Below are positions 1-62,594 of a DNA stretch of 62,594 nucleotides, piece after piece. Positions within the stretch are counted from its first letter, which is position 1. Every line of letters begins with the position of its first letter. The translations under genes were made by a program, and so were the position numbers. This DNA comes from Promethearchaeota archaeon Loki_b31 (GTDB lineage Archaea > Asgardarchaeota > Lokiarchaeia > Sigyniarchaeales > SOKP01). The stretch is from NCBI GenBank assembly GCA_005222975.1, contig NJBI01000012.1, forward strand, positions 1 to 62,594, written 5' to 3'. A model generated the notes under the pieces. The model was not told the origin of the DNA and made no database searches. It worked only from the letters and a program-made list of their open reading frames with translations.

Positions 1-220
1 TAGGTTTTAATTAATTATTTCTTTTTCCTGTCCTCCTACTTTGTTAACCCCCTTATTTTAAATGTATTGTTACGACCCATAATCATAAAAAAGGTTAAAC
101 AATTATTTTAACTTAGTAACTCAAGAAATTATAAATTCCCTTTATTCGCATTATTTCTATTAAAAATCGTAAAAATTATATGATTATTAAAATTAAAAAA
201 TATATTGATATTTTTTCTGT

Positions 221-372
221 CCCCCCATAGCTCAGATGGTTAGAGCGCGCGGCTGTAGATAAATATCGCATACTAAGGTTTTTGCCTATGAAGTATTGTC
301 AGCCGATACCGTGAGGTCCCCGGCTCAAACTCCCTTTCTGCTTTAGGATGGATGAGATTCCGGGTGGGGGGA
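221..372 (+). tRNA. tRNA-Tyr(GTA) with two introns (about 259-307 at position 37/38; 330-358 in the T-loop)
   Basis: Acceptor stem CCCCCCA(221-227)/TGGGGGG(365-371) with discriminator A and the C1:G72 pair of archaeal Tyr. D-stem GCTC/GAGC, anticodon stem CGCGG/CCGTG with GTA at 255-257, T-stem CCCGG/CCGGG. The second intron has a clean bulge-helix-bulge (BHB): CTCA/TGAG with AAC and ATT bulges. Confidence 0.9.
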
Positions 373-407
373 CTATTTTATATTTCAAAAAAGATTTAAA
401 TTATACT

Positions 408-2366
408 CTATTTGATTTTCTTCACCTTTCTTTTGACGACAACTACTAAGAGACCTATAAGATGCGCGCTAAGAAGTATAAAAATTCCTATATCGTATCC
501 TAGAATAGCTTGTTCGGCACTTTGAATAATTAGATCCAATGTGAGGTCATCCCCTATGTCTAATTGGACCAAAACGTAATTATTATATAATAGACTTACT
601 TTAAAAAGGTTTGTGGATAGGTTGAGAGATAATTCGGTTGTACCATTAATCCAAATATCTTGACTATAAATCTCATATCCTGATACATCATAGACGGCTA
701 GAGGAACTTGTTGCGAATACGCATAATCGTTCAGGGGCATGTTAATATCTTCAATTGTTAGGTTTAAGATCTTCGTTGTTGCACTGTAAATATACTCCGA
801 GAATGAATATTTTGGAAGATAGAGGTTATCGAACCACGGAAAAAAGAACCAATCTAACGACTGCCCTACAACATCCTCGAATGCCTGCTGTAGATCTGAT
901 AATAAGACGATCTCAAATTGGTGTCTCTCAAAATATAACTTTAAACCTTCTAAAAAGTCTGTAAGTCCGAGAGTTTGGCGTAACATTTCAAAAATTAGCG
1001 GTGCTTTATGATAAGCGACATAATAATAATCAGTATCAGTAGCTAGGCATTCATACACTGTTTGATTTATCTTGGAACTGAGTCCATGTTCTGCATAATA
1101 AACTCTCACTTCATCAATATATCGCGTATATTGGAAAAATTCCCAGTCTCCGTGATAATATTCACCGTAATAATCAGTTGACCAACAAGTTAGACCTTCG
1201 TCTAAAAATCCTACATCTACTTCGTCGTTTCCAATTAGATTATACCACCACTGATGACATACTTCGTGAGCAATTATTTTTTCTAAGAGCCTTCGATCTA
1301 CATCGAGAGGATACCCCCAGCTATCTATTGCTTCCGAAATGTACACTTGATTAGGGTATTCCATTCCACCAAATGCTGTGTATTCTTCTACGACATTAAG
1401 TGTTGGGTAAGGATATGTTCCAAAAGTGTTATTAAAGAGGGTTAAAGCATCTTCAGCGTGATTTAGGGCATAGTTATTCCATAAATAAGCGTCTTTTGGA
1501 AGAAAGTAAGTTGAAACATTTACTCCATTTGAAATTTTTGATTGTACTTGAAAATATCGCGAGGCTGAAAAGGTGACCTCTCGAACAGGATATATTGGAT
1601 TAAAATGATACCATTTAGTTGCCCCTTTATCTAATTTTTCTTCTAAGTTTCCGGTTGCTGCTATTATCATTCCCTTAGGGGCTTCAATAAAAAGGTTATA
1701 GTAAGCCATATCAAAATAAAATGGATCGCCCGTAGTCAAATAGGAATCAATGTTCCAACCGTCTTCATTATCATAAACGCACGGTATAGGATAAAAACTC
1801 CCAGATTTGTAAATGCGCGATTTATTTGGATCGCTTCCGTGAGAATTTGCCCTGTCAATTGGTCCATCTGGAAGAGTTGCGTTAAATTGAATGTTAAATT
1901 GTACCCTCTTTTGAGGTTCTAACTTTTCCGAAATATTTACCCACATTATCTGCTGATTTGAGTAGACTTCAAAGGGAAGCGTTATACTGAAGTTGTTTAC
2001 ATCAGTTACATTGACGATTTCTATAATCCCAGGTCTAGTTTCGTATTGCATTCCGGATAAATAGAGGTGAAAAGGGATTTTTGTAAAATTAATATCATCG
2101 TTATTGTAGAAATCAACCGTTAAATTGCCGTCGATAAACGAGTTAGCTTCGTCCAATACGACTGATAAATTGTAGTCAGAAAAATTGCCCGTAGGTTGGG
2201 CTACTTTCGGGGTAATGGTTAAAAGGGGAGAAAAATTATTAAATGATTCGCACCAACTTCCATCTCCATGGATATTGTTCGTTATGGAAAAGTTGAAATT
2301 AACACAGCTAAAAACAAACAAAACGACGAGTACTATTCGAGAAAATTTATAATGAATTTCTTTCAT
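408..2366 (-). CDS. Secreted/membrane-anchored M1-family metalloaminopeptidase
   Basis: GGMEY motif, HEVCH...E zinc motif, N-terminal signal/TM segment and C-terminal TM anchor. Confidence 0.88.
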   Translation of the reverse strand: MKEIHYKFSRIVLVVLFVFSCVNFNFSITNNIHGDGSWCESFNNFSPLLTITPKVAQPTGNFSDYNLSVVLDEANSFIDGNLTVDFYNNDDINFTKIPFHLYLSGMQYETRPGIIEIVNVTDVNNFSITLPFEVYSNQQIMWVNISEKLEPQKRVQFNIQFNATLPDGPIDRANSHGSDPNKSRIYKSGSFYPIPCVYDNEDGWNIDSYLTTGDPFYFDMAYYNLFIEAPKGMIIAATGNLEEKLDKGATKWYHFNPIYPVREVTFSASRYFQVQSKISNGVNVSTYFLPKDAYLWNNYALNHAEDALTLFNNTFGTYPYPTLNVVEEYTAFGGMEYPNQVYISEAIDSWGYPLDVDRRLLEKIIAHEVCHQWWYNLIGNDEVDVGFLDEGLTCWSTDYYGEYYHGDWEFFQYTRYIDEVRVYYAEHGLSSKINQTVYECLATDTDYYYVAYHKAPLIFEMLRQTLGLTDFLEGLKLYFERHQFEIVLLSDLQQAFEDVVGQSLDWFFFPWFDNLYLPKYSFSEYIYSATTKILNLTIEDINMPLNDYAYSQQVPLAVYDVSGYEIYSQDIWINGTTELSLNLSTNLFKVSLLYNNYVLVQLDIGDDLTLDLIIQSAEQAILGYDIGIFILLSAHLIGLLVVVVKRKVKKIK

Positions 2367-2503
2367 TTTTAATTAAATAATTATTATTTGAGATTTTCTA
2401 GGGAATGTATATTGATAAATATTTTGACTGTGATTCTATTAACTTGATAAAATTCTTATTTTGATTAGCATTATTTTTCAATATAAATAGTTTGATTTTT
2501 TGA

Positions 2504-3430
2504 TTGAGAGCAATGAAAAAGAAAAAAACAGCTGTTGTTGGTGCTGGTTGGTTTGGTCGGGCACATATCAGAAATTTTAACGATCTCTCTGAGCTTGTTG
2601 GTATATGTGACACTAACGAAACTAAGTTAAAGCAAATGACGGAGCAATACGAGGAAATTAACACTTATAAAAACATAGACGATCTAATAAAAAACGAAGA
2701 AATTGACGCCGTGAGCATTGTAACCCAACCAAAACAAATTCCAAAAATTGCTAAAAAGTTTGCTGAAGCTGGAATAGATATATTAATGGAAAAACCGATG
2801 GCGTTGAAGTTAGAAGATTTAATTGCATTTAAAGAATACGACAACATTCGAATAATGCCTGGATTTATCGAGTTGTTTAATCCCGCTTTTGCTAAATTAT
2901 TAAACCATGTTAACGAGATAGGAGAGATAATTTCAATTGCATCAAAACGCGTTGGGTTGTATCCTAAAAGAGATTGGGACATGGGTGTTATTTTAGATTT
3001 ATCTATTCACGATATATATCTACAAGAAAAAATTTTAGGTAAAAATAAGATAATAAATGCATTTGGCGTCAAAAAATGTTATAAAGATAGCGTTCATGCC
3101 GATGCGGCTTTTATAATATTAGATTTCGGTACGGCAATAGGCCAGATCGAGTCAAATTGGCTAACACCATCTAAGTTTAGAAGAATGTATGTTAATGGTG
3201 AATTTGGGGGCATTTCTATTGATTTCATTACTCAGCAGATAAACATCCGAACGGGCATCGATCTGCAGGGAGATTGGCCAGTGACAAAAGATACATCATT
3301 CACTCCTTTGAAAGCGGACGAACCTTTGAAGAGAGAAATTAATAATTTCCTTTACGATAAAGAGTTAGAAGTAACTCTAGATGACGGTATAAGAGCCTTA
3401 GAAATTGCTTTAAAAATCGTAAATTCTTAA
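2504..3430 (+). CDS. Gfo/Idh/MocA-family oxidoreductase
   Basis: VVGAGWFG Rossmann motif, EKPMA, DLSIHDI. Confidence 0.9.
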   Translation: MRAMKKKKTAVVGAGWFGRAHIRNFNDLSELVGICDTNETKLKQMTEQYEEINTYKNIDDLIKNEEIDAVSIVTQPKQIPKIAKKFAEAGIDILMEKPMALKLEDLIAFKEYDNIRIMPGFIELFNPAFAKLLNHVNEIGEIISIASKRVGLYPKRDWDMGVILDLSIHDIYLQEKILGKNKIINAFGVKKCYKDSVHADAAFIILDFGTAIGQIESNWLTPSKFRRMYVNGEFGGISIDFITQQINIRTGIDLQGDWPVTKDTSFTPLKADEPLKREINNFLYDKELEVTLDDGIRALEIALKIVNS

Positions 3431-3465
3431 TTTTATATATTATTTAAAATCATGAGGTAATAATA

Positions 3466-3891
3466 TTGAGCGAGCACAACAACGAAGAACAACACGAATT
3501 AGAAAAGATTCGGTTGAAAAAAATGAAAGCTCTTATGGATGCTCAAAATCAGCAGAATCTAATGCAGGAGAGAGTTCATTCTATAACTGAAAAAGTCGTT
3601 TATGTATTGAGAGCTGTTTTAGCACCAGATGCTTTTTCTTATTTAGAGAAAATAAAAACTAACGAACCAATGGTATATCAAGCAATTTACAACGAGTTAA
3701 TTAGTCCAGATGTAGTAATGAATATAGATTATTTAATTGCCATTATCAACCGCCAAGGTGGAACCCCAAAAAGGATTCCTTTAGATGCAATTATTCATTT
3801 AGAGCGGAAAATTAAAGGAATTAAAGGGAAGATCCAAGTTAAAAAAGGTGATGGTAAAATGATGGATTTAGGCTCTTATTTGACAAAATAA
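3466..3891 (+). CDS. PDCD5-like DNA-binding protein
   Basis: N-terminal ELEKIRLKKMKAL and LRAVLAPDA resemble the PDCD5/MTH1615 family. Confidence 0.6.
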   Translation: MSEHNNEEQHELEKIRLKKMKALMDAQNQQNLMQERVHSITEKVVYVLRAVLAPDAFSYLEKIKTNEPMVYQAIYNELISPDVVMNIDYLIAIINRQGGTPKRIPLDAIIHLERKIKGIKGKIQVKKGDGKMMDLGSYLTK

Positions 3892-3966
3892 TATTAAATC
3901 GTCTTAATTTTAGAATCTAATTTTAAATTGCGATTTCTTTATAAAATCAATAGATAATGTAAGAAA

Positions 3967-4521
3967 CTATTGTTCTCTGGCTGAAATTATTGCGATTACT
4001 TCCCACTCTCCATTATCAAATAGATTTGCGTCAATATTAGAAAATTGAAAAGCAAAAGGTCGTTCAAAAATTTTTTCTATCATGGGGCTAAATGAACTTA
4101 CAGCAAAAATTAAGAGTCTTTTCAAAATACTTTCAGTTTTGGCTTCAACATTTAATTCCTTCATTACTTTATTGATAACTTCAATTTCGCCTAAGTTATA
4201 ATGATATTGGTAAATAAGTTTAAAATCAACTATAGTCGGGGCTTCTGCTCCAGAAAGCGTCAGACCTCTCTTTCTGAAAGGGAAGATCGTAGTAAGGTAA
4301 AAAGAGAAAATCTCCTCGTAATGGTCTCTTAGCAGATGTGAAATTTTAAAACCCTCTTTGTATTTAGGCCAATAGTTAAGCATTAACTCTAAAAGCCGCG
4401 GGTAATTTTTGTATTTATTTTCGCTTTCTTTTTGTAAATGGTTTAATAACCTATTTTTAAGCGGCTTGAATTCGTTGTCTTTAGCTACCCTTTCTACGAA
4501 TTTTGTAAATCTTTGACTCAT
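3967..4521 (-). CDS. Hypothetical protein
   Basis: 184-aa ATG ORF filling the intergenic space; no motif recognised. Confidence 0.65.
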   Translation of the reverse strand: MSQRFTKFVERVAKDNEFKPLKNRLLNHLQKESENKYKNYPRLLELMLNYWPKYKEGFKISHLLRDHYEEIFSFYLTTIFPFRKRGLTLSGAEAPTIVDFKLIYQYHYNLGEIEVINKVMKELNVEAKTESILKRLLIFAVSSFSPMIEKIFERPFAFQFSNIDANLFDNGEWEVIAIISAREQ

Positions 4522-4651
4522 TTTATAGTGGTGGAATAATTTAGTATGAAATATTCTTAAATACCTTTATTTTTTTATATGTTACACCGATAATATAATT
4601 TTTTGTATTTTCTTTCAAAAACTTATAAAAAATGGATTGTAATTATTATTT

Positions 4652-5848
4652 ATGGTTAATAAGACAGCGCTTATTTATACCAATAAATATCAAAGTTATA
4701 ATTTTGGACCACAGCACCCTTTGCGTCCATTAAGGATTAAACTTACATATAGCCTTATGGAGAAACTAAATCTTTTTAATAACGAAAGATTGGAGGTTTT
4801 TGAACCAAGTCCCGCCACACAAAAAGAAATAGAAAGAGCTCACGACCCAGAGTATGTGGAAATAGTTAAAAAATTAAGCGAGAACCCTATGGATAGAAGT
4901 GTTCAACCATATCTCTATGGGTTAGGTACTGGAGATACTCCTGTTTTTAAAGGCATGTACGAGGCATCAGCGTTAGTGTGTGGAGCAAGTTTGTTAGCTG
5001 CAGATATGGTTTGGCAAGACAACGATATAACGATTGCTTTTAATCCAGCAGGAGGACTTCACCACGCACATAAAAAAAAAGCTTCGGGATTTTGTATTTT
5101 TAACGATATTGCCGTAGCTATTCATCATCTTAAAAATTTAAAAAATGATATTAGAATTGCGTATTTGGATATAGATTGTCACCATGGAGATGGTGTACAA
5201 AGGTTATTTTACGACGATCCAACTGTTTTAACGATCTCTTTTCATGAAAGTGGAAAATTTTTATTTCCTGGTACTGGAAACCCCAAAGAAGTCGGTGAAG
5301 GAGCAGGAAAGGGATTTTCTATTAACTTTCCTTTGTTGCCAGGTACTGATAATAGAATGTTTCGAAAATTATTTCGTTATTGTGTACCTAGGATTTTAGA
5401 AGCCTATGCCCCCGATGTTTTATTAACTCAGTTAGGCATAGATATGTACTTTAACGACCCTTTAACGCAAATGGGGCTTTCAATTTCGATTTATCGAGAC
5501 ATTGCTCAAACACTCTACACATCTGCTCACGATTACTGTCAGAACAAATGGATTGCAGTAGGTGGAGGAGGTTATTTAATGACTGCCGTACCCAGAGCTT
5601 GGACATTATTTTTAGCGCGAATGCTAAATATTGATTTAAAAAACGAATTACCTGATGAGTGGGTAAATCAGGTTAAGGAAGAGGTTCCACACGAAACTAC
5701 TCCTTACTTATTATGGGATCGCGACGATAAAGCGGAAGTACAACTGCTTTCTCATCCTGAAATTGCTAAAAAAATGATTGATTATAACAGGGAATTAAAA
5801 GCTCTTTGCGACGAAGAATTTATTCCTAATCTTAAAAAAAAAAGTTAA
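4652..5848 (+). CDS. acuC: Histone deacetylase / AcuC-family deacetylase
   Basis: HPLRPLR, GGLHHA, SGFCIFND, DIDCHHGDG, GGGGY motifs. Confidence 0.92.
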   Translation: MVNKTALIYTNKYQSYNFGPQHPLRPLRIKLTYSLMEKLNLFNNERLEVFEPSPATQKEIERAHDPEYVEIVKKLSENPMDRSVQPYLYGLGTGDTPVFKGMYEASALVCGASLLAADMVWQDNDITIAFNPAGGLHHAHKKKASGFCIFNDIAVAIHHLKNLKNDIRIAYLDIDCHHGDGVQRLFYDDPTVLTISFHESGKFLFPGTGNPKEVGEGAGKGFSINFPLLPGTDNRMFRKLFRYCVPRILEAYAPDVLLTQLGIDMYFNDPLTQMGLSISIYRDIAQTLYTSAHDYCQNKWIAVGGGGYLMTAVPRAWTLFLARMLNIDLKNELPDEWVNQVKEEVPHETTPYLLWDRDDKAEVQLLSHPEIAKKMIDYNRELKALCDEEFIPNLKKKS

Positions 5849-6570
5849 TTTGTGTTGATATTATTTCTTTTTAGTATCCAGTTATCAATTAAGAAGTTTT
5901 GGGTGCTATCTTTTACGGAAGTGTCGTAATCAGATCGTATAATTGATTTAGGAATCCACACTTCTTTATCTTCGTTATACTGGATAAGCAAAGCTTTTTC
6001 GGTTTCACCTTCAATAACGCCTTTTAATTGACTAACTTCACTTTCGTTGAGTTCCACTGATTCTGTCACAATTGATAACGTCTTTGAGCCATTTCCTTTA
6101 TTCTTTTGGGCAACTCCTTTAGGAAATGTTGCCTCTTTATTTATGGCGTCAAAGTTCAAAACCGTAGCAAACTCAATTTTTTCTTCTAATATATGCTTTA
6201 ATAACAACCTGAAAATTTCAATTTGGGCAAATTTTAACATCTTAGAATATTTACCGATGTAAATTAATAATTTTTGTTTGGCGTCATCCTCCCATTTAAA
6301 AGATATTTGCGTTTTTATGTCGTTGAAATTATGAAAGCTTGTCCACGAGGCCCTATTTCGATTGAGTACGTCTAAAATCATTACGATTTCGTCTAAATTG
6401 CATTTTATTGTCTTTCCTTCTCCTAAAGAGGGTTTTTCCCACGAGCCATCGGGTTTTTTCTTGATGCACTTCAAAAAGATAAACGGTTCTGTTTTTGAAG
6501 AACTTCTAATCGTGAGCCCCGTCGATTGCCCAAAAAAACTTTGGCTATGTTTATCAACCATTTTTATCAC
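5845..6570 (-). CDS. Hypothetical protein
   Basis: 241-aa ORF; the C-terminal ETEKALL...WIPKS module is seen in small beta-rich domains. Confidence 0.65.
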   Translation of the reverse strand: MIKMVDKHSQSFFGQSTGLTIRSSSKTEPFIFLKCIKKKPDGSWEKPSLGEGKTIKCNLDEIVMILDVLNRNRASWTSFHNFNDIKTQISFKWEDDAKQKLLIYIGKYSKMLKFAQIEIFRLLLKHILEEKIEFATVLNFDAINKEATFPKGVAQKNKGNGSKTLSIVTESVELNESEVSQLKGVIEGETEKALLIQYNEDKEVWIPKSIIRSDYDTSVKDSTQNFLIDNWILKRNNINTN

Positions 6571-6748
6571 ATTTTTTTAGTAAACTCTGCTTTTTTATTG
6601 TATACAGTTTAATGAATTTTTAATATTCTAATTATATATAAAGGAAAATTTGGTCTAAAAATTCAAAAATTCATAATACTGTTAAAATATATTAAGTATT
6701 TGAGAATCTTTTTAAGAAAAGAAAGCGTTTTTTGCTATTTAGGGCAAA

Positions 6749-7573
6749 ATGAAGGAAATCTCACTGATTAGTACTCCAGCAGAATCTCATTTCCATAAAG
6801 CGATCAAGTTGTTATTGTACAAGTATATATATGAAAACGATAAGTCGGTAATAAAAAGATCCCTTGAAAAATATTTAGGGAATCGCTTTGCCGATGTGTA
6901 TTTTAAACTCGATACAGGAAAAGAAGTAGTAGTAGAAGTTCAAAATTCTAGAATTTCTGTTAAAGAAATTATCAAAAGAACGAAGGATTATAATCAACAA
7001 GGTATCTACATTTTATGGGTGTTACATGGGGAAGGGAACTGCGTTGCATCGCCAAAATACTCCGTTGATACTAAATGTATAAAAATTAGCTTGGCAGAAA
7101 ATTTCTTGCATCGAATGTATGGGGGTCGTGTCTATTACATTAATTTGAACATTCGTAAAAATATGGCATCTCTTAAAACGCCTTTCGCACTTCATTTTTC
7201 TAAGCCATTAAATAACAAAAAACGTGGGTTTTTTAAAACCCGATACGATGGCTATTATTTTAAGGATTCAAATTTTACAGAAATTCCTAGCTGGAACATA
7301 CTGTGTACAGAATTTTCAGGGTACAAGATCGCTCGGTTCTACGATAAGAATTTAAAAAATATCTTGAAAAAGAGAATTGTAAATTTTTATTATCTGAAGA
7401 ATAAGAAAGCACAGTATGACGAGAATAGATTGTTAAAGTTAATTTTAAAGTCTTTTAAAAAAAAATATGGAAAATACATGATTTATAACGCTATAATTGA
7501 ATTGGTTAATGAGAAAAAGATAGATTTTCGTAGAAAAATTATTAAAAAAATTCAAAAGAAAATTATTTCGTAG
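6749..7573 (+). CDS. CoiA-like PD-(D/E)XK nuclease-family protein
   Basis: ESHFH...K, RFADV...VVEVQNS and ILWV motifs typical of CoiA-like proteins. Confidence 0.7.
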   Translation: MKEISLISTPAESHFHKAIKLLLYKYIYENDKSVIKRSLEKYLGNRFADVYFKLDTGKEVVVEVQNSRISVKEIIKRTKDYNQQGIYILWVLHGEGNCVASPKYSVDTKCIKISLAENFLHRMYGGRVYYINLNIRKNMASLKTPFALHFSKPLNNKKRGFFKTRYDGYYFKDSNFTEIPSWNILCTEFSGYKIARFYDKNLKNILKKRIVNFYYLKNKKAQYDENRLLKLILKSFKKKYGKYMIYNAIIELVNEKKIDFRRKIIKKIQKKIIS

Positions 7574-7676
7574 TAAAACTTGTCGTGTTTAACTTGCTAT
7601 GGTTAAAATATTGTAAAAACTAATTAATTCACAAACTATTTTGTTAATATAGAATAGGAAAAAGTTTAGAAATATT

Positions 7677-8312
7677 ATGAAAAAAGCATTAATCATTATT
7701 TTTCTAATAGTTATTGTTGTAGTTGGTCTATTTTCAACTTATTTGTTATACAAATTAGGATCCTTTTTTTCTGCAGAAGGTAGATATGACGATACTAATC
7801 TTAATTATACGAGCGTTCTTTTTGAGAATAAGTCAGACATTAATGCTTTTAACGAGGGATACAGTGAAAGCGCTAGCTGTCCGTGGGGTTTTGAACATAA
7901 TGGACTTGATTATTTTTTTAATAACGGTTCAAACGTAATAGCAGCCGCTCCAGGACAAATTTGGGAAATCGAAAACCATGAAGGAGAAGGTAACAATAAA
8001 TACCATGTAAGAATTTGGATTAGATTTAACAAGAGCACCGTGTTAGGGTATAATTTTGAACCGTGGACTACAAAAGAAGCAGATAGAAACAAACAGATTA
8101 GCATGTTCAAGGTAAAAGTTGGCGATTGGGTACAAGAAGGGGATGTTATAGCGGAATTTCTACAATGTAACGAATCAGCTCATATCCACTTTGATATCAT
8201 CGAAAACGAAAACCGATACTGCCCCAAGAAATATTTTTCTCTGGATGGATACAATCTAATTATGGAATTAATTCACATATATCATCCAACATGGGAATTG
8301 TGCTATCCTTAG
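7677..8312 (+). CDS. Membrane-anchored M23-family peptidase-like protein
   Basis: N-terminal TM; HNGLD (HxxxD), VIAAAPG, VKVGDWV and HIHF (HxH) motifs. Confidence 0.8.
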   Translation: MKKALIIIFLIVIVVVGLFSTYLLYKLGSFFSAEGRYDDTNLNYTSVLFENKSDINAFNEGYSESASCPWGFEHNGLDYFFNNGSNVIAAAPGQIWEIENHEGEGNNKYHVRIWIRFNKSTVLGYNFEPWTTKEADRNKQISMFKVKVGDWVQEGDVIAEFLQCNESAHIHFDIIENENRYCPKKYFSLDGYNLIMELIHIYHPTWELCYP

Positions 8313-8794
8313 AAATTAGACAAATAATATAATCTTCCTTATAATAATTTCCTAAATCTCGTCTAAATTTCCAAAAACTCTCATTTTAAGCAATATAATA
8401 GCAGTATCTTTTTAAATTGACCTTTAATAATCTAATATTAGCTCATTTTCAATTTTCCCTTTTGTCATGTGAAAAGATAGATATCTTTATATAGTTAAGT
8501 GATCAATATTTGACTATAAAAAAAAAATTGGAAACCATGATCAAAAAATATATTCTTATACCTAAGAGTCGGAAGACTCAATACCTCAACCCTTACGACG
8601 AATTGCGTTTTCCGCGAGTCGGGGTAAAACCCTGTTATTAGATAAATACATCTCCTCTTTTTAAAATTTTGAACGTCTTGGTTTCCGATTTCCTTCTTTT
8701 TTCCCAAGAATTTCTCTCGTTGGCCAATAGATTTAAAGATGTATTAAAACCTTAAGTAAAAAAATTTTATTATAAAAAAAAATTTAAAAAAAGT

Positions 8795-9376
8795 TTACTC
8801 CTGTAAAAAACCTAACAACTCTGAAATCACTCGCTTCTCCGCTTCGGTAATACGTGGTTCGCGAGTGAGCAAGTATTCTAAAGCAGGCGCCAACCCTTTG
8901 CTTTTATGCGTGTAAGGATTTGTTAAATACGCCTTAACCTGCTCTCTAACGCCTTCTAAGTCAAAAAGTTGCGTTAAAAACTTTACAGTGTTATGAACGA
9001 GTTCGTTATGAACAAAGTCAATACCGGTTAAATCGATTAAATTTTCTACTATAGAACCCAAATCGGTTAAACTCGAGAAACCGACGAAGTTTTTCAATAT
9101 CTTTGAGAGCGTGCTCTTGGTGAGGTTGCGATGGGCGCTTTCGGGGTACTTAAACCCATATCGAAACGCTTCCACATCGTCCATAATAGCGGGTTCCTCA
9201 GCTTCTTTGCATTCAGGATACATGATTTCGCGAATATCGTATATAGCGTGGAGCTCTTCGATCCGTTCTACAAATTCATGGTTATACAAAAAATCTTCTT
9301 CCTCTTCATTTGCGTCTCTCTCCTCTTCCAAAGTAATCCAAGGCAATTCTTCTTTATCTTTTACAATTATCAACAA
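8795..9376 (-). CDS. Acidic hypothetical protein in a GC-richer segment
   Basis: 193-aa ORF; start codon uncertain (TTG). Confidence 0.6.
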   Translation of the reverse strand: MLIIVKDKEELPWITLEEERDANEEEEDFLYNHEFVERIEELHAIYDIREIMYPECKEAEEPAIMDDVEAFRYGFKYPESAHRNLTKSTLSKILKNFVGFSSLTDLGSIVENLIDLTGIDFVHNELVHNTVKFLTQLFDLEGVREQVKAYLTNPYTHKSKGLAPALEYLLTREPRITEAEKRVISELLGFLQE

Positions 9377-9516
9377 TTTTTTTAGAATTTTTGCGTCTTA
9401 CACTTGAACTTAAACTTAAGAAGGAAACTCGCTCTTATTAACTTTCCTACCGCAGCAATTTATTAATTTAAAAACGATAAAAAAATGATTTTTGTTTTTT
9501 AAAATTTATTTAAATT

Positions 9517-10230
9517 TTACTGGTTATTTACGAGAGCGGAGAAAGCTCTTAACGCCGATATTTTCTCACAGAATTTTCTCCATACTTCAATATCATTGTA
9601 CCTATGCACAGTTGCGAAGTTATCTTGCTTAAATGCGTTCATAATGGAATTAAAAACGGTTGCTAAATCGCTGTGGGCGTTTTCATCTGCCCATTTAAGA
9701 CCCGCGTAAAAATCGTCTTTAGAGCAAGGATTTACTTCATCACTCCGAAGGCTTGGATAAATGTCACCGATATCTATCGCGCCGCTTACCGCATTAAAGG
9801 CAAAAAGAAACTCGTTGCCCTCCATTCCTTCCGTTTTGACGATGAAGGTTTGCTCATCTGCTAAGAACGCCCCTAAGAATAGTATAAAATCAAACTGATC
9901 TAAATTGTTGAAGTCAAGTTCGAAGTATCGCAAATTATCGTTGGGCATGTTTGGGTCTTGGACTTGAGCGTCGACTTTGGGGAAATAAGCAAGTACGTTT
10001 GAGATTTTGTAACCAAGTCCTTCCCTCTTCAACGAATAACCGTAAATCCGAACTTTTTGGTTCGGTCCTCCATAAGTCTTTGCCATGTAAGCAAAAAAGT
10101 TTGCAAGGTTTATTACATGATCCATTCGCGATCTAAAAATATAGTCGGGTTGGAGCCTCCAACCTTTATCTCCGGTCGCTAATAAATGTTTCGTAATTCT
10201 AAAGTCGGCAAATTGCTTAAAGAATTCCAA
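9517..10230 (-). CDS. Hypothetical protein, possibly a 5'-truncated C-terminal fragment
   Basis: 237-aa ORF with TTG start a few codons after an in-frame TAG; composition visibly more GC-rich than the flanks. Confidence 0.55.
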   Translation of the reverse strand: MEFFKQFADFRITKHLLATGDKGWRLQPDYIFRSRMDHVINLANFFAYMAKTYGGPNQKVRIYGYSLKREGLGYKISNVLAYFPKVDAQVQDPNMPNDNLRYFELDFNNLDQFDFILFLGAFLADEQTFIVKTEGMEGNEFLFAFNAVSGAIDIGDIYPSLRSDEVNPCSKDDFYAGLKWADENAHSDLATVFNSIMNAFKQDNFATVHRYNDIEVWRKFCEKISALRAFSALVNNQ

Positions 10231-10408
10231 ACTGAAAAAATTGGTTATACGCTAATTTAAAAAAAGAGTTTGTTTTGTTTATATTTTTTTTATATTTTAT
10301 TTTTGAATTGCTGATTTCTAACTTAAGATTTATAAAGTCCCAAAAAGTATAAAAAAAAATAGTCTATTATTTAATAAGAAGCAAATTTTAAGCAGATTAA
10401 TTATTGAG

Positions 10409-10867
10409 TTGAGGTTCGAATTGGTTAAAACAATTAAATTAAGGTCTGGTTTAGAGGTTGAGTTCGACGAACAAGCGCCCAAAACTCTTTTTGAAATAAT
10501 AATAAGCGAAGTATTAATTCCAAAATATAAAGAGAATAAAGATTGGAACTTAACTTTAAATATTATTCTAGAGGAAATGAACGAAGTTATTACTGAATAT
10601 GAATTGAGCCCTAAGTTAAAATTAGGGCTATTAAATCAAGTTGAAGAACATTTAGATAAAGATATCGAAGAATTAACCGGTTGTGATAAAATTGAAATAC
10701 TTTTCTTAAACATGGATGACTATGTAGAGGATATAGAAAAATTAATTTGTGCGGGCAAAAACAAATTTCAGTTAAGAACTGACATGGCTAACTTAGTCTA
10801 TCCGCTCACGATCTTTGAATTGGGCGAGCTCTTTATCTATCTTGGAAAAAGAGCGTTTCTAAAGTGA
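10409..10867 (+). CDS. Hypothetical protein
   Basis: 152-aa ORF, helical and acidic; true start uncertain. Confidence 0.6.
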   Translation: MRFELVKTIKLRSGLEVEFDEQAPKTLFEIIISEVLIPKYKENKDWNLTLNIILEEMNEVITEYELSPKLKLGLLNQVEEHLDKDIEELTGCDKIEILFLNMDDYVEDIEKLICAGKNKFQLRTDMANLVYPLTIFELGELFIYLGKRAFLK

Positions 10868-10940
10868 TTTATTTCTTATCGTTTCTCTTTTTATTATTTG
10901 GGCAAAGTGAAAAAACGCTTGAGTTGATTTAATTCTAGTC

Positions 10941-11297
10941 TTAGTCGATTAAATAGAGGATGCCCCTATCCTCTCCACTATGAATAATTTTTACTTTTCT
11001 TCCGTTCAAAGTAGACAAATTTTTTAATGAGAGTTCTATTCCCATGATACACGGGAGCCCAAATTCTCTTGATATAATAGCTAGGTGTGAACCTGCGCCT
11101 CCGGTGGTACATATAGTTGCAACCAATTCAGTTAAAATAGGACCTAGTGTCGTTATTCCAGCATCATCAATTAAACATATTTTTCCAGCAGCTTTATCGA
11201 ATAATTCGATTACATCTTCGAGAGTTGCAATATACGCTAATTCACCAGTAACATCGGATTTGGTAGAACACGATAACCCCTCTCCAATCTTTTTCAT
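10941..11297 (-). CDS. Stand-alone PEP-utilising enzyme mobile (phospho-His swivel) domain protein
   Basis: TTGGAGSHLAIISREFGLPC matches the T-x-x-G-G-x-x-S-H-x-A-I-x-x-R-E-x-G-x-P motif. Confidence 0.85.
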   Translation of the reverse strand: MKKIGEGLSCSTKSDVTGELAYIATLEDVIELFDKAAGKICLIDDAGITTLGPILTELVATICTTGGAGSHLAIISREFGLPCIMGIELSLKNLSTLNGRKVKIIHSGEDRGILYLID

Positions 11298-11460
11298 TAG
11301 CTATATCCCCATCTAATTCTTAATTTATTACCACTAATTAGATTTTAATTTTTTGTATATTACTTAAATTTTTTTAAAAAAAAATGATAGTATTTCAAAT
11401 ATTTAAATAGAACTAAGTTTAAAGTTAATATTAAATGGAAAGGTTTAGGAGGAGATTTAA

Positions 11461-12618
11461 ATGGATATTAAAGCTGCGAATGAATTAATAGCTCGTGCTT
11501 CCGAATTAGTAGATTACCAAGTATCACGAAGAGGACTTTTAGAATCAAAGTTATTTCCTGTAACTGCTTATATTTGCGTTTCTTTTTATGAAGCTTACGA
11601 CATCTTGTATGATATTTTGAAAAGAGTCTCAGAAAAAACTACTCCCGAAAAAATGGGCGAAGAAAGTAGAAAAATACTATCAGAAATTCATGCTTTAAGT
11701 ATTTTTTATATTCCACTGTATTATATGGTTGGAAGGATGGGCGAAATACAAATGAATGGAGGAGATCCTAAAAGCGAAACCAAAGAAAAAAGAGAACAGA
11801 CTATATTTGTCCTCGATTTCTGGAAACGATTAGCAACTTCATATTTTCCTGAAGGAAAATTATCAGTATACGATTCTAACAAACAAAATATTGCCATAAA
11901 TCAATCTGATATTGATTGGACTAAAAATCAAATTATTGATATATCAAAAGAAGAAGCTATAAATGTCAAGAGATCAATGGCGAATCTTGAAGTCGTGTCA
12001 TTTCTTGACGAGTGCGAGGCTAGAGCCAAAATTTGCGACCATGGACCGTATCAAATTAATGAAAACGAAGTCTTGATATTTAGAGAAATATCACATCTCT
12101 ATGACGGTGGTAAACCTCATTTTCCTTGGTCTGAAACGGATGCTACATCTCCCTTTAATAATGTTGCTTTTGTTTTTCGATTAAAAAATATAGAAGCTAA
12201 ATTTGACGATTTTGCTACTTTAGAATCTGTTCCTGCAGATTTTATTGATAATATAACTGGAGTTGCACTGTTAACTAGAGAGGGGAATAATGTTAAACCA
12301 CTGGATTTAGACGTATTAAACTCCTTTAACGCTTATTCCGGAAAAGCCAATAAAGAATTATTTTTAAAATTTGCTAAATGGGATAGAAAACAAAGATTAA
12401 TTGCGGGGGCTTACGCATATTGTTACGGATATGCGAGGTATACTAATTTCGCTAGGGTTACTGATGAGATTAATTGGGAGCTTACTGAAAGAATAATGGA
12501 TAAATATATACCAATCTTTATGGAGAGTGATTTCGATCCGGGAATTCCGAGATTATTAAGAAGTAGAGCAAAAAAAAAGAGAGAAGGTCCGTCCCTTTAT
12601 TTACTACCACAGGATTGA
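11461..12618 (+). CDS. Hypothetical protein of unknown function
   Basis: 385-aa ORF with strong SD (GGAGGAG); contains DHGPY and PWS segments; no family recognised. Confidence 0.8.
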   Translation: MDIKAANELIARASELVDYQVSRRGLLESKLFPVTAYICVSFYEAYDILYDILKRVSEKTTPEKMGEESRKILSEIHALSIFYIPLYYMVGRMGEIQMNGGDPKSETKEKREQTIFVLDFWKRLATSYFPEGKLSVYDSNKQNIAINQSDIDWTKNQIIDISKEEAINVKRSMANLEVVSFLDECEARAKICDHGPYQINENEVLIFREISHLYDGGKPHFPWSETDATSPFNNVAFVFRLKNIEAKFDDFATLESVPADFIDNITGVALLTREGNNVKPLDLDVLNSFNAYSGKANKELFLKFAKWDRKQRLIAGAYAYCYGYARYTNFARVTDEINWELTERIMDKYIPIFMESDFDPGIPRLLRSRAKKKREGPSLYLLPQD

Positions 12619-13544
12619 TTTGCATGGATATTAACGAGAAAGGTTCTACTTTGGTTGAAGTTGACGAATTACTTCATCAACCTTCGAGTGAACTAAAATG
12701 GAGGGAATCTTATTATTTTAATTGGGCAGATCTGAAAAATAAAATTTCTGGATTCACAACAATAGGGATAGTTCCTCATGAAAATAGGAGAGAGTTTGTA
12801 TTCTTATTATTCTTAGAAGATCGAAATGAAGTATATTATAAAGAACCACCATTACAGGAATACGATAGCGATATTAATTCTATGTTGCGAGATAAGAAAC
12901 TCTCATACACGCTTATTAAACCCTTTAAAAAATGGAGAATAGTTTATAAATCGCGGAAATTAAAGCTTGATATAACCTTTGAAACCAGATTTCCAACTTT
13001 TAATTTCGGTAAAGATTCTTCTAAATCTTGGCATCAGCATTTTGAATCCTCAGGAGTAATCACAGGTAAATTAATTAAAAAAGACGGAGAAATCATTAAG
13101 ATCACGGGATATGGTCAACGTGATAAGAGTTGGGGCTTTCGAGACTGGCATCAGTTTGATAAATGGTACGCAGGCCATTTCCAATTCAAAGACTGGTCAT
13201 GTGCATTTCGAAAAGATTATATTGAAAATCGAATAGATTTATCAGGTCATACTTCGAATAAAAAAGGAAATATTTCATTATCCAATTTGGAAATCAAAAC
13301 TTTAAATGACTCAGATCAGTTTAAAAGTCCACTTACAACAACTTATAAATTTACAGATGCAACTGACATAGAATATAAAATCAAAGCAGAGCGATTCGGA
13401 AAGAATTCGTTTATTCGCTTTGTAAGAAGTTTCCCTGGGGGATATACGGAATTATTTGAACAAATGGCCGTGATAAAGGATTTAAAAACTGGAGAGATTG
13501 GTGTAGGTATGATGGAACACTTAAGAACTTTTAAAACCGAATAA
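12615..13544 (+). CDS. Tocopherol cyclase/CrtC-like beta-barrel protein
   Basis: WRESYYFNW, HFE..G...G and GQRDKSWGFRDW motifs. Confidence 0.65.
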   Translation: MICMDINEKGSTLVEVDELLHQPSSELKWRESYYFNWADLKNKISGFTTIGIVPHENRREFVFLLFLEDRNEVYYKEPPLQEYDSDINSMLRDKKLSYTLIKPFKKWRIVYKSRKLKLDITFETRFPTFNFGKDSSKSWHQHFESSGVITGKLIKKDGEIIKITGYGQRDKSWGFRDWHQFDKWYAGHFQFKDWSCAFRKDYIENRIDLSGHTSNKKGNISLSNLEIKTLNDSDQFKSPLTTTYKFTDATDIEYKIKAERFGKNSFIRFVRSFPGGYTELFEQMAVIKDLKTGEIGVGMMEHLRTFKTE

Positions 13545-13654
13545 AGAAATAGATTTATATAGTAAAAAGTCGAATTTCTATTAATTAGGAAATTTACGAA
13601 ATAATAATACATTATTTAATCAAAAGGATGTGATTAACGATTTGTGATTGGTGT

Positions 13655-14509
13655 TTGTCCCATGGGGCAGGTAAAAAATGGTACATGAATGCCCGAAATT
13701 ACTCCAATGAGCTTGCCGAAGAATATAATTTGAAAGAATATTTAACCGAGCAATGGATGAATTTTGAACAAGTTTTTATAAGAAAAATTATGGGTTTTTC
13801 GTCTAAAGACTTGGGATATAAGTTGAAAATGCCAATAATCGGTAAAATTCTTCGTTGGAAAGCTGAGAAGATGATCCATAGTGAAAAGAAAAATAGAAAC
13901 CCTGTAAGGGCTGATGGTCATTTTGGACAGGTGATTCCGTTAGAAGACGCTCAGATCATTATGTCAGAACTAGCTGCTGAACCAATAATCCTTAATTATT
14001 GTATGTGTCGCTGGATGCAGAGGAAAAAAAAAGAAGCAGTATGTATAAATTTCGGTGTGCTTTCGGAAGTCTTAGAGAAACTACCGCGCTTTATTCCAAA
14101 AGATCGAATTGTAAGGATAGATCGCGAGACTGCGATGGAAAAATTAGAAGAGTTTAATAAAAAAGGATATATTTCTAGTGTCTGGTTTCAGCCAGTGCCA
14201 TACATTAACGCCATTTGTTCTTGCGAAAGTCCAGAATGTGGAGGACTTACTCTAAGAAATAATTTTGATTTACACGCTGTGTATAAAGCAGAATATATCA
14301 TCCAATTAGATCAAGATAAGTGTCAAGGTTGTAAGTCGTGTGTTGCTACATGTCAATTTAGTGCTATTCGTTTTATCCCTACGATGAACAGAGTTATCAT
14401 AGATTATAATAAATGTTTTGGTTGTGGTGTATGTAGATATGCTTGTAAAAACGATGCCTTAAAATTAATACCCAGAGAGGAGTATCCTGGATTTGATGGA
14501 TCGTATTAG
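13655..14509 (+). CDS. 4Fe-4S dicluster domain protein
   Basis: CMCR, ICSC..C and two CxxCxxCxxxC ferredoxin motifs. Confidence 0.85.
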   Translation: MSHGAGKKWYMNARNYSNELAEEYNLKEYLTEQWMNFEQVFIRKIMGFSSKDLGYKLKMPIIGKILRWKAEKMIHSEKKNRNPVRADGHFGQVIPLEDAQIIMSELAAEPIILNYCMCRWMQRKKKEAVCINFGVLSEVLEKLPRFIPKDRIVRIDRETAMEKLEEFNKKGYISSVWFQPVPYINAICSCESPECGGLTLRNNFDLHAVYKAEYIIQLDQDKCQGCKSCVATCQFSAIRFIPTMNRVIIDYNKCFGCGVCRYACKNDALKLIPREEYPGFDGSY

Positions 14510-14517
14510 GTGATATT

Positions 14518-14796
14518 ATGAGCAAAGGAAAGAAAAAGAGAAGAACTAAGATAATTATTGATTATTCTATATGTGGAGAAAAGGGTAAAATAGACCCAAG
14601 AGATTGTGGACTATGTTTGAGATCATGTGATCCTGCTGTTTTTATAATGCATACAACAATCGGAACGGAAGACAAACAAGAAGATCCATACGATCCACAA
14701 GACTGGCGAATTACTCCCATATGGGGCTCTTTATGCTCTCGTTGTTTCAAATGTGTTGAGGCTTGTCCTGAAAATGCTATAACAGTATCATGGTAA
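14518..14796 (+). CDS. Ferredoxin
   Basis: CGLCLRSC and CSRCFKCVEACP; SD GGTGAT upstream. Confidence 0.85.
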   Translation: MSKGKKKRRTKIIIDYSICGEKGKIDPRDCGLCLRSCDPAVFIMHTTIGTEDKQEDPYDPQDWRITPIWGSLCSRCFKCVEACPENAITVSW

Positions 14797-14852
14797 AGGA
14801 TTATCTTAACAATTAAGTTCAATAATCTTTAACTTTTTATTATTTTTAAAGC

Positions 14853-16862
14853 ATGCAACAAAAATTTAACCCTAAGGAAATCAAAATTGGTCTTAAACTA
14901 CCGACAATTTTGACCCCACTAAGTGGAGTACTAATTCGAATGGCTTTTTTTGTAGATTACATTTTCCCTCCGCTATTTAAAATATTTAAAATAATTGGGC
15001 GTTTGGGTAAACTTCAAAATATTAGTTTTTTACCTGAAAATGACGTCATTAGATTAAAACAAACTCTTATAACTCTTGAAGACGGAGGAAAGTTAGCAAC
15101 CGACATATATTTACCGAAAGAGATTTACAAAAAGAAAGGCAAGGGCCCTACAATTCTAATAAGACTACCTTATTGGAAAGATCGCCTTAGTATATTAGGA
15201 TATTTCTTAGCGTCTAAAGGTTATGTTTCAGTTCTCCAAGATATACGAGGTTGTGCGCGTTCGAGCGATTATAGCACTAATTCGATATACATGTATGAAC
15301 GACAAGATGGCTTAGAAACTTTACGTTGGATCACCAAACGATTTTGGCACAATGGGAAAATAGGAATGTGGGGATTGTCTTATTTGGGCATAACACAATT
15401 AGCTGTATCCTGGAATAACGAAAATTTACTTACTTGTTTAAGTCCAATTCACAGTTCTTTTTCAAACGTTTTTTGGCATCCTGGAGGTTTATATCCGATT
15501 GGTTTGTCAGGATCTCTTTATTTAATCATGAAGTCTACCTCAAGCATGAAAAAACTAACAACTATGGATTTTGATCAGTGGGATAAAGATGGATATTACA
15601 AGCAATTGTTTTTTAACCCCTCTATTAGCTTTTATAACGAACCTTTAAACTCAAAAATACCAAAATTATCGGATATGGCAAGCATAGAAGGAGCTAAATA
15701 CTTGATGAAGATTATGAATCGAGTCTATAAAACGGATGTAGATGTTTCTAAAAAGGACGACGGTTCGTTCGCTAAGTTGATAAAGGAAGTGTTCTATGAG
15801 AGAAAATTATTTCACAATCACGAATTATCCCCATATGTATTTGGACTTGATTATAAATTTGATACGCCCATACTTTTTATTGGGGGTTGGTACGACATGT
15901 TTATTGAACACATGGTACGAGACGCGAAGTTAATACAAGAAAGGGCTCCAAAATTCTTCAAAGAGAATTTTAAGATGATCATTGGCCCTTGGACACATAT
16001 GAATATGGATAAATTATTTATTAAGCCATTAAAGTACGCCCATTTAAAAGATGACTTCAGGTTTTTTAAAAATATCCTTCCATTTTGGTGGTATGAATCT
16101 TGGTTAAAAGGAGAAGAGGCAGATTTTTCAAAACTACCTCCATTACAAGTATTTGTGTTAAATAAAAATATTTGGAGAGGTTTTAAAAAGTGGCCGCCCT
16201 CTTCCAATGAATTAAAATTATACTTGCATTCTAATGGGGAAAGTAATAGCCTTTACGGAGATGGCGTCCTTTCAAAAAACGAACCGAAAGAAGAACCGCC
16301 CGATAAATATCATTTCGATCCTACTAATCCTGTGATTACAAAAGGGGGAAGAAATCTTTTTCTCTTAAGTGGTCCTCAAGATCAGACTAACATTGAAAAG
16401 CGTGATGATGTGTTAATATATACTTCAAAAACGCTCGAAAAAGGCATAGAAATTATCGGTGAGGTCAAAATGGTCCTTTTTGCTTCTACCACAGTACGGG
16501 ATACAGATTTTATGGTTAAACTAGTTGATGTCTACCCTAATGGAAAAACTTCAATAAATGTTATAGATTCTGGTGTAAGAACTCGCTTTCTTAATGGCGA
16601 TTTGAACGAACCTAAACTCATCAAACCAAATAACATATATAAATACGAATTCACCATTGGTTCAATTGGTATCTATTTTCCAAAAAACCACAAAATACGC
16701 TTAGAAATAACTTCAAGCAATTTCCCTCGATTCGACGTAAATTCCAATCTTGCGGGAGTACAAAATGAGAAGGGGTACAAGGTTGCTACGCAAACCATAT
16801 ATCACGAAAAAGCTAATCAATCACATGTAATCCTTCCCGTTTTTTCTATTGAAAAACAATAA
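14853..16862 (+). CDS. CocE/NonD-family serine hydrolase
   Basis: LATDIY, QDIRG, GLSYLG nucleophile elbow, GGWYD, GPWTH, SSNFPRFD. Confidence 0.92.
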   Translation: MQQKFNPKEIKIGLKLPTILTPLSGVLIRMAFFVDYIFPPLFKIFKIIGRLGKLQNISFLPENDVIRLKQTLITLEDGGKLATDIYLPKEIYKKKGKGPTILIRLPYWKDRLSILGYFLASKGYVSVLQDIRGCARSSDYSTNSIYMYERQDGLETLRWITKRFWHNGKIGMWGLSYLGITQLAVSWNNENLLTCLSPIHSSFSNVFWHPGGLYPIGLSGSLYLIMKSTSSMKKLTTMDFDQWDKDGYYKQLFFNPSISFYNEPLNSKIPKLSDMASIEGAKYLMKIMNRVYKTDVDVSKKDDGSFAKLIKEVFYERKLFHNHELSPYVFGLDYKFDTPILFIGGWYDMFIEHMVRDAKLIQERAPKFFKENFKMIIGPWTHMNMDKLFIKPLKYAHLKDDFRFFKNILPFWWYESWLKGEEADFSKLPPLQVFVLNKNIWRGFKKWPPSSNELKLYLHSNGESNSLYGDGVLSKNEPKEEPPDKYHFDPTNPVITKGGRNLFLLSGPQDQTNIEKRDDVLIYTSKTLEKGIEIIGEVKMVLFASTTVRDTDFMVKLVDVYPNGKTSINVIDSGVRTRFLNGDLNEPKLIKPNNIYKYEFTIGSIGIYFPKNHKIRLEITSSNFPRFDVNSNLAGVQNEKGYKVATQTIYHEKANQSHVILPVFSIEKQ

Positions 16863-16949
16863 TAATTACACCTTCACCTAAGAACAAAGGCTACAGATAA
16901 AGAATTTTGTAGAAGCTCTTATTTATTTATTTGTTTATTAAGAACCCAT

Positions 16950-17747
16950 TTATTTTAATTTAACTATATCAGCCGTCTTATATAAATACATGAAATAAAA
17001 ATTGCTAGCTGGTCCAAAAGCGATATGATCGGCCATAACGCCAAAATAAGATAATTTTTTAAAAATGTCTTGAGTCAAAATTATAAAGGCATCTTCCCCT
17101 TCGTCCATTACCACGCTAGTCCCAAAAACTTGATCACGGGAACGGATTTCAGCGATTTGAGCGTATTTTTCGAGGATTTCTTTAAATTTTTTGTCCTTTA
17201 CTATTACTTCTTCGACTAATAATCTAATATCTGTGACTCCTCGAGCTCTTGCTTTTTTTATTTCCTCGTAAAACACATCTAAAAATTCGTAATCTTGTGC
17301 GACAAAGTATAGTGCCATTTTTGCTGTATTTATTAAAGTTAAAGCTCTATTAATACAAACATCTCTTCCCCGGTGAACATATAAGGCAACTTTTATCGGT
17401 GTATCGTGAGATTCGTAAATGGGGGTAAGCTCACGAATAATTGCGTCTGAATACCTGTCAAAATTATCGCTGTATTGTTTCTTTGCGATTACCAAAGCTT
17501 CATCAGGGCTTTTTGCAAAATATCTTGACGGTCTTGATTCTTCCTCTTTTAAAATCCACATTTTATCTTTTTCTAATTGAGTTAAAATGTTATAAATTCG
17601 AGAATATGGAACTCTTGAGGCTTCAGAAAGCTCTCTCGCGTCCATAGGTCCTTTTGAAATTAAAGTTAAATATATTGATATCTCGTAATCCGTTAAACCA
17701 ATCGAACGTAGAGATTCTTTAACATTCTCGGGAGTTTCTTTTGACAT
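16950..17747 (-). CDS. TrmB-family transcriptional regulator
   Basis: GLTDYE..IY..L and VPYSRIY..L winged-HTH, plus a C-terminal effector domain. Confidence 0.9.
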   Translation of the reverse strand: MSKETPENVKESLRSIGLTDYEISIYLTLISKGPMDARELSEASRVPYSRIYNILTQLEKDKMWILKEEESRPSRYFAKSPDEALVIAKKQYSDNFDRYSDAIIRELTPIYESHDTPIKVALYVHRGRDVCINRALTLINTAKMALYFVAQDYEFLDVFYEEIKKARARGVTDIRLLVEEVIVKDKKFKEILEKYAQIAEIRSRDQVFGTSVVMDEGEDAFIILTQDIFKKLSYFGVMADHIAFGPASNFYFMYLYKTADIVKLK

Positions 17748-17868
17748 TTTTTACACCATTAAACAAAATCGTGTAATTTAAGAGGTTTTAGGCACTTATA
17801 AGAATTTTGTTAATTAATAAATTAATAAATATTTCATACTATTTCATACTATATTATTTTTTTTCTTT

Positions 17869-17930
17869 TTACCCTTGCGGGGTAAGTCGTTTTACGACTA
17901 AAATTTTCTCGTAAAAGTCATTCTTTATCG
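17869..17930 (-). promoter_or_regulatory. Putative eukaryote-like SECIS element of the 17931..18122 ORF
   Basis: Minus strand reads AUGA-C-UUUUACGA-GAAAAUUUUAG-UCGUAAAA-C-GA-C then UUACCC-CGCAA-GGGUAA. It begins right after the TAA and has the same layout as the two selD SECIS elements. Confidence 0.8.
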
Positions 17931-18122
17931 TTATATTAGGTTTAAAATAGTTTCTTGATAAATAATAGCTGAGCAAGGTCAGATTCCTCCGTTGTTATCT
18001 TGGGGGATGAAATTAATGACTGCTACAGAGATGATAGTAGCAAAAGTAATAACCAGTGCTATGATAATAAGAGCAATGAATATTTTTTTATTTCTTTCAT
18101 TTTCAAGGAATTTTAAATGCAT
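17931..18122 (-). CDS. Candidate small single-pass membrane selenoprotein (63 aa, U48-P-C50); not in the ORF track
   Basis: MHLKFLENERNKKIFIALIIIALVITFATIISVAVINFIPQDNNGGI-U-PCSAIIYQETILNLI*. In-frame TGA at 17981-17979, SD-like GTGTGAT upstream of the ATG, SECIS directly after the TAA. Confidence 0.78.
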
Positions 18123-18278
18123 TTTTATCACACTTATATTATTTTAATTAAGAAAATTTTTATTAATTTGGATTTAAAAAATTTTTACAAATTCAATTCT
18201 TAAGTAAAATTTTAAATTCATATATATCTCATTATTTAATATTCTTTTTATAAAATTAAGTGGGAATTATGAGTCAAA

Positions 18279-19829
18279 ATGTTGGAAAAAAAAAGTTTAA
18301 TAGTAATAGGGGCAGGTGCGACAGGTTTGAGTGCTGCTATAATATGGGCACTTAATCATGATACTAAAGCGCATCCAGTTCTTCTTATTGAAAAAGAACC
18401 TAAGGTTGGCGGATTTGTTACGTCATATGAAAGAGAAGGGTTTGTATTTGATACGTGTCAAATGTTACCAAATATTTCTGAAATTCTTGAATATCTGGGC
18501 GTTGAGATTGAGCTTAAAAAGTTTAAAGGCTATTACATGAGAATATTTGTTGTCAATCCTGAGACAAAAGAGATTAAAGTGCTTGAGTTACCAACAGGGG
18601 TGGACAAATTTAAACAGAATCTAATTGAAAAATATCCAAATAATGCAGAACAAATTACTAAATTTATAGACCATGCACGTGCGATGTATTTAGAACTATT
18701 TAATTTAAAGGTTGAACCTACTTTTTTCGAAATTTTAAAGTTGTTATTTACTTGTCCAAAAATCATTAAAAATGCTTCAAAAACATTTAAAGAATATTTT
18801 GGAAAGTTTAGAATCACTGAGCCAGAAGTGATTGAAATTTTTAATGTATTTGCTGATTTTAGTGCTCTACCAGCAGAACAAGTTACAGCTTTAGTTCCCC
18901 TAGCAGCAATGAATTCATTATTGGATGGTGCCTATCGAACGAAATTAGGTTTTATTGACTTTTCTAACAAACTCCAAGAAAGATTTTTGAGTTTAGGAGG
19001 TGAACTTAAGCTAAGTAGTGAAGTTGAGAATATTTTAGTAGAAAACAATCAGGTCAAAGGTGTGCGTCTTAAAGGAGGAGAAGAAACCTACGCAGATTAT
19101 GTAATTACCACCGTAGACACAATGTTAGCTATGAAAAAATTAGTTGGGTTAGGAAAAATTCGCAAGGCAAATAAAAAATATGCCGATAAAATTGAGTCCA
19201 TAAAAATGTCTACATCTTCGTTTAATGTAAGCTTGGGATTAGATGATAAACTTGACCTAGCTACTTTAGGTATGGATTGTGGTTATAATGTCATTACTAC
19301 AGGAGGAGATACATATGACAGATTATTCGACGCATACGAGAAAGGAGAGATCGGTTTTTCTGAAAAAAGATTTCATATCGGAGTAATTTGTCCTTCACTT
19401 ACTACAGGAGGGCAACCGAATATCACGATCCGAGTAACACCTATGGCTCTCGCAGATTGGAGAGAATTACGGGAAAGCAATAAAGATGAATATGAAAAAA
19501 GAAAAGAAAAATGGGGCAATTTTTTTATAGGCATTGTTGAGAAATATCTTATTCCAGATCTCAGGAAACATATTCTTATTACAGATATTTCTACACCAGC
19601 AACTTACGCTCGTTATTCTAATTCTCCTACGGGTTCTATCTTTGATATGGCGCCCACTACAAATAATTTTGGTCGTACTCGTTTAAAGATAAGAACTCCA
19701 ATCAAGGGTTTATTCCAACCGAAATTTGTACACGGAGTGTTTGGTTCTTTATTAGGTGGTATGCAGGCAGTAGATATGATACTTAACAGAAAAATAATGA
19801 ATGGTAACGCTCGTTTAAAACTCAATTAA
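18279..19829 (+). CDS. Phytoene desaturase-like FAD-dependent oxidoreductase
   Basis: IGAGATGLSAA, EKEPKVGG, TPATYARY..SPTGS. Confidence 0.85.
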   Translation: MLEKKSLIVIGAGATGLSAAIIWALNHDTKAHPVLLIEKEPKVGGFVTSYEREGFVFDTCQMLPNISEILEYLGVEIELKKFKGYYMRIFVVNPETKEIKVLELPTGVDKFKQNLIEKYPNNAEQITKFIDHARAMYLELFNLKVEPTFFEILKLLFTCPKIIKNASKTFKEYFGKFRITEPEVIEIFNVFADFSALPAEQVTALVPLAAMNSLLDGAYRTKLGFIDFSNKLQERFLSLGGELKLSSEVENILVENNQVKGVRLKGGEETYADYVITTVDTMLAMKKLVGLGKIRKANKKYADKIESIKMSTSSFNVSLGLDDKLDLATLGMDCGYNVITTGGDTYDRLFDAYEKGEIGFSEKRFHIGVICPSLTTGGQPNITIRVTPMALADWRELRESNKDEYEKRKEKWGNFFIGIVEKYLIPDLRKHILITDISTPATYARYSNSPTGSIFDMAPTTNNFGRTRLKIRTPIKGLFQPKFVHGVFGSLLGGMQAVDMILNRKIMNGNARLKLN

Positions 19830-19877
19830 AAGGATTATTTTTTTTTATTTCTATTTCTTTTTAAGATTTTTACATAT

Positions 19878-21509
19878 TTAATTACCGAAATACTTATTTA
19901 CAAAATCTTTTCGAAATTGTTCTGGATCTTCTCCTTTCTTTAAGACATATTTTTCACATTTCCTATACACTTCGAGCATATCATCATATAATTTTTTATA
20001 CTTATTATTCGGTTGTATTATATAATTATCTTGGATTTTTAGAAAGCGATTTACTAATTCAGTCCAATTAATCCTCTCATTTATAGAATCATAATAGGAT
20101 TTAGCGCTTCTAAGTGCTGCACCTAATGCTGCGGAATTAGTAATTTCAAATTGGTAAATCTTAGTATTAAATATATTTGATGCGATTTGTAATATTTCTT
20201 TATTAGCAGATGCTCCTCCAGTGGCATAAATCTCTTCTGTTTGCTCTTGGATCCACTCGGAATGCAGTCTCATTGACAGAAATTGGGCTTCTATGATTCC
20301 TCGGACATTGCCTTGTATATCATTATCGTCAAAACCAAATCGATAAACATTCGGCTCTAAAACTAAGGGTACTATTTCAGGCAAGAAATATGGTAACATA
20401 ATTTTACCAAAATTCCCTGGGGGCGTTTTTCTTAGGATTTCACCAAATTCGTCCCAATTTAGATTGAATTTATCTTTAATAGCTTCTCTTGCTAAAGACC
20501 CATTTTTAAAACAGATTAAACTCATAAAATCTCCTGTAGGCGCTCTAAAAACATGTCCTTCTCCCAACATATCAAATGATAAGTTTTTCATAAAACTAAA
20601 ATAAGTATCACTTGTACCTAAGCTAATTGCGGCTTTGCCCTTCTCTGTAAGACCAACACCGATTAAACTATTAGGATTATCTCCTGACCATGCAACTAGG
20701 ATGGTTTCTGGAGAAAACCCAAATCTTTCCACAAAAAAAGGAGATATTTTCCCTATAACATCATAAGAGTTAGTAAGGACCGGTAATTTTTGTCTCAAAT
20801 CTGGAGCAGTAGCATCTAAAGCCTTATCGTCCCACTTTTTAGTTCTAATGTTCATTAAATTCATACCCGCTCCATCTCCATGGTCGATTGGTGAACTTTT
20901 ACCTAGCAATATTGAAGAAAGAAAAGAGCTTACCAGATGAATCGTTGAAGTTTGAATATAATCATCGTAATTTTGTTCGTAAAATTTTCTAATTTGCGGA
21001 CCAGAAAATCTCTCAAAAGTATTTGAACCAGTTATACTTATTGTAGGTTCTAAACCGCCTAATTTAAGGCGAATCTCTTCGCATTGCTTGGTTGTGCTTG
21101 AATCCATCCAGATTGGACTAGTTTCTCTTGTAAAGACTTTCTGTAATTGATTTACTAAAGATTTTTCAGAATCTAAATTTTTTAGAGTTGTTTCGAAAGA
21201 ATTGTTTAAATAGACCGTTCCATGTTGCTGACCTGAACCAGATATCCCTTTTATTTCGTTCAAAGGTAAGTTTATTTGAACAAGCGCTTTAAATAATAAT
21301 TCTAAAGCTTCTACCCACATTAATGGATTCGAGTGAACAACTTTACCGCCATTTGAACTAAGAACGCCATTTTGGGTATTGTAATGTGGTAGTTCTTCGT
21401 CAAAATTAATACTATACCTAATGATAACTTCATTTTTTCTCAAATTTATGAGAACGGCCGTTAAACTTTGAGTTGAACAATCTAAACCGAGAAAATAATC
21501 CATATTCAT
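19878..21509 (-). CDS. xylB: FGGY-family carbohydrate kinase (xylulokinase)
   Basis: LGLDCSTQS, SGSGQQHG, ERFSGPQI, GDNP, SLGTSDT, TGGASAN. Confidence 0.88.
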   Translation of the reverse strand: MNMDYFLGLDCSTQSLTAVLINLRKNEVIIRYSINFDEELPHYNTQNGVLSSNGGKVVHSNPLMWVEALELLFKALVQINLPLNEIKGISGSGQQHGTVYLNNSFETTLKNLDSEKSLVNQLQKVFTRETSPIWMDSSTTKQCEEIRLKLGGLEPTISITGSNTFERFSGPQIRKFYEQNYDDYIQTSTIHLVSSFLSSILLGKSSPIDHGDGAGMNLMNIRTKKWDDKALDATAPDLRQKLPVLTNSYDVIGKISPFFVERFGFSPETILVAWSGDNPNSLIGVGLTEKGKAAISLGTSDTYFSFMKNLSFDMLGEGHVFRAPTGDFMSLICFKNGSLAREAIKDKFNLNWDEFGEILRKTPPGNFGKIMLPYFLPEIVPLVLEPNVYRFGFDDNDIQGNVRGIIEAQFLSMRLHSEWIQEQTEEIYATGGASANKEILQIASNIFNTKIYQFEITNSAALGAALRSAKSYYDSINERINWTELVNRFLKIQDNYIIQPNNKYKKLYDDMLEVYRKCEKYVLKKGEDPEQFRKDFVNKYFGN

Positions 21510-21831
21510 ATTTTTTTTTAAAATTATGTTTATCTTGATAGTGATAATATTAGTAGTTATACATGTCTATGTATTTGAGAGTTTTGATAAAAAAATTTTT
21601 AAAATTATTAATTTGGTAATAATATACTAGATATTTGATTATTTTAACAATACCAATTTTCAAATTATTATACAAATATAATACATATCGACCAAAATCG
21701 CTTTTTTTCGAAAATTTAAAATAAAAAATAAAAATTTAAATACTAAAAAGCAAAAAAATAATTAACTTAATATCACAAATAATAAATAAAATAGATCATT
21801 TTAGTAAAATATTAAATATATTTAGAAGAGG

Positions 21832-22263
21832 TTGAAAATTATATTGGACGCAATCGATGAAAAAATATTAGAAGAATTGAAGGAAAATAGTAGAATATCA
21901 TTTAAAGCCATTTCTGAGCGAGTAGGAAAAACAGAAGCTACGGTTCGAAGGCGGGTTAATAAGTTAAAGGAGGATGGCATAATAAAAAGTTTTACTATAG
22001 AATATAGTACCAATTCTAAACCACAAACTAGAGCCACTGTTAAAATTGAACCTGATTTTAAGGAGATGAAAAATATAATGAAAGAATTAAAAGCAATTGA
22101 AGAGATTACAGATATTTGGCGCTTAAGTGGAAATTGTGGTCTTTTTATAAAAGTGGAGATACCTACTATTGAACAGTTTAACCCTTTAATTGAAGAAAAA
22201 ATATCTGTAATCAAAGGAGTTAAAATAATGGAGACTTGTTTTATAACAGATATTATAAAATAA
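21832..22263 (+). CDS. Lrp/AsnC-family regulator
   Basis: LDAIDEKILEELKENSR...EATVRRRVNKL..GII. Confidence 0.92.
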   Translation: MKIILDAIDEKILEELKENSRISFKAISERVGKTEATVRRRVNKLKEDGIIKSFTIEYSTNSKPQTRATVKIEPDFKEMKNIMKELKAIEEITDIWRLSGNCGLFIKVEIPTIEQFNPLIEEKISVIKGVKIMETCFITDIIK

Positions 22264-22357
22264 ATGAAATCAGTTCTTTCAGATGTATATGTTTTTGTAA
22301 TAGTTTTTAACAAGAATGCGGCATGCGCTAACTATTGAATTGTAATTACCGTCTTAT

Positions 22358-23152
22358 TTAACGCTCTACTCTTATCTTGTTTAAAAATGTAAGAATTTCT
22401 TTTTTTGTTGTGTGTTTATATAGAGTAATTTCTCCATTACAAGCTATACAATAAGTTCCATAAGGATGGACGCCATTTTGTTGAGCCTCTCTACAATTTT
22501 TTAATTTAATTGCATTCAACGATTCGTTCTTCGTATTAAATTCTTTTTCTAATTCATCAACTAGATCAACTATATAAGGGCATTGGTCGGAGTATAAAAA
22601 ATGTACTCCTTTACGATATTCTTCTACTTTTTTATCTGAAATGGGATAAAACTTTGGTTTAGGCGCTTTATCATTAAAAATAATGGCAAATAATCCGAAA
22701 TAAGGTTTTATTTCATCCACTTTTTCGAATCCATTATTTAAATATATCTTCGTTTTTGGTAGCCAGCCTCCTTTATCTGCTGACATGCCTACTACTCCAT
22801 GCATTCCAGCTTTTTTTGCATCTTTAATGCTCTCTTGCAGAAGATTTGAACCATAACCTTTTTTTTTATGCTTTCCAACTACCCATAGACAATGAATGAC
22901 CATCCAACCATTAGCTTGGATCCCTCGCCAATTATATTCACCTGGAATGTATTCTATCATACCCCGAGAAGTTTCTTTATTGCCTTCCTTTACTATAAGT
23001 AATTTATATTTTAATCCTTCTTTAAAACGCTCTTTTATCCATTTGACTTTATTTTGATAACCAACTAATTTTTTTTTTGTTTTTTTACAAAATAACTCTA
23101 ACTCATCAATATTTTCTTCGTTAATATCTATTATTTTAGCTATATTTTTCAC
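22358..23152 (-). CDS. GNAT acetyltransferase with YoaP-like domain
   Basis: IEYIPGE, IHCLWV, KKKGYGS, DQCPY. Confidence 0.85.
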   Translation of the reverse strand: MKNIAKIIDINEENIDELELFCKKTKKKLVGYQNKVKWIKERFKEGLKYKLLIVKEGNKETSRGMIEYIPGEYNWRGIQANGWMVIHCLWVVGKHKKKGYGSNLLQESIKDAKKAGMHGVVGMSADKGGWLPKTKIYLNNGFEKVDEIKPYFGLFAIIFNDKAPKPKFYPISDKKVEEYRKGVHFLYSDQCPYIVDLVDELEKEFNTKNESLNAIKLKNCREAQQNGVHPYGTYCIACNGEITLYKHTTKKEILTFLNKIRVER

Positions 23153-23196
23153 CTCTTTTTTTTCTATATTTTATAAAAAAAAATAGAAATATAGGT

Positions 23197-23709
23197 TTAT
23201 GTTTCTTCCTCGAAAAATCCTTGTTTTTGCCACCAAATAATCCCATCTTCTAAGTATTCAGGCCAATCCTTTAACCATGGTGCGATATGACAATCCCGGA
23301 CACGATCGCATATCGGGAAGTATGCCTTTAAGTCAAAAACGGGAGTTCCATTAAACGCGTCGATTCCCTCAATTTTAATTATCCCTTTCTTATTATCTAC
23401 ATCTAAAATACCACATGTAGTTAATCCCATTGGATTTGGTCGATATTCCGCTCTTGTGGCAAAGATCCCTGTGGTTGGTGCGCCTTCCGCATATGGAACA
23501 TCAATTGCCCAATCATCAACATTTCTATACTCTTCTTTATCCATTTCGTGCGCCCACCAAAAAATCATAACATGACTGAATTTATCTAATTCTTTTAAGG
23601 CCGATCGATACGGTTCTAGAACATCTATGAAATAATTAGCTTCTATTGGGTCATCTCCTTCAATTCTTACATAGCCAACCGGTTTAATTTTATATTCTTT
23701 TTCTTTCAT
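23197..23709 (-). CDS. tsaA: TsaA/TrmO-like SAM-binding methyltransferase
   Basis: GIFATRA..RPNP.G and IDAFNGTPVFDLKAY. Confidence 0.85.
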   Translation of the reverse strand: MKEKEYKIKPVGYVRIEGDDPIEANYFIDVLEPYRSALKELDKFSHVMIFWWAHEMDKEEYRNVDDWAIDVPYAEGAPTTGIFATRAEYRPNPMGLTTCGILDVDNKKGIIKIEGIDAFNGTPVFDLKAYFPICDRVRDCHIAPWLKDWPEYLEDGIIWWQKQGFFEEET

Positions 23710-23857
23710 ACAAATTTACCATTTTTAGTTAGTAAGAAATATTAACTGTACATAGTATTTAAATTTCTAGGATTATGTTCATTTTTTTTAGGCAGATTTT
23801 TAAAGGTTAATATCTTATCTATAATTAAGCTTAAACAATTCATATTGAACGAAAAAA

Positions 23858-24382
23858 ATGGAACCAATTATCACAGAAGAGAAAATATTCAATCTTCTTG
23901 GATGTATTTATTATGGAAATCCATTCCATTTTGCGCCTCCATGGAGCTATGAAAATGAGATAGGACTCTTATGGAAAAGATATATGAATCTTGCAAAAAC
24001 ATATAAGAATTTCCTAAATAAAAATAATGTAAATCCAAATATCGGATATGAAGTCCATATTGAACCTAAGGAATTTCAGGATACTAAGAATTTTTATATT
24101 TTTGTAGGAATTGAGGTATTTTCGTTCGAATTCGTACCATTAGAGATGATTATTAAGAAACTTCCAAAAACGAAGTATTTAAATTTCACTACTAAAGCAG
24201 ATGATTTTAAGACTTGTGGTAATATTTATAGTGAATGGTTGCCGAGTTCGGAATATGAACAATCTTATCCTTATATAATTGAAGCTTATGAACATCCTAG
24301 ATATAAGGGTCTCACGGATAAAGAATCTGAGATTGATTGGTATATACCTATAAAAAAAAGGAATGAAAGTGATAATGAATGA
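23858..24382 (+). CDS. GyrI-like small-molecule-binding protein
   Basis: IGLLW, IYSEWLPSS.YE, IDWYIPI. Confidence 0.8.
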   Translation: MEPIITEEKIFNLLGCIYYGNPFHFAPPWSYENEIGLLWKRYMNLAKTYKNFLNKNNVNPNIGYEVHIEPKEFQDTKNFYIFVGIEVFSFEFVPLEMIIKKLPKTKYLNFTTKADDFKTCGNIYSEWLPSSEYEQSYPYIIEAYEHPRYKGLTDKESEIDWYIPIKKRNESDNE

Positions 24383-24765
24383 ATTCTGAAAACCAGTATG
24401 ACGATTTAATCGATTGTATTGAAGAATCTTTTAAAGAGATTGTCACGATTGCAAAATCATTAGGAAATGAAAAAAGACTAAAAATACTAATTTTTTTACT
24501 AAAGAGAACTCATTCGTTTGGTGCATTAATGAATAAAATAAAGTTAAAAAAAACAGCGTTGTCAAATCATCTATCGCATCTAATAAATGCTAAACTGATA
24601 GAAAAGGTTGATTTTGGCGTTTATAGTATTACTGGAGATGGTATTGGGTTTATGGAAGCTATTGAAAGGGCTTATCATCAATCTCCAAGTAGAGAAAAAA
24701 AAAGATTTGAAGCCTTACAAACAAGAGCGATTTCTAATTCCTTTTTAAATAGATATAGTCGATGA
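24379..24765 (+). CDS. ArsR-family winged-helix regulator
   Basis: LGNEKRLKIL...ALSNHL..L; 4-bp overlap with the upstream gene. Confidence 0.85.
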   Translation: MNSENQYDDLIDCIEESFKEIVTIAKSLGNEKRLKILIFLLKRTHSFGALMNKIKLKKTALSNHLSHLINAKLIEKVDFGVYSITGDGIGFMEAIERAYHQSPSREKKRFEALQTRAISNSFLNRYSR

Positions 24766-24873
24766 GAGCAATTGAAAACTCCATGAAATTATTATTAATA
24801 AGATTAGAATTTTTAAAAGATAAACCGTTAAGTAATAAACATTATTTCCATTATTTTATTAATATCTAAAAAG

Positions 24874-25371
24874 TTGGAATCTAAAATGGTTATTAAGAAG
24901 GGCGATATAATTAAAGTAGAATACGAAGGGCGATTAGAAGATCGAACGATATTTGATAGTACTGAACTTCAAGGAGGAAAACCAATGAAGTTTGAAGTTG
25001 GTGTTGGTTTATTAATTCGAGGTTTTGATAACGCGGTTATGGGTAAATATGTTGGAGATGAATTTACTATTACTTTAAAAGCTTCTGAAGCTTATGGTGA
25101 GGTCGATCCACAATTAATTCAAACTATTTCAACAGATCAACTTCCAAAAGATATTGATCCTGAACCGGGGATGATGTTGAACGCATTTGATGCTAACGGG
25201 GCACAATCTGTGGTCTGGATTAAGGAGGTCGATGGCGAGTTTGTAACGCTTGATATGAACCATCCAATGGCAGGAAAAACGCTAATCTTTAAAATTAAAA
25301 TTCTAGAAACAGGTTGCAAACCAGATCCACCTGACACGCATGAATGTGGGTGTGGGTGTGAGCACACTTAA
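24874..25371 (+). CDS. slyD: FKBP-type peptidyl-prolyl isomerase (SlyD-like) with Cys/His tail
   Basis: VEYEGRLED..IFDS, AYG, DMNHPMAGKTL; tail HECGCGCEHT. Confidence 0.9.
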   Translation: MESKMVIKKGDIIKVEYEGRLEDRTIFDSTELQGGKPMKFEVGVGLLIRGFDNAVMGKYVGDEFTITLKASEAYGEVDPQLIQTISTDQLPKDIDPEPGMMLNAFDANGAQSVVWIKEVDGEFVTLDMNHPMAGKTLIFKIKILETGCKPDPPDTHECGCGCEHT

Positions 25372-25560
25372 AAAGAACAAAATTATATCACATTTTTATT
25401 ATTTATCGAAAAAAATAATTTTAACTAATTTTTGCTTTTATTAATAGTTCCATGCAAAGAAATTAAAAATAATCTTTCTCTTCTTAAAAATCAATAAACA
25501 ATTTTATTTGTTTTAGATAATTTTTACTATTAATAAATTTGCCCTCACTAGTAATGAAAG

Positions 25561-26883
25561 ATGAGCTATAAATTTACAAAAGAGGAATTAGAAGAACTTT
25601 TAATTGATTATAATAAAGTCGCTTTAAAAGAGCAAAAACTTGATCTTCCCTCTAAAGTCTGTATCTGGGACGAAACATTGAGAGATGGAGAACAAAGTCC
25701 TACCGTTTATCTTACCTTAGACGAAAAAATCCATTTAACAAAATTGATGGACGAGATAGGAGTTAAATTAATCGCAGTTGGGTTTCCAGCAGTCTCAAAA
25801 ACCGAAAAGAAGATCGTTAAAGCAATAGTAAATGAAAATTGTAAACATGCTACTATCCTTGGAATTGCTCGTCCAAAGAAGGAAGATATTAATGCATGTA
25901 TCGATGTAGATCTTAAAGAAATCGTTATTTTCATGCCAATTTCTCCAATTTTTAGGAAAACTTTAAAGCAAACACCTGAACAGCAACTAGAGATGATCGA
26001 AGAAGCCATTCATTACGCGAAAGACAACGGATTTAAAGTCAATTGGGTTTCAGAAGATGGCACTAGATGCGATTTTAATCATTTGGTAAATGTTTTCAAA
26101 ACAGCAATAGAAGCCGGGGCAGAAAGGATCGTTCTTGGAGACACAGTAGGCGTTTTAACACCGTGTTCTACTTCGTATTTGATTAAGCGAATAAAAAATG
26201 AAGTTATAAAACCACTAAAGAAAGGAATTCCAATGGGTATTCACACGCACAACGATTTTGGCTTAGCGGTTGCTAATACTATTACAGGCGTATTTGAGGG
26301 ATGCACTTATCCACATACATGTATAAATGGTTACGGCGAAAGAGCAGGAAATGCCGCTTTAGAAGAGGTTGCTACGAATCTTGAACGGATAGGTATTAAA
26401 ACAGGTATAGATTTGACAAAATTACCAGAATTAAGTGAAATTTGCGAGAAATACTTTTGCCAACCATTAGCCTTAAACAAGGCTATAGTTGGTGAACACG
26501 CTTTTAGTCACGAAAGCGGACTTCACATTGCTGCAATTTTAGCACACCCATTAACGTATGAACCAATCAACCCCCATATAGTAGGTAGAAGAAGGAAATT
26601 CTATTTAGGAAAATTCTCAGGGTCTAAATCAATCCTAAATGCACTACAACAAAAAATTAAGGTTTTAGATTTAGATATTCCAGAAGAAATTATTAAACGA
26701 ATTGTTTTAGAAGTGAAAAAGAAACACGAGGAGACTTCTAAAAAGGAATTAAGAAAGTCGTTTAAGATAATAAAGCAAGAATTAGAGAAAGTTACAAAAG
26801 GAGTGGGGGATAAAGAGTTCTTCGAAATTGTAAATAAATACGCTCAACCATACGTTCCTGACGAATTTAAGCCAAAAATATAG
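25561..26883 (+). CDS. Homocitrate/isopropylmalate synthase family (DRE-TIM) enzyme
   Basis: DETLRDGEQ, HTHNDFGLA, GERAGNA, HESGLH. Confidence 0.9.
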   Translation: MSYKFTKEELEELLIDYNKVALKEQKLDLPSKVCIWDETLRDGEQSPTVYLTLDEKIHLTKLMDEIGVKLIAVGFPAVSKTEKKIVKAIVNENCKHATILGIARPKKEDINACIDVDLKEIVIFMPISPIFRKTLKQTPEQQLEMIEEAIHYAKDNGFKVNWVSEDGTRCDFNHLVNVFKTAIEAGAERIVLGDTVGVLTPCSTSYLIKRIKNEVIKPLKKGIPMGIHTHNDFGLAVANTITGVFEGCTYPHTCINGYGERAGNAALEEVATNLERIGIKTGIDLTKLPELSEICEKYFCQPLALNKAIVGEHAFSHESGLHIAAILAHPLTYEPINPHIVGRRRKFYLGKFSGSKSILNALQQKIKVLDLDIPEEIIKRIVLEVKKKHEETSKKELRKSFKIIKQELEKVTKGVGDKEFFEIVNKYAQPYVPDEFKPKI

Positions 26884-26914
26884 AATTTAATGAATATAAA
26901 CCTTACTTTGTATT

Positions 26915-28264
26915 TTATAGTTGTTTATCAATTTCTTCAATTTTGTTTTTAGTTGCCTTCAAATCATTCTTCAGTTGGCTAGCCCGTTTTTCGTAAGATT
27001 TCTTATCCATTTGTCCGGCTTTATATTTCTTTTCTACAAAATCAAGTAAGTTTCGAACAGAATTAAGTTTACTTTCTAGTCCCTTCTTTTCGGCTAATAA
27101 ATCTTTCTTTTTAACTTTCTTTTTAGTTTTTGGTTTTGGAGCAGGCTTTAATTTATCGGAGACATCGAGTCTTGGCAGTCCAATAAAATATTCGTCCTCA
27201 TTTTGGTCTAAACTTTCAGGTCTTTTGGGTAGATCGGTTAGGGGTTCATTTGAGGCTATTAATTCGTCTAAAGCATCACTTGTTGTTTTTTCAATTTTAT
27301 TAGATGAGGGTTCATTCAATTCTGTAATCGCGGTTTCCGAAGAAGTAGCGGTTCTAATTAGTTTGTCGATTGTAGTCTTTATTGTATCAATTTGATTTTG
27401 AAAAATCTTTAGCAAATCGATTAATTCACTTTTTTTTGATATTTTCATAGAAAAATTGATATCTACATTTTTCCTTTCAGTTATTGCAGAACTAATTGGT
27501 GGCGCTTGGTAATCCATTGTTTGTGTTGTAGATGTTATCTCTTGAGGAGCAATCTCGGGGATAGCACCACTCGAATGCAATTCCATTCTATAATCTGAAA
27601 CTAACCATGAAAAAATATTAAACGCTAAATTTGGATGCTCATCGTTACCGAAACCCCCTCCAACTCTGTCTCTAAACAATTCATAACTTCCTATGGCACA
27701 TACCCTTCCTTTATCGGGTTCAGCAACACAAACTAAGGGAGTAGAAAAAGGTTCTGAGGTTTCGTTTGAGGATACAATAGAAATCGAACTACCTACTAAC
27801 GAAAGCGAACATCCAGATCTAAAGCACAAAGAACTAATACTATTTGTAATTGGATGTGGTGGAATAAAGGCTGTAACTATAGGCATATTTTCCAAGCCTA
27901 AATTATAAGTTTTATCTAGTACTTGATCGTTTTCAAATATTATTCCATATGTTTGACTTAATTCGCTTAAGTTACTATTTCTTCCTCTATCGCCCCCTGC
28001 ATGAGACAGCATCAATAACCCACCCCCATCTTCTCTAACCCAACTGCTAATTTCAGTTATTTCCATCGAAGAGATTTTTGCAAAATCTGGGCAAACAAAC
28101 ACTAAAATATCAAAAGATTTTAAAGAATTTCGGGTAATCGGCGCTTCTAAGAAATTATAACAAACATAATCGTTCGCATTTAAAAAGTCTCGTAATTCCG
28201 TTAGATTCTCGTCCAACTTTCCACGCGGCTTGTGGGCCACATCAAACGCTATATTATATGGCAT
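26915..28264 (-). CDS. GIFT/DUF4350-like (class I GATase-like) domain protein with C-terminal coiled coil
   Basis: IAFDVAHK, DILVFVCP, WVREDGGGLLM, GRVCAIGS; Lys-rich helical C-terminus. Confidence 0.6.
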   Translation of the reverse strand: MPYNIAFDVAHKPRGKLDENLTELRDFLNANDYVCYNFLEAPITRNSLKSFDILVFVCPDFAKISSMEITEISSWVREDGGGLLMLSHAGGDRGRNSNLSELSQTYGIIFENDQVLDKTYNLGLENMPIVTAFIPPHPITNSISSLCFRSGCSLSLVGSSISIVSSNETSEPFSTPLVCVAEPDKGRVCAIGSYELFRDRVGGGFGNDEHPNLAFNIFSWLVSDYRMELHSSGAIPEIAPQEITSTTQTMDYQAPPISSAITERKNVDINFSMKISKKSELIDLLKIFQNQIDTIKTTIDKLIRTATSSETAITELNEPSSNKIEKTTSDALDELIASNEPLTDLPKRPESLDQNEDEYFIGLPRLDVSDKLKPAPKPKTKKKVKKKDLLAEKKGLESKLNSVRNLLDFVEKKYKAGQMDKKSYEKRASQLKNDLKATKNKIEEIDKQL

Positions 28265-28310
28265 GATAATTATTTTTCATTTGTTATTTTATAAAAAGAG
28301 TAATCTATTA

Positions 28311-29408
28311 TCAATAAATACTTTTGTCTCCAATAATTAAATTATTTTTTGTAATATTTTCTACTCTTACATTACTTCCTATGATTGAACCCTCAGTGAT
28401 CACATTTTTTAAAGTTGTATTCTTTTCAATAACGCAATTTTCTAGAATGCAATTTTCAATATTAGAATCGCAACCAATCGAAACATATGGTCCAACAACG
28501 GAATAAGAAATTTTGGTATTCTTCCCTATATACACAGGACCTTTTATGAACGACTTTTCAGAAACGACATTTAACTCTTGAAAATCTTCGATGTTGACCG
28601 ATTTTTGGTCTAAAAGATACTTGTTACCGTTCAACACTTCAGAAGGTCTTCCAAAATCCAATATTCCTTTTTTAAGTTTAACTGCTGCGATTTTGAATCC
28701 ATTATCGATTAAGTTTTGTAAGCTTTCGGTTAAATAAACCTCTTTAGATCCGTCCACTCTTTTATCTAAGTATGTTTTTAAATTATCAAAGAGAGCTTGG
28801 GTTGCAGAGTGAGAAAATGCGTATATACCAGCTATAGCTAAATTGGATACAAATTCTTTTGGTTTCTCAACTAATTTTTGAATAAGTGAATTATCATTCA
28901 CGACAACAACACCGTAAGAGCTTGCATCTTTTTTTGGGACCTCCATTATTGTAATAATTCCATCTATATCAGATTCGTAATATCGATACATTAAGTAAGA
29001 AAGATCGTCAATTGGAATCATGTCTGCTAAGAAGATTAACGAGCCTTCCCGTTTATCAGCTTCTTTATGTGTGTGTGTGTGTTTTTCAAACCTTGAATTT
29101 GCTAAATATACGGCTTCACCTAAGCCCCAATAAAAGGGGACGTCGTCATTATAACCTCTAGGTATCTGCTCGATAAAAGTTAACTTAAACTTATCGCTAT
29201 ACTTTTGTTTAACGAATTCTATTATTTGTCTTTTCTTATATCCGACAATTAAAATTAATTCCGTTTTTGAATCAAATGTATCGCTAATCTTATTAAGGAT
29301 GTGTTCCAACACCGTCTTACCAGCAACATTTATGAACGTTTTAGGTTTGCTTAAGGTAAATGGGCGTAATCTTGAACCAATACCCGCACATGGACCAATA
29401 ATTTTCAT
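28311..29408 (-). CDS. Sugar-phosphate nucleotidyltransferase with hexapeptide-repeat tail
   Basis: AGIGSRLRPFT.SKPK, YGVV, VEKP, C-terminal left-handed beta-helix repeats. Confidence 0.9.
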   Translation of the reverse strand: MKIIGPCAGIGSRLRPFTLSKPKTFINVAGKTVLEHILNKISDTFDSKTELILIVGYKKRQIIEFVKQKYSDKFKLTFIEQIPRGYNDDVPFYWGLGEAVYLANSRFEKHTHTHKEADKREGSLIFLADMIPIDDLSYLMYRYYESDIDGIITIMEVPKKDASSYGVVVVNDNSLIQKLVEKPKEFVSNLAIAGIYAFSHSATQALFDNLKTYLDKRVDGSKEVYLTESLQNLIDNGFKIAAVKLKKGILDFGRPSEVLNGNKYLLDQKSVNIEDFQELNVVSEKSFIKGPVYIGKNTKISYSVVGPYVSIGCDSNIENCILENCVIEKNTTLKNVITEGSIIGSNVRVENITKNNLIIGDKSIY

Positions 29409-29464
29409 ATTTTAATTTGAAATATTATCTTTTTAATTTATATAGTGTTTTAAATCATTTAATT

Positions 29465-30283
29465 TTAATAAAACTTTGACTCATCCGAATCGAAAATTCT
29501 TTGTAAATAGCCAAATAATAGATCGAGCCCATATTCTTCTTTATTTGAGCAGGGGATCAACTCTGAAGTGGAGCCTAATTGAACGAATACATCTGAGATT
29601 AACATAGATAACTCCCTTATTAAACCACTTTCTCTTTCATTTGTGGAATCCTCTAACGCTCGAAAGTCTTGACTCCAATTAACAATCATATCGATTTGAT
29701 CTTCGCCTAATAGATCAACTTTGGATAAAACATTAATTTGGGAAATATTTCTAAACCTAAATTGTACTGAGGCAGCTAAAAGTAGTGTAGAGATGAATCC
29801 ATTAGGTCTGAGGACTAAGTTTGAATCAAAAAGAAAAGAAACTGCCTTTTGAATTGATCCAAAACCTAATGAGCTTGCAATTAAAGGTCCCGTTTCCCTA
29901 AAAGCAAAAAGTTCGAGCTGTCCAGCAGTATCTACAAATACCCAATCTGCATTGTATTCGTCAATCTCGTACTTTAAATCGTCTAGAAAGTTAACCATTA
30001 AATCAGAAGCTAAGATCATGGCTCCGTTTGGCCCTAACTCATATTTATCCATTACTTCTTCAAGAACGATGAAGTCTCTTATATCTATATCGGGGGTATA
30101 AGGCATTCTTTTAACGCCAGGGTCCAAATTTAAAGTAATAGCCGAAATATCAGGATTTCTATTAATAACATAATCTTTAAATAATCCTGTTAAAGTACTT
30201 TTTCCGCTTCCAGCGGTACCAATAAAGTAATTTAATAACAAACGTGTTTTCTCTCCGCTCTCTGCTTTATTTTCAAGTCTCAT
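29465..30283 (-). CDS. GPN-loop GTPase
   Basis: GTAGSGKS, NLDPG, LGPNG, DTAGQLE, SKVD; start probably the ATG at 30283 rather than 30337. Confidence 0.92.
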   Translation of the reverse strand: MRLENKAESGEKTRLLLNYFIGTAGSGKSTLTGLFKDYVINRNPDISAITLNLDPGVKRMPYTPDIDIRDFIVLEEVMDKYELGPNGAMILASDLMVNFLDDLKYEIDEYNADWVFVDTAGQLELFAFRETGPLIASSLGFGSIQKAVSFLFDSNLVLRPNGFISTLLLAASVQFRFRNISQINVLSKVDLLGEDQIDMIVNWSQDFRALEDSTNERESGLIRELSMLISDVFVQLGSTSELIPCSNKEEYGLDLLFGYLQRIFDSDESKFY

Positions 30284-30447
30284 TAAGGAAACTAACTCAA
30301 AATATGCCCGCCGAAGGAAGAATGCTTGGCATGGCAAATTATTTTTGTATAGCAGTCTCTTTTTTTTATAAATATCTTAGAATAAGAAAAACTCAAAAAC
30401 ATAAAATCTTTTGCGTTTAATTTTCATTTTGTCTTTCATCTGTACAT

Positions 30448-30627
30448 TTAGAAAAAGCTTTGACCGAACTCATCATTGAGGTCGTAAATGTACTCTCCGC
30501 GTGCTTGTTTAACCTTCATCTTTGCATAGCCTTCCCGAAGGGACTTCACGCTTTCGATGCAGAACCATGCACGGTACGAGTGGTTGTAATACATGTCTCG
30601 GTCGGCTCTGCCGCAGTTAAAACACAT
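30448..30627 (-). CDS. Small Cys-containing ORF or gene fragment (59 aa), not in the ORF track
   Basis: MCFNCGRADRDMYYNHSYRAWFCIES...; GC-richer than the flanks and probably 5'-truncated. Confidence 0.45.
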   Translation of the reverse strand: MCFNCGRADRDMYYNHSYRAWFCIESVKSLREGYAKMKVKQARGEYIYDLNDEFGQSFF

Positions 30628-30632
30628 GCAGA

Positions 30633-30914
30633 TTGACTTTCTACCTATCTCGCGACTTTAGCGCTATTTCTGCATTAATTGGTATAGGCACATTCCATAT
30701 GATGTTTGGATTTATTATAGACTCAAGATTTATAAAAGAATTAAGAATTATTTCACTAAATTTTCCTGCGATAATCATAATGGTTGGTGCATTACTCATT
30801 ATTTTAGCCTCTTTAATCAATCTTGAGAATTTCACTTTAAATGCTATTATAGGATGGATTTTTTTACTAATAATGAATATAGTTATGATGATAATTTCTC
30901 TAATATTTTTTTAA
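30633..30914 (+). pseudogene. Probable 5'-truncated membrane-protein fragment
   Basis: Hydrophobic ORF with no convincing start; begins at the compositional junction near 30655. Confidence 0.4.
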
Positions 30915-31066
30915 ATAGAGAAATTTCCACAGAATTTATTTATGTGTTTTGGATTGGAATTTTACTCGATTTTTTAACTATCTAATTTTCCATTTCTTTT
31001 ATTATAGAATAATTATTATTTATTATAAAATAGAAAGAAATAAAGAACCCATTTTAGGGATGAAAA

Positions 31067-31408
31067 ATGTATAAATGTAAAATTTGTGGAGAACCTATTG
31101 ATGATTACCAGTATGATAACTATAACCATATGTGTTCTTCATGTATAAGAACTGAAAAAGCGCAAAAAAATAGAAATCCAATTACAGGAAAAATCTTTCA
31201 ATTAACATCAGAAATAGAGTCTAGAAAAGATAATCATTGGGCTTTTTGGATGTTTCTCTGGTTCATTGTTGCGGGATTTATAGCAGTGTTTTTTTTACCC
31301 CCTTTAATTTTAATTAGCGTTGTTGGAATAATTGGAACTTATTCAATGTACAAATATATACAAAAGACAAAAGATTTAGAAGATGAATTAAAATCATTAG
31401 TAAAATAG
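31067..31408 (+). CDS. Zinc-finger membrane protein
   Basis: CKIC...CSSC N-terminus and two TM helices. Confidence 0.7.
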   Translation: MYKCKICGEPIDDYQYDNYNHMCSSCIRTEKAQKNRNPITGKIFQLTSEIESRKDNHWAFWMFLWFIVAGFIAVFFLPPLILISVVGIIGTYSMYKYIQKTKDLEDELKSLVK

Positions 31409-31443
31409 AGTTAAAAAAATTGAGTTCGGTATTCATTAATAGC

Positions 31444-32442
31444 TTATTTTGGTTTATTTAATTTTTTTAATTTGATTTTGTTTTCTTTATGTTCTTGTTG
31501 TTCTTGCTTTTTTTTAAATCTTTTAATTTGGTTATTGATTGCGATTTCTTCCTTTTTCCTTAATTCCTCATCGCTCAATACGATAGCTTTAAGTTCATCC
31601 TCGTTCATTGGTTTTAAAATATCTGTAACACTAAAGCCTTTGTTTTTCTCTGTGATTTCTCTGAATTTTGTTTTCATTTCTTTTATCACTAAAAGTTTAG
31701 CTGATGATCCTCGGCTCTGTATCAATGACGGTAATTCAGATCTTTTAATTCTTTCGATACCCGGTCCCAAAACTCTCTGGGGCGTGTGTATTGGCGGTCC
31801 GTAAGATATGGGGTTAACCGACATATTTTGCATGGTTAAGGTGAGATTTTTTAAATATAGCTCTATGTTTTTTAAAGTATCGTTGCTCTCTTTCATCATT
31901 GAAATTACAGATTGATCAGCAGAAATACTCTCAATACTATTTTTTTCGTAAATTATTGTTCTTTCTTCTTTATTTTGGTTGTAATCCGTCTTAATCGATT
32001 GTACTACTCTTTCTTGAGTGACTTTTCTTTTTTGACCTTTACCTAAACTTAGATCTATAAATTGAAAACCATCATAGCAATCGTCGTTAATTCCAATGTC
32101 TAATATGTTAAATTTCTCTGAAAATATATACTCGATTCGGTGCCCAGAATATAGATATATCGTTAGTTTTAAAACTTTAATCTGGATATCTGTATAACCC
32201 TGAATTTCATCTAATTCAATTGTAAAACATAGAAACTCGTTTGAGTGATAAATTTTTTTTATTGAAACCAGCGATGGAGATTGCTTGTAATAAATCTCTT
32301 GTTTAACAATCTTAGATACTTCAAACTGGAAATTCAATCGTTTAATCTTATCTGGAAGAAATTGAACTTGTTCTTCATCGTTTTTTTTAAATTCTAAAAA
32401 CAATTTCCTTTGATCGTCCCAAAAAACTTGGAACAATTCCAT
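31444..32442 (-). CDS. Hypothetical protein
   Basis: 332-aa ORF with a Pro-rich linker and a charged coiled-coil tail. Confidence 0.7.
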   Translation of the reverse strand: MELFQVFWDDQRKLFLEFKKNDEEQVQFLPDKIKRLNFQFEVSKIVKQEIYYKQSPSLVSIKKIYHSNEFLCFTIELDEIQGYTDIQIKVLKLTIYLYSGHRIEYIFSEKFNILDIGINDDCYDGFQFIDLSLGKGQKRKVTQERVVQSIKTDYNQNKEERTIIYEKNSIESISADQSVISMMKESNDTLKNIELYLKNLTLTMQNMSVNPISYGPPIHTPQRVLGPGIERIKRSELPSLIQSRGSSAKLLVIKEMKTKFREITEKNKGFSVTDILKPMNEDELKAIVLSDEELRKKEEIAINNQIKRFKKKQEQQEHKENKIKLKKLNKPK

Positions 32443-32607
32443 TTTTGGTTATAACCCTTAGTTTTTATCGTTAAATTTTTCAATCGATCTACTTATGTCT
32501 AAAATTTAATCTATCCTTTAAAATATCTCGACTTCACCAAATTATTGATTTTTAAGGGATTTATTTATTGAATAGACGAGATTCCTTGATAAAAAGAAAA
32601 TTAAAAA

Positions 32608-32994
32608 TTAATTTAATTTAAGTTTGGAAAAATAATATACTGGCTTTTTTAGTTTTACTTGAAAATATTCAATTTCTTCTTTTGATTGATCTCCAATATA
32701 TTTATTGACATCAAGTACTAAAATTGCGTCTTGATCGTGTAGTTTCCTTAGGGCAACCTCTTGGAGTTTGTCCCATTCTTCCACCGAAAATCTTTCTTTA
32801 TTTAATAATCCGTCAACCGAACAGATTTCGACAAGTTTTTTATAATTAATTTGTAAAATTGACTCGATCTTAACAAAATAATCCTTAAATCGCATAGAAC
32901 CTACTAAAAAGATTTTATTTTCTTTTATTTTTGAAAAATCGTAATCTTGGAACTCATCCAAGAAATTCTTATTTAACCGTTCTTCTTTTGGCAT
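32608..32994 (-). CDS. Nucleoside 2-deoxyribosyltransferase-like small Rossmann-fold protein
   Basis: GSMRF...DAILVLDVNKYIG.....EIEY pattern. Confidence 0.55.
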   Translation of the reverse strand: MPKEERLNKNFLDEFQDYDFSKIKENKIFLVGSMRFKDYFVKIESILQINYKKLVEICSVDGLLNKERFSVEEWDKLQEVALRKLHDQDAILVLDVNKYIGDQSKEEIEYFQVKLKKPVYYFSKLKLN

Positions 32995-33179
32995 AATATT
33001 TAATTTATTCTAATTATATTTAATTCTTCTATAGGGTTAGAAATATTTTTTAGAATTTTATCACATGAATATTATTCATTTTTTTACATGTCGTAAAGAG
33101 TATAATATACAAGATAGTAAAATCTTTTTTAAAAAATAATTTTCCTAAAAAAAAAATAAACAAAACTAGGTAAAAGTCT

Positions 33180-36100
33180 ATGGCTACTGCAATAGTTAAT
33201 TATGAAAATCTCTCTAATGAACAGATTTTAGCTAATTTTCAAGATGCAATATTAGAAAAAGTCAAAAGAGAATATAAAGAAAAAATTAAAAATGGAAAGG
33301 CATTGAAATCACATTATTTAAGAGTAGAAAGTGATCCCGAACCATACACTAGAAGAAAAATAGAGCCATTGATTCAAAAATTTCTTCCTTTTATTGATTT
33401 TGAAGCTGAAATTCATAAAAAAACCAGTTTAGGAAGACTCAAAAAACCAGATGCTTTTATTGGATCAAGGGATTTAAAAGTCAATAAAAATGTATTAATT
33501 GAATGGGAACCTTTCAATGAGGATTTGAGGGCAAAGAAAGAACATGGAGTGAACCAAGCTAAAGTTTGGATATCTGATATAAGCATTGGTCAATATCATG
33601 ATGCACTAGTTACAAATGGAAAAGATTGGATTTTTATAACAACTCAACAAATAAGAGATGAAATTAGAGTTATTGAACAGGATCTCACTGTTAAAAGCGC
33701 ATTAAAATTAATGGAAAATATCTATAATGTTAAAAAAGCATTTAAACCGCCTCTTGAAGAGAGTATCGATATTACAGAAAAATTTTATAATTGGTATGTA
33801 GCTTTAATTCACGGAGGAGAATATATTGATAAAAATAATGAAAGAAGAGTAATTTCTAAGCAGAATTGTTTATTTAATAATGTATTAAATACATCATCGA
33901 AAGAAGAAAAGGAAAAATTTATTAGAATTAATTTTACTCGCCTTATTTTTATAAGGATTTTAACGGAATATGGAATAATAAAGGAGGATATTCTTAATTT
34001 TTTAAAAGATACTAATCCAGAGGATTTTTATAATCGTATTAATCAATTATTTTTTGAAACTTTAAATACACCTCCAAAAGAGAGAGAGAATATCCCAAAA
34101 AAATATAAAGAAATTCCTTTTTTGAATGGAGGTTTATTTAGGAAAAAACCTATTGATTACAAAGGTCTAAAAATTCGCAAGGATGCATATGTTGATGCAA
34201 TAGAATTTCTGAGAACATTCCATTTTAAAAAAGAATATGAATATAATGAAAATAATTATTATATTGATAATACTATTGATCCTGAAATTTTAGGGCATAT
34301 TTTGGAAAAAACAATTGAAGATAGAAAGGAAAGTGGTGTATTTTATACTCCACAAGTAATAACCGAATTTATGGCAAATGATATTATTGAAAATTATCTA
34401 AAAGAAAAAATTATTGATTTTTTAAAAAAGAAAAATGACACTCAATGGAAGTATATTGACCATTTTAATGATATTTTTAATTTCAATAATCTAATCCTTA
34501 AAAAAATTTTTAATACTATTATAAAAAATATAAAAATATGTGATCCTGCAGTTGGAACTGGTGCATTTCTCTTAAGTTGTGGAAATAAACTTTTTCATAT
34601 AAGAAAAAAAATATTAAAAAAATTAGATATAAATGAAACTGATACTAAGATTAAAAAGGAGATTATTCAAGGAAATTTATATGGAGTAGATATCAAAGAA
34701 GTTGCTATAGATATTTGTAAATTAAGATTATGGTTATGGATAATTCAAAAAGGAGATGAAGGGCCACTACCAAATATAGATTTTAATATAAGAAAAGGAA
34801 ATTCTTTAGTTGGATATACTAATATAGAAACAATTAAAATCGATAAAGAGGACATTAGTTCTTGGCAAACTAAAGCAGATTTGATAAAAAATTTTTTAAA
34901 AAGAGTTACTTTAATAAAAAATTATTATTCTCTAAAAAATCCTTCAGAACACAAGATTGTCAAGAATAAAATTGATGAAATTACAAATATTTTTAATGGC
35001 AATTTAAATAAAGCTATAATTAATGAACTAGAAAAGGAAAAACTAAAAATTATTAAAGCTGAAATTTTAGATCTCAATGTATTTCATTGGATCATGGAAT
35101 TTTCAGAAGTTTTTGAAAAAAATAACGGATTTGATTTAATTATTGGAAATCCACCATATTTTCGGATTACTTCTGCTCCAAAGTTAGAACAAAAGGTTAT
35201 TGGAAAACTCGGTATTTTAAAGAAATATCATCATGGTCAAGGAGATATCTATTATGACTTTATTGTGCGCAGTTATGAATTGTTACGCCCAGGCGGGCAT
35301 TTTACTTTTATTACTTCAAGGTATTGGTTAGAATCAGCATATGCAAATTATTTAAAAAAATTTCTCAAGGAACAAGTAAATTTAATAAAAATTATCGATT
35401 TTAGAGAGCATCTTATTTTTAAAGGAGTAGATATTAATAACTTAATTCTATCATATACAAAAGAGCGCACGAAAAAAAGTAATGGCTCTTTTATAGTTTT
35501 CCTTAGTAGAGAGGATTTTACCTTGAAATCAAAATCTGGTAATTTAGTTGAATATTTAACTGAAATTGGAAAATTTAATATTGATAATTGGGAAAAAGAT
35601 GAAAATTGGGCTTTTGTTCCAAAAGAGCAAAAAGAATTATTTATGAAAATAAAAAGAATTAAAACTAAATTAAGAGATGATTATAACTGTAATCAATATT
35701 CAAATTCATTTAGAAAAAAACATAAACCAATATTAACATTTGAAGGAACACCAAACAATATTCCTGAAAAATATTTAAGAAAATATCGAAAAATGGGTGA
35801 AATTAAAAAATTTTCAGTTGATACGATTTATGATAAATATGTTATAGTACTACATAATTTAAGAGAAGCTTGGAATGATAAAACTTTAAATAGATACTTA
35901 ATAAGTAATAATGTTTCTAAAAATGATATTGTTGAGATAAAAAATGATAGTGATAAAAATATAGATAAATATGATGAAATCATCTATATTGCTTATCGGA
36001 TTAATAGATTAACCTACAATTTTATTTATAATGATGATCATACTTGGGTTGATAATACATATTTTATAACTAAAAAAAAATCAACTGCTTTTTCATTAAA

Positions 36101-36440
36101 ATATGTAGTTGCGATACTAAATTCTGAACTAATGAGATATTATATTGATGTTGTCGGAAAAAAAAAAGATTTCGAAATTGAAATTGGAGCAAATTTTATT
36201 AAAAATTTACCATTAATAGTGAAAAGAGCTTCTTTAAATCAAACTGATTTAAATATAATTGAAGAAATTGAAGAAAGCATATCAAAAATAATAAATTGTG
36301 AGAAACAAAATATAGGAATTGATAATTTAATAGAGGATCTGAATAAAAAAGTCTATGATTTGTATAGAATTAATAAAAATGAGCAAGTTTTAATAAAAGC
36401 TTACATAGCCGATACTTCCAATAAATTGTATAAAAATTGA
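33180..36440 (+). CDS. Type IIG (Eco57I-like) restriction-modification enzyme
   Basis: N-terminal PD..E nuclease region with LVTNG..W; GVFYTP, DPAVGTGAFL, YGVDI, GNPPY; C-terminal target-recognition domain; very AT-rich. Confidence 0.9.
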   Translation: MATAIVNYENLSNEQILANFQDAILEKVKREYKEKIKNGKALKSHYLRVESDPEPYTRRKIEPLIQKFLPFIDFEAEIHKKTSLGRLKKPDAFIGSRDLKVNKNVLIEWEPFNEDLRAKKEHGVNQAKVWISDISIGQYHDALVTNGKDWIFITTQQIRDEIRVIEQDLTVKSALKLMENIYNVKKAFKPPLEESIDITEKFYNWYVALIHGGEYIDKNNERRVISKQNCLFNNVLNTSSKEEKEKFIRINFTRLIFIRILTEYGIIKEDILNFLKDTNPEDFYNRINQLFFETLNTPPKERENIPKKYKEIPFLNGGLFRKKPIDYKGLKIRKDAYVDAIEFLRTFHFKKEYEYNENNYYIDNTIDPEILGHILEKTIEDRKESGVFYTPQVITEFMANDIIENYLKEKIIDFLKKKNDTQWKYIDHFNDIFNFNNLILKKIFNTIIKNIKICDPAVGTGAFLLSCGNKLFHIRKKILKKLDINETDTKIKKEIIQGNLYGVDIKEVAIDICKLRLWLWIIQKGDEGPLPNIDFNIRKGNSLVGYTNIETIKIDKEDISSWQTKADLIKNFLKRVTLIKNYYSLKNPSEHKIVKNKIDEITNIFNGNLNKAIINELEKEKLKIIKAEILDLNVFHWIMEFSEVFEKNNGFDLIIGNPPYFRITSAPKLEQKVIGKLGILKKYHHGQGDIYYDFIVRSYELLRPGGHFTFITSRYWLESAYANYLKKFLKEQVNLIKIIDFREHLIFKGVDINNLILSYTKERTKKSNGSFIVFLSREDFTLKSKSGNLVEYLTEIGKFNIDNWEKDENWAFVPKEQKELFMKIKRIKTKLRDDYNCNQYSNSFRKKHKPILTFEGTPNNIPEKYLRKYRKMGEIKKFSVDTIYDKYVIVLHNLREAWNDKTLNRYLISNNVSKNDIVEIKNDSDKNIDKYDEIIYIAYRINRLTYNFIYNDDHTWVDNTYFITKKKSTAFSLKYVVAILNSELMRYYIDVVGKKKDFEIEIGANFIKNLPLIVKRASLNQTDLNIIEEIEESISKIINCEKQNIGIDNLIEDLNKKVYDLYRINKNEQVLIKAYIADTSNKLYKN

Positions 36441-36739
36441 AAAATTATTTCTAAATATTGATTTTTATACTTCATAGCTATAGAAACTTTACCTAATTAA
36501 CGATTTGGATAAATAAAAGCTTTATTTTTACTAATTTTATGAGCTCTACTTTTTTTAAAAGTTAAAAATCTTAGTTTTTTGATAATATGAACGAAAATAA
36601 TTATTCAAATCAATGTTAATGATTAAATTTTTTGCTAATGAAAAACTCATTAAATTTCATTAGATAAGGAGTTGGATTTTGCATTATTATTAATTTGATG
36701 ATTATCAGTTAAAATTTAAAAAATAGAAAGAAAGCGGGA

Positions 36740-37942
36740 ATGAATAACCAAACTTACAATATCTTTATGCTAATTAAAGATTTAAAAAGAGAAATAAAAA
36801 AGATTCTTCATATTAAGGTATTATCTGATGAAAACTTAAGTCTGATTTTAGGACAGGCAAAATCGCATATTGAAACATTAAAAAATTCTTCAAGAAAAAG
36901 TATTTCATATCAAATAGCGGAGAAATTCATAGAAAGTTACAAAAATAATTTGAAAAATCATTTTAGAGACAAAAATAAGGACGTTATTAAATTTATAATC
37001 AAATATCAAGATTCTAACCTATTAAAATGGAGCAATTCAGAAAATTTAATTATGAATTTTCATCCTGATCTCAAATTTAATTACTTTAAGAATATTGATA
37101 CAAAAAAAAAAGCTTATTGGCTTGGTTGGATATTCGCTGAAGGATATTTATACAAAGACAAAACAAATAATGTTGTTAAATTTGGAGTAGAAATTAGCAA
37201 TGAAGACATTATTTTAATCAAAAGGTTCACGGCAGATATTGGATATAATCTAAAGCATAAACATATAAGAAAAGAAAGAAATTTAATTATGATATATACA
37301 TCCAGTAGAGTATTTGTTAAGCACTTAGTCGATCGGTTTACTAAAGATATTAATAAAGAAAGAGAAGAGATTATAGGAAAAATGAAATCAAAAAATATTG
37401 AATTACCTGAATTTGGGGAACGAAAACTTGATTTAGCGTTTCTACTTGGGTTTTACGATGGAGATGGGATTCAAGGAGAGACAGCTATCATATCTGGCAG
37501 CAAAATATTTTTAAAACAGATTAAGAAGAAATATAACATAATCCATAAAATCAGATTTACAAAGTCAGAATCTTTTTTTGAGGGTAGACTAATTAAGGGT
37601 TCTGCATGGCGTATGAGCTTGGGTGCGGAAATTTTTAACGAAATGATGAACAACTTTAAAAATAGTCTACCGAGAAAGAGAAAAGTTTTCAAAACAAAAG
37701 AAGAGAAGGTTATGATATTAGCTAAATATGCTAATAAACGAAAAAAGTTTCGATTTACTAAAGAACAACTTGAAGAACTCGTTTGGAAAATGCCATTAAA
37801 GGATATTGCAATTAACCATAAAAAATTATACGAAGTATCAATATCTACTGCTTTAATAAGTCAATATTGTAAAAAATGGAATATTAATAAACCTAATCGC
37901 GGTTATTGGAAGCCTAGGAGACAAATAGATATATCTGATTAG
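36740..37942 (+). CDS. Double-motif LAGLIDADG endonuclease-like protein
   Basis: [11 protein letters not shown] and [10 protein letters not shown] motifs; C-terminal HTH-like P.RGYW module. Confidence 0.8.
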
Positions 37943-38159
37943 ATCGAAGGAATATTTAGGTTATCCTACTCAAAAACCCGAAAAATTACTCGAGCGTATA
38001 ATTTTAGCATCTTCAAATGAAGGAGATATATTTGCTGATTTTTTCTGTGGTTCTGGAACAACTCTATCAGTTGCCAAAAAGCTACATAGAAAATGGATTG
38101 GAGTAGATAATAATCCGAAAGCCATCAAATTGTGTAAAACAAGGTTAGAGTTGCCTTAA
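37941..38159 (+). pseudogene. C-terminal remnant of an N4/N6 DNA methyltransferase (beta class)
   Basis: Frame without a start codon: [72 protein letters not shown], containing the SAM motif DFFCGSGTT. Confidence 0.85.
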
Positions 38160-38221
38160 CATCATGTTTTTAATGCTTATCCATACAATTAATATTAATG
38201 ATGAAAAGGACTAATGATAAT

Positions 38222-39511
38222 TTAAAAAGATTCTGCTCCTAACGATAAATAGGCAAACCTAGCAACTGCAGCTAAAATTTGGCTATAGAAGATTAACATC
38301 AAAATCCCTATTATTAGGAAAGAACAAAAGGTTATAAGAACAAAATAATCTAATTTTTTAATTTTTTTAGAGGCTCTCTTATAATGTTTAATTTTTTCGT
38401 ACCTATAATAAAGAACAATTGAAGAAATTGCAATTGAAATGATAGAATTAAGGTAAATTAGGGATTTTACTATAGAAAAACCGTACTTCCATACAATAAT
38501 TCCATTTCTATTTACCTCTAAAATTATTCCGTTATAAGCACTACTAATTAGGATATTTCCATTATCTAATAAATCTGCTTCGTAAGGAATAATTAAATCT
38601 TGAGCAAAACTCCACACAATTTGTTTACTGTCTTTATTAACCTCTATAATTCTACTGTTACTACTATCTGTAATTAATATATTTCCATTATACAGCTCGT
38701 CAGCGTCTCTCGGCCAATTCAATCCTTGGTCTAACTTCCACACTACTTCTTTTGTTGTATAATTAATTTCAATAATTCGATCGTTTCCAGAATCAGAGAT
38801 AATTATATTTCCACTATCTAAATAATCGGGATTATGTTGTCTAAATAAGAGAGTGTGGTTTTCGTAATCACCATACCACCAGATTATATTATCTGAATTA
38901 TTTGGGTCGTTAAAATCTGCGGTGTAATTAACCTCTATTATCAAATCAAAATTTCTTATAGAAATTAAACATGAATTCCAGGTACTATATTGTTTAAAAT
39001 CCACATCGTTAAGATGGGACCAGTCATAAGTTAAAGGATTATTATAATAATGATCGGGGCCCCATTCAGGATTAACTTTTGTCCAATTTATTTGTGCGGG
39101 CTCCCAACTCCAAATTATACTCTTATTAGGGTAATTCACTTCTATTACTCTATTATAACCCGTATCGGCAATTAATAAATGCCCGTTAGGCAATTCTAAA
39201 ACCTCGTGAGGATATGCCAATCCCCTTAATTCCCAGATTACATTTCCCTCGGGATCGACTTCGTATACTTTATGGGCAGGGTTATTCGGTTCTACTGGAT
39301 TTAGATCATCAATTCTATTTAAGTGATTCAACATTTCAGAAAAAGAAGCAGATACTATTAATGTATTTCCATTAGACTTTCGGTCAGCATCGTGAGGGAC
39401 ATCAATCAATTCAAGGTTATTAAATACAAAAAACATTATCATATTTGAAGATAACAATAAGATTATAAAAAATAGTAGAACTCTGTACCTTAATCTTAAT
39501 TTTCTTAACAT
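38222..39511 (-). CDS. Arylsulfotransferase-like beta-propeller membrane protein
   Basis: WSHLNDVD, QHNPD, WPRDAD repeats; N- and C-terminal TM helices. Confidence 0.75.
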   Translation of the reverse strand: MLRKLRLRYRVLLFFIILLLSSNMIMFFVFNNLELIDVPHDADRKSNGNTLIVSASFSEMLNHLNRIDDLNPVEPNNPAHKVYEVDPEGNVIWELRGLAYPHEVLELPNGHLLIADTGYNRVIEVNYPNKSIIWSWEPAQINWTKVNPEWGPDHYYNNPLTYDWSHLNDVDFKQYSTWNSCLISIRNFDLIIEVNYTADFNDPNNSDNIIWWYGDYENHTLLFRQHNPDYLDSGNIIISDSGNDRIIEINYTTKEVVWKLDQGLNWPRDADELYNGNILITDSSNSRIIEVNKDSKQIVWSFAQDLIIPYEADLLDNGNILISSAYNGIILEVNRNGIIVWKYGFSIVKSLIYLNSIISIAISSIVLYYRYEKIKHYKRASKKIKKLDYFVLITFCSFLIIGILMLIFYSQILAAVARFAYLSLGAESF

Positions 39512-39618
39512 AAATTAGATTTTGCTTTTATTATTTAAATAAGTTTCGCGTAGTTTTATAAATGAATGAAGAATTATAAAAAATATTTGATAATGCAAAA
39601 AAAATAGAGAATTTCAAA

Positions 39619-40704
39619 ATGACTGAAACAAACATATATTTCGAAAATAATGCCAATCTAGAAAAGATAAAAGATAAGAAAATTGCAATAATAGGGTATG
39701 GAAATCAAGGAAGGGCTCAAGCACTTAACCTAAGAGACAGCGGTCTAGATGTGATAATTGGTAATAAAGAAGATTCTTACAAAGAAAAGGCTATGAAGGA
39801 TGGTTTTAAAATATTCAACATCTCTGAGGCTGTAAAGCGCGCAGATATTGTCTTTCTACTAACTCCAGACGAGACCATGCCCGAAATGTTTGAAAAAGAA
39901 ATTGTGCCAAATCTTAAGGATGGAGCTTGTATAAATTTTGCAAGTGGATATAACATTGCTTTCAATCTCATAAATCCTCCAGATAACATTGATGTAATAA
40001 TGATCGCTCCGCGCATGATAGGTGTTGGTGTCAGAGAAAATTACCTTAATGGAGAAGGTTTTTACAGCTTTATTGGAGTACATCAAGAAGTAACTGGAAA
40101 TGCTAAACAAATATTATTAGCACTTGCAAAAGCACTAGGAACTCTGAAAAAAGGGGGTGTTGAAATATCAATGAAACAAGAAGCTATATTAGATTTGTTC
40201 AATGAACAGGCGTTTGGTCCTGCATTTGGAAGAGTTCTTTTAACATGCATTAAAGTCTTAATTAAAAATGGTCTTCCTCCTGAGGCAGTTCTTATTGAAA
40301 TGTACATGAGTAATGAAATGTCATATACTTATCAAAAAATGGCTCAAATAGGTCTCGTGAAGCAAACAAATTTCCATTCTCATACTTCTCAATATGGAGC
40401 AATGTCAAGAGGAGTTAGATATATAAATCTGCCTTTGGAAGAGAAAATGCAAAGGTCTTATGATGAGATAGCGTCTGGAAAATTTGCAAAAGAATGGTCT
40501 GGAAAAGTCTCAAAACTTAAATTCAAAATTATAAAATATTTTGCCATGAAACAAGAAATAAACAAGATTGAACAAGAAGTCCGCAAAAATTTAAAATTGA
40601 AAGATTTTGATGTATACTCCGCCCCTGAGAATATTGAAGAACTCTTAAAAAAACCTGAGGTCAAAAACGAGTTAAAAAACATCATGGATTCTTTTGAATT
40701 TTAG
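39619..40704 (+). CDS. ilvC: Ketol-acid reductoisomerase-family protein
   Basis: IIGYGNQGRAQALNLRDSG, MIAPR, DLFNEQ, HSHTSQYG. Confidence 0.88.
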   Translation: MTETNIYFENNANLEKIKDKKIAIIGYGNQGRAQALNLRDSGLDVIIGNKEDSYKEKAMKDGFKIFNISEAVKRADIVFLLTPDETMPEMFEKEIVPNLKDGACINFASGYNIAFNLINPPDNIDVIMIAPRMIGVGVRENYLNGEGFYSFIGVHQEVTGNAKQILLALAKALGTLKKGGVEISMKQEAILDLFNEQAFGPAFGRVLLTCIKVLIKNGLPPEAVLIEMYMSNEMSYTYQKMAQIGLVKQTNFHSHTSQYGAMSRGVRYINLPLEEKMQRSYDEIASGKFAKEWSGKVSKLKFKIIKYFAMKQEINKIEQEVRKNLKLKDFDVYSAPENIEELLKKPEVKNELKNIMDSFEF

Positions 40705-40740
40705 CATTTATTAAGGCGTTAAATTGCCTTTGAAAGAGAT

Positions 40741-41571
40741 GTGTTTAAAATGGCTAATGAAAATATTGTCATTGGATTAATTATTGGAATAATTGCTTAT
40801 ATCTGTCTTGATATAGGGAAAGGAATCCAAAAGTATGCAATTGAAGGTTTTAAAGAAGAAAACTCTATTAAGAAAAAAAATTCTGGAATATGGGTCGTTG
40901 GAACTATTTTAACAAGTTTATACATGTTCATCCAATGGGCTGCTTTATTTTTTGCCCCAATTAATATCGTAGCTCCATTAGAAGGTGTTGGGCTAATTAT
41001 TCTTTTACTTTTTTCTTATTATATCTTAAAAGAACATATAACCCCTATTGAAATTAGCGGTGTTTTTTTCATAATTATAGGAACTGTTTTAGTAACACTG
41101 TTTAACATAAATGTTGGAAGCCTTAACATGAGTAATTTCAACCTACTTTTTTTCTTGTGTTTTTCTATAATTATTCTCGTAATTGAGTCGATTTTTATTT
41201 TTATATCTAAATTAAATGATTATAAATTCGTTGGAATAATTATTGCGCTTACAGCAGGAACCACTAATGCATTGCAAACTGTTTCAAAGCGGATTACAAC
41301 TATTCCCGAAATGACACTATATTTCACATTAGCTACATTTATTTTTGCGCCATCAACTTTGCTTATAACTCAATACGCCTTTACTAAAGCAAAAGCTAAT
41401 CAAGTTGTACCTTGTTTTACTTCTACTAGCATTATTTTGGCTTCCTTAATGAGTGTTTTAACTTTAAATGGAAGTATTAGCTGGATTCAAGTTATTGGAA
41501 TCATTGTAATTGTAATTGGGATTATTTTAATTTCAGCATTTCAAAAAGAAAGCGAAAACTTAACTAAATAA
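40741..41571 (+). CDS. DMT/EamA-like membrane transporter
   Basis: About nine TM helices; API.IVAPL pattern; likely start is the ATG at 40750. Confidence 0.75.
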   Translation: MFKMANENIVIGLIIGIIAYICLDIGKGIQKYAIEGFKEENSIKKKNSGIWVVGTILTSLYMFIQWAALFFAPINIVAPLEGVGLIILLLFSYYILKEHITPIEISGVFFIIIGTVLVTLFNINVGSLNMSNFNLLFFLCFSIIILVIESIFIFISKLNDYKFVGIIIALTAGTTNALQTVSKRITTIPEMTLYFTLATFIFAPSTLLITQYAFTKAKANQVVPCFTSTSIILASLMSVLTLNGSISWIQVIGIIVIVIGIILISAFQKESENLTK

Positions 41572-41596
41572 AAATAAGTCGTTAAATAATCTTTCA

Positions 41597-41977
41597 TTAA
41601 TCCTTTTTAAAAATTATATCTTCAATACCAATCCATTCTTTGGCGTCCTCAAGGTTGGATACGATTTTCCTTTTAGAAGATTCAGCGTGCTCTAGAAGAT
41701 ATTTGAATTCTACGCCTAATGGTGGATTTTTCGAGATTATAAATGCAGATTTGTTAAGTTTTTCATTATTTCGTTTTAATAAATCTAAGATTGTATCGAT
41801 TGACTCTATCCGTAAAAGAATCGCTTCGGTAATGTCGATAATTACATTCAAATTCTCGTGAATATCTTTAGTTAAATCCTCAAATTCTATTACAAATCTT
41901 TCTGCTACAGGTAAAGGGAAAGTTCCAATTGCTTTTATGTAAAAACTATCGTCACCTATTTTCTCAATTTGATACAT
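41597..41977 (-). CDS. STAS/SpoIIAA-like hypothetical protein
   Basis: C-terminal V.NLEDAKEWI pattern; alpha/beta layout. Confidence 0.5.
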   Translation of the reverse strand: MYQIEKIGDDSFYIKAIGTFPLPVAERFVIEFEDLTKDIHENLNVIIDITEAILLRIESIDTILDLLKRNNEKLNKSAFIISKNPPLGVEFKYLLEHAESSKRKIVSNLEDAKEWIGIEDIIFKKD

Positions 41978-42079
41978 TTTATTGTAAATTTTTCTGTTTT
42001 AAATAAAAGTATAGCAAATTGTTTATATTAATTTTTTTAGTTTTAGTTTCATCTTTTTTTATAAATTTGTTAAATTTCC

Positions 42080-43372
42080 TTGAAGACAAACGATTTATGC
42101 CATGTTCCATTTAAATATGTAATGAAAAGAGGAGAAAAAATATCGGAAAGCATTTCCTCAACGGATAGATCAGACCGAGTAAGAAGGAGAAATCTATGGT
42201 CCCAGATCATTATGAATATCATACATGGATTTGGATTGAGTGCTTTTAATGTTGTTCTACAACCTTTCATAGTAAATTTTACAGGCTCTCTCTTTTTCAC
42301 AGGTATTATAATTTCAATTTCAAGCATAATGCAATTTTTACCAATGCCCTTTATTGGCAAATTAGCTGATAAATATGGTCTTAAGAATATATGGTTATTT
42401 GGGCCCCCAATTTACGCTTTTGGATTAATTATATTAATCTTTACAAATAATATCCCAATTCTCATAGTTGGAGTGCTTACTTATATGCTGGGCGCCATGG
42501 TTAGCAGTTTAAATTTTCAAATATTCGTATCTGAAAACAGCGGTGAAAATAAAAAGGGAATAATGTACGGTCTTGTGTTCTTCGCATTTTTTGGAGGAAG
42601 TATTGGTGGTACATCCTTAGTTATGCTTGATTTAGGGTTTAGTTATCAATTCTATTTTCAAGTTTTCATAATCATTCTAATTTTGGAGTGGCTTATTCTA
42701 GTTTTAATTATTAGAAGTCCTGATGCTATTATAAAACATAGAGAATTAGATTTAATAAAATCTGTAGAGCTAAAACAGAAAAAAGCTACTAAACTCTTTC
42801 AAAACCCTAAAATAAAGGTAGCTACTATTTTCTTTACTTTAGATGTATTTGTATGGGGTATAGCGTTATCAATATATAATGCTGGTTTGACAACTTATTA
42901 TCATTTCACACCTGCAGAAATCGCTTCTATAGCTGTATGGTTTCACATCTCAAATATGGTTTCCCAGATTCCCGCTGGAAGAATTGCAGATAAGATAGGG
43001 GAAAAAAAGAGTTTAATTATAAGCCAGATTTTTGGAATGGTATTTTTTTCCATGAACATATTGATTTCAGTTTTGTGGTCCCAGGGGATTACAGGATTCG
43101 CTTTTCCTGGATTAATCATTGGAGAAATATTTTTTGGAATTGCAGTAACTACTTTTATCCCTTCTGAGCAGATGACCTTAACTAACTTAGACGATAGCAG
43201 AAAAGCTGAATCTTATGGAATTGTAGCATTTATCAGAGGGATTGGTATGATGCCTACTGGAGCGATTGGGGGGTTTCTTGCAGAAAATGTGCACTACATT
43301 GCTCCTTTTGCCGTAGCATTAGTAGGTTTGGGTTTTGAAATATGGTTTTTAGCGAAATACTTTAAGGATTAA
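42080..43372 (+). CDS. MFS transporter
   Basis: 12 TM helices; GKLADKYG and GRIADKIG motif A; true start probably downstream of 42080. Confidence 0.9.
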   Translation: MKTNDLCHVPFKYVMKRGEKISESISSTDRSDRVRRRNLWSQIIMNIIHGFGLSAFNVVLQPFIVNFTGSLFFTGIIISISSIMQFLPMPFIGKLADKYGLKNIWLFGPPIYAFGLIILIFTNNIPILIVGVLTYMLGAMVSSLNFQIFVSENSGENKKGIMYGLVFFAFFGGSIGGTSLVMLDLGFSYQFYFQVFIIILILEWLILVLIIRSPDAIIKHRELDLIKSVELKQKKATKLFQNPKIKVATIFFTLDVFVWGIALSIYNAGLTTYYHFTPAEIASIAVWFHISNMVSQIPAGRIADKIGEKKSLIISQIFGMVFFSMNILISVLWSQGITGFAFPGLIIGEIFFGIAVTTFIPSEQMTLTNLDDSRKAESYGIVAFIRGIGMMPTGAIGGFLAENVHYIAPFAVALVGLGFEIWFLAKYFKD

Positions 43373-43449
43373 TCGTAATCTCCATTAAAATTAACATTGG
43401 ATAAATTACTATTCAAATATTAAAAAAGAATTTTTAAAAAAAAATGTAA

Positions 43450-44328
43450 TTATTTTCCGTTTCCTTGTTTCCACTTTTTGTAAGACTCTAAAAATGCTTT
43501 TACCTTATCTACTTCAAAGTCCTGGACATCTGTCGCAAATTGTTTTTCTTCTCCTTCTACTGGATTGAAATTAAGATATAAAAGTTTAAGTTTTTCAAGT
43601 TTTTCCAAGCTTTCTAAATTATCTAAACTAGAAAGCTTATTCGTATCAAGATACAATGTTTCGAGATTTACGAGCGATTCCAAATTTTTAATCTCCGTTA
43701 AATTGTTATTATTAAGATATAAAACAGTAAGGTTTGTCAAAGTATCTAAACCCTTTATTTCCGTGATTTGGTTATAAGCTAGAAATAATCTACTTAGATT
43801 AGTTAATGCCTCTAAGTTCTTGATCTCTGTTATCTGATTGCGATTAAGATCCAAGACTTGGAGATTAGCTAAATTTTCTAAATTTTTTATTTCGTTTATC
43901 TGGTTACTAACAAGGGTTAATCGTATAAGTTCAGTTATTGATTCTAAATTCTTCAGCTCAGTGATCTTATTATTATTTATCTCTAACCATTGAAGGTTGG
44001 TTAAAGAATCGAGTCCTCTCAGCTCATGAATTTGATTTCCATTAAGGAATATGCGATCAAGTTTGGTCAAAGATTCAAGACCCTCAATTACTTGGAGCTG
44101 ATTATTGTTAAGAAATAACTGCGTGAGATTAGTTAATTCATCTAACCCTTTCAATTTTTCAATTTTATTGTTTGAAAGATCTAATGCTGTAACATGTTTT
44201 AACTTAGCAAGCCCTTTTAGCTCTGTCACATCTATTATATCCATATAATTTATAGCTAACCTGATATGGCCGAGTTCTTCTCTTACATTGAATTTTTTAC
44301 CATTAACCTTTATTGATCCAAGTCCCAT
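43450..44328 (-). CDS. SDS22-like leucine-rich-repeat protein
   Basis: About 9-10 repeats of 22 aa, consensus LxxLxLxxNxIxEIKNLExLT. Confidence 0.92.
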   Translation of the reverse strand: MGLGSIKVNGKKFNVREELGHIRLAINYMDIIDVTELKGLAKLKHVTALDLSNNKIEKLKGLDELTNLTQLFLNNNQLQVIEGLESLTKLDRIFLNGNQIHELRGLDSLTNLQWLEINNNKITELKNLESITELIRLTLVSNQINEIKNLENLANLQVLDLNRNQITEIKNLEALTNLSRLFLAYNQITEIKGLDTLTNLTVLYLNNNNLTEIKNLESLVNLETLYLDTNKLSSLDNLESLEKLEKLKLLYLNFNPVEGEEKQFATDVQDFEVDKVKAFLESYKKWKQGNGK

Positions 44329-44535
44329 TATACATCTCCATATATTTTTAATTTTATTATTTTTTAATTATGATCTGCAATTATAATAAACCTTTCTTTT
44401 TCCTAATTCTATGGCAAAAAAAAATTTGATACAAAGATTTAAATATGTAAAAAGTCCATTATAATTATATACGTCCATTCTTAACAATTACTTATTAACA
44501 TAGAAAATATTAAATATAATAATGGTAAAATTGAA

Positions 44536-45489
44536 ATGAATCAAAAAATTGAGAGCCTTACCGATGGTCAAATTGCAAAATTAGTAGGTTTTCTAAAAAA
44601 AATTAATTATCCACAAGAGGAATTAAAATATGCTATAAAAAAGAAACTAAATAAGTCCACTCTTGTAAAGAACGATAATTTTGATAATTCGATAAAACTT
44701 GAGGACCTAATTAGATTAGGGATTCAAGAGATTGATTTTGAATGGTTAATATCTCAAATCTCTATGGATGTTTTTACTTTGTTCGAAAAATCAATCAGTC
44801 GAGGTCAAGTAAAAGCTATAATAAAACGCGTTTTGGGAGTAATCCTTTCAAGTACAGATCGAAGTCAACTATATGAAATGCGTAAAAAAATTAGGAAATC
44901 TGAAAAATTTCTAACTTATTTTGGAGAATGGGGTAAAGAACCCGGCTATTTATTTAAAGTGATTATAACTGGATTGGACGACTATCAATCAAGGAAACTT
45001 CATTCCTTGCATATCGCTCCTAAGATGTCTGGAGAAAGAATAACGATCGGAGTTGAATTCTACACCAAAACAATAGAATCCTACAATAAATCTTTTATAA
45101 AATTACAGTTTTGGAATGTATCAGGAAATAAAAGGTTTGAATTTCTAAGAGAGCGTTACTACAAGGGTGCGAGTGCTATGATAATATTTTATGAAAAAGG
45201 GAATCAGGAATCACTTAAATCAGCTAAAAAGTATTATTCAGAATTTAAAAAAGCAACGAACTTAAAATTTAAATTAATAAAATTGAAGGATGTATATATC
45301 GATACGCCAATAATTCTTGTAGGATTAGGAGGTAAATCCTTAATACCCTTAGAAGGTGGCCCTTATCTTGCAAAAGATTTAGGAGCAACTTATTTTGATA
45401 AAAATGAGATACGGAGAGGAGAATTTGAAGAAATTTTTAATTATGTTTCGGTCGAATTGGTCGTAAAGTGTCAAAACCCAAAGAAATAA
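44536..45489 (+). CDS. Rab-like small-GTPase-domain protein with degenerate P-loop and N-terminal extension
   Basis: FKVIITG, TIGVEFYTK, KLQFWNVSG, RF..LRERYYKGA, PIILVG. Confidence 0.8.
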   Translation: MNQKIESLTDGQIAKLVGFLKKINYPQEELKYAIKKKLNKSTLVKNDNFDNSIKLEDLIRLGIQEIDFEWLISQISMDVFTLFEKSISRGQVKAIIKRVLGVILSSTDRSQLYEMRKKIRKSEKFLTYFGEWGKEPGYLFKVIITGLDDYQSRKLHSLHIAPKMSGERITIGVEFYTKTIESYNKSFIKLQFWNVSGNKRFEFLRERYYKGASAMIIFYEKGNQESLKSAKKYYSEFKKATNLKFKLIKLKDVYIDTPIILVGLGGKSLIPLEGGPYLAKDLGATYFDKNEIRRGEFEEIFNYVSVELVVKCQNPKK

Positions 45490-45499
45490 TCCCGAAATT

Positions 45500-46258
45500 T
45501 TACTCATTCTTAAAATTTTCCGACACATTTAGATTTATTTCAAAGAGTTTATCTTGGATTTTGTTCTGTATTTCCTTAGAAATATTGTTTATTATTTCGT
45601 CAGGTACATATTCCAAGTATGCATATAACTCATTTTGAATTATCAGTCCAATTTCACTCATCGATTTTTCAATAGTTTCGTGTTTTCTTAAATATATGTT
45701 TTTGTATGTTTGTATATACTTTACATTAAACTTTTTAAGCCAATTTTTACCCTTACTTTCCAATATCCTAAGGACTTCTCTGGAACTCGCATCGTTAAAA
45801 TTCTCGAATTCGTATTTGTATTTAGTTAACTTATCTTCGCAGTATTTTAAAACTTGAGCTCTTTCTTTTGAAGTCAAATTAGTTTGAGAATTTAGAAAAA
45901 CAATAACCATATAATCGAATAAGAAATATATTTGAGCTTTAATGTTGGAACCATAGATTTCAAGATGAGACAGGTTTTTTATGTTGGTTTGTCCCGCAAA
46001 TATTTGAAATGAACTCAAATACATGGAAATTAGATCGAGTTCCAGAAGACTATTATCTCCTTCTGATAGATAAGACTTAATCGGACCGTAACCATTCTCG
46101 CTTTTTGAACCATACTCAAAAACGGTTATGGTATTTCCGTATTGATCTGAGACGATAATGCCGATGATGGGCGGTACAGTGTTAAAATTATGGGTGCGAT
46201 ATGCCGTTTCGGTTAATTTCTTTTCAACGAAACTATCGTCTTTTTGAGTTCCAAGCAC
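45500..46258 (-). CDS. Hypothetical protein, possibly longin/roadblock-like N-terminal domain
   Basis: GIIVSDQYGNTI...LISMYLSSFQIFA pattern. Confidence 0.5.
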   Translation of the reverse strand: MLGTQKDDSFVEKKLTETAYRTHNFNTVPPIIGIIVSDQYGNTITVFEYGSKSENGYGPIKSYLSEGDNSLLELDLISMYLSSFQIFAGQTNIKNLSHLEIYGSNIKAQIYFLFDYMVIVFLNSQTNLTSKERAQVLKYCEDKLTKYKYEFENFNDASSREVLRILESKGKNWLKKFNVKYIQTYKNIYLRKHETIEKSMSEIGLIIQNELYAYLEYVPDEIINNISKEIQNKIQDKLFEINLNVSENFKNE

Positions 46259-46320
46259 AAATCAAAATAAACGATAACGCTATAAAGATAAGAGGGAGTG
46301 CTGATTTTTAGGAAAAAAGC

Positions 46321-46350
46321 GAGAGGTTCCGACATTTATGATCGTGAAAC
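46321..46350. repeat. 30-bp direct repeat, copy 1 (left of the toxin-antitoxin pair)
   Basis: GAGAGGTTCCGACATTTATGATCGTGAAAC, 27/30 identical to 47208-47237. Confidence 0.85.
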
Positions 46351-46455
46351 TTTATAGCAATATAATAATCAATTGGGCAAAATTGGGATGATAAAAGAAA
46401 AAAAGAGATCATTTAAATTGTAAAAACTCTTAGAGACTAAAATTTTCTAATAAGA

Positions 46456-46860
46456 CTATTTCCAAGATCTTAGTTGTAATTTAAAGATTTCCTTAAATTT
46501 TTTATCAGTAGAATAAATGATATTTGTATTGTGTTTTTTACAGGTCATGGCAATTATCTCGTCGTGTAATTCGTGGCTTTTGATGTTTTCTAGCATTAAT
46601 TTGATGATTTCAATGTCAAAATCATCAATTATTACATTTTCAGATTTTTCCCATCTTTCAATAGCCCTTTTAACCGCTTCTACTTTACCAGTTTTTCGCA
46701 TTTTCCACAATAATTCAGATATTGCAATAATGGGAATTATTACAGTTATTTCTCCATCTATTACTTTTTTCTTCAGTTCTTGAAGCGTTAACGGAACTTT
46801 TTTATAATCATAATGGAAATAAAATAAGACTTGTGCGTCAATTACTGCTTTTTCTGTCAT
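46456..46860 (-). CDS. vapC: PIN-domain (VapC-like) toxin
   Basis: VIDAQV, AISEL, LHDEIIA, STDKKF acidic PIN residues. Confidence 0.85.
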   Translation of the reverse strand: MTEKAVIDAQVLFYFHYDYKKVPLTLQELKKKVIDGEITVIIPIIAISELLWKMRKTGKVEAVKRAIERWEKSENVIIDDFDIEIIKLMLENIKSHELHDEIIAMTCKKHNTNIIYSTDKKFKEIFKLQLRSWK

Positions 46861-46880
46861 TTTAGATCAACAAAAAGTAA

Positions 46881-47129
46881 TTAATCTTTAATTGGAAACA
46901 ATGATCTTTTTGCTTCTTTCAGCTCTTCGTCCGTGAATGGAGAAACTCCTTCAAAGAGGTTATCTTCAATTTCGAGGGGATGAATCTTTTTTCTAATTAG
47001 GATTACCTTATCCTCGTTTAATTCCATTTCTACTAAATTCGTATCGTTAATAGCTAATTTGTCTCTCCACTCTTTTGGTATGACTATTCTTCCATTTGAA
47101 GAAACTTTTTGGGTTAATTTTTCAACCAT
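46881..47129 (-). CDS. AbrB/MazE-family antitoxin
   Basis: KVSSNGRIVIPKEWRDKLAI. Confidence 0.9.
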   Translation of the reverse strand: MVEKLTQKVSSNGRIVIPKEWRDKLAINDTNLVEMELNEDKVILIRKKIHPLEIEDNLFEGVSPFTDEELKEAKRSLFPIKD

Positions 47130-47151
47130 TTTAAAATTCTTTTTTTTTAAT

Positions 47152-47176
47152 TGTCATTGTAATAATGTAAATGACA
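47152..47176. promoter_or_regulatory. Inverted repeat upstream of the antitoxin, putative autoregulatory operator
   Basis: TGTCATT-N11-AATGACA. Confidence 0.45.
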
Positions 47177-47207
47177 TCTAATAAATATTATCACTTACAT
47201 AAAAAAT

Positions 47208-47237
47208 GAGAGATTCCGATTTTTATGATCGTGAAAC
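47208..47237. repeat. 30-bp direct repeat, copy 2 (right of the toxin-antitoxin pair)
   Basis: GAGAGATTCCGATTTTTATGATCGTGAAAC. Confidence 0.85.
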
Positions 47238-47318
47238 AAGTCTTTCACGCACAAACATATCACTTAGAGGATATATTTTACTTACTTATGAAAAAATTAT
47301 TGAAAATATTAAAAAAAG

Positions 47319-47422
47319 TGGGAGCGACCGGATTTGAACCGGTGACCAACAAGTCTGGAGCCTGCCGCGTTCAGCACTTTGCTGCGAACGAACAAAGTCA
47401 TACCGAGCTTCGCCACGCCCCC
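47319..47422 (-). tRNA. tRNA-Trp(CCA) with a non-canonical D-arm intron (about 47370-47399)
   Basis: Minus strand: acceptor GGGGGCG/CGCTCCC+A, anticodon arm GCAGG-CT-CCA-GA-CTTGT, T-arm ACCGG-TTCAAAT-CCGGT. A 30-nt insert with an ACTTTG/CAAAGT stem and BHB-like bulges interrupts the D-arm. Confidence 0.9.
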
Positions 47423-47550
47423 ATGTTTTAGGAAAATAAGTCGTGGCGTAAAATAATTTATATAAAATAACTACAAATTTTTAATTTTACTAATTACTCA
47501 TAATATTTCAGTTTTATGAAATGTTAAAATAATTTTGAATTGAAAAAAAT

Positions 47551-48132
47551 TTGACTCTTAAGAAATTAGGCGATTTAAATATTAGATATATAACGATTAT
47601 TCAACTGGCCGTTGCTTTAATTATATCTTTATTATTTCAATTCGTTATCCCCTTTTCTTGGCAACCGTTGGATGCGTATGAAATTGGTTTTAACATAAAA
47701 CATGGCGATCCTGGGACTAATTTAGTTTTCTTTACGATAAGTCAATGGTATTTTTCGTTATCTATCGTATGGTTTTTACGTCGTGATAATAAATACATAA
47801 ATCACTTTATCCTTTATTCGATTTTTCCTTTAAGCTTAATAGTTGTATTGGAATTTAGCGTATTGGGACTTTATTACGATTATATCCATATCTTTCCATT
47901 AATAATTGCGATTTATATCACGTGGAAAAAACGGGATAATTTAATACCGCATTATGTAATTTATTATATTATTGTTTTAACTATTTGGCTCTTTACGGTA
48001 TATTTTTTAAAATTGGCATATTATGGGGCTCCACTGTTGACATTTATTTTAAACTGGGGTGTTACTGCATTGCTTAACATAGGCTATACTTTCTTCGTTA
48101 TATATTTAAAAAAAAAGAGTAGAAAGTCCTAA
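47551..48132 (+). CDS. Multi-pass membrane protein
   Basis: About six hydrophobic segments. Confidence 0.7.
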   Translation: MTLKKLGDLNIRYITIIQLAVALIISLLFQFVIPFSWQPLDAYEIGFNIKHGDPGTNLVFFTISQWYFSLSIVWFLRRDNKYINHFILYSIFPLSLIVVLEFSVLGLYYDYIHIFPLIIAIYITWKKRDNLIPHYVIYYIIVLTIWLFTVYFLKLAYYGAPLLTFILNWGVTALLNIGYTFFVIYLKKKSRKS

Positions 48133-48627
48133 TTAGATAATTTTCGAACCACAGAATTCGCAAAATCTAAGATTTTTAGCATCTTTCATGGAAGCCCCGC
48201 AAGTAGGGCAAAAATTTGGCTTTTTTGGAGTGGGAGCGCCCTTTTGAAAGACTTCATATTCAGCAATTATTTTATCTTCTTTTATTGCCGGGAATTCATA
48301 ACCGCAAATATCGCAATATTTATTGTTTCTGAGCATATAAATATTGCAATTTGGACATTTACTTATTAATTTCAAGCCACAATTGCGACAATACTCTGTG
48401 TAAACGCTAGTTGGAACGTTGCAACGCGGACAATACTTTTTTGATTCTCCCGAATAACGATAGACAACAATACCTATTATAACGAATATTATTACGGGAA
48501 TTACGAGAAGTAGCAAAATGCTAATTCCAATGAAAAAGAGTGCGATCATTAAAAAACCGACTACTAAAAAAGTAACTAAACCACTCAATACGGAGATTCT
48601 TTTACGTTTGGATTGTTGAAAGCTCAT
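48133..48627 (-). CDS. Membrane protein with multiple zinc ribbons
   Basis: Two TM helices followed by six CxxC pairs. Confidence 0.85.
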   Translation of the reverse strand: MSFQQSKRKRISVLSGLVTFLVVGFLMIALFFIGISILLLLVIPVIIFVIIGIVVYRYSGESKKYCPRCNVPTSVYTEYCRNCGLKLISKCPNCNIYMLRNNKYCDICGYEFPAIKEDKIIAEYEVFQKGAPTPKKPNFCPTCGASMKDAKNLRFCEFCGSKII

Positions 48628-48678
48628 TTGATATTACTCTAATTGTACTTTGAAATATTTTCTAATGTTTTAAAGAAT

Positions 48679-48882
48679 TCATTGTTTTAATATTGATTCT
48701 TTTTCATCCTGTTTTGTTTTGCAATATGGACAAATCTTAGTATTGCTATCAATTTTTTCTCCACATGCAAAACACATATTTTTGCTTTCTCCGTATTGGA
48801 TTTTCTTATCAATAACTTTTGCGGTTTTTTTTGCTTTATCTGTAAAATTAATTTTTGACATAATAGGCTCAAATTGATGCAA
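48679..48882 (-). CDS. Small zinc-ribbon protein
   Basis: CFACG...CPYC. Confidence 0.65.
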   Translation of the reverse strand: MHQFEPIMSKINFTDKAKKTAKVIDKKIQYGESKNMCFACGEKIDSNTKICPYCKTKQDEKESILKQ

Positions 48883-49079
48883 TAATTATTTTATGATCTT
48901 CAATTAATATATTTTAGACAAAATCTATAAAAAAAATGGAGTCCAATTTTTATTTTTTCATTACAATAAATTCGCGATAATAACAAAATTTAAGTGCTTG
49001 AATCCACTTTAAAATAATACGGAACGCCTTTAATAAAATTAATTAAGTAAAAAAAATACTATAAGGAGATTTATGAAAA

Positions 49080-49283
49080 ATGCCAGGAAGTCACGGTAGT
49101 TTAACAAAAGCTGGAAAGGTTAAACAACAAACACCAAAAATACGAAGAACTGGAGTAAACTCAAAGAAGAAAAAGCCTCCAAGAATGAGATATCGCGATC
49201 TTTATATACAGAGAGTTAAGAAAGGGGAATACGCTGGACAGCGTGAATCTATAGGTGCTAAACGAGCATCCTACAAACGTTAA
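49080..49283 (+). CDS. rps30e: Small-subunit ribosomal protein eS30
   Basis: SHGSLTKAGKVKQQTPK signature. Confidence 0.95.
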   Translation: MPGSHGSLTKAGKVKQQTPKIRRTGVNSKKKKPPRMRYRDLYIQRVKKGEYAGQRESIGAKRASYKR

Positions 49284-49297
49284 ATCTTTTAATAACT

Positions 49298-51187
49298 TTA
49301 ACCTAACACTCCAATCTTCTTTAATTGGTTAATTAAAATTTGGCTTTGTTTATAATAGTGGGTTGAGTTATTACTATCATTAGCTAGTATGTCAAAATAA
49401 TCACACATTAGCAAATTCCATCGAATTGCTCTACGGATTCCTGATATTTTTTTCAAGTTAAGATAAAGTCGCTTTTCGATTTTTTTCATTAAATATAGAG
49501 ATTTTTTTGAATCTACCCTGTGATGAATATAGAACTCGGCTAATTCTAAAGCTAAATCAAATAAAATGGGAGCGTTTTTCTTCTCGTCATAATCTAAACC
49601 GACTGCCTCTATGCCAGATCGTAACATTTTTTGAGCTTGGGATAAATTATCTTTCGATTTATAGTATTTGCCTCGCTTGAGATGATAGTTTAACTTTACT
49701 TTAATTGAACTGTTTCCTAATTGAAAAGCTTTCTTGAAATAATTTTTAGACTGAGCTAATTTATTCTGTTTTAAATTAATTAATCCCAAGTATAAGTAAG
49801 CCATCCCAAGGAATTCATCTTTATCAGTAATTGTTTCTTCTTTCTCCAAGAAATTGACGATAATATTAAAGTGAGACAAGGCTTCATCAAATTCTTCAGT
49901 TTTATAAAACCACTTACCTAAATAATATTGTATTTTTATAATAAAATCTATTGGTACCTCTCCAGATTTAGCAACTCCCATCGCGCTTTGTAAATAATTG
50001 AGCGAAGTTTCATCTTGATTTAGTAATGAGGCTATTTTTCTTAATTTTAATAATATTGAGACTACAATTTTCTTTTGACGGTTTTTATTGAAAATTTTTA
50101 AAGAGTTATTTAACAATTGAGTAGCCTCATCAAACCTATAATTCTTTATTAACTTTTCTGCTTCTGTATAGGAATTAATTGATTCGATCAGTTCAAAATT
50201 AGCAGGTGGTGAATTAAATAGTTCGTTGTGAATCTGATATAATTCTCCTTTTGATAATGTGCTTTCGTAATGTAATGCTGAAAATGGAAAGTTATTTCTT
50301 TCTAACTCAAATCCTTTTGACTCTAATTCTCTTTCAGGGTTAAATTTTACATAGTCATATTGATTGATTTCTGCTAAAGTTATTATTTCTAATATAGAAT
50401 TCAACATCATTCTGGAAAACTTAATCCAATTTTCAATGTACAATTCTAGCTTAAACTCAGTATCATTAAACAAAGAACTTAAAATATACGGAGAATAGCA
50501 ATCGAAAGAAGATCTGATAAAAAATTTATGATATTCCAAATCCTTAAAAAACGTGAAAAAGCCCTTCTCTAATATGAAAAACTCATCAAATTTTTCTTCA
50601 TTTGAAAAAAATAACGTCTCAGAAGCTCGAAGTTTAGGAACACCATCTCTCAATTCCCATGGAAGTCTAAATGTAGGTTTCAATCTAGTGTTTTTCAAAG
50701 CGTCTACTATTTTATTTATATTCTCTCCTTTAAATTGTTGGAACTTATCGCGTTTATTCATTAAAGATATGCGTATACGATTTAACCACGTACTATCGAT
50801 CTCGTCGGTTATTGGTTCAGGCATTAGCAGATTTAATATATCAAGTAAGTTGTTCTCCTTACCTTTGATGGGAAAATTATGCTCTAGAGTAACTTTAAGG
50901 GCTAAATCTCGGAGCATTTTCATTAAAAAAAGAATAACCTTATAAATATTTTGATTTAAATCCCATAATTTAAAAGCCATGCAAATGCGAAAACTAACTA
51001 CTTCAAGCGGAAAATTTAACCTTAAAGGCAGCGAAACCGGGAATTTAATTGTAAATAGTATTAATTTATCCTTTTTAACGCTATACCTGAAATAATTTTC
51101 AATAGTTCCATCTAGTTTCCAACCATTTCGTTCAATTACTTCTTTTAAATTGTTTAACTCACTAGAAGAAAAGGGTCTTATTGACAT
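49298..51187 (-). CDS. TPR-repeat protein
   Basis: C-terminal TPR-like helical repeats (AYLYLGLI...YFKKA). Confidence 0.75.
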   Translation of the reverse strand: MSIRPFSSSELNNLKEVIERNGWKLDGTIENYFRYSVKKDKLILFTIKFPVSLPLRLNFPLEVVSFRICMAFKLWDLNQNIYKVILFLMKMLRDLALKVTLEHNFPIKGKENNLLDILNLLMPEPITDEIDSTWLNRIRISLMNKRDKFQQFKGENINKIVDALKNTRLKPTFRLPWELRDGVPKLRASETLFFSNEEKFDEFFILEKGFFTFFKDLEYHKFFIRSSFDCYSPYILSSLFNDTEFKLELYIENWIKFSRMMLNSILEIITLAEINQYDYVKFNPERELESKGFELERNNFPFSALHYESTLSKGELYQIHNELFNSPPANFELIESINSYTEAEKLIKNYRFDEATQLLNNSLKIFNKNRQKKIVVSILLKLRKIASLLNQDETSLNYLQSAMGVAKSGEVPIDFIIKIQYYLGKWFYKTEEFDEALSHFNIIVNFLEKEETITDKDEFLGMAYLYLGLINLKQNKLAQSKNYFKKAFQLGNSSIKVKLNYHLKRGKYYKSKDNLSQAQKMLRSGIEAVGLDYDEKKNAPILFDLALELAEFYIHHRVDSKKSLYLMKKIEKRLYLNLKKISGIRRAIRWNLLMCDYFDILANDSNNSTHYYKQSQILINQLKKIGVLG

Positions 51188-51329
51188 AAATTACATTAAA
51201 AAAGTATTTTCTTTTAATAAACTAAGAAAAAACTCTATTATTAATATTTTTACAAAACATATTAACAATTATATATAGTTGAATTTACTTGATAATCTTG
51301 AGAATTAATTATAATTTCAGTATTTTATA

Positions 51330-52025
51330 ATGGATATTACAAAATTTAATAAAAACCTAGCGGAAAAAGTTGCTAAAGCGAATGCTTACGAAAAAAACAA
51401 TAGAATTCAAGACGCTATAGATACTTGGGTAGAAATTTCTGAAATGGCACTCAATGCTTCAAAAACACCTAATTTAGACTTCTCTTACAGATCAATGATA
51501 ATTAAAAAGGCTCAGCAAATTATTGAACACATCAAAGAGTTAAAAGCAAAAATAAAAAAAAGTATTGAACCAAGTACATCACTTATTGATGATGCATTTG
51601 ATGAGGAACTTTTTCAAGAGAGCGACTCTTCTGAAGAAATTATTTATGAAGAAACGGAACAAAAATCTCCTAAGGCTGCAAGTACTTCTAAGGAAATAAA
51701 CAATAACGATATCCCCAAGAAGGACAATGAAACTAAATTCGTAGAAGATAGTGATTTTAAAAATTTACCAAAAGGATTTAAAGAAATCGAAGCTTCGGAG
51801 GATTTTGAAATTGTTACCCCACACGACAAGGATTACGTAGAGAAAATTATAAAACAAGACATTGATATGAGTATTTTTAAACACGGCAAGCAAAATCCTC
51901 AGCCTCAAAAACATATTGAGCTAGAACAACCAAAAGATGACAAAGAAATCGTATGTTTTGCGTGTGGTACTATCTCACCATCCAACACCAAAATTTGTCC
52001 TAATTGTGGAACTGAATTAAAATAA
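51330..52025 (+). CDS. MIT-like N-terminal domain, disordered linker, C-terminal zinc ribbon
   Basis: KA..YEK....DAI..W......I..KA.QIIEHIKELK three-helix pattern; CFACG...CPNCG. Confidence 0.6.
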   Translation: MDITKFNKNLAEKVAKANAYEKNNRIQDAIDTWVEISEMALNASKTPNLDFSYRSMIIKKAQQIIEHIKELKAKIKKSIEPSTSLIDDAFDEELFQESDSSEEIIYEETEQKSPKAASTSKEINNNDIPKKDNETKFVEDSDFKNLPKGFKEIEASEDFEIVTPHDKDYVEKIIKQDIDMSIFKHGKQNPQPQKHIELEQPKDDKEIVCFACGTISPSNTKICPNCGTELK

Positions 52026-52041
52026 GGGAGATTTTTACTAA

Positions 52042-52725
52042 CTAAAAATTGTAAAAGTTTCCAGCATCTCTCAAAGAAAAAACTCCAAACCTTTCGGACC
52101 TTTTTCTTTTTAACGTAATCCAACCCAACCTTGTATCTTTAAGAGCTAATTGAGTTTTATATAACGCCATGATGTTGTAAACTTTATCCCGATATTCTAC
52201 CATCCGAATTTTAATTTGTCTTTCCATTGGAGCCTTCATTATGTTATATATCGCGTAGACGTAAAATTCCATATCCTTTAAGTTGAGCTCCATTGCGGCG
52301 GTCTTAGCTATATTGTGAGTTGCTTGATGATCTGAATGGTTATTATTATCGCTCGGCAAAACAATTCTGTCCGCATCTTTTATAATTTCCTTAGAAAGCT
52401 CTATTCCTTTGTCAATTTGATTGATTGCGTCTTGATCGTGAATTTTAAAAAGATGAACATTACTATTGGGAAAACCAAAAGCTTTAGCTACTTCTTCGGC
52501 TTCACTTAACCCTATCTTTCCAATTTCCTCTTCGCTCAGATTAATATAATCTTTCGCTTCTTCTTCTAGCAATTGATCGTGTTCTTTGCCCCATGTAATT
52601 AAAACGCGATTGTCGGTAACATATACTATATGGACATCATGGCCCTCTTCAATCCATTTTAAAATACTTCCACCGCATCCATAAATCTCATCATCGGGGT
52701 GGGGCGCAAATACAACAATTTTCAT
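52042..52725 (-). CDS. PIG-L/LmbE-family deacetylase
   Basis: APHPDDE..GCGG and HSDH. Confidence 0.9.
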   Translation of the reverse strand: MKIVVFAPHPDDEIYGCGGSILKWIEEGHDVHIVYVTDNRVLITWGKEHDQLLEEEAKDYINLSEEEIGKIGLSEAEEVAKAFGFPNSNVHLFKIHDQDAINQIDKGIELSKEIIKDADRIVLPSDNNNHSDHQATHNIAKTAAMELNLKDMEFYVYAIYNIMKAPMERQIKIRMVEYRDKVYNIMALYKTQLALKDTRLGWITLKRKRSERFGVFSLRDAGNFYNF

Positions 52726-53029
52726 CCTTATTATCCCTGAAATTATTTCAATAGTTCTTTATATTTTATATTTTGAACGATATTTAATTTTAATTATTAA
52801 CCACCCTTATTTGTACATGTTGTTGTTTAAAAGAGTTAAGAGCCAAATTGCAATAAATATGTATGGATATAGCATAAATTTCAGTTAATATCTAAAAGAT
52901 ATATCGCTTTATGATTATACCAATTTTTTTATATCTCAAAAAATATTTCCATAAATTTTATTAATTTGTTTGAAGAAATCTATATTATAGTTTAAAGTTT
53001 GAAAGATAATGAGTTATTTTTAAAGAGGT

Positions 53030-53890
53030 TTGATTCTAAAAATGAATGACTTAGTGTTGTTAAGTTTAATAATTGTTATTTTTGTAAGAGTTATAGGATT
53101 AGGAATTTCAATTGATTTTCTAAACGGTACAAAAGCAGAAAAATTTAAATTTCTCACTTTGGGATGGGTTTTTTGGATATTAGGTGCATTAACCCCCATC
53201 TTTTCAAATCTAGTTGAAAACATTTACCTGAAAGAGTTTTTACTTGTTCTTAACGCATTTCTTGCTGCTTTAGGAACAATTTTTATTTTATGGGGGTTTT
53301 TTAAATATTTTATGACGATTTCATTTAAAAAAATAGCATCATTAATTATAATTTTCATTATTAGTACTGTTCTTCTTTTCTTAATCACGGATTATACAGT
53401 AACAATTACCTTCTGTGCTCTGTTTATGAATTTAATATTAATTAGTACTTTTGTAATTCCACCAATAAAGATAAAAAGTTTTAAGAAATTTATGGGAAGA
53501 AGTATTATTTGGTATTATGCTTCAGCTTTAATCTTATCCATATTCTTTCCGGTTTCAATAATAATTGCTTTACAAGGATATAGGTATGGGCTATATAACG
53601 CAGATGATCCCGTACTAATAATGTTCAACTATAATCCTATTATAGCAACAAGTATTTTAATTATTATCTTACTTGTTCATTTAGAATATACTACATCATC
53701 TCGCAAACAATTAGAGTTGAAAGATAACTACTCTCACGATTTAGGAAACATATTGCAAGTGATCTCCAGCGCTTTTGAACTAATCGAAATGAAAGGTAGA
53801 TCTGAAGCAGAAACATCTGAGCTAGGAGAATTATTAAAAGATAAACTAAATGAGGCTGCTAAACAGATTAGAGACATCCGTGAACTATAA
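53030..53890 (+). CDS. 7TM membrane protein ending in a HisKA-like helix pair, with no ATPase domain
   Basis: About seven TM helices, then YSHDLGNILQVI H-box and a stop about 50 aa later. Confidence 0.7.
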   Translation: MILKMNDLVLLSLIIVIFVRVIGLGISIDFLNGTKAEKFKFLTLGWVFWILGALTPIFSNLVENIYLKEFLLVLNAFLAALGTIFILWGFFKYFMTISFKKIASLIIIFIISTVLLFLITDYTVTITFCALFMNLILISTFVIPPIKIKSFKKFMGRSIIWYYASALILSIFFPVSIIIALQGYRYGLYNADDPVLIMFNYNPIIATSILIIILLVHLEYTTSSRKQLELKDNYSHDLGNILQVISSAFELIEMKGRSEAETSELGELLKDKLNEAAKQIRDIREL

Positions 53891-53945
53891 AATCGTTAAT
53901 TCTTTCTTTTTTAGAATTATTAGAATAAACTAAAATTTTAAGTTA

Positions 53946-54506
53946 TTAATATCTTCTTTTTCTATTCCTATTTGCTCGTGATTCTTCATATCTTTCAATG
54001 GCTCTTTCCCGCCAAATTGTATTCCACTTTTTGAATCCAGATTTAACATATTTTTCTCGTTTAAAGAAATCGTAAGAAACCCAATTAAAAAGGACAAAAT
54101 ATCGCTTTGCACCGCTTTTACGAGTCAATTTTTTTGATCGAACCCCTAGATCGTTTCTCAAATGCTCGACTAGCTTATCTTCTACAGCATCTTGTAATTT
54201 TCCTTCAATTATGGTAGCTTCATACTTTATTCCGACATCGTTAAAGTATTCCCTTACTTGATCGAAGATGTTACCACGACATAATAGCACTTTTTCAGTT
54301 TTCTTATCAAATTTTAATTCTTTCAATCCTTCCTTGACCAAATCAACGGTCATCATATAAGGTTCTTTATTTTTCCAATTATCACCCTTGAATAGTTCCA
54401 CGGACAGTGATTTGAATAACATTTCGCCCGTTTCTTGCCTTAAGAAACCAATAAAAGCGTCTCCTACTAAGTCCCCAGTTCCACTATCGTCTATTTCTAT
54501 TGTCAA
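53946..54506 (-). CDS. Archaeal hypothetical protein, RNase H-like fold
   Basis: IEIDDSGTGDLVG N-terminus; CRGNIF; IEGKLQ. Confidence 0.65.
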   Translation of the reverse strand: MTIEIDDSGTGDLVGDAFIGFLRQETGEMLFKSLSVELFKGDNWKNKEPYMMTVDLVKEGLKELKFDKKTEKVLLCRGNIFDQVREYFNDVGIKYEATIIEGKLQDAVEDKLVEHLRNDLGVRSKKLTRKSGAKRYFVLFNWVSYDFFKREKYVKSGFKKWNTIWRERAIERYEESRANRNRKRRY

Positions 54507-54659
54507 TGGCTTTTTTGTGTTAAAAATCTTGTATTCAAAACTTTTTATAAAAATTGCTGATTATATTATGATATTAAGAATAATTTAAAATACCTTTGAA
54601 CGATAAAGGATTGTCTAAATAAATAAAAACAAATCAATCTTGCTAATAATCGAAAAAAA

Positions 54660-55448
54660 ATGGAAGTAGAAATTTTAGTAATTGGAAACGAAATCCTTAT
54701 TGGAAAGACCCAAGATACTAATTCAAATTGGATGGCTAAAAGAATAACAAAATACGGGCATAGGTTAAAAAGAATAACTGCTATAGAAGATAGTATTGAG
54801 GTTATTTCAAATACTTTACAAACTATTTTAAAACGCAAACCAGATATGATAATTACCTCGGGAGGGATTGGGCCTACATTTGACGATATGACTTTAGCGG
54901 GGATAGCAATGGGTTTAAATCGAGAATTAGAGCTAAATGAACACGCTTATAATTCTATAAAGAGGGCATATGAACACGCTTACGAAAGAGGAATTTTGAA
55001 ACTTGGAGGCATGACTAAAGAAAGAGAGAAAATGGCACATCTTCCTCAAGGATCGACACCACTACCAAATATAAGAGGGACCGCACCTGGAGTGAAAATT
55101 AAAGAAGGTGAAACGGCAATTTTCGTACTACCTGGTGTTCCCGCTGAAATGAAAGCGATTTTTCTTAACGTTATCAAACCAATATTAAAAGAAAAAAGGG
55201 GAAAATTCGTAGAAAAGGGTTTTATTTTCTCAGGTATCGGAGAAAGTCAGATTGCTCCTTATGTTACCAAAGTTGAAGAGAAGTATCCTCAGTTATGGAT
55301 TAAAACACACCCAAGGATCGGTCTTGCAATTGAAGTCGAGGTATCAATAACCTGTTTTAATGTTGAAAATGGAGAAGAAATGGCTGAAAAAGCTTTGAAA
55401 GAAATACATGAGGTTATAATAAAATTGAATGGTGAAATTAAGGAATAA
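54660..55448 (+). CDS. cinA: CinA-like molybdopterin-binding-domain protein
   Basis: IGNEILIG..QDTN, SGGIGPTFDDMT, LPGVPAEM, GIGES. Confidence 0.88.
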   Translation: MEVEILVIGNEILIGKTQDTNSNWMAKRITKYGHRLKRITAIEDSIEVISNTLQTILKRKPDMIITSGGIGPTFDDMTLAGIAMGLNRELELNEHAYNSIKRAYEHAYERGILKLGGMTKEREKMAHLPQGSTPLPNIRGTAPGVKIKEGETAIFVLPGVPAEMKAIFLNVIKPILKEKRGKFVEKGFIFSGIGESQIAPYVTKVEEKYPQLWIKTHPRIGLAIEVEVSITCFNVENGEEMAEKALKEIHEVIIKLNGEIKE

Positions 55449-55456
55449 ATTATTTT

Positions 55457-55531
55457 AGATGTCACCTTACGGGTGAAAACTCAATAAGCACTTCACAATC
55501 CAAGTGTTTTTTGCTTATATCAAAGACATCT
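55457..55531 (-). promoter_or_regulatory. SECIS element of the selD at 55532..56560
   Basis: Minus strand: AGAUGUC-UUUGA-U-AUAAGCA-AAAAA-CAC..GUG-AAG-UGCUUAU-U-GA-G-UUUU-CACC-CGUAA-GGUG-ACAUCU, starting right after the TAG. Confidence 0.85.
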
Positions 55532-56560
55532 CTAATACTTGATAATCTCAATATTTTCTACATTATCAGCAATTCTAACTAAGCCTGGTTCAATATTATC
55601 AATTGTACCTACAATCCAATTCTCTATACTATTACTAATAAGAGTATTTGAAAATTCTTCAACCTTTTTAGGATCAATAGCAATCAACATCCCTCCAGCA
55701 GTCTCATGACAGCTACAATCATCAAAAGCGTATCCTAATTCTTCTGAAAGTTCCTTTGAAAATCTTATTGATGGAATGGTTTCAATGATTGCAGATAAGG
55801 TAGAATTCTGCAGCGTTTCTTTTATATGACCACTTAGCCCAAAACCCGTCACATCTGTCATTGCATGAATGAATGAAAAATCTTGATAAGAATGAATAGT
55901 TTTTACTACGTTCTGATTTGGTGTTGTCATTAATTCTATAGCAAAATCAATTGATTTTTGTAGTTCACTTTTTGAATATTGTTCTAACATTTCGGGCATA
56001 TCTTTAAGAGACCTATAAGCGGCCATAATCGCTTGTAGGCCAATTGGCTTAGTTAGAATTAACTTGTCTCCTTCTTTGACTCCTTGTTTTAGAATTATTG
56101 CGTCTTTGTGAACAAAACCCGATGCTTCTCCTCCAATCATTGGCCATTCGCTATATATAGTATGCCCTCCTACTACTTGCGAATTAATTTTTTCTTCCAT
56201 GAAATATTTGATTCCTTTTAATATTCCTTCAGCTACTTCCATTGGAGTATTAGTATTAATCCCTAAGAATACTAACATTCCAGAAATGTGTGGAACATTC
56301 ATCGCAAATATGTCACTGGTTACATTAGACGCAGCAATTTGACCCATAACTTCTGGTTCATCGACAATAGGAGTAAAAACATCAATATTTTTGACCATGA
56401 CTAAATCACTATTTGGGATTGGGATGATTGCAGCATCTTCAATATCTCCTTGTAATCCTGCTCTTGCTAGTAAGTTCTCTAGGCTACTTGAACCAAGCTT
56501 GCAACTTCATCCGTGAATCTTAACCTGTGAAGTAAGTCTATATACTTCCTTTTTCTCCAT
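55532..56560 (-). CDS. selD: Selenophosphate synthetase, selenoprotein (Sec18), 342 aa
   Basis: Extending the tracked ORF gives MEKKEVYRLTSQVKIHG-U-SCKL with TGA at 56509-56507; SD GAGGTGA upstream; EDAA, DVFTP, LTKPIG, TDVTGFGL, ETAGG motifs. Confidence 0.95.
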
Positions 56561-56985
56561 TTTTCACCTCAAATCTTATTTTATTTTAAATTACATTGAC
56601 TAAATATTATATAACAAAGGAATCAAGAATTGTTAATTGAAAAAATCATTCTTATTTATTAATATTGTCGATTCTATTTATCTATTTCTTCGATAAGCAT
56701 TTATTATCAATTTTAAAACAAATGTTACACCTATGTTATAACATCTTTAATAAGACAGTTGGTTTTCAAGGTAACTAAAAACTACTTAAGTAATTTTATT
56801 GTATGCTTATTTTCCGGTTAAAACAAAAAAAGATTGAAGAGTTTTTCAATCAAAATGTAAATTCTTTAGGGTTTTCAAAGCGTTTCTTTAGATGGTACTT
56901 AAAAGAATGGAAACGAAAAAATCTGAGTGAAATTTAAGATTTGGGAAATTAATTATAAATTAAAAATAAAAACAGTAAAGCTTTT

Positions 56986-57056
56986 CGATACCGTCTTGCG
57001 ATGGAACTCTCAATAAGCGCTCACATATAGTGTTTTAGCTTATTTCATTGACATCG
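56986..57056 (-). promoter_or_regulatory. SECIS element of the selD at 57057..58094
   Basis: Minus strand: CGAUGUC-A-AUGA-A-AUAAGC-U-AAAA-CAC-UAUAU-GUG-AGC-GCUUAU-U-GA-G-AGUU-CCAUC-GCAA-GACGG-UAUCG, starting right after the TAA. Confidence 0.88.
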
Positions 57057-58094
57057 TTAAATTTTAGTTATTTCAACATGCTCAACATTTTTCGAAATTT
57101 GAACAAGTCGAGGTTTATTAATGTTATCGATTGTTCCTACAATCCAATTAGACACATGAAATTCATTAGCAAGTCTCTTGGAAAATTCTTCAGCATATTC
57201 GTGATCAACAGAAAGGAGCATGCCCCCGGCGGTCTCAGGCATTTCGCATTCATCGAATTTGTATCCAAAATCGTACGATAGTTCTTTTGCTAGTTTAAAT
57301 ATCGGGACCTTCTTAATATTAGCTGAAAGGTTAGAATCTTGGAGCATCTCCTTTAAATGTCCCGAGAGTCCAAAACCGGAAACATCTGTCATTGAATGTA
57401 CGAAAGATACATCTTGATAAGAATGGATAGTCTTTACAACGTTTTTTAGCGGCATAGTCATAAATTCTATGGCCAAATCGATTGATTTGTCAATTTTAGC
57501 TTTGGAATATGTTTCTAAGAGGTCTGGTCTGTTTTTTTGTAAGCGATATGCAGCCATGATTGCTTGGTTTCCCACGGGTTTAGTCAGTATTAATTTGTCG
57601 CCTTCTTCTACGTAGTTCTTTTTAATCAGTTTGTTCTTATTGATGAATCCTGAAGCTTCACCGCCAATTAAAGGCCATTCTGAATAGATTGTATGCCCTC
57701 CAAGTACTTTCGAGTGTATTTTATTTTCCATGAAATTTCTAATACCTTTCAATATTCCTTCTGCGATGTGCATAGGCATATTTTTTTTCAAGCCAAGAAA
57801 TATAAGCATTCCTGAGATATCTAGAACGTTTAGCGCGAAAACATCGTTAGTTACGTTTGCAGCAGCGATTTCACCCATTATATCTGGTTCGTCGATAATC
57901 GGTGTAAAGATGTCAATGTTTTTTACCAGTACTAAATCGGAGTTTGGTACAGGAATTACCGCAGAATCCTCGATATCTCCTTTCAAGCCAGCGCCAGCCA
58001 ACAATTCGTCTAACTTTTTAGAATCAAGTTTACAGTTTCATCCGAATAATTTTGTCTGCAGTGTCAGTCGATAACTCTCTTCCTCTTGTAGCAT
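57057..58094 (-). CDS. selD: Selenophosphate synthetase paralog, selenoprotein (Sec19), 345 aa
   Basis: Extending the tracked ORF gives MLQEEESYRLTLQTKLFG-U-NCKL with TGA at 58040-58038; EDSA, DIFTP, LTKPVG, TDVSGFGL, ETAGG motifs. Confidence 0.95.
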
Positions 58095-58242
58095 TCTCAC
58101 GATTTTTAAATATATTATAAACCTTATTGATTGTGAATTTAAAAGATTATCTGGTTATATTAATATTTTCGTAATAAATTATTTACTATTTCGATATAAA
58201 AAGGAGATTTTTTTAGTATCTACAAAAAAAACTAATAAATTA

Positions 58243-61152
58243 TTAGGGAAGTAAAAGATCTATCTTCTTAGTTATTCTACGTGTAATGTCGAAAGGGTCT
58301 TTATAATAAATATTAAGGTTTACTTCGTCAACTGTGGGGTCTGTTAAGTTTTTTTCAATATTTCGTTCGATTCTTAAGACATAATTGAACTTAAACACAT
58401 TTCCAGGTTTTAACTCGTTAATATATAGATATTTAGGAAAGCTTTCTTTTCTCAAAAAGGTTAGGTACACAGGAGTTTTAAGAGAAATTTGTAATTCTGT
58501 AAACATTAAATTGGTTGGATTATTCAATTTAAAATTAAAATAAATCATATTTCCGATCGTCTTTATGCTCTTGAAAAAAAGGATATCCTTCGGTTCAATA
58601 ATATCTTCTATCCTTGGCGAATAAAGGCTGTCCTTAATAATTCTCGCATTTAGCTTATTTTTGTTAACGAACTTTACAAGTTTTTCTTTCAATAGATCGA
58701 TATCTAAATCTATAAAAGAGGAAAGACTCTCCAATTTAATAGGAGTCATGACATCGAGATAATATTTTATTTGGTTTAAGATAAGTTTATCGTTACTCTT
58801 TTGTGTAAAGATTTTTAATTTATTGATAAGCATTTCCTTAAACGATACAAATTTTGTAATAGAAGGTCTTATGTATAGGTTAAAAACATCGTTATCTTCA
58901 GTTAGTTTTCCTACAATATTATCTATTTGATTTTCATAATCTTCGATAAAATTTTGAATTTGGTTAGTATTCATTTCTATAAGCTTTCTTGCGTCCGAGA
59001 ATTCACTCCTTTTTAGTAAAATACTTAATTTTGATTCTAAATTAACGAAATTATCGTTAAATCGTTTAAGACCTTCAATTCCTTGTGTGATGACTGATTG
59101 TATATGACCTTGGAATAATATTGAAGATAACATGTTAAGTTTTTGATCTTTAATGTTACCATTAGAGCGTTGAATTTCGAGTACGATTCTATCTTTTATT
59201 AATTTGACTTTTCTATCTAAATCGCTCAAATATTCTTGAAGTTCAATCTTAACAGCAACCCAGTTTCTTAACAAACCCTTAAACATTTCATTAAACTCTA
59301 CATTCTGCACTAAAATTTCACGAATGTCGTCATCAAGTTTGAATAGATAATTTCTAAGTTGTGTAATTTGCTGGAATCTTTCTTCGATTTCGTCATCGTG
59401 AAAATTCTCTAATACCAACTCGTCGTAGCTTTCGGGAAGTTTATAATCCTTCACATAATCATATTGAACTTTTAAAACTTTAATACGGTCTTCTAAAAGT
59501 TTAACTTTTGATTTTAGGCTAATAGTAAATTCTGCTTTCTTTTCTTCAAAAATCTCGGAAATGAATCCTTTGATAATACTGAGTTCATCAATAATGGTAA
59601 CTTTAGTTTCTTCCCAATCCTCTATTAAATTAAACGCTAATCTCTTGTACTCGAATTTGTTTAGTCTCTTATTAAATTTCTTTATTTTTTTTAAAATTTT
59701 GCGGTATATCTTATCTAGTTCTATTTCAGTCTCGTGAAATTTGAATTCTTTTATGTATGAATTCATTTTTTCTCTAAATTGAGCCGGAATTTTTTGGAAT
59801 TCGTGAATTTTTTTATGAAATATTTCTAAATCTTCGTTAACATTTTGAATTGTTTTATCAATTTCTTTAAATTTTGTTTTGGTAATTTTTATCGTATAAA
59901 TAATTTCTTCGTTCACATCTGGATCGCTTTCAGTTTTTAAAACTTTTTCCAGTTCTATAAAAATCCAGACTGCAATTTTTTGACTTTCTAATATAAAGCT
60001 TATATTCCTCAAAAGAATAATGGTTTTTTTTCTTTGGCGCCAATATTTAGATTCTAATTGGTATAAAATTTTTGCAATTTCGTTCTCAATTTCTACTTGA
60101 TACTCTTCATAGAGACGCTTAAAAACGAGAGCAACCGCGTTTCTGACGTTTTCAGAGGGATTTTCAAACTCTTCAAAGATGTAATTAAAAACTTCCATGA
60201 TATTATTTTGACATAAGTGATACAGAGCATTAATGATTACATTTCTAAATTCGGGGTCGCCCGTATATAATGCTGTTTTTAAGTTCGCCCAAATTTGATC
60301 GAAATTGTTCTCCGCAATGTTTACTAAAGAATCGATTACTCTAAGTTGGATACGGTAGTTATTTTCTTTTAAAAGGTTAATCAATTTAGGTATTATTGGA
60401 ATTATTTCTGACGATTTTTCTTTTCCTATTTCTCCGATTAGCCAAATAATAAGCTCTTTTACGCGAGCTTTTTCGTTGTTAAGAAGGTTTAATAGAACAT
60501 ACATAATATTTTCCTTAGATAGAAAATATGTTCCAAGGATTTTCAGAAGTTCTGCGGACGATCTCGCAACATCATCGTCTTCGTCCCTTAAATTAACGAT
60601 TACAATAGAAAGTAACGGCTCTAATTCTCGTATCTTAGTGTAGTCTTGATTTATAATTTTCTTAAGAGTCTTGATAACTTGAAGTTTAACCTCCCAGTCA
60701 TTATCAATCAATTTCTCTGTAAATTCTTCAATAATGTCTCGTAACTTTTCTCTATCAATATGTAAAGAAAGAATTAAATTTCCTATAATCTTTACAGTTA
60801 ATCGCCTAATAGAGGGTTCTTGATCAAAAAGCCGTGACCTTATCTTAATTATTAGTTCAATTAGTAAATTTGGACGATACATTGAAAGTTGATAAAGAAT
60901 TTCCAAAGAAACTAATCTAATCCACGAGTTAATATCATTTATTGTATTTGCTAAGTTTCTTACCGTTCTTAAAGAAATTGCCGGTGACTTATCACAGATT
61001 TTATTTAATAAAGTTAAACTATCGTATAGTAGTTCTTTATTTGAGTTCTCTGGATTTTCAATAATTTCAAAAAGTTCTTCAGCGGCTTTTTCATAACTTC
61101 CGCTTAAAATTAATTCTTCAACTTTTCTTGCGTCTAATGTCAGAATAGTCAA
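58243..61152 (-). CDS. Large HEAT-repeat / coiled-coil protein with beta-rich C-terminal domain
   Basis: About 10 HEAT repeats (L.D.D..VR), a long coiled coil, and a C-terminal beta-sandwich-like segment (FKLNNPT...ELKPG...IYYKDP). Confidence 0.8.
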   Translation of the reverse strand: MTILTLDARKVEELILSGSYEKAAEELFEIIENPENSNKELLYDSLTLLNKICDKSPAISLRTVRNLANTINDINSWIRLVSLEILYQLSMYRPNLLIELIIKIRSRLFDQEPSIRRLTVKIIGNLILSLHIDREKLRDIIEEFTEKLIDNDWEVKLQVIKTLKKIINQDYTKIRELEPLLSIVIVNLRDEDDDVARSSAELLKILGTYFLSKENIMYVLLNLLNNEKARVKELIIWLIGEIGKEKSSEIIPIIPKLINLLKENNYRIQLRVIDSLVNIAENNFDQIWANLKTALYTGDPEFRNVIINALYHLCQNNIMEVFNYIFEEFENPSENVRNAVALVFKRLYEEYQVEIENEIAKILYQLESKYWRQRKKTIILLRNISFILESQKIAVWIFIELEKVLKTESDPDVNEEIIYTIKITKTKFKEIDKTIQNVNEDLEIFHKKIHEFQKIPAQFREKMNSYIKEFKFHETEIELDKIYRKILKKIKKFNKRLNKFEYKRLAFNLIEDWEETKVTIIDELSIIKGFISEIFEEKKAEFTISLKSKVKLLEDRIKVLKVQYDYVKDYKLPESYDELVLENFHDDEIEERFQQITQLRNYLFKLDDDIREILVQNVEFNEMFKGLLRNWVAVKIELQEYLSDLDRKVKLIKDRIVLEIQRSNGNIKDQKLNMLSSILFQGHIQSVITQGIEGLKRFNDNFVNLESKLSILLKRSEFSDARKLIEMNTNQIQNFIEDYENQIDNIVGKLTEDNDVFNLYIRPSITKFVSFKEMLINKLKIFTQKSNDKLILNQIKYYLDVMTPIKLESLSSFIDLDIDLLKEKLVKFVNKNKLNARIIKDSLYSPRIEDIIEPKDILFFKSIKTIGNMIYFNFKLNNPTNLMFTELQISLKTPVYLTFLRKESFPKYLYINELKPGNVFKFNYVLRIERNIEKNLTDPTVDEVNLNIYYKDPFDITRRITKKIDLLLP

Positions 61153-61316
61153 TAGCCTTGTATCTTATAATTCTAATATTGAACTAATTACATTTTTGAT
61201 GTTAATCTTTAAAAATGTTTTTCAACAATAACATAAAATTATATCATTTTAAAATTAATCAGAAAAGAAACAAAAAAAAAATAGTATAATAACTAAAAAA
61301 ATATTGAAATTGATAT

Positions 61317-61865
61317 TTATTCAAATAATTCAATTATCGCAGTACCCGGAGTGGCAATTCTCTTTCGATATGTAAGAATGCCTTCTGCAACATCCTTTGT
61401 TTTGACTAATCCTTTTTCAATATCTTTTTCAGAAATATACCCTCTCTCACCAGCTTCAAATTGCTTTATAATATTACCGTCTTTATCTTTAATATCAACA
61501 TCTGTTATTGTACTTTGCTTAACATCGAAATAAACTCTCTTCCCTTCAATTTTTGTAATGTTAGCTTCAGTGATAAGTAGATCTCCACACCTTACCATAG
61601 ATCTCATTGAAACATCTGTTTCAACGAGTTTTCCATATTTTCCATGCTCCAGAAAATCTTCAAATAATTTTGTAATGAATCCAAAACTAAAGAGCCCATG
61701 AGCTATTACACCTTTAAGTCCCGCCTTCTCAGCTACAACATCGTTTGTGTGTATTGGGTTGGTATCTCCTGATGCTTTCGCATATTTTTTTAACAAATCT
61801 CGGGTAATTCCATTAAATTCATTTTTAATAACTTCTCCAACTTTAACATCTGAAATTTTTACCAT
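61317..61865 (-). CDS. MaoC-family dehydratase
   Basis: YAKASGDTNPIH....A...G..GVIAHG hydratase motif. Confidence 0.9.
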   Translation of the reverse strand: MVKISDVKVGEVIKNEFNGITRDLLKKYAKASGDTNPIHTNDVVAEKAGLKGVIAHGLFSFGFITKLFEDFLEHGKYGKLVETDVSMRSMVRCGDLLITEANITKIEGKRVYFDVKQSTITDVDIKDKDGNIIKQFEAGERGYISEKDIEKGLVKTKDVAEGILTYRKRIATPGTAIIELFE

Positions 61866-61896
61866 TTTTTTTTACCTCCATTTTTTTTCTGCGGCA

Positions 61897-62406
61897 TTAG
61901 TAGCCTCCCGGCCGTACTGCAACTATAACAGTAGGTTTGCAAACTAATTCGCTATTTTGATTTTTTACAGAGACGAACAATTCAGCAAATAATACCATGT
62001 TTTTCTCTACAACCCAAACTTTACCCCATTTAGCAAAAATTTTAAGTTTATCTCCTGGCTTCACATCTACGCATCCTTCCCAGTCATATTTCTGACCCCC
62101 ATGTAATAGTTTTCCTACGTTTAACATAAAAGGTCGTTCTATGCCATCTTGTATCAATTTCATTCCTAAAAGTAATTTATATAATGCCTTGATTGTGAAA
62201 TTGTTAGCAAAAGCGTGACACGCAATTATTCCTTCCTCTTCGGGTCCAACATATTTTGGATCGGTGATACCATATACTTTAGCAAATCCGACTAATGTTT
62301 TATATCTTACATTTACTGTTGCCGATCCTTGAACTTCTTTTCCAGCAAGATTTTTAACCAAGAAATCTGCATTTTTCTTAACTTCTTCTGGTTCCATTGA
62401 CTTCAC
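61897..62406 (-). CDS. MaoC-like hot-dog-fold partner subunit
   Basis: FA...G..DP.Y, LLHGGQ.Y, VKPGD; adjacent to the MaoC gene. Confidence 0.8.
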   Translation of the reverse strand: MKSMEPEEVKKNADFLVKNLAGKEVQGSATVNVRYKTLVGFAKVYGITDPKYVGPEEEGIIACHAFANNFTIKALYKLLLGMKLIQDGIERPFMLNVGKLLHGGQKYDWEGCVDVKPGDKLKIFAKWGKVWVVEKNMVLFAELFVSVKNQNSELVCKPTVIVAVRPGGY

Positions 62407-62594
62407 TTTGTTTTTTACTTTAAAATTATTAATTATATATTTTAATTATTCTCATTTAAATTAAAACTTTAATTTATATCCAATTTTATTCTTAAGCCTT
62501 ATTATTTTAGTCTAAAATATAATTAAGAAAAGTTAATTTTAGTATAAACTTGGTTTTCCAATTCAATATTTTTAAAGTAATTGAATATGCGTGA

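What the first reader, a model, noticed from the sequence alone, without database searches (positions are those of the whole stretch)
17869..18135. Hidden small membrane selenoprotein (G-G-I-U-P-C) with its own SECIS: candidate new Asgard selenoprotein family
Seen: the apparent intergenic gap between trmB and the desaturase holds a minus-strand ORF, ATG 18122 to TAA 17931, with an SD-like GTGTGAT upstream. It translates as MHLKFLENERNKK-IFIALIIIALVITFATIISVAVINFI-PQDNNGGI-[TGA]-PCSAIIYQETILNLI. Directly after the TAA is AUGA-C/8-bp perfect stem UUUUACGA:UCGUAAAA/A-rich loop/C-GA-C followed by a CGCAA hairpin, the same position and layout as the SECIS elements behind both Sec-containing selD genes in this window. 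The TGA is two residues from a Cys, like U-x-C in those SelDs. Established: Lokiarchaeia use eukaryote-like 3'-UTR SECIS elements, and the archaeal selenoproteins I know of are SelD, hydrogenase/Hdr/Fdh/Fwd subunits and peroxiredoxin-like proteins, none of them this kind of peptide. Inference: this is a 63-aa single-pass membrane redox selenoprotein, loosely similar in architecture (one TM, Gly/Pro linker, Sec near the C-terminus) to eukaryotic SELENOK/SELENOS; homology is not claimed. The basic residues before the TM suggest the U-P-C motif faces outside the cell.
Basis: partly seen in the sequence, partly recalled or inferred. Interest (0 to 1): 0.96.

Follow-up and report, generated by a model that had tools for sequence, protein, structure and literature searches.

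The report
New small membrane selenoprotein family
A 63-residue membrane peptide gene hidden in an "intergenic" gap of an Asgard (Promethearchaeia/Lokiarchaeia) genome almost certainly encodes selenocysteine, and it founds a previously undescribed, selenocysteine-only protein family found in about 90 related genomes.

Summary
The minus-strand ORF 18122-17931 has one in-frame TGA (codon 48, 17979-17981). A eukaryote-like "lokiSECIS" hairpin (17921-17887) follows it.

- **SECIS test:** a covariance model built only from the SECIS elements of five known selenoprotein genes of the same genome (VhuD x4, VhuU) scores the hairpin 49.3 bits. That equals a training member, and it is one of only 7 hits in 3.5 Mb.
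- **Spread:** homologues occur in 37-38 of 41 genomes of the genus and 91 of 134 of the family.
- **Conservation:** I recovered 69 distinct peptides. The TGA column is the only invariant one (59 aligned), and the real stop varies between TAA, TAG and TGA.
- **SECIS in homologues:** all 62 loci searched carry a model-positive SECIS, and all 8 stem pairs show compensatory changes.
- **No Cys form:** none turned up among 1.84 billion representative proteins, which hold only products cut at the TGA.
- **Architecture:** basic N-terminus, one TM helix, acidic linker, G-G-G-U-x-C, variable tail.

The positive-inside rule puts the Sec outside the cell. Function is inferred, most likely a membrane-surface selenol/selenenylsulfide centre. 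The protein matches no known family by sequence; likeness to SELENOK/S is architectural. Two further unannotated small selenoprotein candidates turned up in the same genome.

The parts
17931..18122 (-). Coding sequence of the 63-aa selenoprotein (ATG 18122, stop TAA 17933-17931)
   Evidence: Homologues in 91 of 134 family genomes.
17979..17981 (-). Sec codon UGA (residue 48) in the motif G-G-I-U-P-C
   Evidence: The only invariant column in the 20- and 59-sequence alignments. TGA in all 69 distinct homologues.
18008..18097 (-). Predicted transmembrane helix (about residues 9-38), preceded by a basic N-terminal segment
   Evidence: AlphaFold2 helix 9-38, pLDDT 88-92 in its core. Hydropathy and charge counts over 69 sequences.
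17934..17978 (-). Post-Sec tail (P-C-S-A-I-I-Y-Q-E-T-I-L-N-L-I): Cys at +2, then a weakly conserved hydrophobic helix
   Evidence: Cys at +2 in 41 of 69 and at +4 in 13 of 69. TGT and TGC are both used. Model helix 50-62 at low confidence. The tail is absent in one genus.
17887..17921 (-). SECIS core: AUGA, 1 non-Watson-Crick position plus 8-bp helix, 11-nt A-rich apical loop ending AG, GA
   Evidence: R1 hit 17881-17927, 49.3 bits. Covariation. Features as published for the lokiSECIS (PMC4989117).
17884..17925 (-). Possible 3-bp helix I closing a kink-turn: AAG 17925-17923 with CUU 17886-17884, around the bulge A-A-U
   Evidence: 86% of cells paired. AU to GC double changes at 2 pairs, but in one lineage only. 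Tentative.
17871..17883 (-). Second small hairpin ACCC-CGCAA-GGGU directly 3' of the SECIS
   Evidence: 96% paired in 20 homologues. An equivalent hairpin follows the VhuD, VhuU and SelD SECIS elements of this genome.
18127..18133 (-). Shine-Dalgarno-like GTGTGAT, 4 nt before the ATG
   Evidence: Similar purine-rich GGT/AGG motifs lie upstream in most homologues. Not tested further.
16950..17747 (-). TrmB-family regulator gene downstream on the same strand (a neighbour, probably not a functional partner)
   Evidence: Pfam. Adjacent in 37 of 37 same-genus loci but in none of the 32 loci from other genera.

Best explanation
This is a real, translated gene for a new family of small single-pass membrane selenoproteins.

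How recoding works. The ribosome reaches UGA-48. A type I lokiSECIS in the 3'UTR, 60 nt downstream of the UGA, directs insertion of selenocysteine instead of termination. It has a kink-turn AUGA/GA core, a 9-position helix and an 11-nt A-rich loop. Translation then runs 15 more codons to TAA.

The product. It has a basic cytoplasmic N-terminus, one transmembrane helix and a short acidic linker. A flexible G-G-G-U-x-C loop sits at the outer face of the membrane. A short, poorly constrained hydrophobic tail follows.

Shown: gene, invariant UGA, SECIS identity and family spread (about 0.85-0.9; the confidence figure given refers to this part).

Inferred (about 0.4): the Sec and the nearby Cys form a membrane-anchored selenol/selenenylsulfide redox pair. 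It would act on an extracytoplasmic substrate or partner, such as peroxide, disulfide or polysulfide. Selenium is indispensable for this role, because no Cys form of the family was found.
For: Gene and family.
- ORF, TGA and hairpin are as described.
- Homologues with exactly one in-frame TGA: about 20 of 24 same-genus genomes with a single-sequence query. With profiles, 38 of 41 and 37 of 41 genus genomes and 91 of 134 family genomes. One clear member lies in another family of the class.
- 69 distinct peptides were recovered. The Sec column is the only invariant column of the 59 aligned. True stops vary TAA/TAG/TGA.

SECIS.
- Model R1, built only from 4 VhuD and 1 VhuU SECIS of this genome, scores the candidate 49.3 bits. 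A training member scores 49.2. The genome gives only 7 hits.
- R1 hits 62 of 62 homologue loci.
- Stem covariation: 8 of 8 pairs with double changes, 97.3% paired against 37-60% for slid controls, 0 of 500 shuffles as high. The structure-blind MAFFT alignment agrees.
- The element meets all published lokiSECIS type I features (PMC4989117).
- UGA-to-AUGA spacing is held at 51-60 nt within the genus although tail length varies.

Sec trait in the genome: Sec-containing SelD x2 and SepSecS at 383 bits.

Redox-pair inference.
- Cys lies within +/-4 of Sec in 65 of 69. Arrangements are U-x-C, U-x-x-x-C, C-x-U and C-x-x-U.
- Both Cys codons are used after the UGA.
- Topology: 278 against 10 K/R, and 68 of 69 sequences N-in.
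- The AF2 model shows helix, loop with Sec, helix.
Against: - No transcript, ribosome-profiling or proteomic evidence.
- The coding signal after the UGA is weak. pN/pS is 0.67 after the UGA and 0.80 just before it. There is no third-position excess after it (82/81/73 differences).
- The in-frame open length after the UGA (median 17 codons) is not longer than in frame +2 (median 25).
- No Cys homologue exists to corroborate the family, which is unusual for selenoproteins.
- tRNA-Sec was not found above the Rfam cut-off in this 92%-complete MAG.
- 4 of 69 members have no Cys near Sec, so a selenenylsulfide cannot be universal.
- No conserved gene neighbour points to a pathway.
Confidence: 0.85

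Rival explanations
1. Same Sec-containing membrane peptide, but the G-G-G-U-x-C loop is a soft-metal, metalloid or chalcogen binding and hand-off site at the membrane surface rather than a redox catalyst. Candidates are Ni, Cu, Hg, As, or selenium/sulfur itself. It would be an accessory to a transporter.
For: - The Sec/Cys pair on a flexible Gly loop next to the membrane resembles metal-handling Cys/Sec motifs. Bacterial MerT-family and SAO-system selenoproteins are described in bioRxiv 10.1101/2022.07.06.499078.
- The nearest Pfam look-alike is the FeoB-associated Cys-rich membrane protein, PF12669: TM plus a Gly/Cys tail. 5 of 59 members match at E about 0.1-0.2, and the alignment covers the TM and G-G-G-G-U-G-C.
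- Other Asgard genomes hold TM plus Cys-rich-tail proteins of the same layout.
Against: - The PF12669 score (12.5 bits) is far below its cut-off of 27.
- No transporter or metal gene is a conserved neighbour.
- 4 of 69 members have Sec alone.
Confidence: 0.2
2. The gene is a selenium-status device. With ample selenium the full-length peptide is made. With scarce selenium translation stops at UGA-48 and gives a 47-aa peptide ending in Gly-Gly-(Gly/Ile). The ratio of the two products, or ribosome behaviour at the UGA, regulates something, for instance the trmB gene 180 nt downstream.
For: - Strict Sec-only conservation with no Cys form.
- The tail after Sec is weakly constrained and absent in one genus.
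- The gene sits directly upstream of a transcription regulator in all 37 same-genus loci.
Against: - The trmB linkage is absent in all 32 loci from other genera.
- A conserved TM helix and a Cys next to Sec are not needed for a leader-peptide sensor.
- trmB appears to have its own conserved AT-rich promoter region between the SECIS and its start.
Confidence: 0.08
3. UGA-48 is an ordinary stop. The product is a 47-aa membrane peptide. The downstream hairpin is a kink-turn or terminator element unrelated to Sec insertion.
For: - Gene callers and public databases hold only the 47-aa product.
- The codon-level coding signal after the UGA is weak.
Against: - A stop codon would drift among TAA, TAG and TGA, as the true stops of this family do. 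Here 69 of 69 are TGA.
- The hairpin is indistinguishable from SECIS elements of VhuD/VhuU by a covariance model. It keeps a fixed distance to the UGA.
- Cys is conserved just after the UGA with synonymous codon changes.
Confidence: 0.05
4. Chance ORF in an AT-rich spacer; not a gene.
For: It is short and has no database family.
Against: A profile finds it in about 100 genomes with the same architecture, down to about 20-30% identity.
Confidence: 0.01

Closest known systems
lokiSECIS type I elements of Lokiarchaeia HdrA-VhuD, VhuU and PrxL genes (Mariotti et al. 2016, PMC4989117; Huang et al. 2024, PMC11227280)
   Same: - AUGA before the helix, a 9-position helix and an 11-nt apical loop.
- The first five loop bases are A-rich, the last loop base is G preceded by A, and GA follows the helix.
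- It lies in the 3'UTR just after the stop.
- It scores like a member in a model built from VhuD/VhuU elements of the same genome.
   Different: - It serves a gene of a family not known to be a selenoprotein.
- In several homologues the gene's own stop codon UGA is the UGA of the AUGA core.
- It is followed by an extra small G+C hairpin. I did not see that hairpin mentioned in the passages of those papers that I read.
Eukaryotic SELENOK / SELENOS class (defined by architecture; PMC10650576)
   Same: - Single TM helix in the N-terminal part.
- A Gly run directly before Sec.
- Sec near the C-terminus. It is penultimate in one genus, ending G-G-G-U-C or G-G-G-U-G.
- A nearby Cys could form a selenenylsulfide, as Cys174-Sec188 does in SELENOS (PMC3628699 abstract).
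   Different: - No sequence similarity. No Pfam hit to any SelK/SelS family was listed at E up to 10.
- The linker is 7-30 residues and acidic, not a long Gly/Pro/basic disordered domain.
- In the window's protein Sec is the 16th residue from the end.
- The predicted topology is the opposite, with the C-terminus outside rather than cytosolic.
- Cys forms of SELENOK/S exist; none was found here.
FeoB-associated Cys-rich membrane protein family (Pfam PF12669)
   Same: A small protein with one N-terminal TM helix followed by a Gly/Cys-rich motif. The weak alignment covers the TM plus G-G-G-G-U-G-C.
   Different: The best score is 12.5 bits against a cut-off of 27, and only 5 of 59 members match at E about 0.1. 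That family has Cys, not Sec. No feoB was seen among the neighbours examined.
Known archaeal selenoprotein families (SelD, FrhA/VhuU, FrhD/VhuD, HdrA, FdhA, PrxL, AhpF-N-like, DsbA-like and others; 11 families per PMC13188914)
   Same: It occurs in a Sec-using Asgard lineage alongside SelD, VhuD and VhuU and uses the same SECIS type.
   Different: All of those are soluble enzymes or subunits with Cys homologues and known folds. This one is a 45-110 aa membrane peptide with no fold family and no Cys form.

Membership tests
lokiSECIS type I | AUGA immediately 5' of the helix and GA (or AA) immediately 3' (kink-turn core) | tested here: met
   ATGA and GA are invariant in 20 of 20 aligned homologues. 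In the window they lie at 17921-17918 and 17888-17887.
lokiSECIS type I | 9-position helix and 11-nt apical loop | tested here: met
   One non-Watson-Crick position plus 8 bp, and an 11-nt loop. The same geometry is seen in most of the 69 homologues.
lokiSECIS type I | First five loop bases A-rich; last loop base G, usually preceded by A | tested here: met
   Loop GAAAAUUUUAG. Alignment consensus [GA]AAAA...AG.
lokiSECIS type I | Scores as a member in a covariance model of bona fide elements | tested here: met
   R1, built from VhuD/VhuU only: 49.3 bits, E 2.9e-6 in the whole genome.
lokiSECIS type I | Helix supported by compensatory substitutions | tested here: met
   8 of 8 pairs with double changes, and 0 of 500 shuffles as high. 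The MAFFT alignment gives 4 of 8.
Selenoprotein gene (general criteria) | In-frame UGA conserved at one column across divergent homologues | tested here: met
   69 of 69 distinct sequences. It is the only invariant column of the 59 aligned.
Selenoprotein gene (general criteria) | Protein-level conservation continues past the UGA | tested here: inconclusive
   For: Cys at +2 or +4 in 54 of 69, encoded by both TGT and TGC, and aromatic/His and Leu positions are kept. Against: pN/pS is 0.67, there is no codon-position bias, and the open-frame length does not discriminate.
Selenoprotein gene (general criteria) | Cys-containing homologues exist | tested here: not met
   None among 1.84 billion representatives; 19 of the 20 hits end at the position before Sec and the other is an unrelated repeat protein. 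None in 400 phylum genomes.
Selenoprotein gene (general criteria) | Host has the Sec machinery | tested here: met
   Two Sec-containing SelD, SepSecS at 383 bits, and Sec-containing VhuD/VhuU with SECIS. tRNA-Sec was not found above the cut-off in this 92%-complete MAG.
Selenoprotein gene (general criteria) | Sec insertion shown experimentally (75Se, MS, Ribo-seq) | not testable with these tools
No cultured member is known to me.
SELENOK/SELENOS-like | Single TM domain in the N-terminal region | tested here: met
SELENOK/SELENOS-like | Gly-rich segment rich in Gly, Pro and positive charge | tested here: not met
   Only a 3-5 residue Gly run. The C-flank holds 113 acidic against 10 basic residues over 69 sequences.
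SELENOK/SELENOS-like | Sec at the 2nd or 3rd position from the C-terminus | tested here: not met
   In the window's protein Sec is residue 48 of 63. The feature is met only in a few members from other genera, ending U-C, U-G, U-G-C or U-P-G.
SELENOK/SELENOS-like | Sequence similarity to the Pfam SelK/SelS families | tested here: not met
   No such family was listed for any of 59 members at E up to 10.
FeoB-associated Cys-rich membrane protein (PF12669) | Score at or above the Pfam gathering cut-off (27 bits) | tested here: not met
   Best score 12.5 bits, E 0.18.

The most novel reading that the evidence does not exclude
The family is the archaeal counterpart of the eukaryotic SELENOK/SELENOS class. 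Both are N-terminal single-TM anchors with a Gly run before a Sec at or near the C-terminus. If so, a eukaryote-type membrane selenoprotein already existed in the Asgard lineage. Huang et al. 2024 reported that no eukaryote-specific selenoprotein family is detectable in Asgard archaea.
Probability: 0.07. Interest if true: 0.95.

Novelty: new variant of a known kind. Interest (0 to 1): 0.8.

Why it matters
- **A twelfth archaeal family.** The latest review I read (2026) counts 11 archaeal selenoprotein families. All are soluble redox enzymes or subunits, found by homology to known families. This would be the first membrane-anchored one, the first small-peptide one, and one with no Cys form.
- **A blind spot in current surveys.** Homology-only surveys and standard gene callers miss such genes. 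Public databases hold only a 47-aa "hypothetical" stump.
- **More are hidden.** SECIS-first scanning of Asgard genomes finds more. Two further small candidates appeared in the same genome: a 4-Sec zinc-ribbon protein and a 37-aa peptide ending in Sec.
- **Selenium-specific chemistry.** The lack of any Cys form implies chemistry that sulfur cannot replace. The site is predicted to lie outside the cell of an anaerobic Asgard archaeon.
- **A link to eukaryotes to test.** The architecture echoes eukaryotic SELENOK/S, which makes the archaeal-to-eukaryotic history of membrane selenoproteins testable.
- **Mechanistic constraints.** The fixed 51-60 nt UGA-to-SECIS spacing, and stop codons embedded in the SECIS core, show how the Asgard machinery tells a Sec UGA from a stop UGA.

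Tried and rejected
- **pN/pS and codon-position counts after the UGA.** 0.67 after the UGA and 0.80 before it, with no third-position excess. Not decisive either way.
- **Open-frame length after the UGA in three frames.** Frame +2 is as open as frame 0. Uninformative in this AT-rich DNA.
- **Rfam scan of the window.** No SECIS family hit. Mariotti 2016 likewise report that archaeal, eukaryotic and bacterial SECIS models gave no significant matches on Loki selenoprotein genes.
- **Pfam, NCBIfam and PDB sequence searches.** Only generic single-TM noise.
- **Search for Cys homologues.** None. The TM plus Cys-rich-tail proteins found in other Asgard families are look-alikes, not demonstrable homologues.
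- **Synteny.** trmB is adjacent only within the genus. Elsewhere the neighbours vary: an ARMT1-like phosphatase, a 335-aa membrane protein, RHH/PIN. No pathway clue.
- **Leader-peptide or attenuator idea for trmB.** Rejected as the main reading, because the linkage is confined to one genus.
- **Signal-peptide or pilin-type processing.** The hydrophobic stretch is 19-24 residues with no conserved cleavage motif. It is treated as an anchor.
- **The protein-atlas search and complex prediction homodimer.** I did not pursue them by other means.
- **The search for related loci with the alignment.** No conserved stretch long enough.
- **C46:32388 SECIS-like pattern.** Not hit by R1, and it follows an ORF ending in tandem TGAs. 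Judged to be chance.

Full report
**What is in the sequence**

On the minus strand an ORF runs from ATG 18122 to TAA 17933-17931. It has a single in-frame TGA at 17979-17981 (codon 48). It has a basic N-terminus, a long hydrophobic stretch, then N-G-G-I-U-P-C and a 13-residue hydrophobic tail.

Nine bases after the stop comes AUGA (17921-17918). Then follow one C/C position, a perfect 8-bp helix, an 11-nt loop GAAAAUUUUAG, GA (17888-17887) and a second small hairpin ACCC-CGCAA-GGGU (17883-17871).

The neighbours are a TrmB-family regulator (16950-17747, same strand) and an FAD-dependent oxidase/desaturase-like gene (18279-19829, divergent). The window is contig C34 of a 3.5-Mb MAG with 31.5% G+C and 92% completeness. 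Its relatives are deposited as Promethearchaeota/Promethearchaeia, formerly Lokiarchaeota.

**Is the hairpin a SECIS?**

The two Sec-containing selD genes of the window have U18 and U21, both in G-U-x-C-K. They carry type II elements, with a shorter helix and a CAC/GUG ministem. The layout is therefore related to the candidate's, not identical.

A strict pattern for the published type I lokiSECIS gave 13 hits in the genome against 1-4 in shuffles. The pattern was AUGA, a 9-position helix, an 11-nt loop starting A-rich and ending G, then GA or AA.
- Five hits lie just after VhuD-like (x4) and VhuU-like Sec genes.
- One is the candidate.

I built a covariance model (R1) from those five known elements only.
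- It scores the candidate 49.3 bits, E 2.9e-6 for the whole genome. One training member scores 49.2.
- The genome gives just seven hits in all.

The element meets every feature Mariotti et al. list for the lokiSECIS (PMC4989117).

**Is the gene conserved with its UGA?**

A six-frame search found homologues in about 20 of 24 same-genus genomes, each with exactly one in-frame TGA. Profile searches raised this.
- 38 of 41 and 37 of 41 genus genomes.
- 91 of 134 genomes of the taxonomic family.
- Outside it only one convincing member...D-D-G-G-G-G-U-G-C..., in another family of the same class.

I recovered 69 distinct peptides.
- In alignments of 20 and 59 sequences, down to about 20% identity, the Sec column is the only invariant column. 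The Gly residues just before it are nearly invariant in the 20-sequence alignment.
- The real stops vary between TAA, TAG and TGA.
- A Cys lies within four residues of Sec in 65 of 69: +2 in 41, +4 in 13, and -2/-3/-4 or +1/+3 in the rest. Both TGT and TGC encode it.

Every one of the 62 loci searched has an R1-positive SECIS on the right strand after the ORF.
- All 8 helix pairs show compensatory double changes. 97.3% of cells are paired, against 37-60% when the partner is slid. No shuffle of 500 reaches the observed values.
- A MAFFT alignment not fitted to the structure gives the same picture. It also supports the second hairpin and, tentatively, a 3-bp helix I that would close a standard kink-turn.

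Within the genus the distance from the Sec UGA to AUGA is held at 51-60 nt although tail length varies. In five homologues the gene's stop UGA is itself the UGA of the AUGA core. My inference is as follows.
- The SECIS is still folded when the ribosome sits on the Sec codon.
- It is necessarily melted when the ribosome reaches the second UGA.
- This would explain why only the first UGA is recoded.

**Weak points**

- Codon-level tests after the UGA are not decisive. pN/pS is 0.67 against 0.80 just upstream. There is no third-position excess, and frame +2 is equally open.
- The tail is evidently under loose constraint. One genus lacks it altogether and ends G-G-G-U-C or G-G-G-U-G.
- tRNA-Sec was not found above the Rfam cut-off in this incomplete MAG. 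SepSecS and Sec-containing SelD, VhuD and VhuU are present.
- No expression data could be obtained.

**What is known**

- Huang et al. 2024 searched more than 400 Asgard genomes by homology to known families. They report seven families.
- A 2026 review counts 11 archaeal families.
- Mariotti's SECIS-based scan found no new family in the two metagenomes it covered.
- None of these is a small membrane peptide.
- A search of 1.84 billion representative proteins with the family profile returned 20 hits. Nineteen end exactly at the position before Sec, that is, they are truncated gene calls. One is an unrelated repeat protein. No Cys form turned up.
- The window's 47-aa stump is in NCBI, IMG and Logan without a name.
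- Pfam, NCBIfam and PDB give only generic single-TM noise. The least weak look-alike is the FeoB-associated Cys-rich membrane protein, at 12.5 bits against a cut-off of 27.

**How it probably works**

Over the 69 sequences the 15 residues before the TM helix hold 278 Lys/Arg. The 15 after it hold 10 Lys/Arg and 113 Asp/Glu. In 68 of 69 the N-flank has more K/R than the C-flank. AlphaFold2 with the family alignment gives helix 9-38, an unstructured loop 39-49 carrying Sec, and helix 50-62. Mean pLDDT is 73 and the loop is low.

I therefore read the protein as follows.
- It is a membrane-tethered selenol on a flexible Gly loop at the outer membrane face.
- In most members it pairs with a Cys, in the arrangements U-x-C, U-x-x-x-C, C-x-U, and C-P-P-U in a paralogue.
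- That suggests a selenenylsulfide redox centre.

This functional step is inference (about 0.4). A metal or chalcogen hand-off site (about 0.2) and a selenium-status device (about 0.08) are the live rivals.

Gene context does not help. trmB follows in all 37 same-genus loci but in none of the 32 from other genera, where the neighbours vary.

**Comparison with SELENOK/S**

That eukaryotic class is defined by architecture: an N-terminal TM, a Gly-rich segment, and Sec second or third from the C-terminus.
- Shared: the N-terminal TM and the Gly run before Sec. In a few members Sec is also penultimate or third from the end.
- Not shared: the linker is short and acidic. In the window's protein Sec is the 16th residue from the end. 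The predicted topology is opposite. There is no sequence similarity.

It works somewhat like SELENOK/S, but membership is not supported.

**Verdict**

This is a genuine, previously undescribed selenoprotein family with a canonical lokiSECIS. Its function is unknown but is probably redox at the outer membrane surface.

In passing, the same scan exposed two more conserved, unannotated small selenoprotein candidates on other contigs of this genome.

Noticed in passing
G000 contig C28:15537-15743 (+), loci L034/L152 (not in the window): A 69-aa zinc-ribbon ORF (C-P-F-C ... C-Q-N-C) with four in-frame TGAs (...H-G-U-x-U-V-[LI]-C-x-Y-G-x-x-P-U...). It is conserved in 9 of 42 genus genomes; eight keep all four TGAs and one match shows three. 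A SECIS about 20 nt after the stop shows compensatory changes. Candidate multi-Sec selenoprotein.
   Followed up: partly
G000 contig C87:30877-30987 (+), loci L036/L161 (not in the window): A 37-aa zinc-ribbon peptide ending ...T-L-R-F-K-U. In all 12 loci inspected its TGA is followed at once by TAA or TAG. It occurs in 33 of 42 genus genomes. A SECIS lies about 45 nt downstream (R1 41 bits), with covariation and the extra hairpin. Candidate selenoprotein with a C-terminal Sec.
   Followed up: partly
window 17871-17883, 55457-55531 and 56986-57056 (minus strand); also G000 C17:22759, C23:2979, C61:149552, C87:124931, C90:9319: Most SECIS elements seen in this genome (SelD x2, VhuD, VhuU and the new genes) are followed within a few bases of the 3' GA by a small G+C-rich hairpin, often with a GNRA-like or CGCAA loop. 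It shows some covariation in the new family. I did not see it mentioned in the passages of the papers that I read. Its role is unknown (helix I substitute, protein site or terminator).
   Followed up: partly
loci L023, L025, L026, L097, L100 (homologues): The gene's true stop codon UGA is the UGA of the SECIS AUGA core. Two UGAs 56-59 nt apart are therefore read differently, one as Sec and one as stop.
   Followed up: partly
window 17812-17850 (minus strand): Tandem AGTATGAAAT x2 and a TTATTAAT-type repeat x2 lie between the SECIS and the trmB start. They are conserved in the closest relatives. Possibly the trmB promoter or operator.
   Followed up: no
L180 (G088:C1:239267-239371, minus strand): A second, diverged copy in another genus: basic N-terminus, TM helix, then A-C-P-P-U (a C-x-x-U motif).
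   Followed up: no
L178 (G242) and L181 (G194), other Asgard families: Proteins with the same layout (basic N-terminus, one TM helix) followed by Cys-rich repeats (G-C-C-T-S-C-G-T-S-C...). These are architectural look-alikes without Sec. Homology is not shown.
   Followed up: no
G000 contig C46:32388 (+), locus L035: A SECIS-like pattern lies about 110 nt after an ORF ending ...P-D-V-G-C followed by TGA-TGA. The covariance model does not hit it. Probably chance.
   Followed up: partly

Follow-up and report, generated by a model that had tools for sequence, protein, structure and literature searches.

The selenocysteine insertion sequence (SECIS) elements of Asgard archaea are now presented as shortened versions of the eukaryotic SECIS, and evolutionary roadmaps rest on this picture of two helices. 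In the genome of a Lokiarchaeia-type Asgard archaeon, three elements had been predicted to share an additional hairpin on their 3' side, raising the question of whether this hairpin (P3) belongs to the recoding signal or simply lies next to it. We found the three elements on the minus strand of the window (the whole stretch of DNA analysed, 62,594 nucleotides), exactly at the coordinates predicted (Table 1), and they are genuine selenocysteine insertion signals of this archaeon. SECIS elements with a kink-turn were already known; a covarying third arm with a constrained loop is the new addition. Taken as a whole, the findings are best explained if P3 is an integral and selected module of the Asgard SECIS, which we consider probable.

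Table 1. Features of the three SECIS elements and the genes that carry them. All lie on the minus strand; positions are those of the window.
Feature	Position	Sequence or remark
selD (selenophosphate synthetase), downstream copy	55532-56560	single in-frame UGA (HGU)
Stop codon, downstream selD	55532-55534	TAG
SECIS of downstream selD	55457-55531	type II, full three-way junction
P1	55526-55531 with 55457-55462	AGAUGU:ACAUCU
C-stem	55525 with 55480	C:G
Kink-turn bulge	55522-55524	UUU
GA/GA	55520-55521 and 55481-55482	
Helix II, A-rich loop and ministem	55484-55518	helix II AUAAGC:GCUUAU
P3	55463-55475	CACC-CGUAA-GGUG
selD, upstream tandem copy	57057-58088	single in-frame UGA; stop TAA
SECIS of upstream selD	56986-57056	type II
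P1	57052-57056 with 56986-56990	CGAUG:UAUCG
C-stem	57050-57051 with 57008-57009	UC:GA
Kink-turn bulge	57047-57049	AAU
G.A pairs	57045-57046 with 57010-57011	
Helix II	57038-57043 with 57013-57018	
Ministem	57022-57032	
P3	56991-57004	CCAUC-GCAA-GACGG, central A.C mismatch
66-aa small membrane ORF	17931-18131	single in-frame UGA (GGIUPCS); stop TAA
SECIS of 66-aa selenoprotein candidate	17869-17930	type I (loki-type)
C-stem	17923-17925 with 17884-17886	AAG:CUU
Kink-turn bulge	17920-17922	AAU
AUGA and GA	17918-17921 and 17887-17888	
Helix II	17909-17916 with 17890-17897	8 bp plus C.C
Apical loop	17898-17908	11 nt, GAAAAUUUUAG
P3	17871-17883	ACCC-CGCAA-GGGU

Three SECIS elements and their architecture

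Each element begins, as proposed, at the first base past a stop codon: that of one of two tandem selD copies, which are 64% identical to each other, or that of the 66-aa ORF. In the models set out in the text of Mariotti et al. (2016, PMC4989117) and of Huang, Xiao & Zhang (2024, PMC11227280), lokiSECIS elements, the eSECIS-like type I and type II elements of Asgard archaea, consist of a core, a lower and an upper stem, an internal loop, and either an apical loop or a ministem. Our elements resemble these models in their 3' UTR location immediately past the stop of a UGA-containing gene and in their AUGA...GA/AA core. The element of the 66-aa ORF has the type I combination of a 3' UTR site, AUGA and GA, and a 9-position stem with an 11-nt loop whose first bases are A's and whose last two are AG. 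Both selD elements have the GA_[G/A]A core, shorter upper stem, A-rich bulge and apical ministem of type II, in the form of a 6-bp helix II, AAAA(AA) and a CAC(UU)...(AA)GUG ministem. The downstream selD element does carry UUGA in place of AUGA, which the looser GA_[G/A]A rule stated in the text of Huang et al. permits; a close relative (L003) reads AAUGA.

Read from 5' to 3', the layout begins with a basal helix, P1, usually from the stop codon or close by, and continues with a canonical C-stem of 1-3 bp, a standard kink-turn (a 3-nt bulge with U as its last base, followed by G.A and A.G) and helix II, which bears an A-rich apical loop or a ministem and from which the strand returns via GA and the C-stem. 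A linker of 0-7 nt leads to P3, a G+C-rich hairpin of 3-7 bp whose loop of 4-7 nt contains the dinucleotide G-C, and the 3' strand of P1 follows 0-2 nt past P3. Because P1, the kink-turn arm and P3 come in this order, they meet in a three-way junction. The basal helix was confirmed to close around the hairpin in both selD copies, where we also find a canonical C-stem of 1-2 bp between kink-turn bulge and junction that was absent from the original prediction. In the downstream selD element no nucleotide separates P3 from the 3' strand of P1. In the upstream one, the position of the mismatch in P3 is occupied by C.C or C.A in close relatives and by G:C in more distant selD copies. The P3 stem of the 66-aa ORF element reaches 6 bp if UUACCC:GGGUAA is paired; P1 was found neither in this element nor anywhere in its ortholog family, so an element of this kind can lack the three-way junction.

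P3 in SECIS elements and at other gene ends

The genome's 11 kink-turn SECIS elements (nine of type I, all with the same AUGA...GA pattern, and two of type II) have P3 without exception, and the unconstrained minimum-energy fold is a three-way junction in seven of the nine type I elements. A P3-like hairpin occurs in 4.3-8.3% of 30-nt windows at the 3' ends of 2164 ORFs and in 11% of random windows; at about 0.08 for each, a count of 11 out of 11 has a probability of approximately 1e-12 when the elements are treated as independent. Among decoy matches to AUGA-stem-GA, about 7-10% have such a hairpin, and in one decoy set all five lacked a G-C loop. Beyond the 11 elements, relaxed descriptor scans of the genome returned decoys only and no further kink-turn SECIS. 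Within this genome P3 works as the search key it had been suggested to be, separating all true elements from the decoys.

These counts bear on the possibility that P3 has a job unrelated to selenocysteine decoding, in termination, 3' processing or mRNA stability, or as a separate regulatory site. P3 does lie in the 3' UTR, and T-rich tracts come after some elements, such as UUUUUAUUUUU about 17 nt past P1 of the upstream selD element; yet few other gene ends have such a hairpin, which argues against a generic 3'-end structure. Its position is fixed with respect to the kink-turn GA and P1 and not to the T-tracts. The P1 strand beyond the hairpin covaries with its partner on the 5' flank of the SECIS, and the hairpin occurs in every selenoprotein family and every Asgard family examined. 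What follows P3 is the 3' strand of P1 or A-rich sequence and not the U-run of an intrinsic terminator, the U-tracts being at least 17 nt further on. Because the T-tracts sit further downstream, P3 is probably inside the mRNA. We regard an unrelated job as very improbable.

Covariation of P3, the C-stem and P1

The original prediction held that the P3 stems differ in sequence, and this is what is seen across elements and orthologs, with the pairing kept. Orthologs of the downstream selD element, for example, have the P3 stems CACC:GGUG, CCACC:GGUGG, CCACU:AGUGG and CCGUU:AACGG, which covary. We counted pairs, named by hand, in a MAFFT alignment of selD orthologs that was not fitted to the structure (A1): 95.4% of cells are paired, compared with 29-43% when the partners are slid, and 12 of 20 pairs show compensatory change. 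An alignment of 75 sequences fitted to the model (A2) has compensatory change in 19 of 20 pairs, with P3 93.5% paired; related genomes are not independent, so the counts are inflated. P3 (in A1, pair 67:77, GC21/AU8; pair 69:76, UA24/CG12), P1 (pair 6:84, AU13/CG12/UA8) and the C-stem (pair 12:59, CG 32 and UA 8, with none unpaired) all covary. In the families of the small ORF and of mvhD the P3 stem is nearly invariant, and these families therefore add conservation and little covariation.

RNAalifold, run on the MAFFT alignment, recovered P1 and helix II and missed P3. The fold it chose has a 7-bp P1 that takes the last two G of P3, and this competition, together with loop indels that misalign P3, accounts for the miss; the selD structure was for that reason assigned by hand and its pairs counted. 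The same preference makes the register of the junction ambiguous in selD, but the perfect switch between C:G and U:A at 12:59 speaks for the register with the C-stem and against the 7-bp P1.

Compensatory change also speaks to the notion that P3 is inherited baggage: all SECIS elements would descend from a single duplicated cassette, and the hairpin would persist without selection or arise by chance. New selenoprotein genes are thought to take their SECIS from existing ones, according to the text of Huang et al. (2024, PMC11227280), which speaks for such a cassette. Against it, stem sequences are wholly different between elements while the pairing is kept, compensatory changes are found within orthologs, and P3 has been retained over divergence at the level of families and classes in spite of a 31% G+C genome in which G+C-rich hairpins should decay. 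We find an origin as baggage or by chance barely credible.

The P3 loop

The loop had been described as a conserved GYAA, and here the original prediction failed: orthologs read CGUAA, GCAA, UGCGA, UGCAA, GCAC, UGCUCC and CGUAU, and G is the sole invariant P3 loop base in the selD alignment within the genus. What stays constant is the dinucleotide G-C, in the form NGCRA or NNGCN, which is found in approximately 70-95% of elements compared with 12.6% of background hairpins. Among mvhD orthologs (alignment A3) these two loop bases never change, in contrast to their neighbours (GAGCA, AAGCA, UUGCU, AAGCC, GUGCA). Loops that lack G-C are GGUGAU (L039), UUAAAAU (L041) and the CGUAA of the downstream selD element. 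The motif of the P3 loop is loose. Its assignment to the GNRA type stands in part. Many loops have the form N+GNRA (CGCAA, UGCGA, AGCAA, CGUAA, GGUAA); the GCAA of the upstream selD element is a GNRA tetraloop, and CGUAA and CGCAA are pentaloops containing GNRA. The NNGCN loops of type I elements are not GNRA (type I P3 loops of the genome: CAGCA, UAGCU, GAGCA, AUGCC).

If P3 were a structural brace only, stacking on P1 or the C-stem so that the kink-turn folds, its loop would contact nothing. The shortness of the C-stem (1-3 bp) and of the gap between P3 and P1 (0-2 nt) fits a brace, as do the many stable GNRA loops (GCAA, GCGA, GUAA) and the variation in loop length and in the position of G-C within the loop. 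A brace does not account for a loop G and C that are invariant among mvhD orthologs while the flanking loop bases vary, nor for an enrichment of G-C that is 6- to 7-fold over background hairpin loops, and variants without a kink-turn, which have nothing to brace, still have P3 with G-C loops. To our knowledge, NNGCN pentaloops are not among the extra-stable loops, which also counts against a brace. We judge the brace alone to be unlikely. From the sequence comparisons P3 is very likely a functional part of the SECIS, and we lean slightly towards its loop being a specific recognition site and not merely a stable cap.

Partners for the loop within the RNA were considered. The idea of a GNRA receptor was rejected: the loop differs (UGCGA and UGCAA) between the near-identical L007 and L008 while helix II is unchanged, and no covariation of loop and receptor was seen among near-identical relatives. 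Pairing of the loop with the apical AG or the 5' linker was rejected too; CU or GCU is present in some loops only, and no consistent complementarity of the P3 loop to either was apparent on inspection.

Distribution among Asgard archaea

A model built from one genus (R1) matches the downstream selD element over its full length with 65.1 bits, scores 92.2 bits with the upstream one, and gives full-length matches in distant Asgard families. On inspection, P1, the kink-turn arm and P3 are found 3' of selD in families f2, f4, f6, f12, f13, f18, f21 and f24 and 3' of mvhD in f2, f13, f18, f21 and f24, and the layout is the same in every other Asgard family in which a SECIS could be located. The original prediction of a lineage-specific architecture, with a 3' hairpin and a junction closed by P1, is supported; the three-armed architecture extends beyond a single small lineage and looks Asgard-wide. 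A SECIS core could not be located in eight regions (selD of L140, L142, L146 and L148; mvhD of L160, L172, L173 and L175). These eight are uninformative and are not counter-examples.

Comparison with known RNA architectures

Measured against the lokiSECIS models, the 3' half of what they draw as an internal loop is here a conserved helix, P3. A hairpin on the 3' side or a three-way junction is not mentioned in the text of Mariotti et al. (PMC4989117), Huang et al. (PMC11227280) or a 2026 review (PMC13188914). The selD 'lower stem' GAG_CUC given in the text of Huang et al. corresponds to P1 in family f12 (GAGACCG:CGGUCUC).

No Rfam SECIS family reached the gathering score in the whole window or E <= 10 in 55400-57100, where the hits were at chance level, among them the C/D snoRNA snoR32_R81 (E = 4.1). 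The eukaryotic SECIS consists of helix I, an internal loop, the AUGA/GA quartet, a helix II of about 12-14 bp and an AAR apical loop. Our elements resemble it in the G.A/A.G kink-turn-type core after AU, the unpaired apical A's, the location in the 3' UTR and the division into types I and II; they differ in a helix II of 6-9 bp and in having a C-stem of 1-3 bp next to a simple kink-turn bulge of 3 nt. In place of two helices and a simple internal loop, they have a covarying 3' hairpin that creates a three-way junction, and we know of no counterpart of P3 in the eukaryotic SECIS. The euryarchaeal SECIS lies in the 3' UTR and has a GAA_A bulge and three G:C pairs, while the bacterial SECIS is a SelB-binding hairpin within the ORF. 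Our elements share with both the role in UGA recoding, and P3, as a short G+C-rich hairpin, is loosely like their tops; in contrast to them, there is no GAA_A bulge and P3 is an accessory arm and not the main stem. The idea that P3 forms the top of a euryarchaeal-type element was rejected, there being no GAA_A bulge in register.

The kink-turn itself is like that of archaeal box C/D RNA, the L7Ae site, in its 3-nt bulge ending in U, its tandem G.A/A.G and its U.U or A.U at 3b.3n (UGAU...UGA in the downstream selD element), but the SECIS elements have no guide regions. A parallel for the junction is the k-junction, a kink-turn whose non-bulged strand carries an additional helix, which makes it a three-way junction (Wang et al. 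2014, PMC4005666; Li et al. 2023, PMC10573300). In known k-junctions, which occur in TPP riboswitches and the DUF-3268 RNA and are not recoding signals (PMC4005666, PMC10573300), the third helix is directly opposite the bulge (PMC10573300). Our elements have the GA/GA sequence, and P3 leads into the P1 strand, 0-2 nt away, much as the T and C helices of a k-junction share one axis; by analogy, P3 and P1 may stack. P3 is not directly opposite the bulge. A covarying 1-3 bp C-stem and a 0-7 nt linker intervene, so that the arrangement is a kink-turn followed by a junction and not a strict k-junction.

A possible role for P3

The third arm changes the structural model of the Asgard SECIS to a three-way junction with a helix inside the former internal loop. 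We infer that P3 may serve both as a scaffold and as a second recognition site. By stacking on P1, like the T and C helices of k-junctions, it would buttress the very short C helix and set the angle of the SECIS arm, and the conserved G-C loop would offer a second sequence-specific contact to the reader of the archaeal selenocysteine-decoding system; possible readers are a protein, aSelB, the ribosome and a different part of the RNA itself. Asgard archaea lack SBP2, and no protein that binds an archaeal SECIS is known (PMC9723677). An additional SBP2-like protein with an L7Ae domain was rejected as a candidate, the genome having only two genes of the L7Ae family (PF01248). SelB is here an open frame of about 496 aa in which a bacterial selB model matches the EF-Tu-like part only; no bacterial-type RNA-binding extension is therefore evident, and the idea of one was rejected. 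In the search for the SECIS reader, P3 can serve as bait and as a target for mutation.

Two SECIS-like elements without a kink-turn lie on contig C78, after UGA micro-ORFs. They keep P1, helix II, an 11-12 nt loop ending in AG and a P3 with the loop CGCAA or AUGCC, and they covary across the genus. Because these parts persist in such elements, the kink-turn can be seen as an optional hinge, with the P3 G-C loop and the A-rich apical loop ending in AG forming the true recognition core. On this view, the loss of P3 would have given rise to the eukaryotic SECIS once SBP2 took over with recognition based on the kink-turn. We put this forward tentatively; if it is true, P3 is a direct handle with which to fish out the missing archaeal factor.

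Requiring P3 in this genome also brings out small, unannotated selenoprotein candidates that belong to no Pfam family. The 66-aa ORF, for which a Pfam search gave no family match, is by its sequence a selenoprotein candidate, and of 41 genomes from the genus, 29 have orthologs that keep the UGA, the SECIS and P3.

Results

The three-armed SECIS element, in which an extra, small G+C-rich 3' hairpin (P3) accompanies the kink-turn core, is a real feature. As originally predicted, the three elements of the window open at the first base 3' of the stop codon and contain a UGA...GA core, a helix II of 6-8 bp and unpaired A's above that helix; the kink-turn bulge has three nucleotides, the last of them U. 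The second small hairpin described 3' of the GA is also present (CACC-CGUAA-GGUG, CCAUC-GCAA-GACGG and ACCC-CGCAA-GGGU), and the whole element of each selD copy is enclosed by a basal helix (P1; AGAUGU:ACAUCU and CGAUG:UAUCG). At the level of sequence the kink-turn is of the standard kind; its C helix (the C-stem, beside the bulge) covaries, is very short and ends at the junction. The three-way junction itself we infer from sequence and covariation. The window genes were identified by translating the minus strand with TGA as Sec, and every selD orthologue copy in 36 genomes of the genus has one TGA.

Coordinates of SECIS elements, associated genes and other features (genome G000, Promethearchaeota archaeon Loki_b31)
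Feature	Contig	Position	Strand	Remarks
SECIS after 66-aa ORF	window	17869-17930	-	
66-aa membrane ORF	window	17931-18131	-	one TGA, in GGIUPCS
tRNA match	window	47327-47383	-	
SECIS after downstream selD	window	55457-55531	-	
Bulge of that SECIS	window	55522-55524	-	UUU
selD, downstream copy	window	55532-56560	-	one in-frame TGA; tandem with second selD
SECIS after upstream selD	window	56986-57056	-	
P3 of that SECIS	window	56991-57004	-	
selD, upstream copy	window	57057-58088	-	one in-frame TGA
L208, two micro-ORFs (MSE..., Cys-x4-UGA)	C78	about 128922-129560	+	FCTTSG-UGA and NCYETS-UGA
L205, 175-aa open frame	C46	31852-32379	+	
L206, putative 87-aa open frame	C28	15483-15746	+	predicted start
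Two L7Ae-family genes and SelB	C96; C33; C59	85528-85764; 7469-7747; 27894-28778		

The whole genome (3.5 Mb, 31.5% G+C) was scanned with a strict loki-type descriptor: xUGA and a stem of nine positions, an A-rich loop of 10-12 nt whose last base is G, and either GA or AA after the stem. It has 11 matches. Nine lie 3' of ORFs that require UGA read-through: MvhD/VhuD-like genes (three or four), an ORF for a VhuU-like peptide, and small ORFs in which CUU or zinc-ribbon motifs occur. A G+C-rich hairpin stands a few bases from the 3' GA in all nine, seven of which adopt the three-way junction on unconstrained folding; the other two matches lack the hairpin. P3 is therefore present in 11/11 SECIS elements of the genome, nine of type I (the loki-type form with an 11-nt loop) and the two of selD. 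A generic terminator or stability hairpin would have been expected equally often after non-selenoprotein genes. Hairpins with four or more base pairs, two or more of them G:C, were sought in 30-nt windows: only 4.3-8.3% of windows at the 3' ends of 2164 ORFs contain one, as do 11% of random windows; decoys from looser core scans carry one in about 7-10% of cases, and none of five decoys in one such scan had G-C in the hairpin loop. This rarity rules out the generic explanation.

Covariation in selD points the same way. The in-genus 3' UTRs were aligned with MAFFT from the first base past the stop, unfitted to any structure, and the pairs of P1, the 2-bp C-stem, helix II, the ministem and P3 were named by hand on that alignment and then counted. 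Standard pairs fill 95.4% of cells, and shifting the 3' partners by 1-3 columns lowers the share to 29-43%; two-sided changes occur at 12 of the 20 pairs, counts in which related genomes are non-independent events. Examples are P1 pair 6:84 (AU13/CG12/UA8) and P3 pairs 67:77 (GC21/AU8) and 69:76 (UA24/CG12). RNAalifold alone favoured a 7-bp P1 that takes the last two G of P3. C-stem pair 12:59, which adjoins the bulge, is CG32/UA8 and never unpaired, and this C:G/U:A switch argues for the C-stem register over the longer P1. A covariance model, of the kind proposed with the original prediction, was built from the selD alignment and gave full-length matches at distant selD loci of other families. 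A 75-sequence alignment of its matches has compensatory changes at 19/20 pairs and P3 93.5% paired; being biased towards the model, it only corroborates the MAFFT counts.

At all loci where the core could be located, selD of other genera, families and classes of the phylum shows the order P1, AUGA/GUGA, helix II with ministem, GA, linker, P3, P1 (for example GGGUU...UCCA-CGCAGAA-UGGA-AACCC, CACGGG...CUGCCG-AGCAA-CGGCAG-CCCGUG, GAGACCG...GCUGC-CGCAA-GCAGC-CGGUCUC and AGCGGCA...CCAUCC-UGCAA-GGGUGG-UGCCGCU). The type I elements of mvhD share this layout in Asgard families f2, f13, f18, f21 and f24 (for example CUGCUG...CCCC-UGCGA-GGGG...CGGCAG). The gap from P3 to the 3' strand of P1 is usually 0-2 nt.

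The P3 stems do differ in sequence, as had been claimed; the loop is not conserved as GYAA, since in-genus selD elements have seven forms (CGUAA, GCAA, UGCGA, UGCAA, GCAC, UGCUCC and CGUAU) with a G as the sole invariant base. NGCRA predominates phylum-wide and NNGCN is found in the type I elements of this genome, while in mvhD orthologues the G and C are invariant, the neighbouring bases variable and helix II freely covarying. Depending on the family set, roughly 70-95% of elements have G-C in the P3 loop, compared with 12.6% of background hairpins. Such a constrained loop suggests a sequence-specific contact and not just a stable cap.

Among selD elements, the UUU bulge of the downstream copy gives UUGA instead of AUGA; loci L002 and L004 share UUU, L003 has AAU, and the third base, U, is the only fixed one. 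In P3 of the upstream copy and its closest relatives, the L002 and L004 orthologues, the middle pair is always mismatched (A.C, C.C or C.A); more distant selD copies have G:C there. The mismatch may be a tolerated or a functional 1x1 internal loop.

The family of the 66-aa ORF, which has no Pfam match, occurs in 29/41 genomes of the genus and almost always has one TGA, in a GGG-U-P-C/S motif; it is a candidate new family of small selenoproteins. Its SECIS elements retain CCC-NGCRN-GGG and lack P1 throughout, so the three-way junction is common, not obligatory, and P3 is the constant part; the AA of the UAA stop can belong to the C-stem (AAG:CUU). Each of the two micro-ORFs on contig C78 precedes a SECIS-like three-way-junction RNA made up of P1, P3 (loops CGCAA or AUGCC) and a 10-bp helix capped by a loop of 11-12 nt whose last two bases are AG; both RNAs lack G.A pairs and the AUGA/GA kink-turn. 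Of 41 other genomes of the genus, 28 keep this locus; helix II covaries there, and the P3 loops contain G-C. P3 thus goes with both forms, with and without the kink-turn.

Discussion

The window elements belong to the published lokiSECIS or Asgard eSECIS-like types I and II (type II being the selD form with an apical ministem), and show every testable defining feature of these. They have no match among the eukaryotic SECIS models of Rfam and fall outside the strict definition of a k-junction. As worded in their text, the published Asgard models consist of core, upper stem, apical loop or ministem, internal loop and lower stem (Mariotti 2016, Huang 2024, 2026 review); the selD 'lower stem' GAG_CUC in the text of Huang 2024 corresponds to P1 in family f12. 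A 3' hairpin or junction is unmentioned in the text of these three sources, though one may already have been depicted. By the published text, then, the P3 arm is a new part on already known SECIS types.

If P3 and P1 behave like the T and C helices of k-junctions, which are coaxial (PMC10573300), P3 would stack on P1 and brace the kink-turn arm; its G-C loop would offer the SECIS reader a second recognition point. More speculatively, P3 could tune the choice of kink-turn protein bound, because L7Ae does not fold k-junctions, where the third helix blocks access (PMC10573300). There are only two L7Ae-family genes in the genome. Its SelB is of ordinary length (open frame about 496 aa) and matches the bacterial selB model in the N-terminal part alone; a dedicated SBP2-like protein is not apparent.

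Two of the type I elements of the genome lie downstream of candidate frames. The L205 frame ends 8 nt upstream of its SECIS, has two adjacent UGA codons (DVGC-U-U-EK) and gave no Pfam match. The putative L206 frame has CPFC...CQNC zinc-ribbon-like motifs, up to five in-frame UGA codons and only sub-threshold Pfam Zn-ribbon matches. The tRNA match in the window scores 30.5 bits against an Rfam gathering score of 29 and covers model positions 9-63 only; the tRNA may be partial, split or interrupted by an intron.
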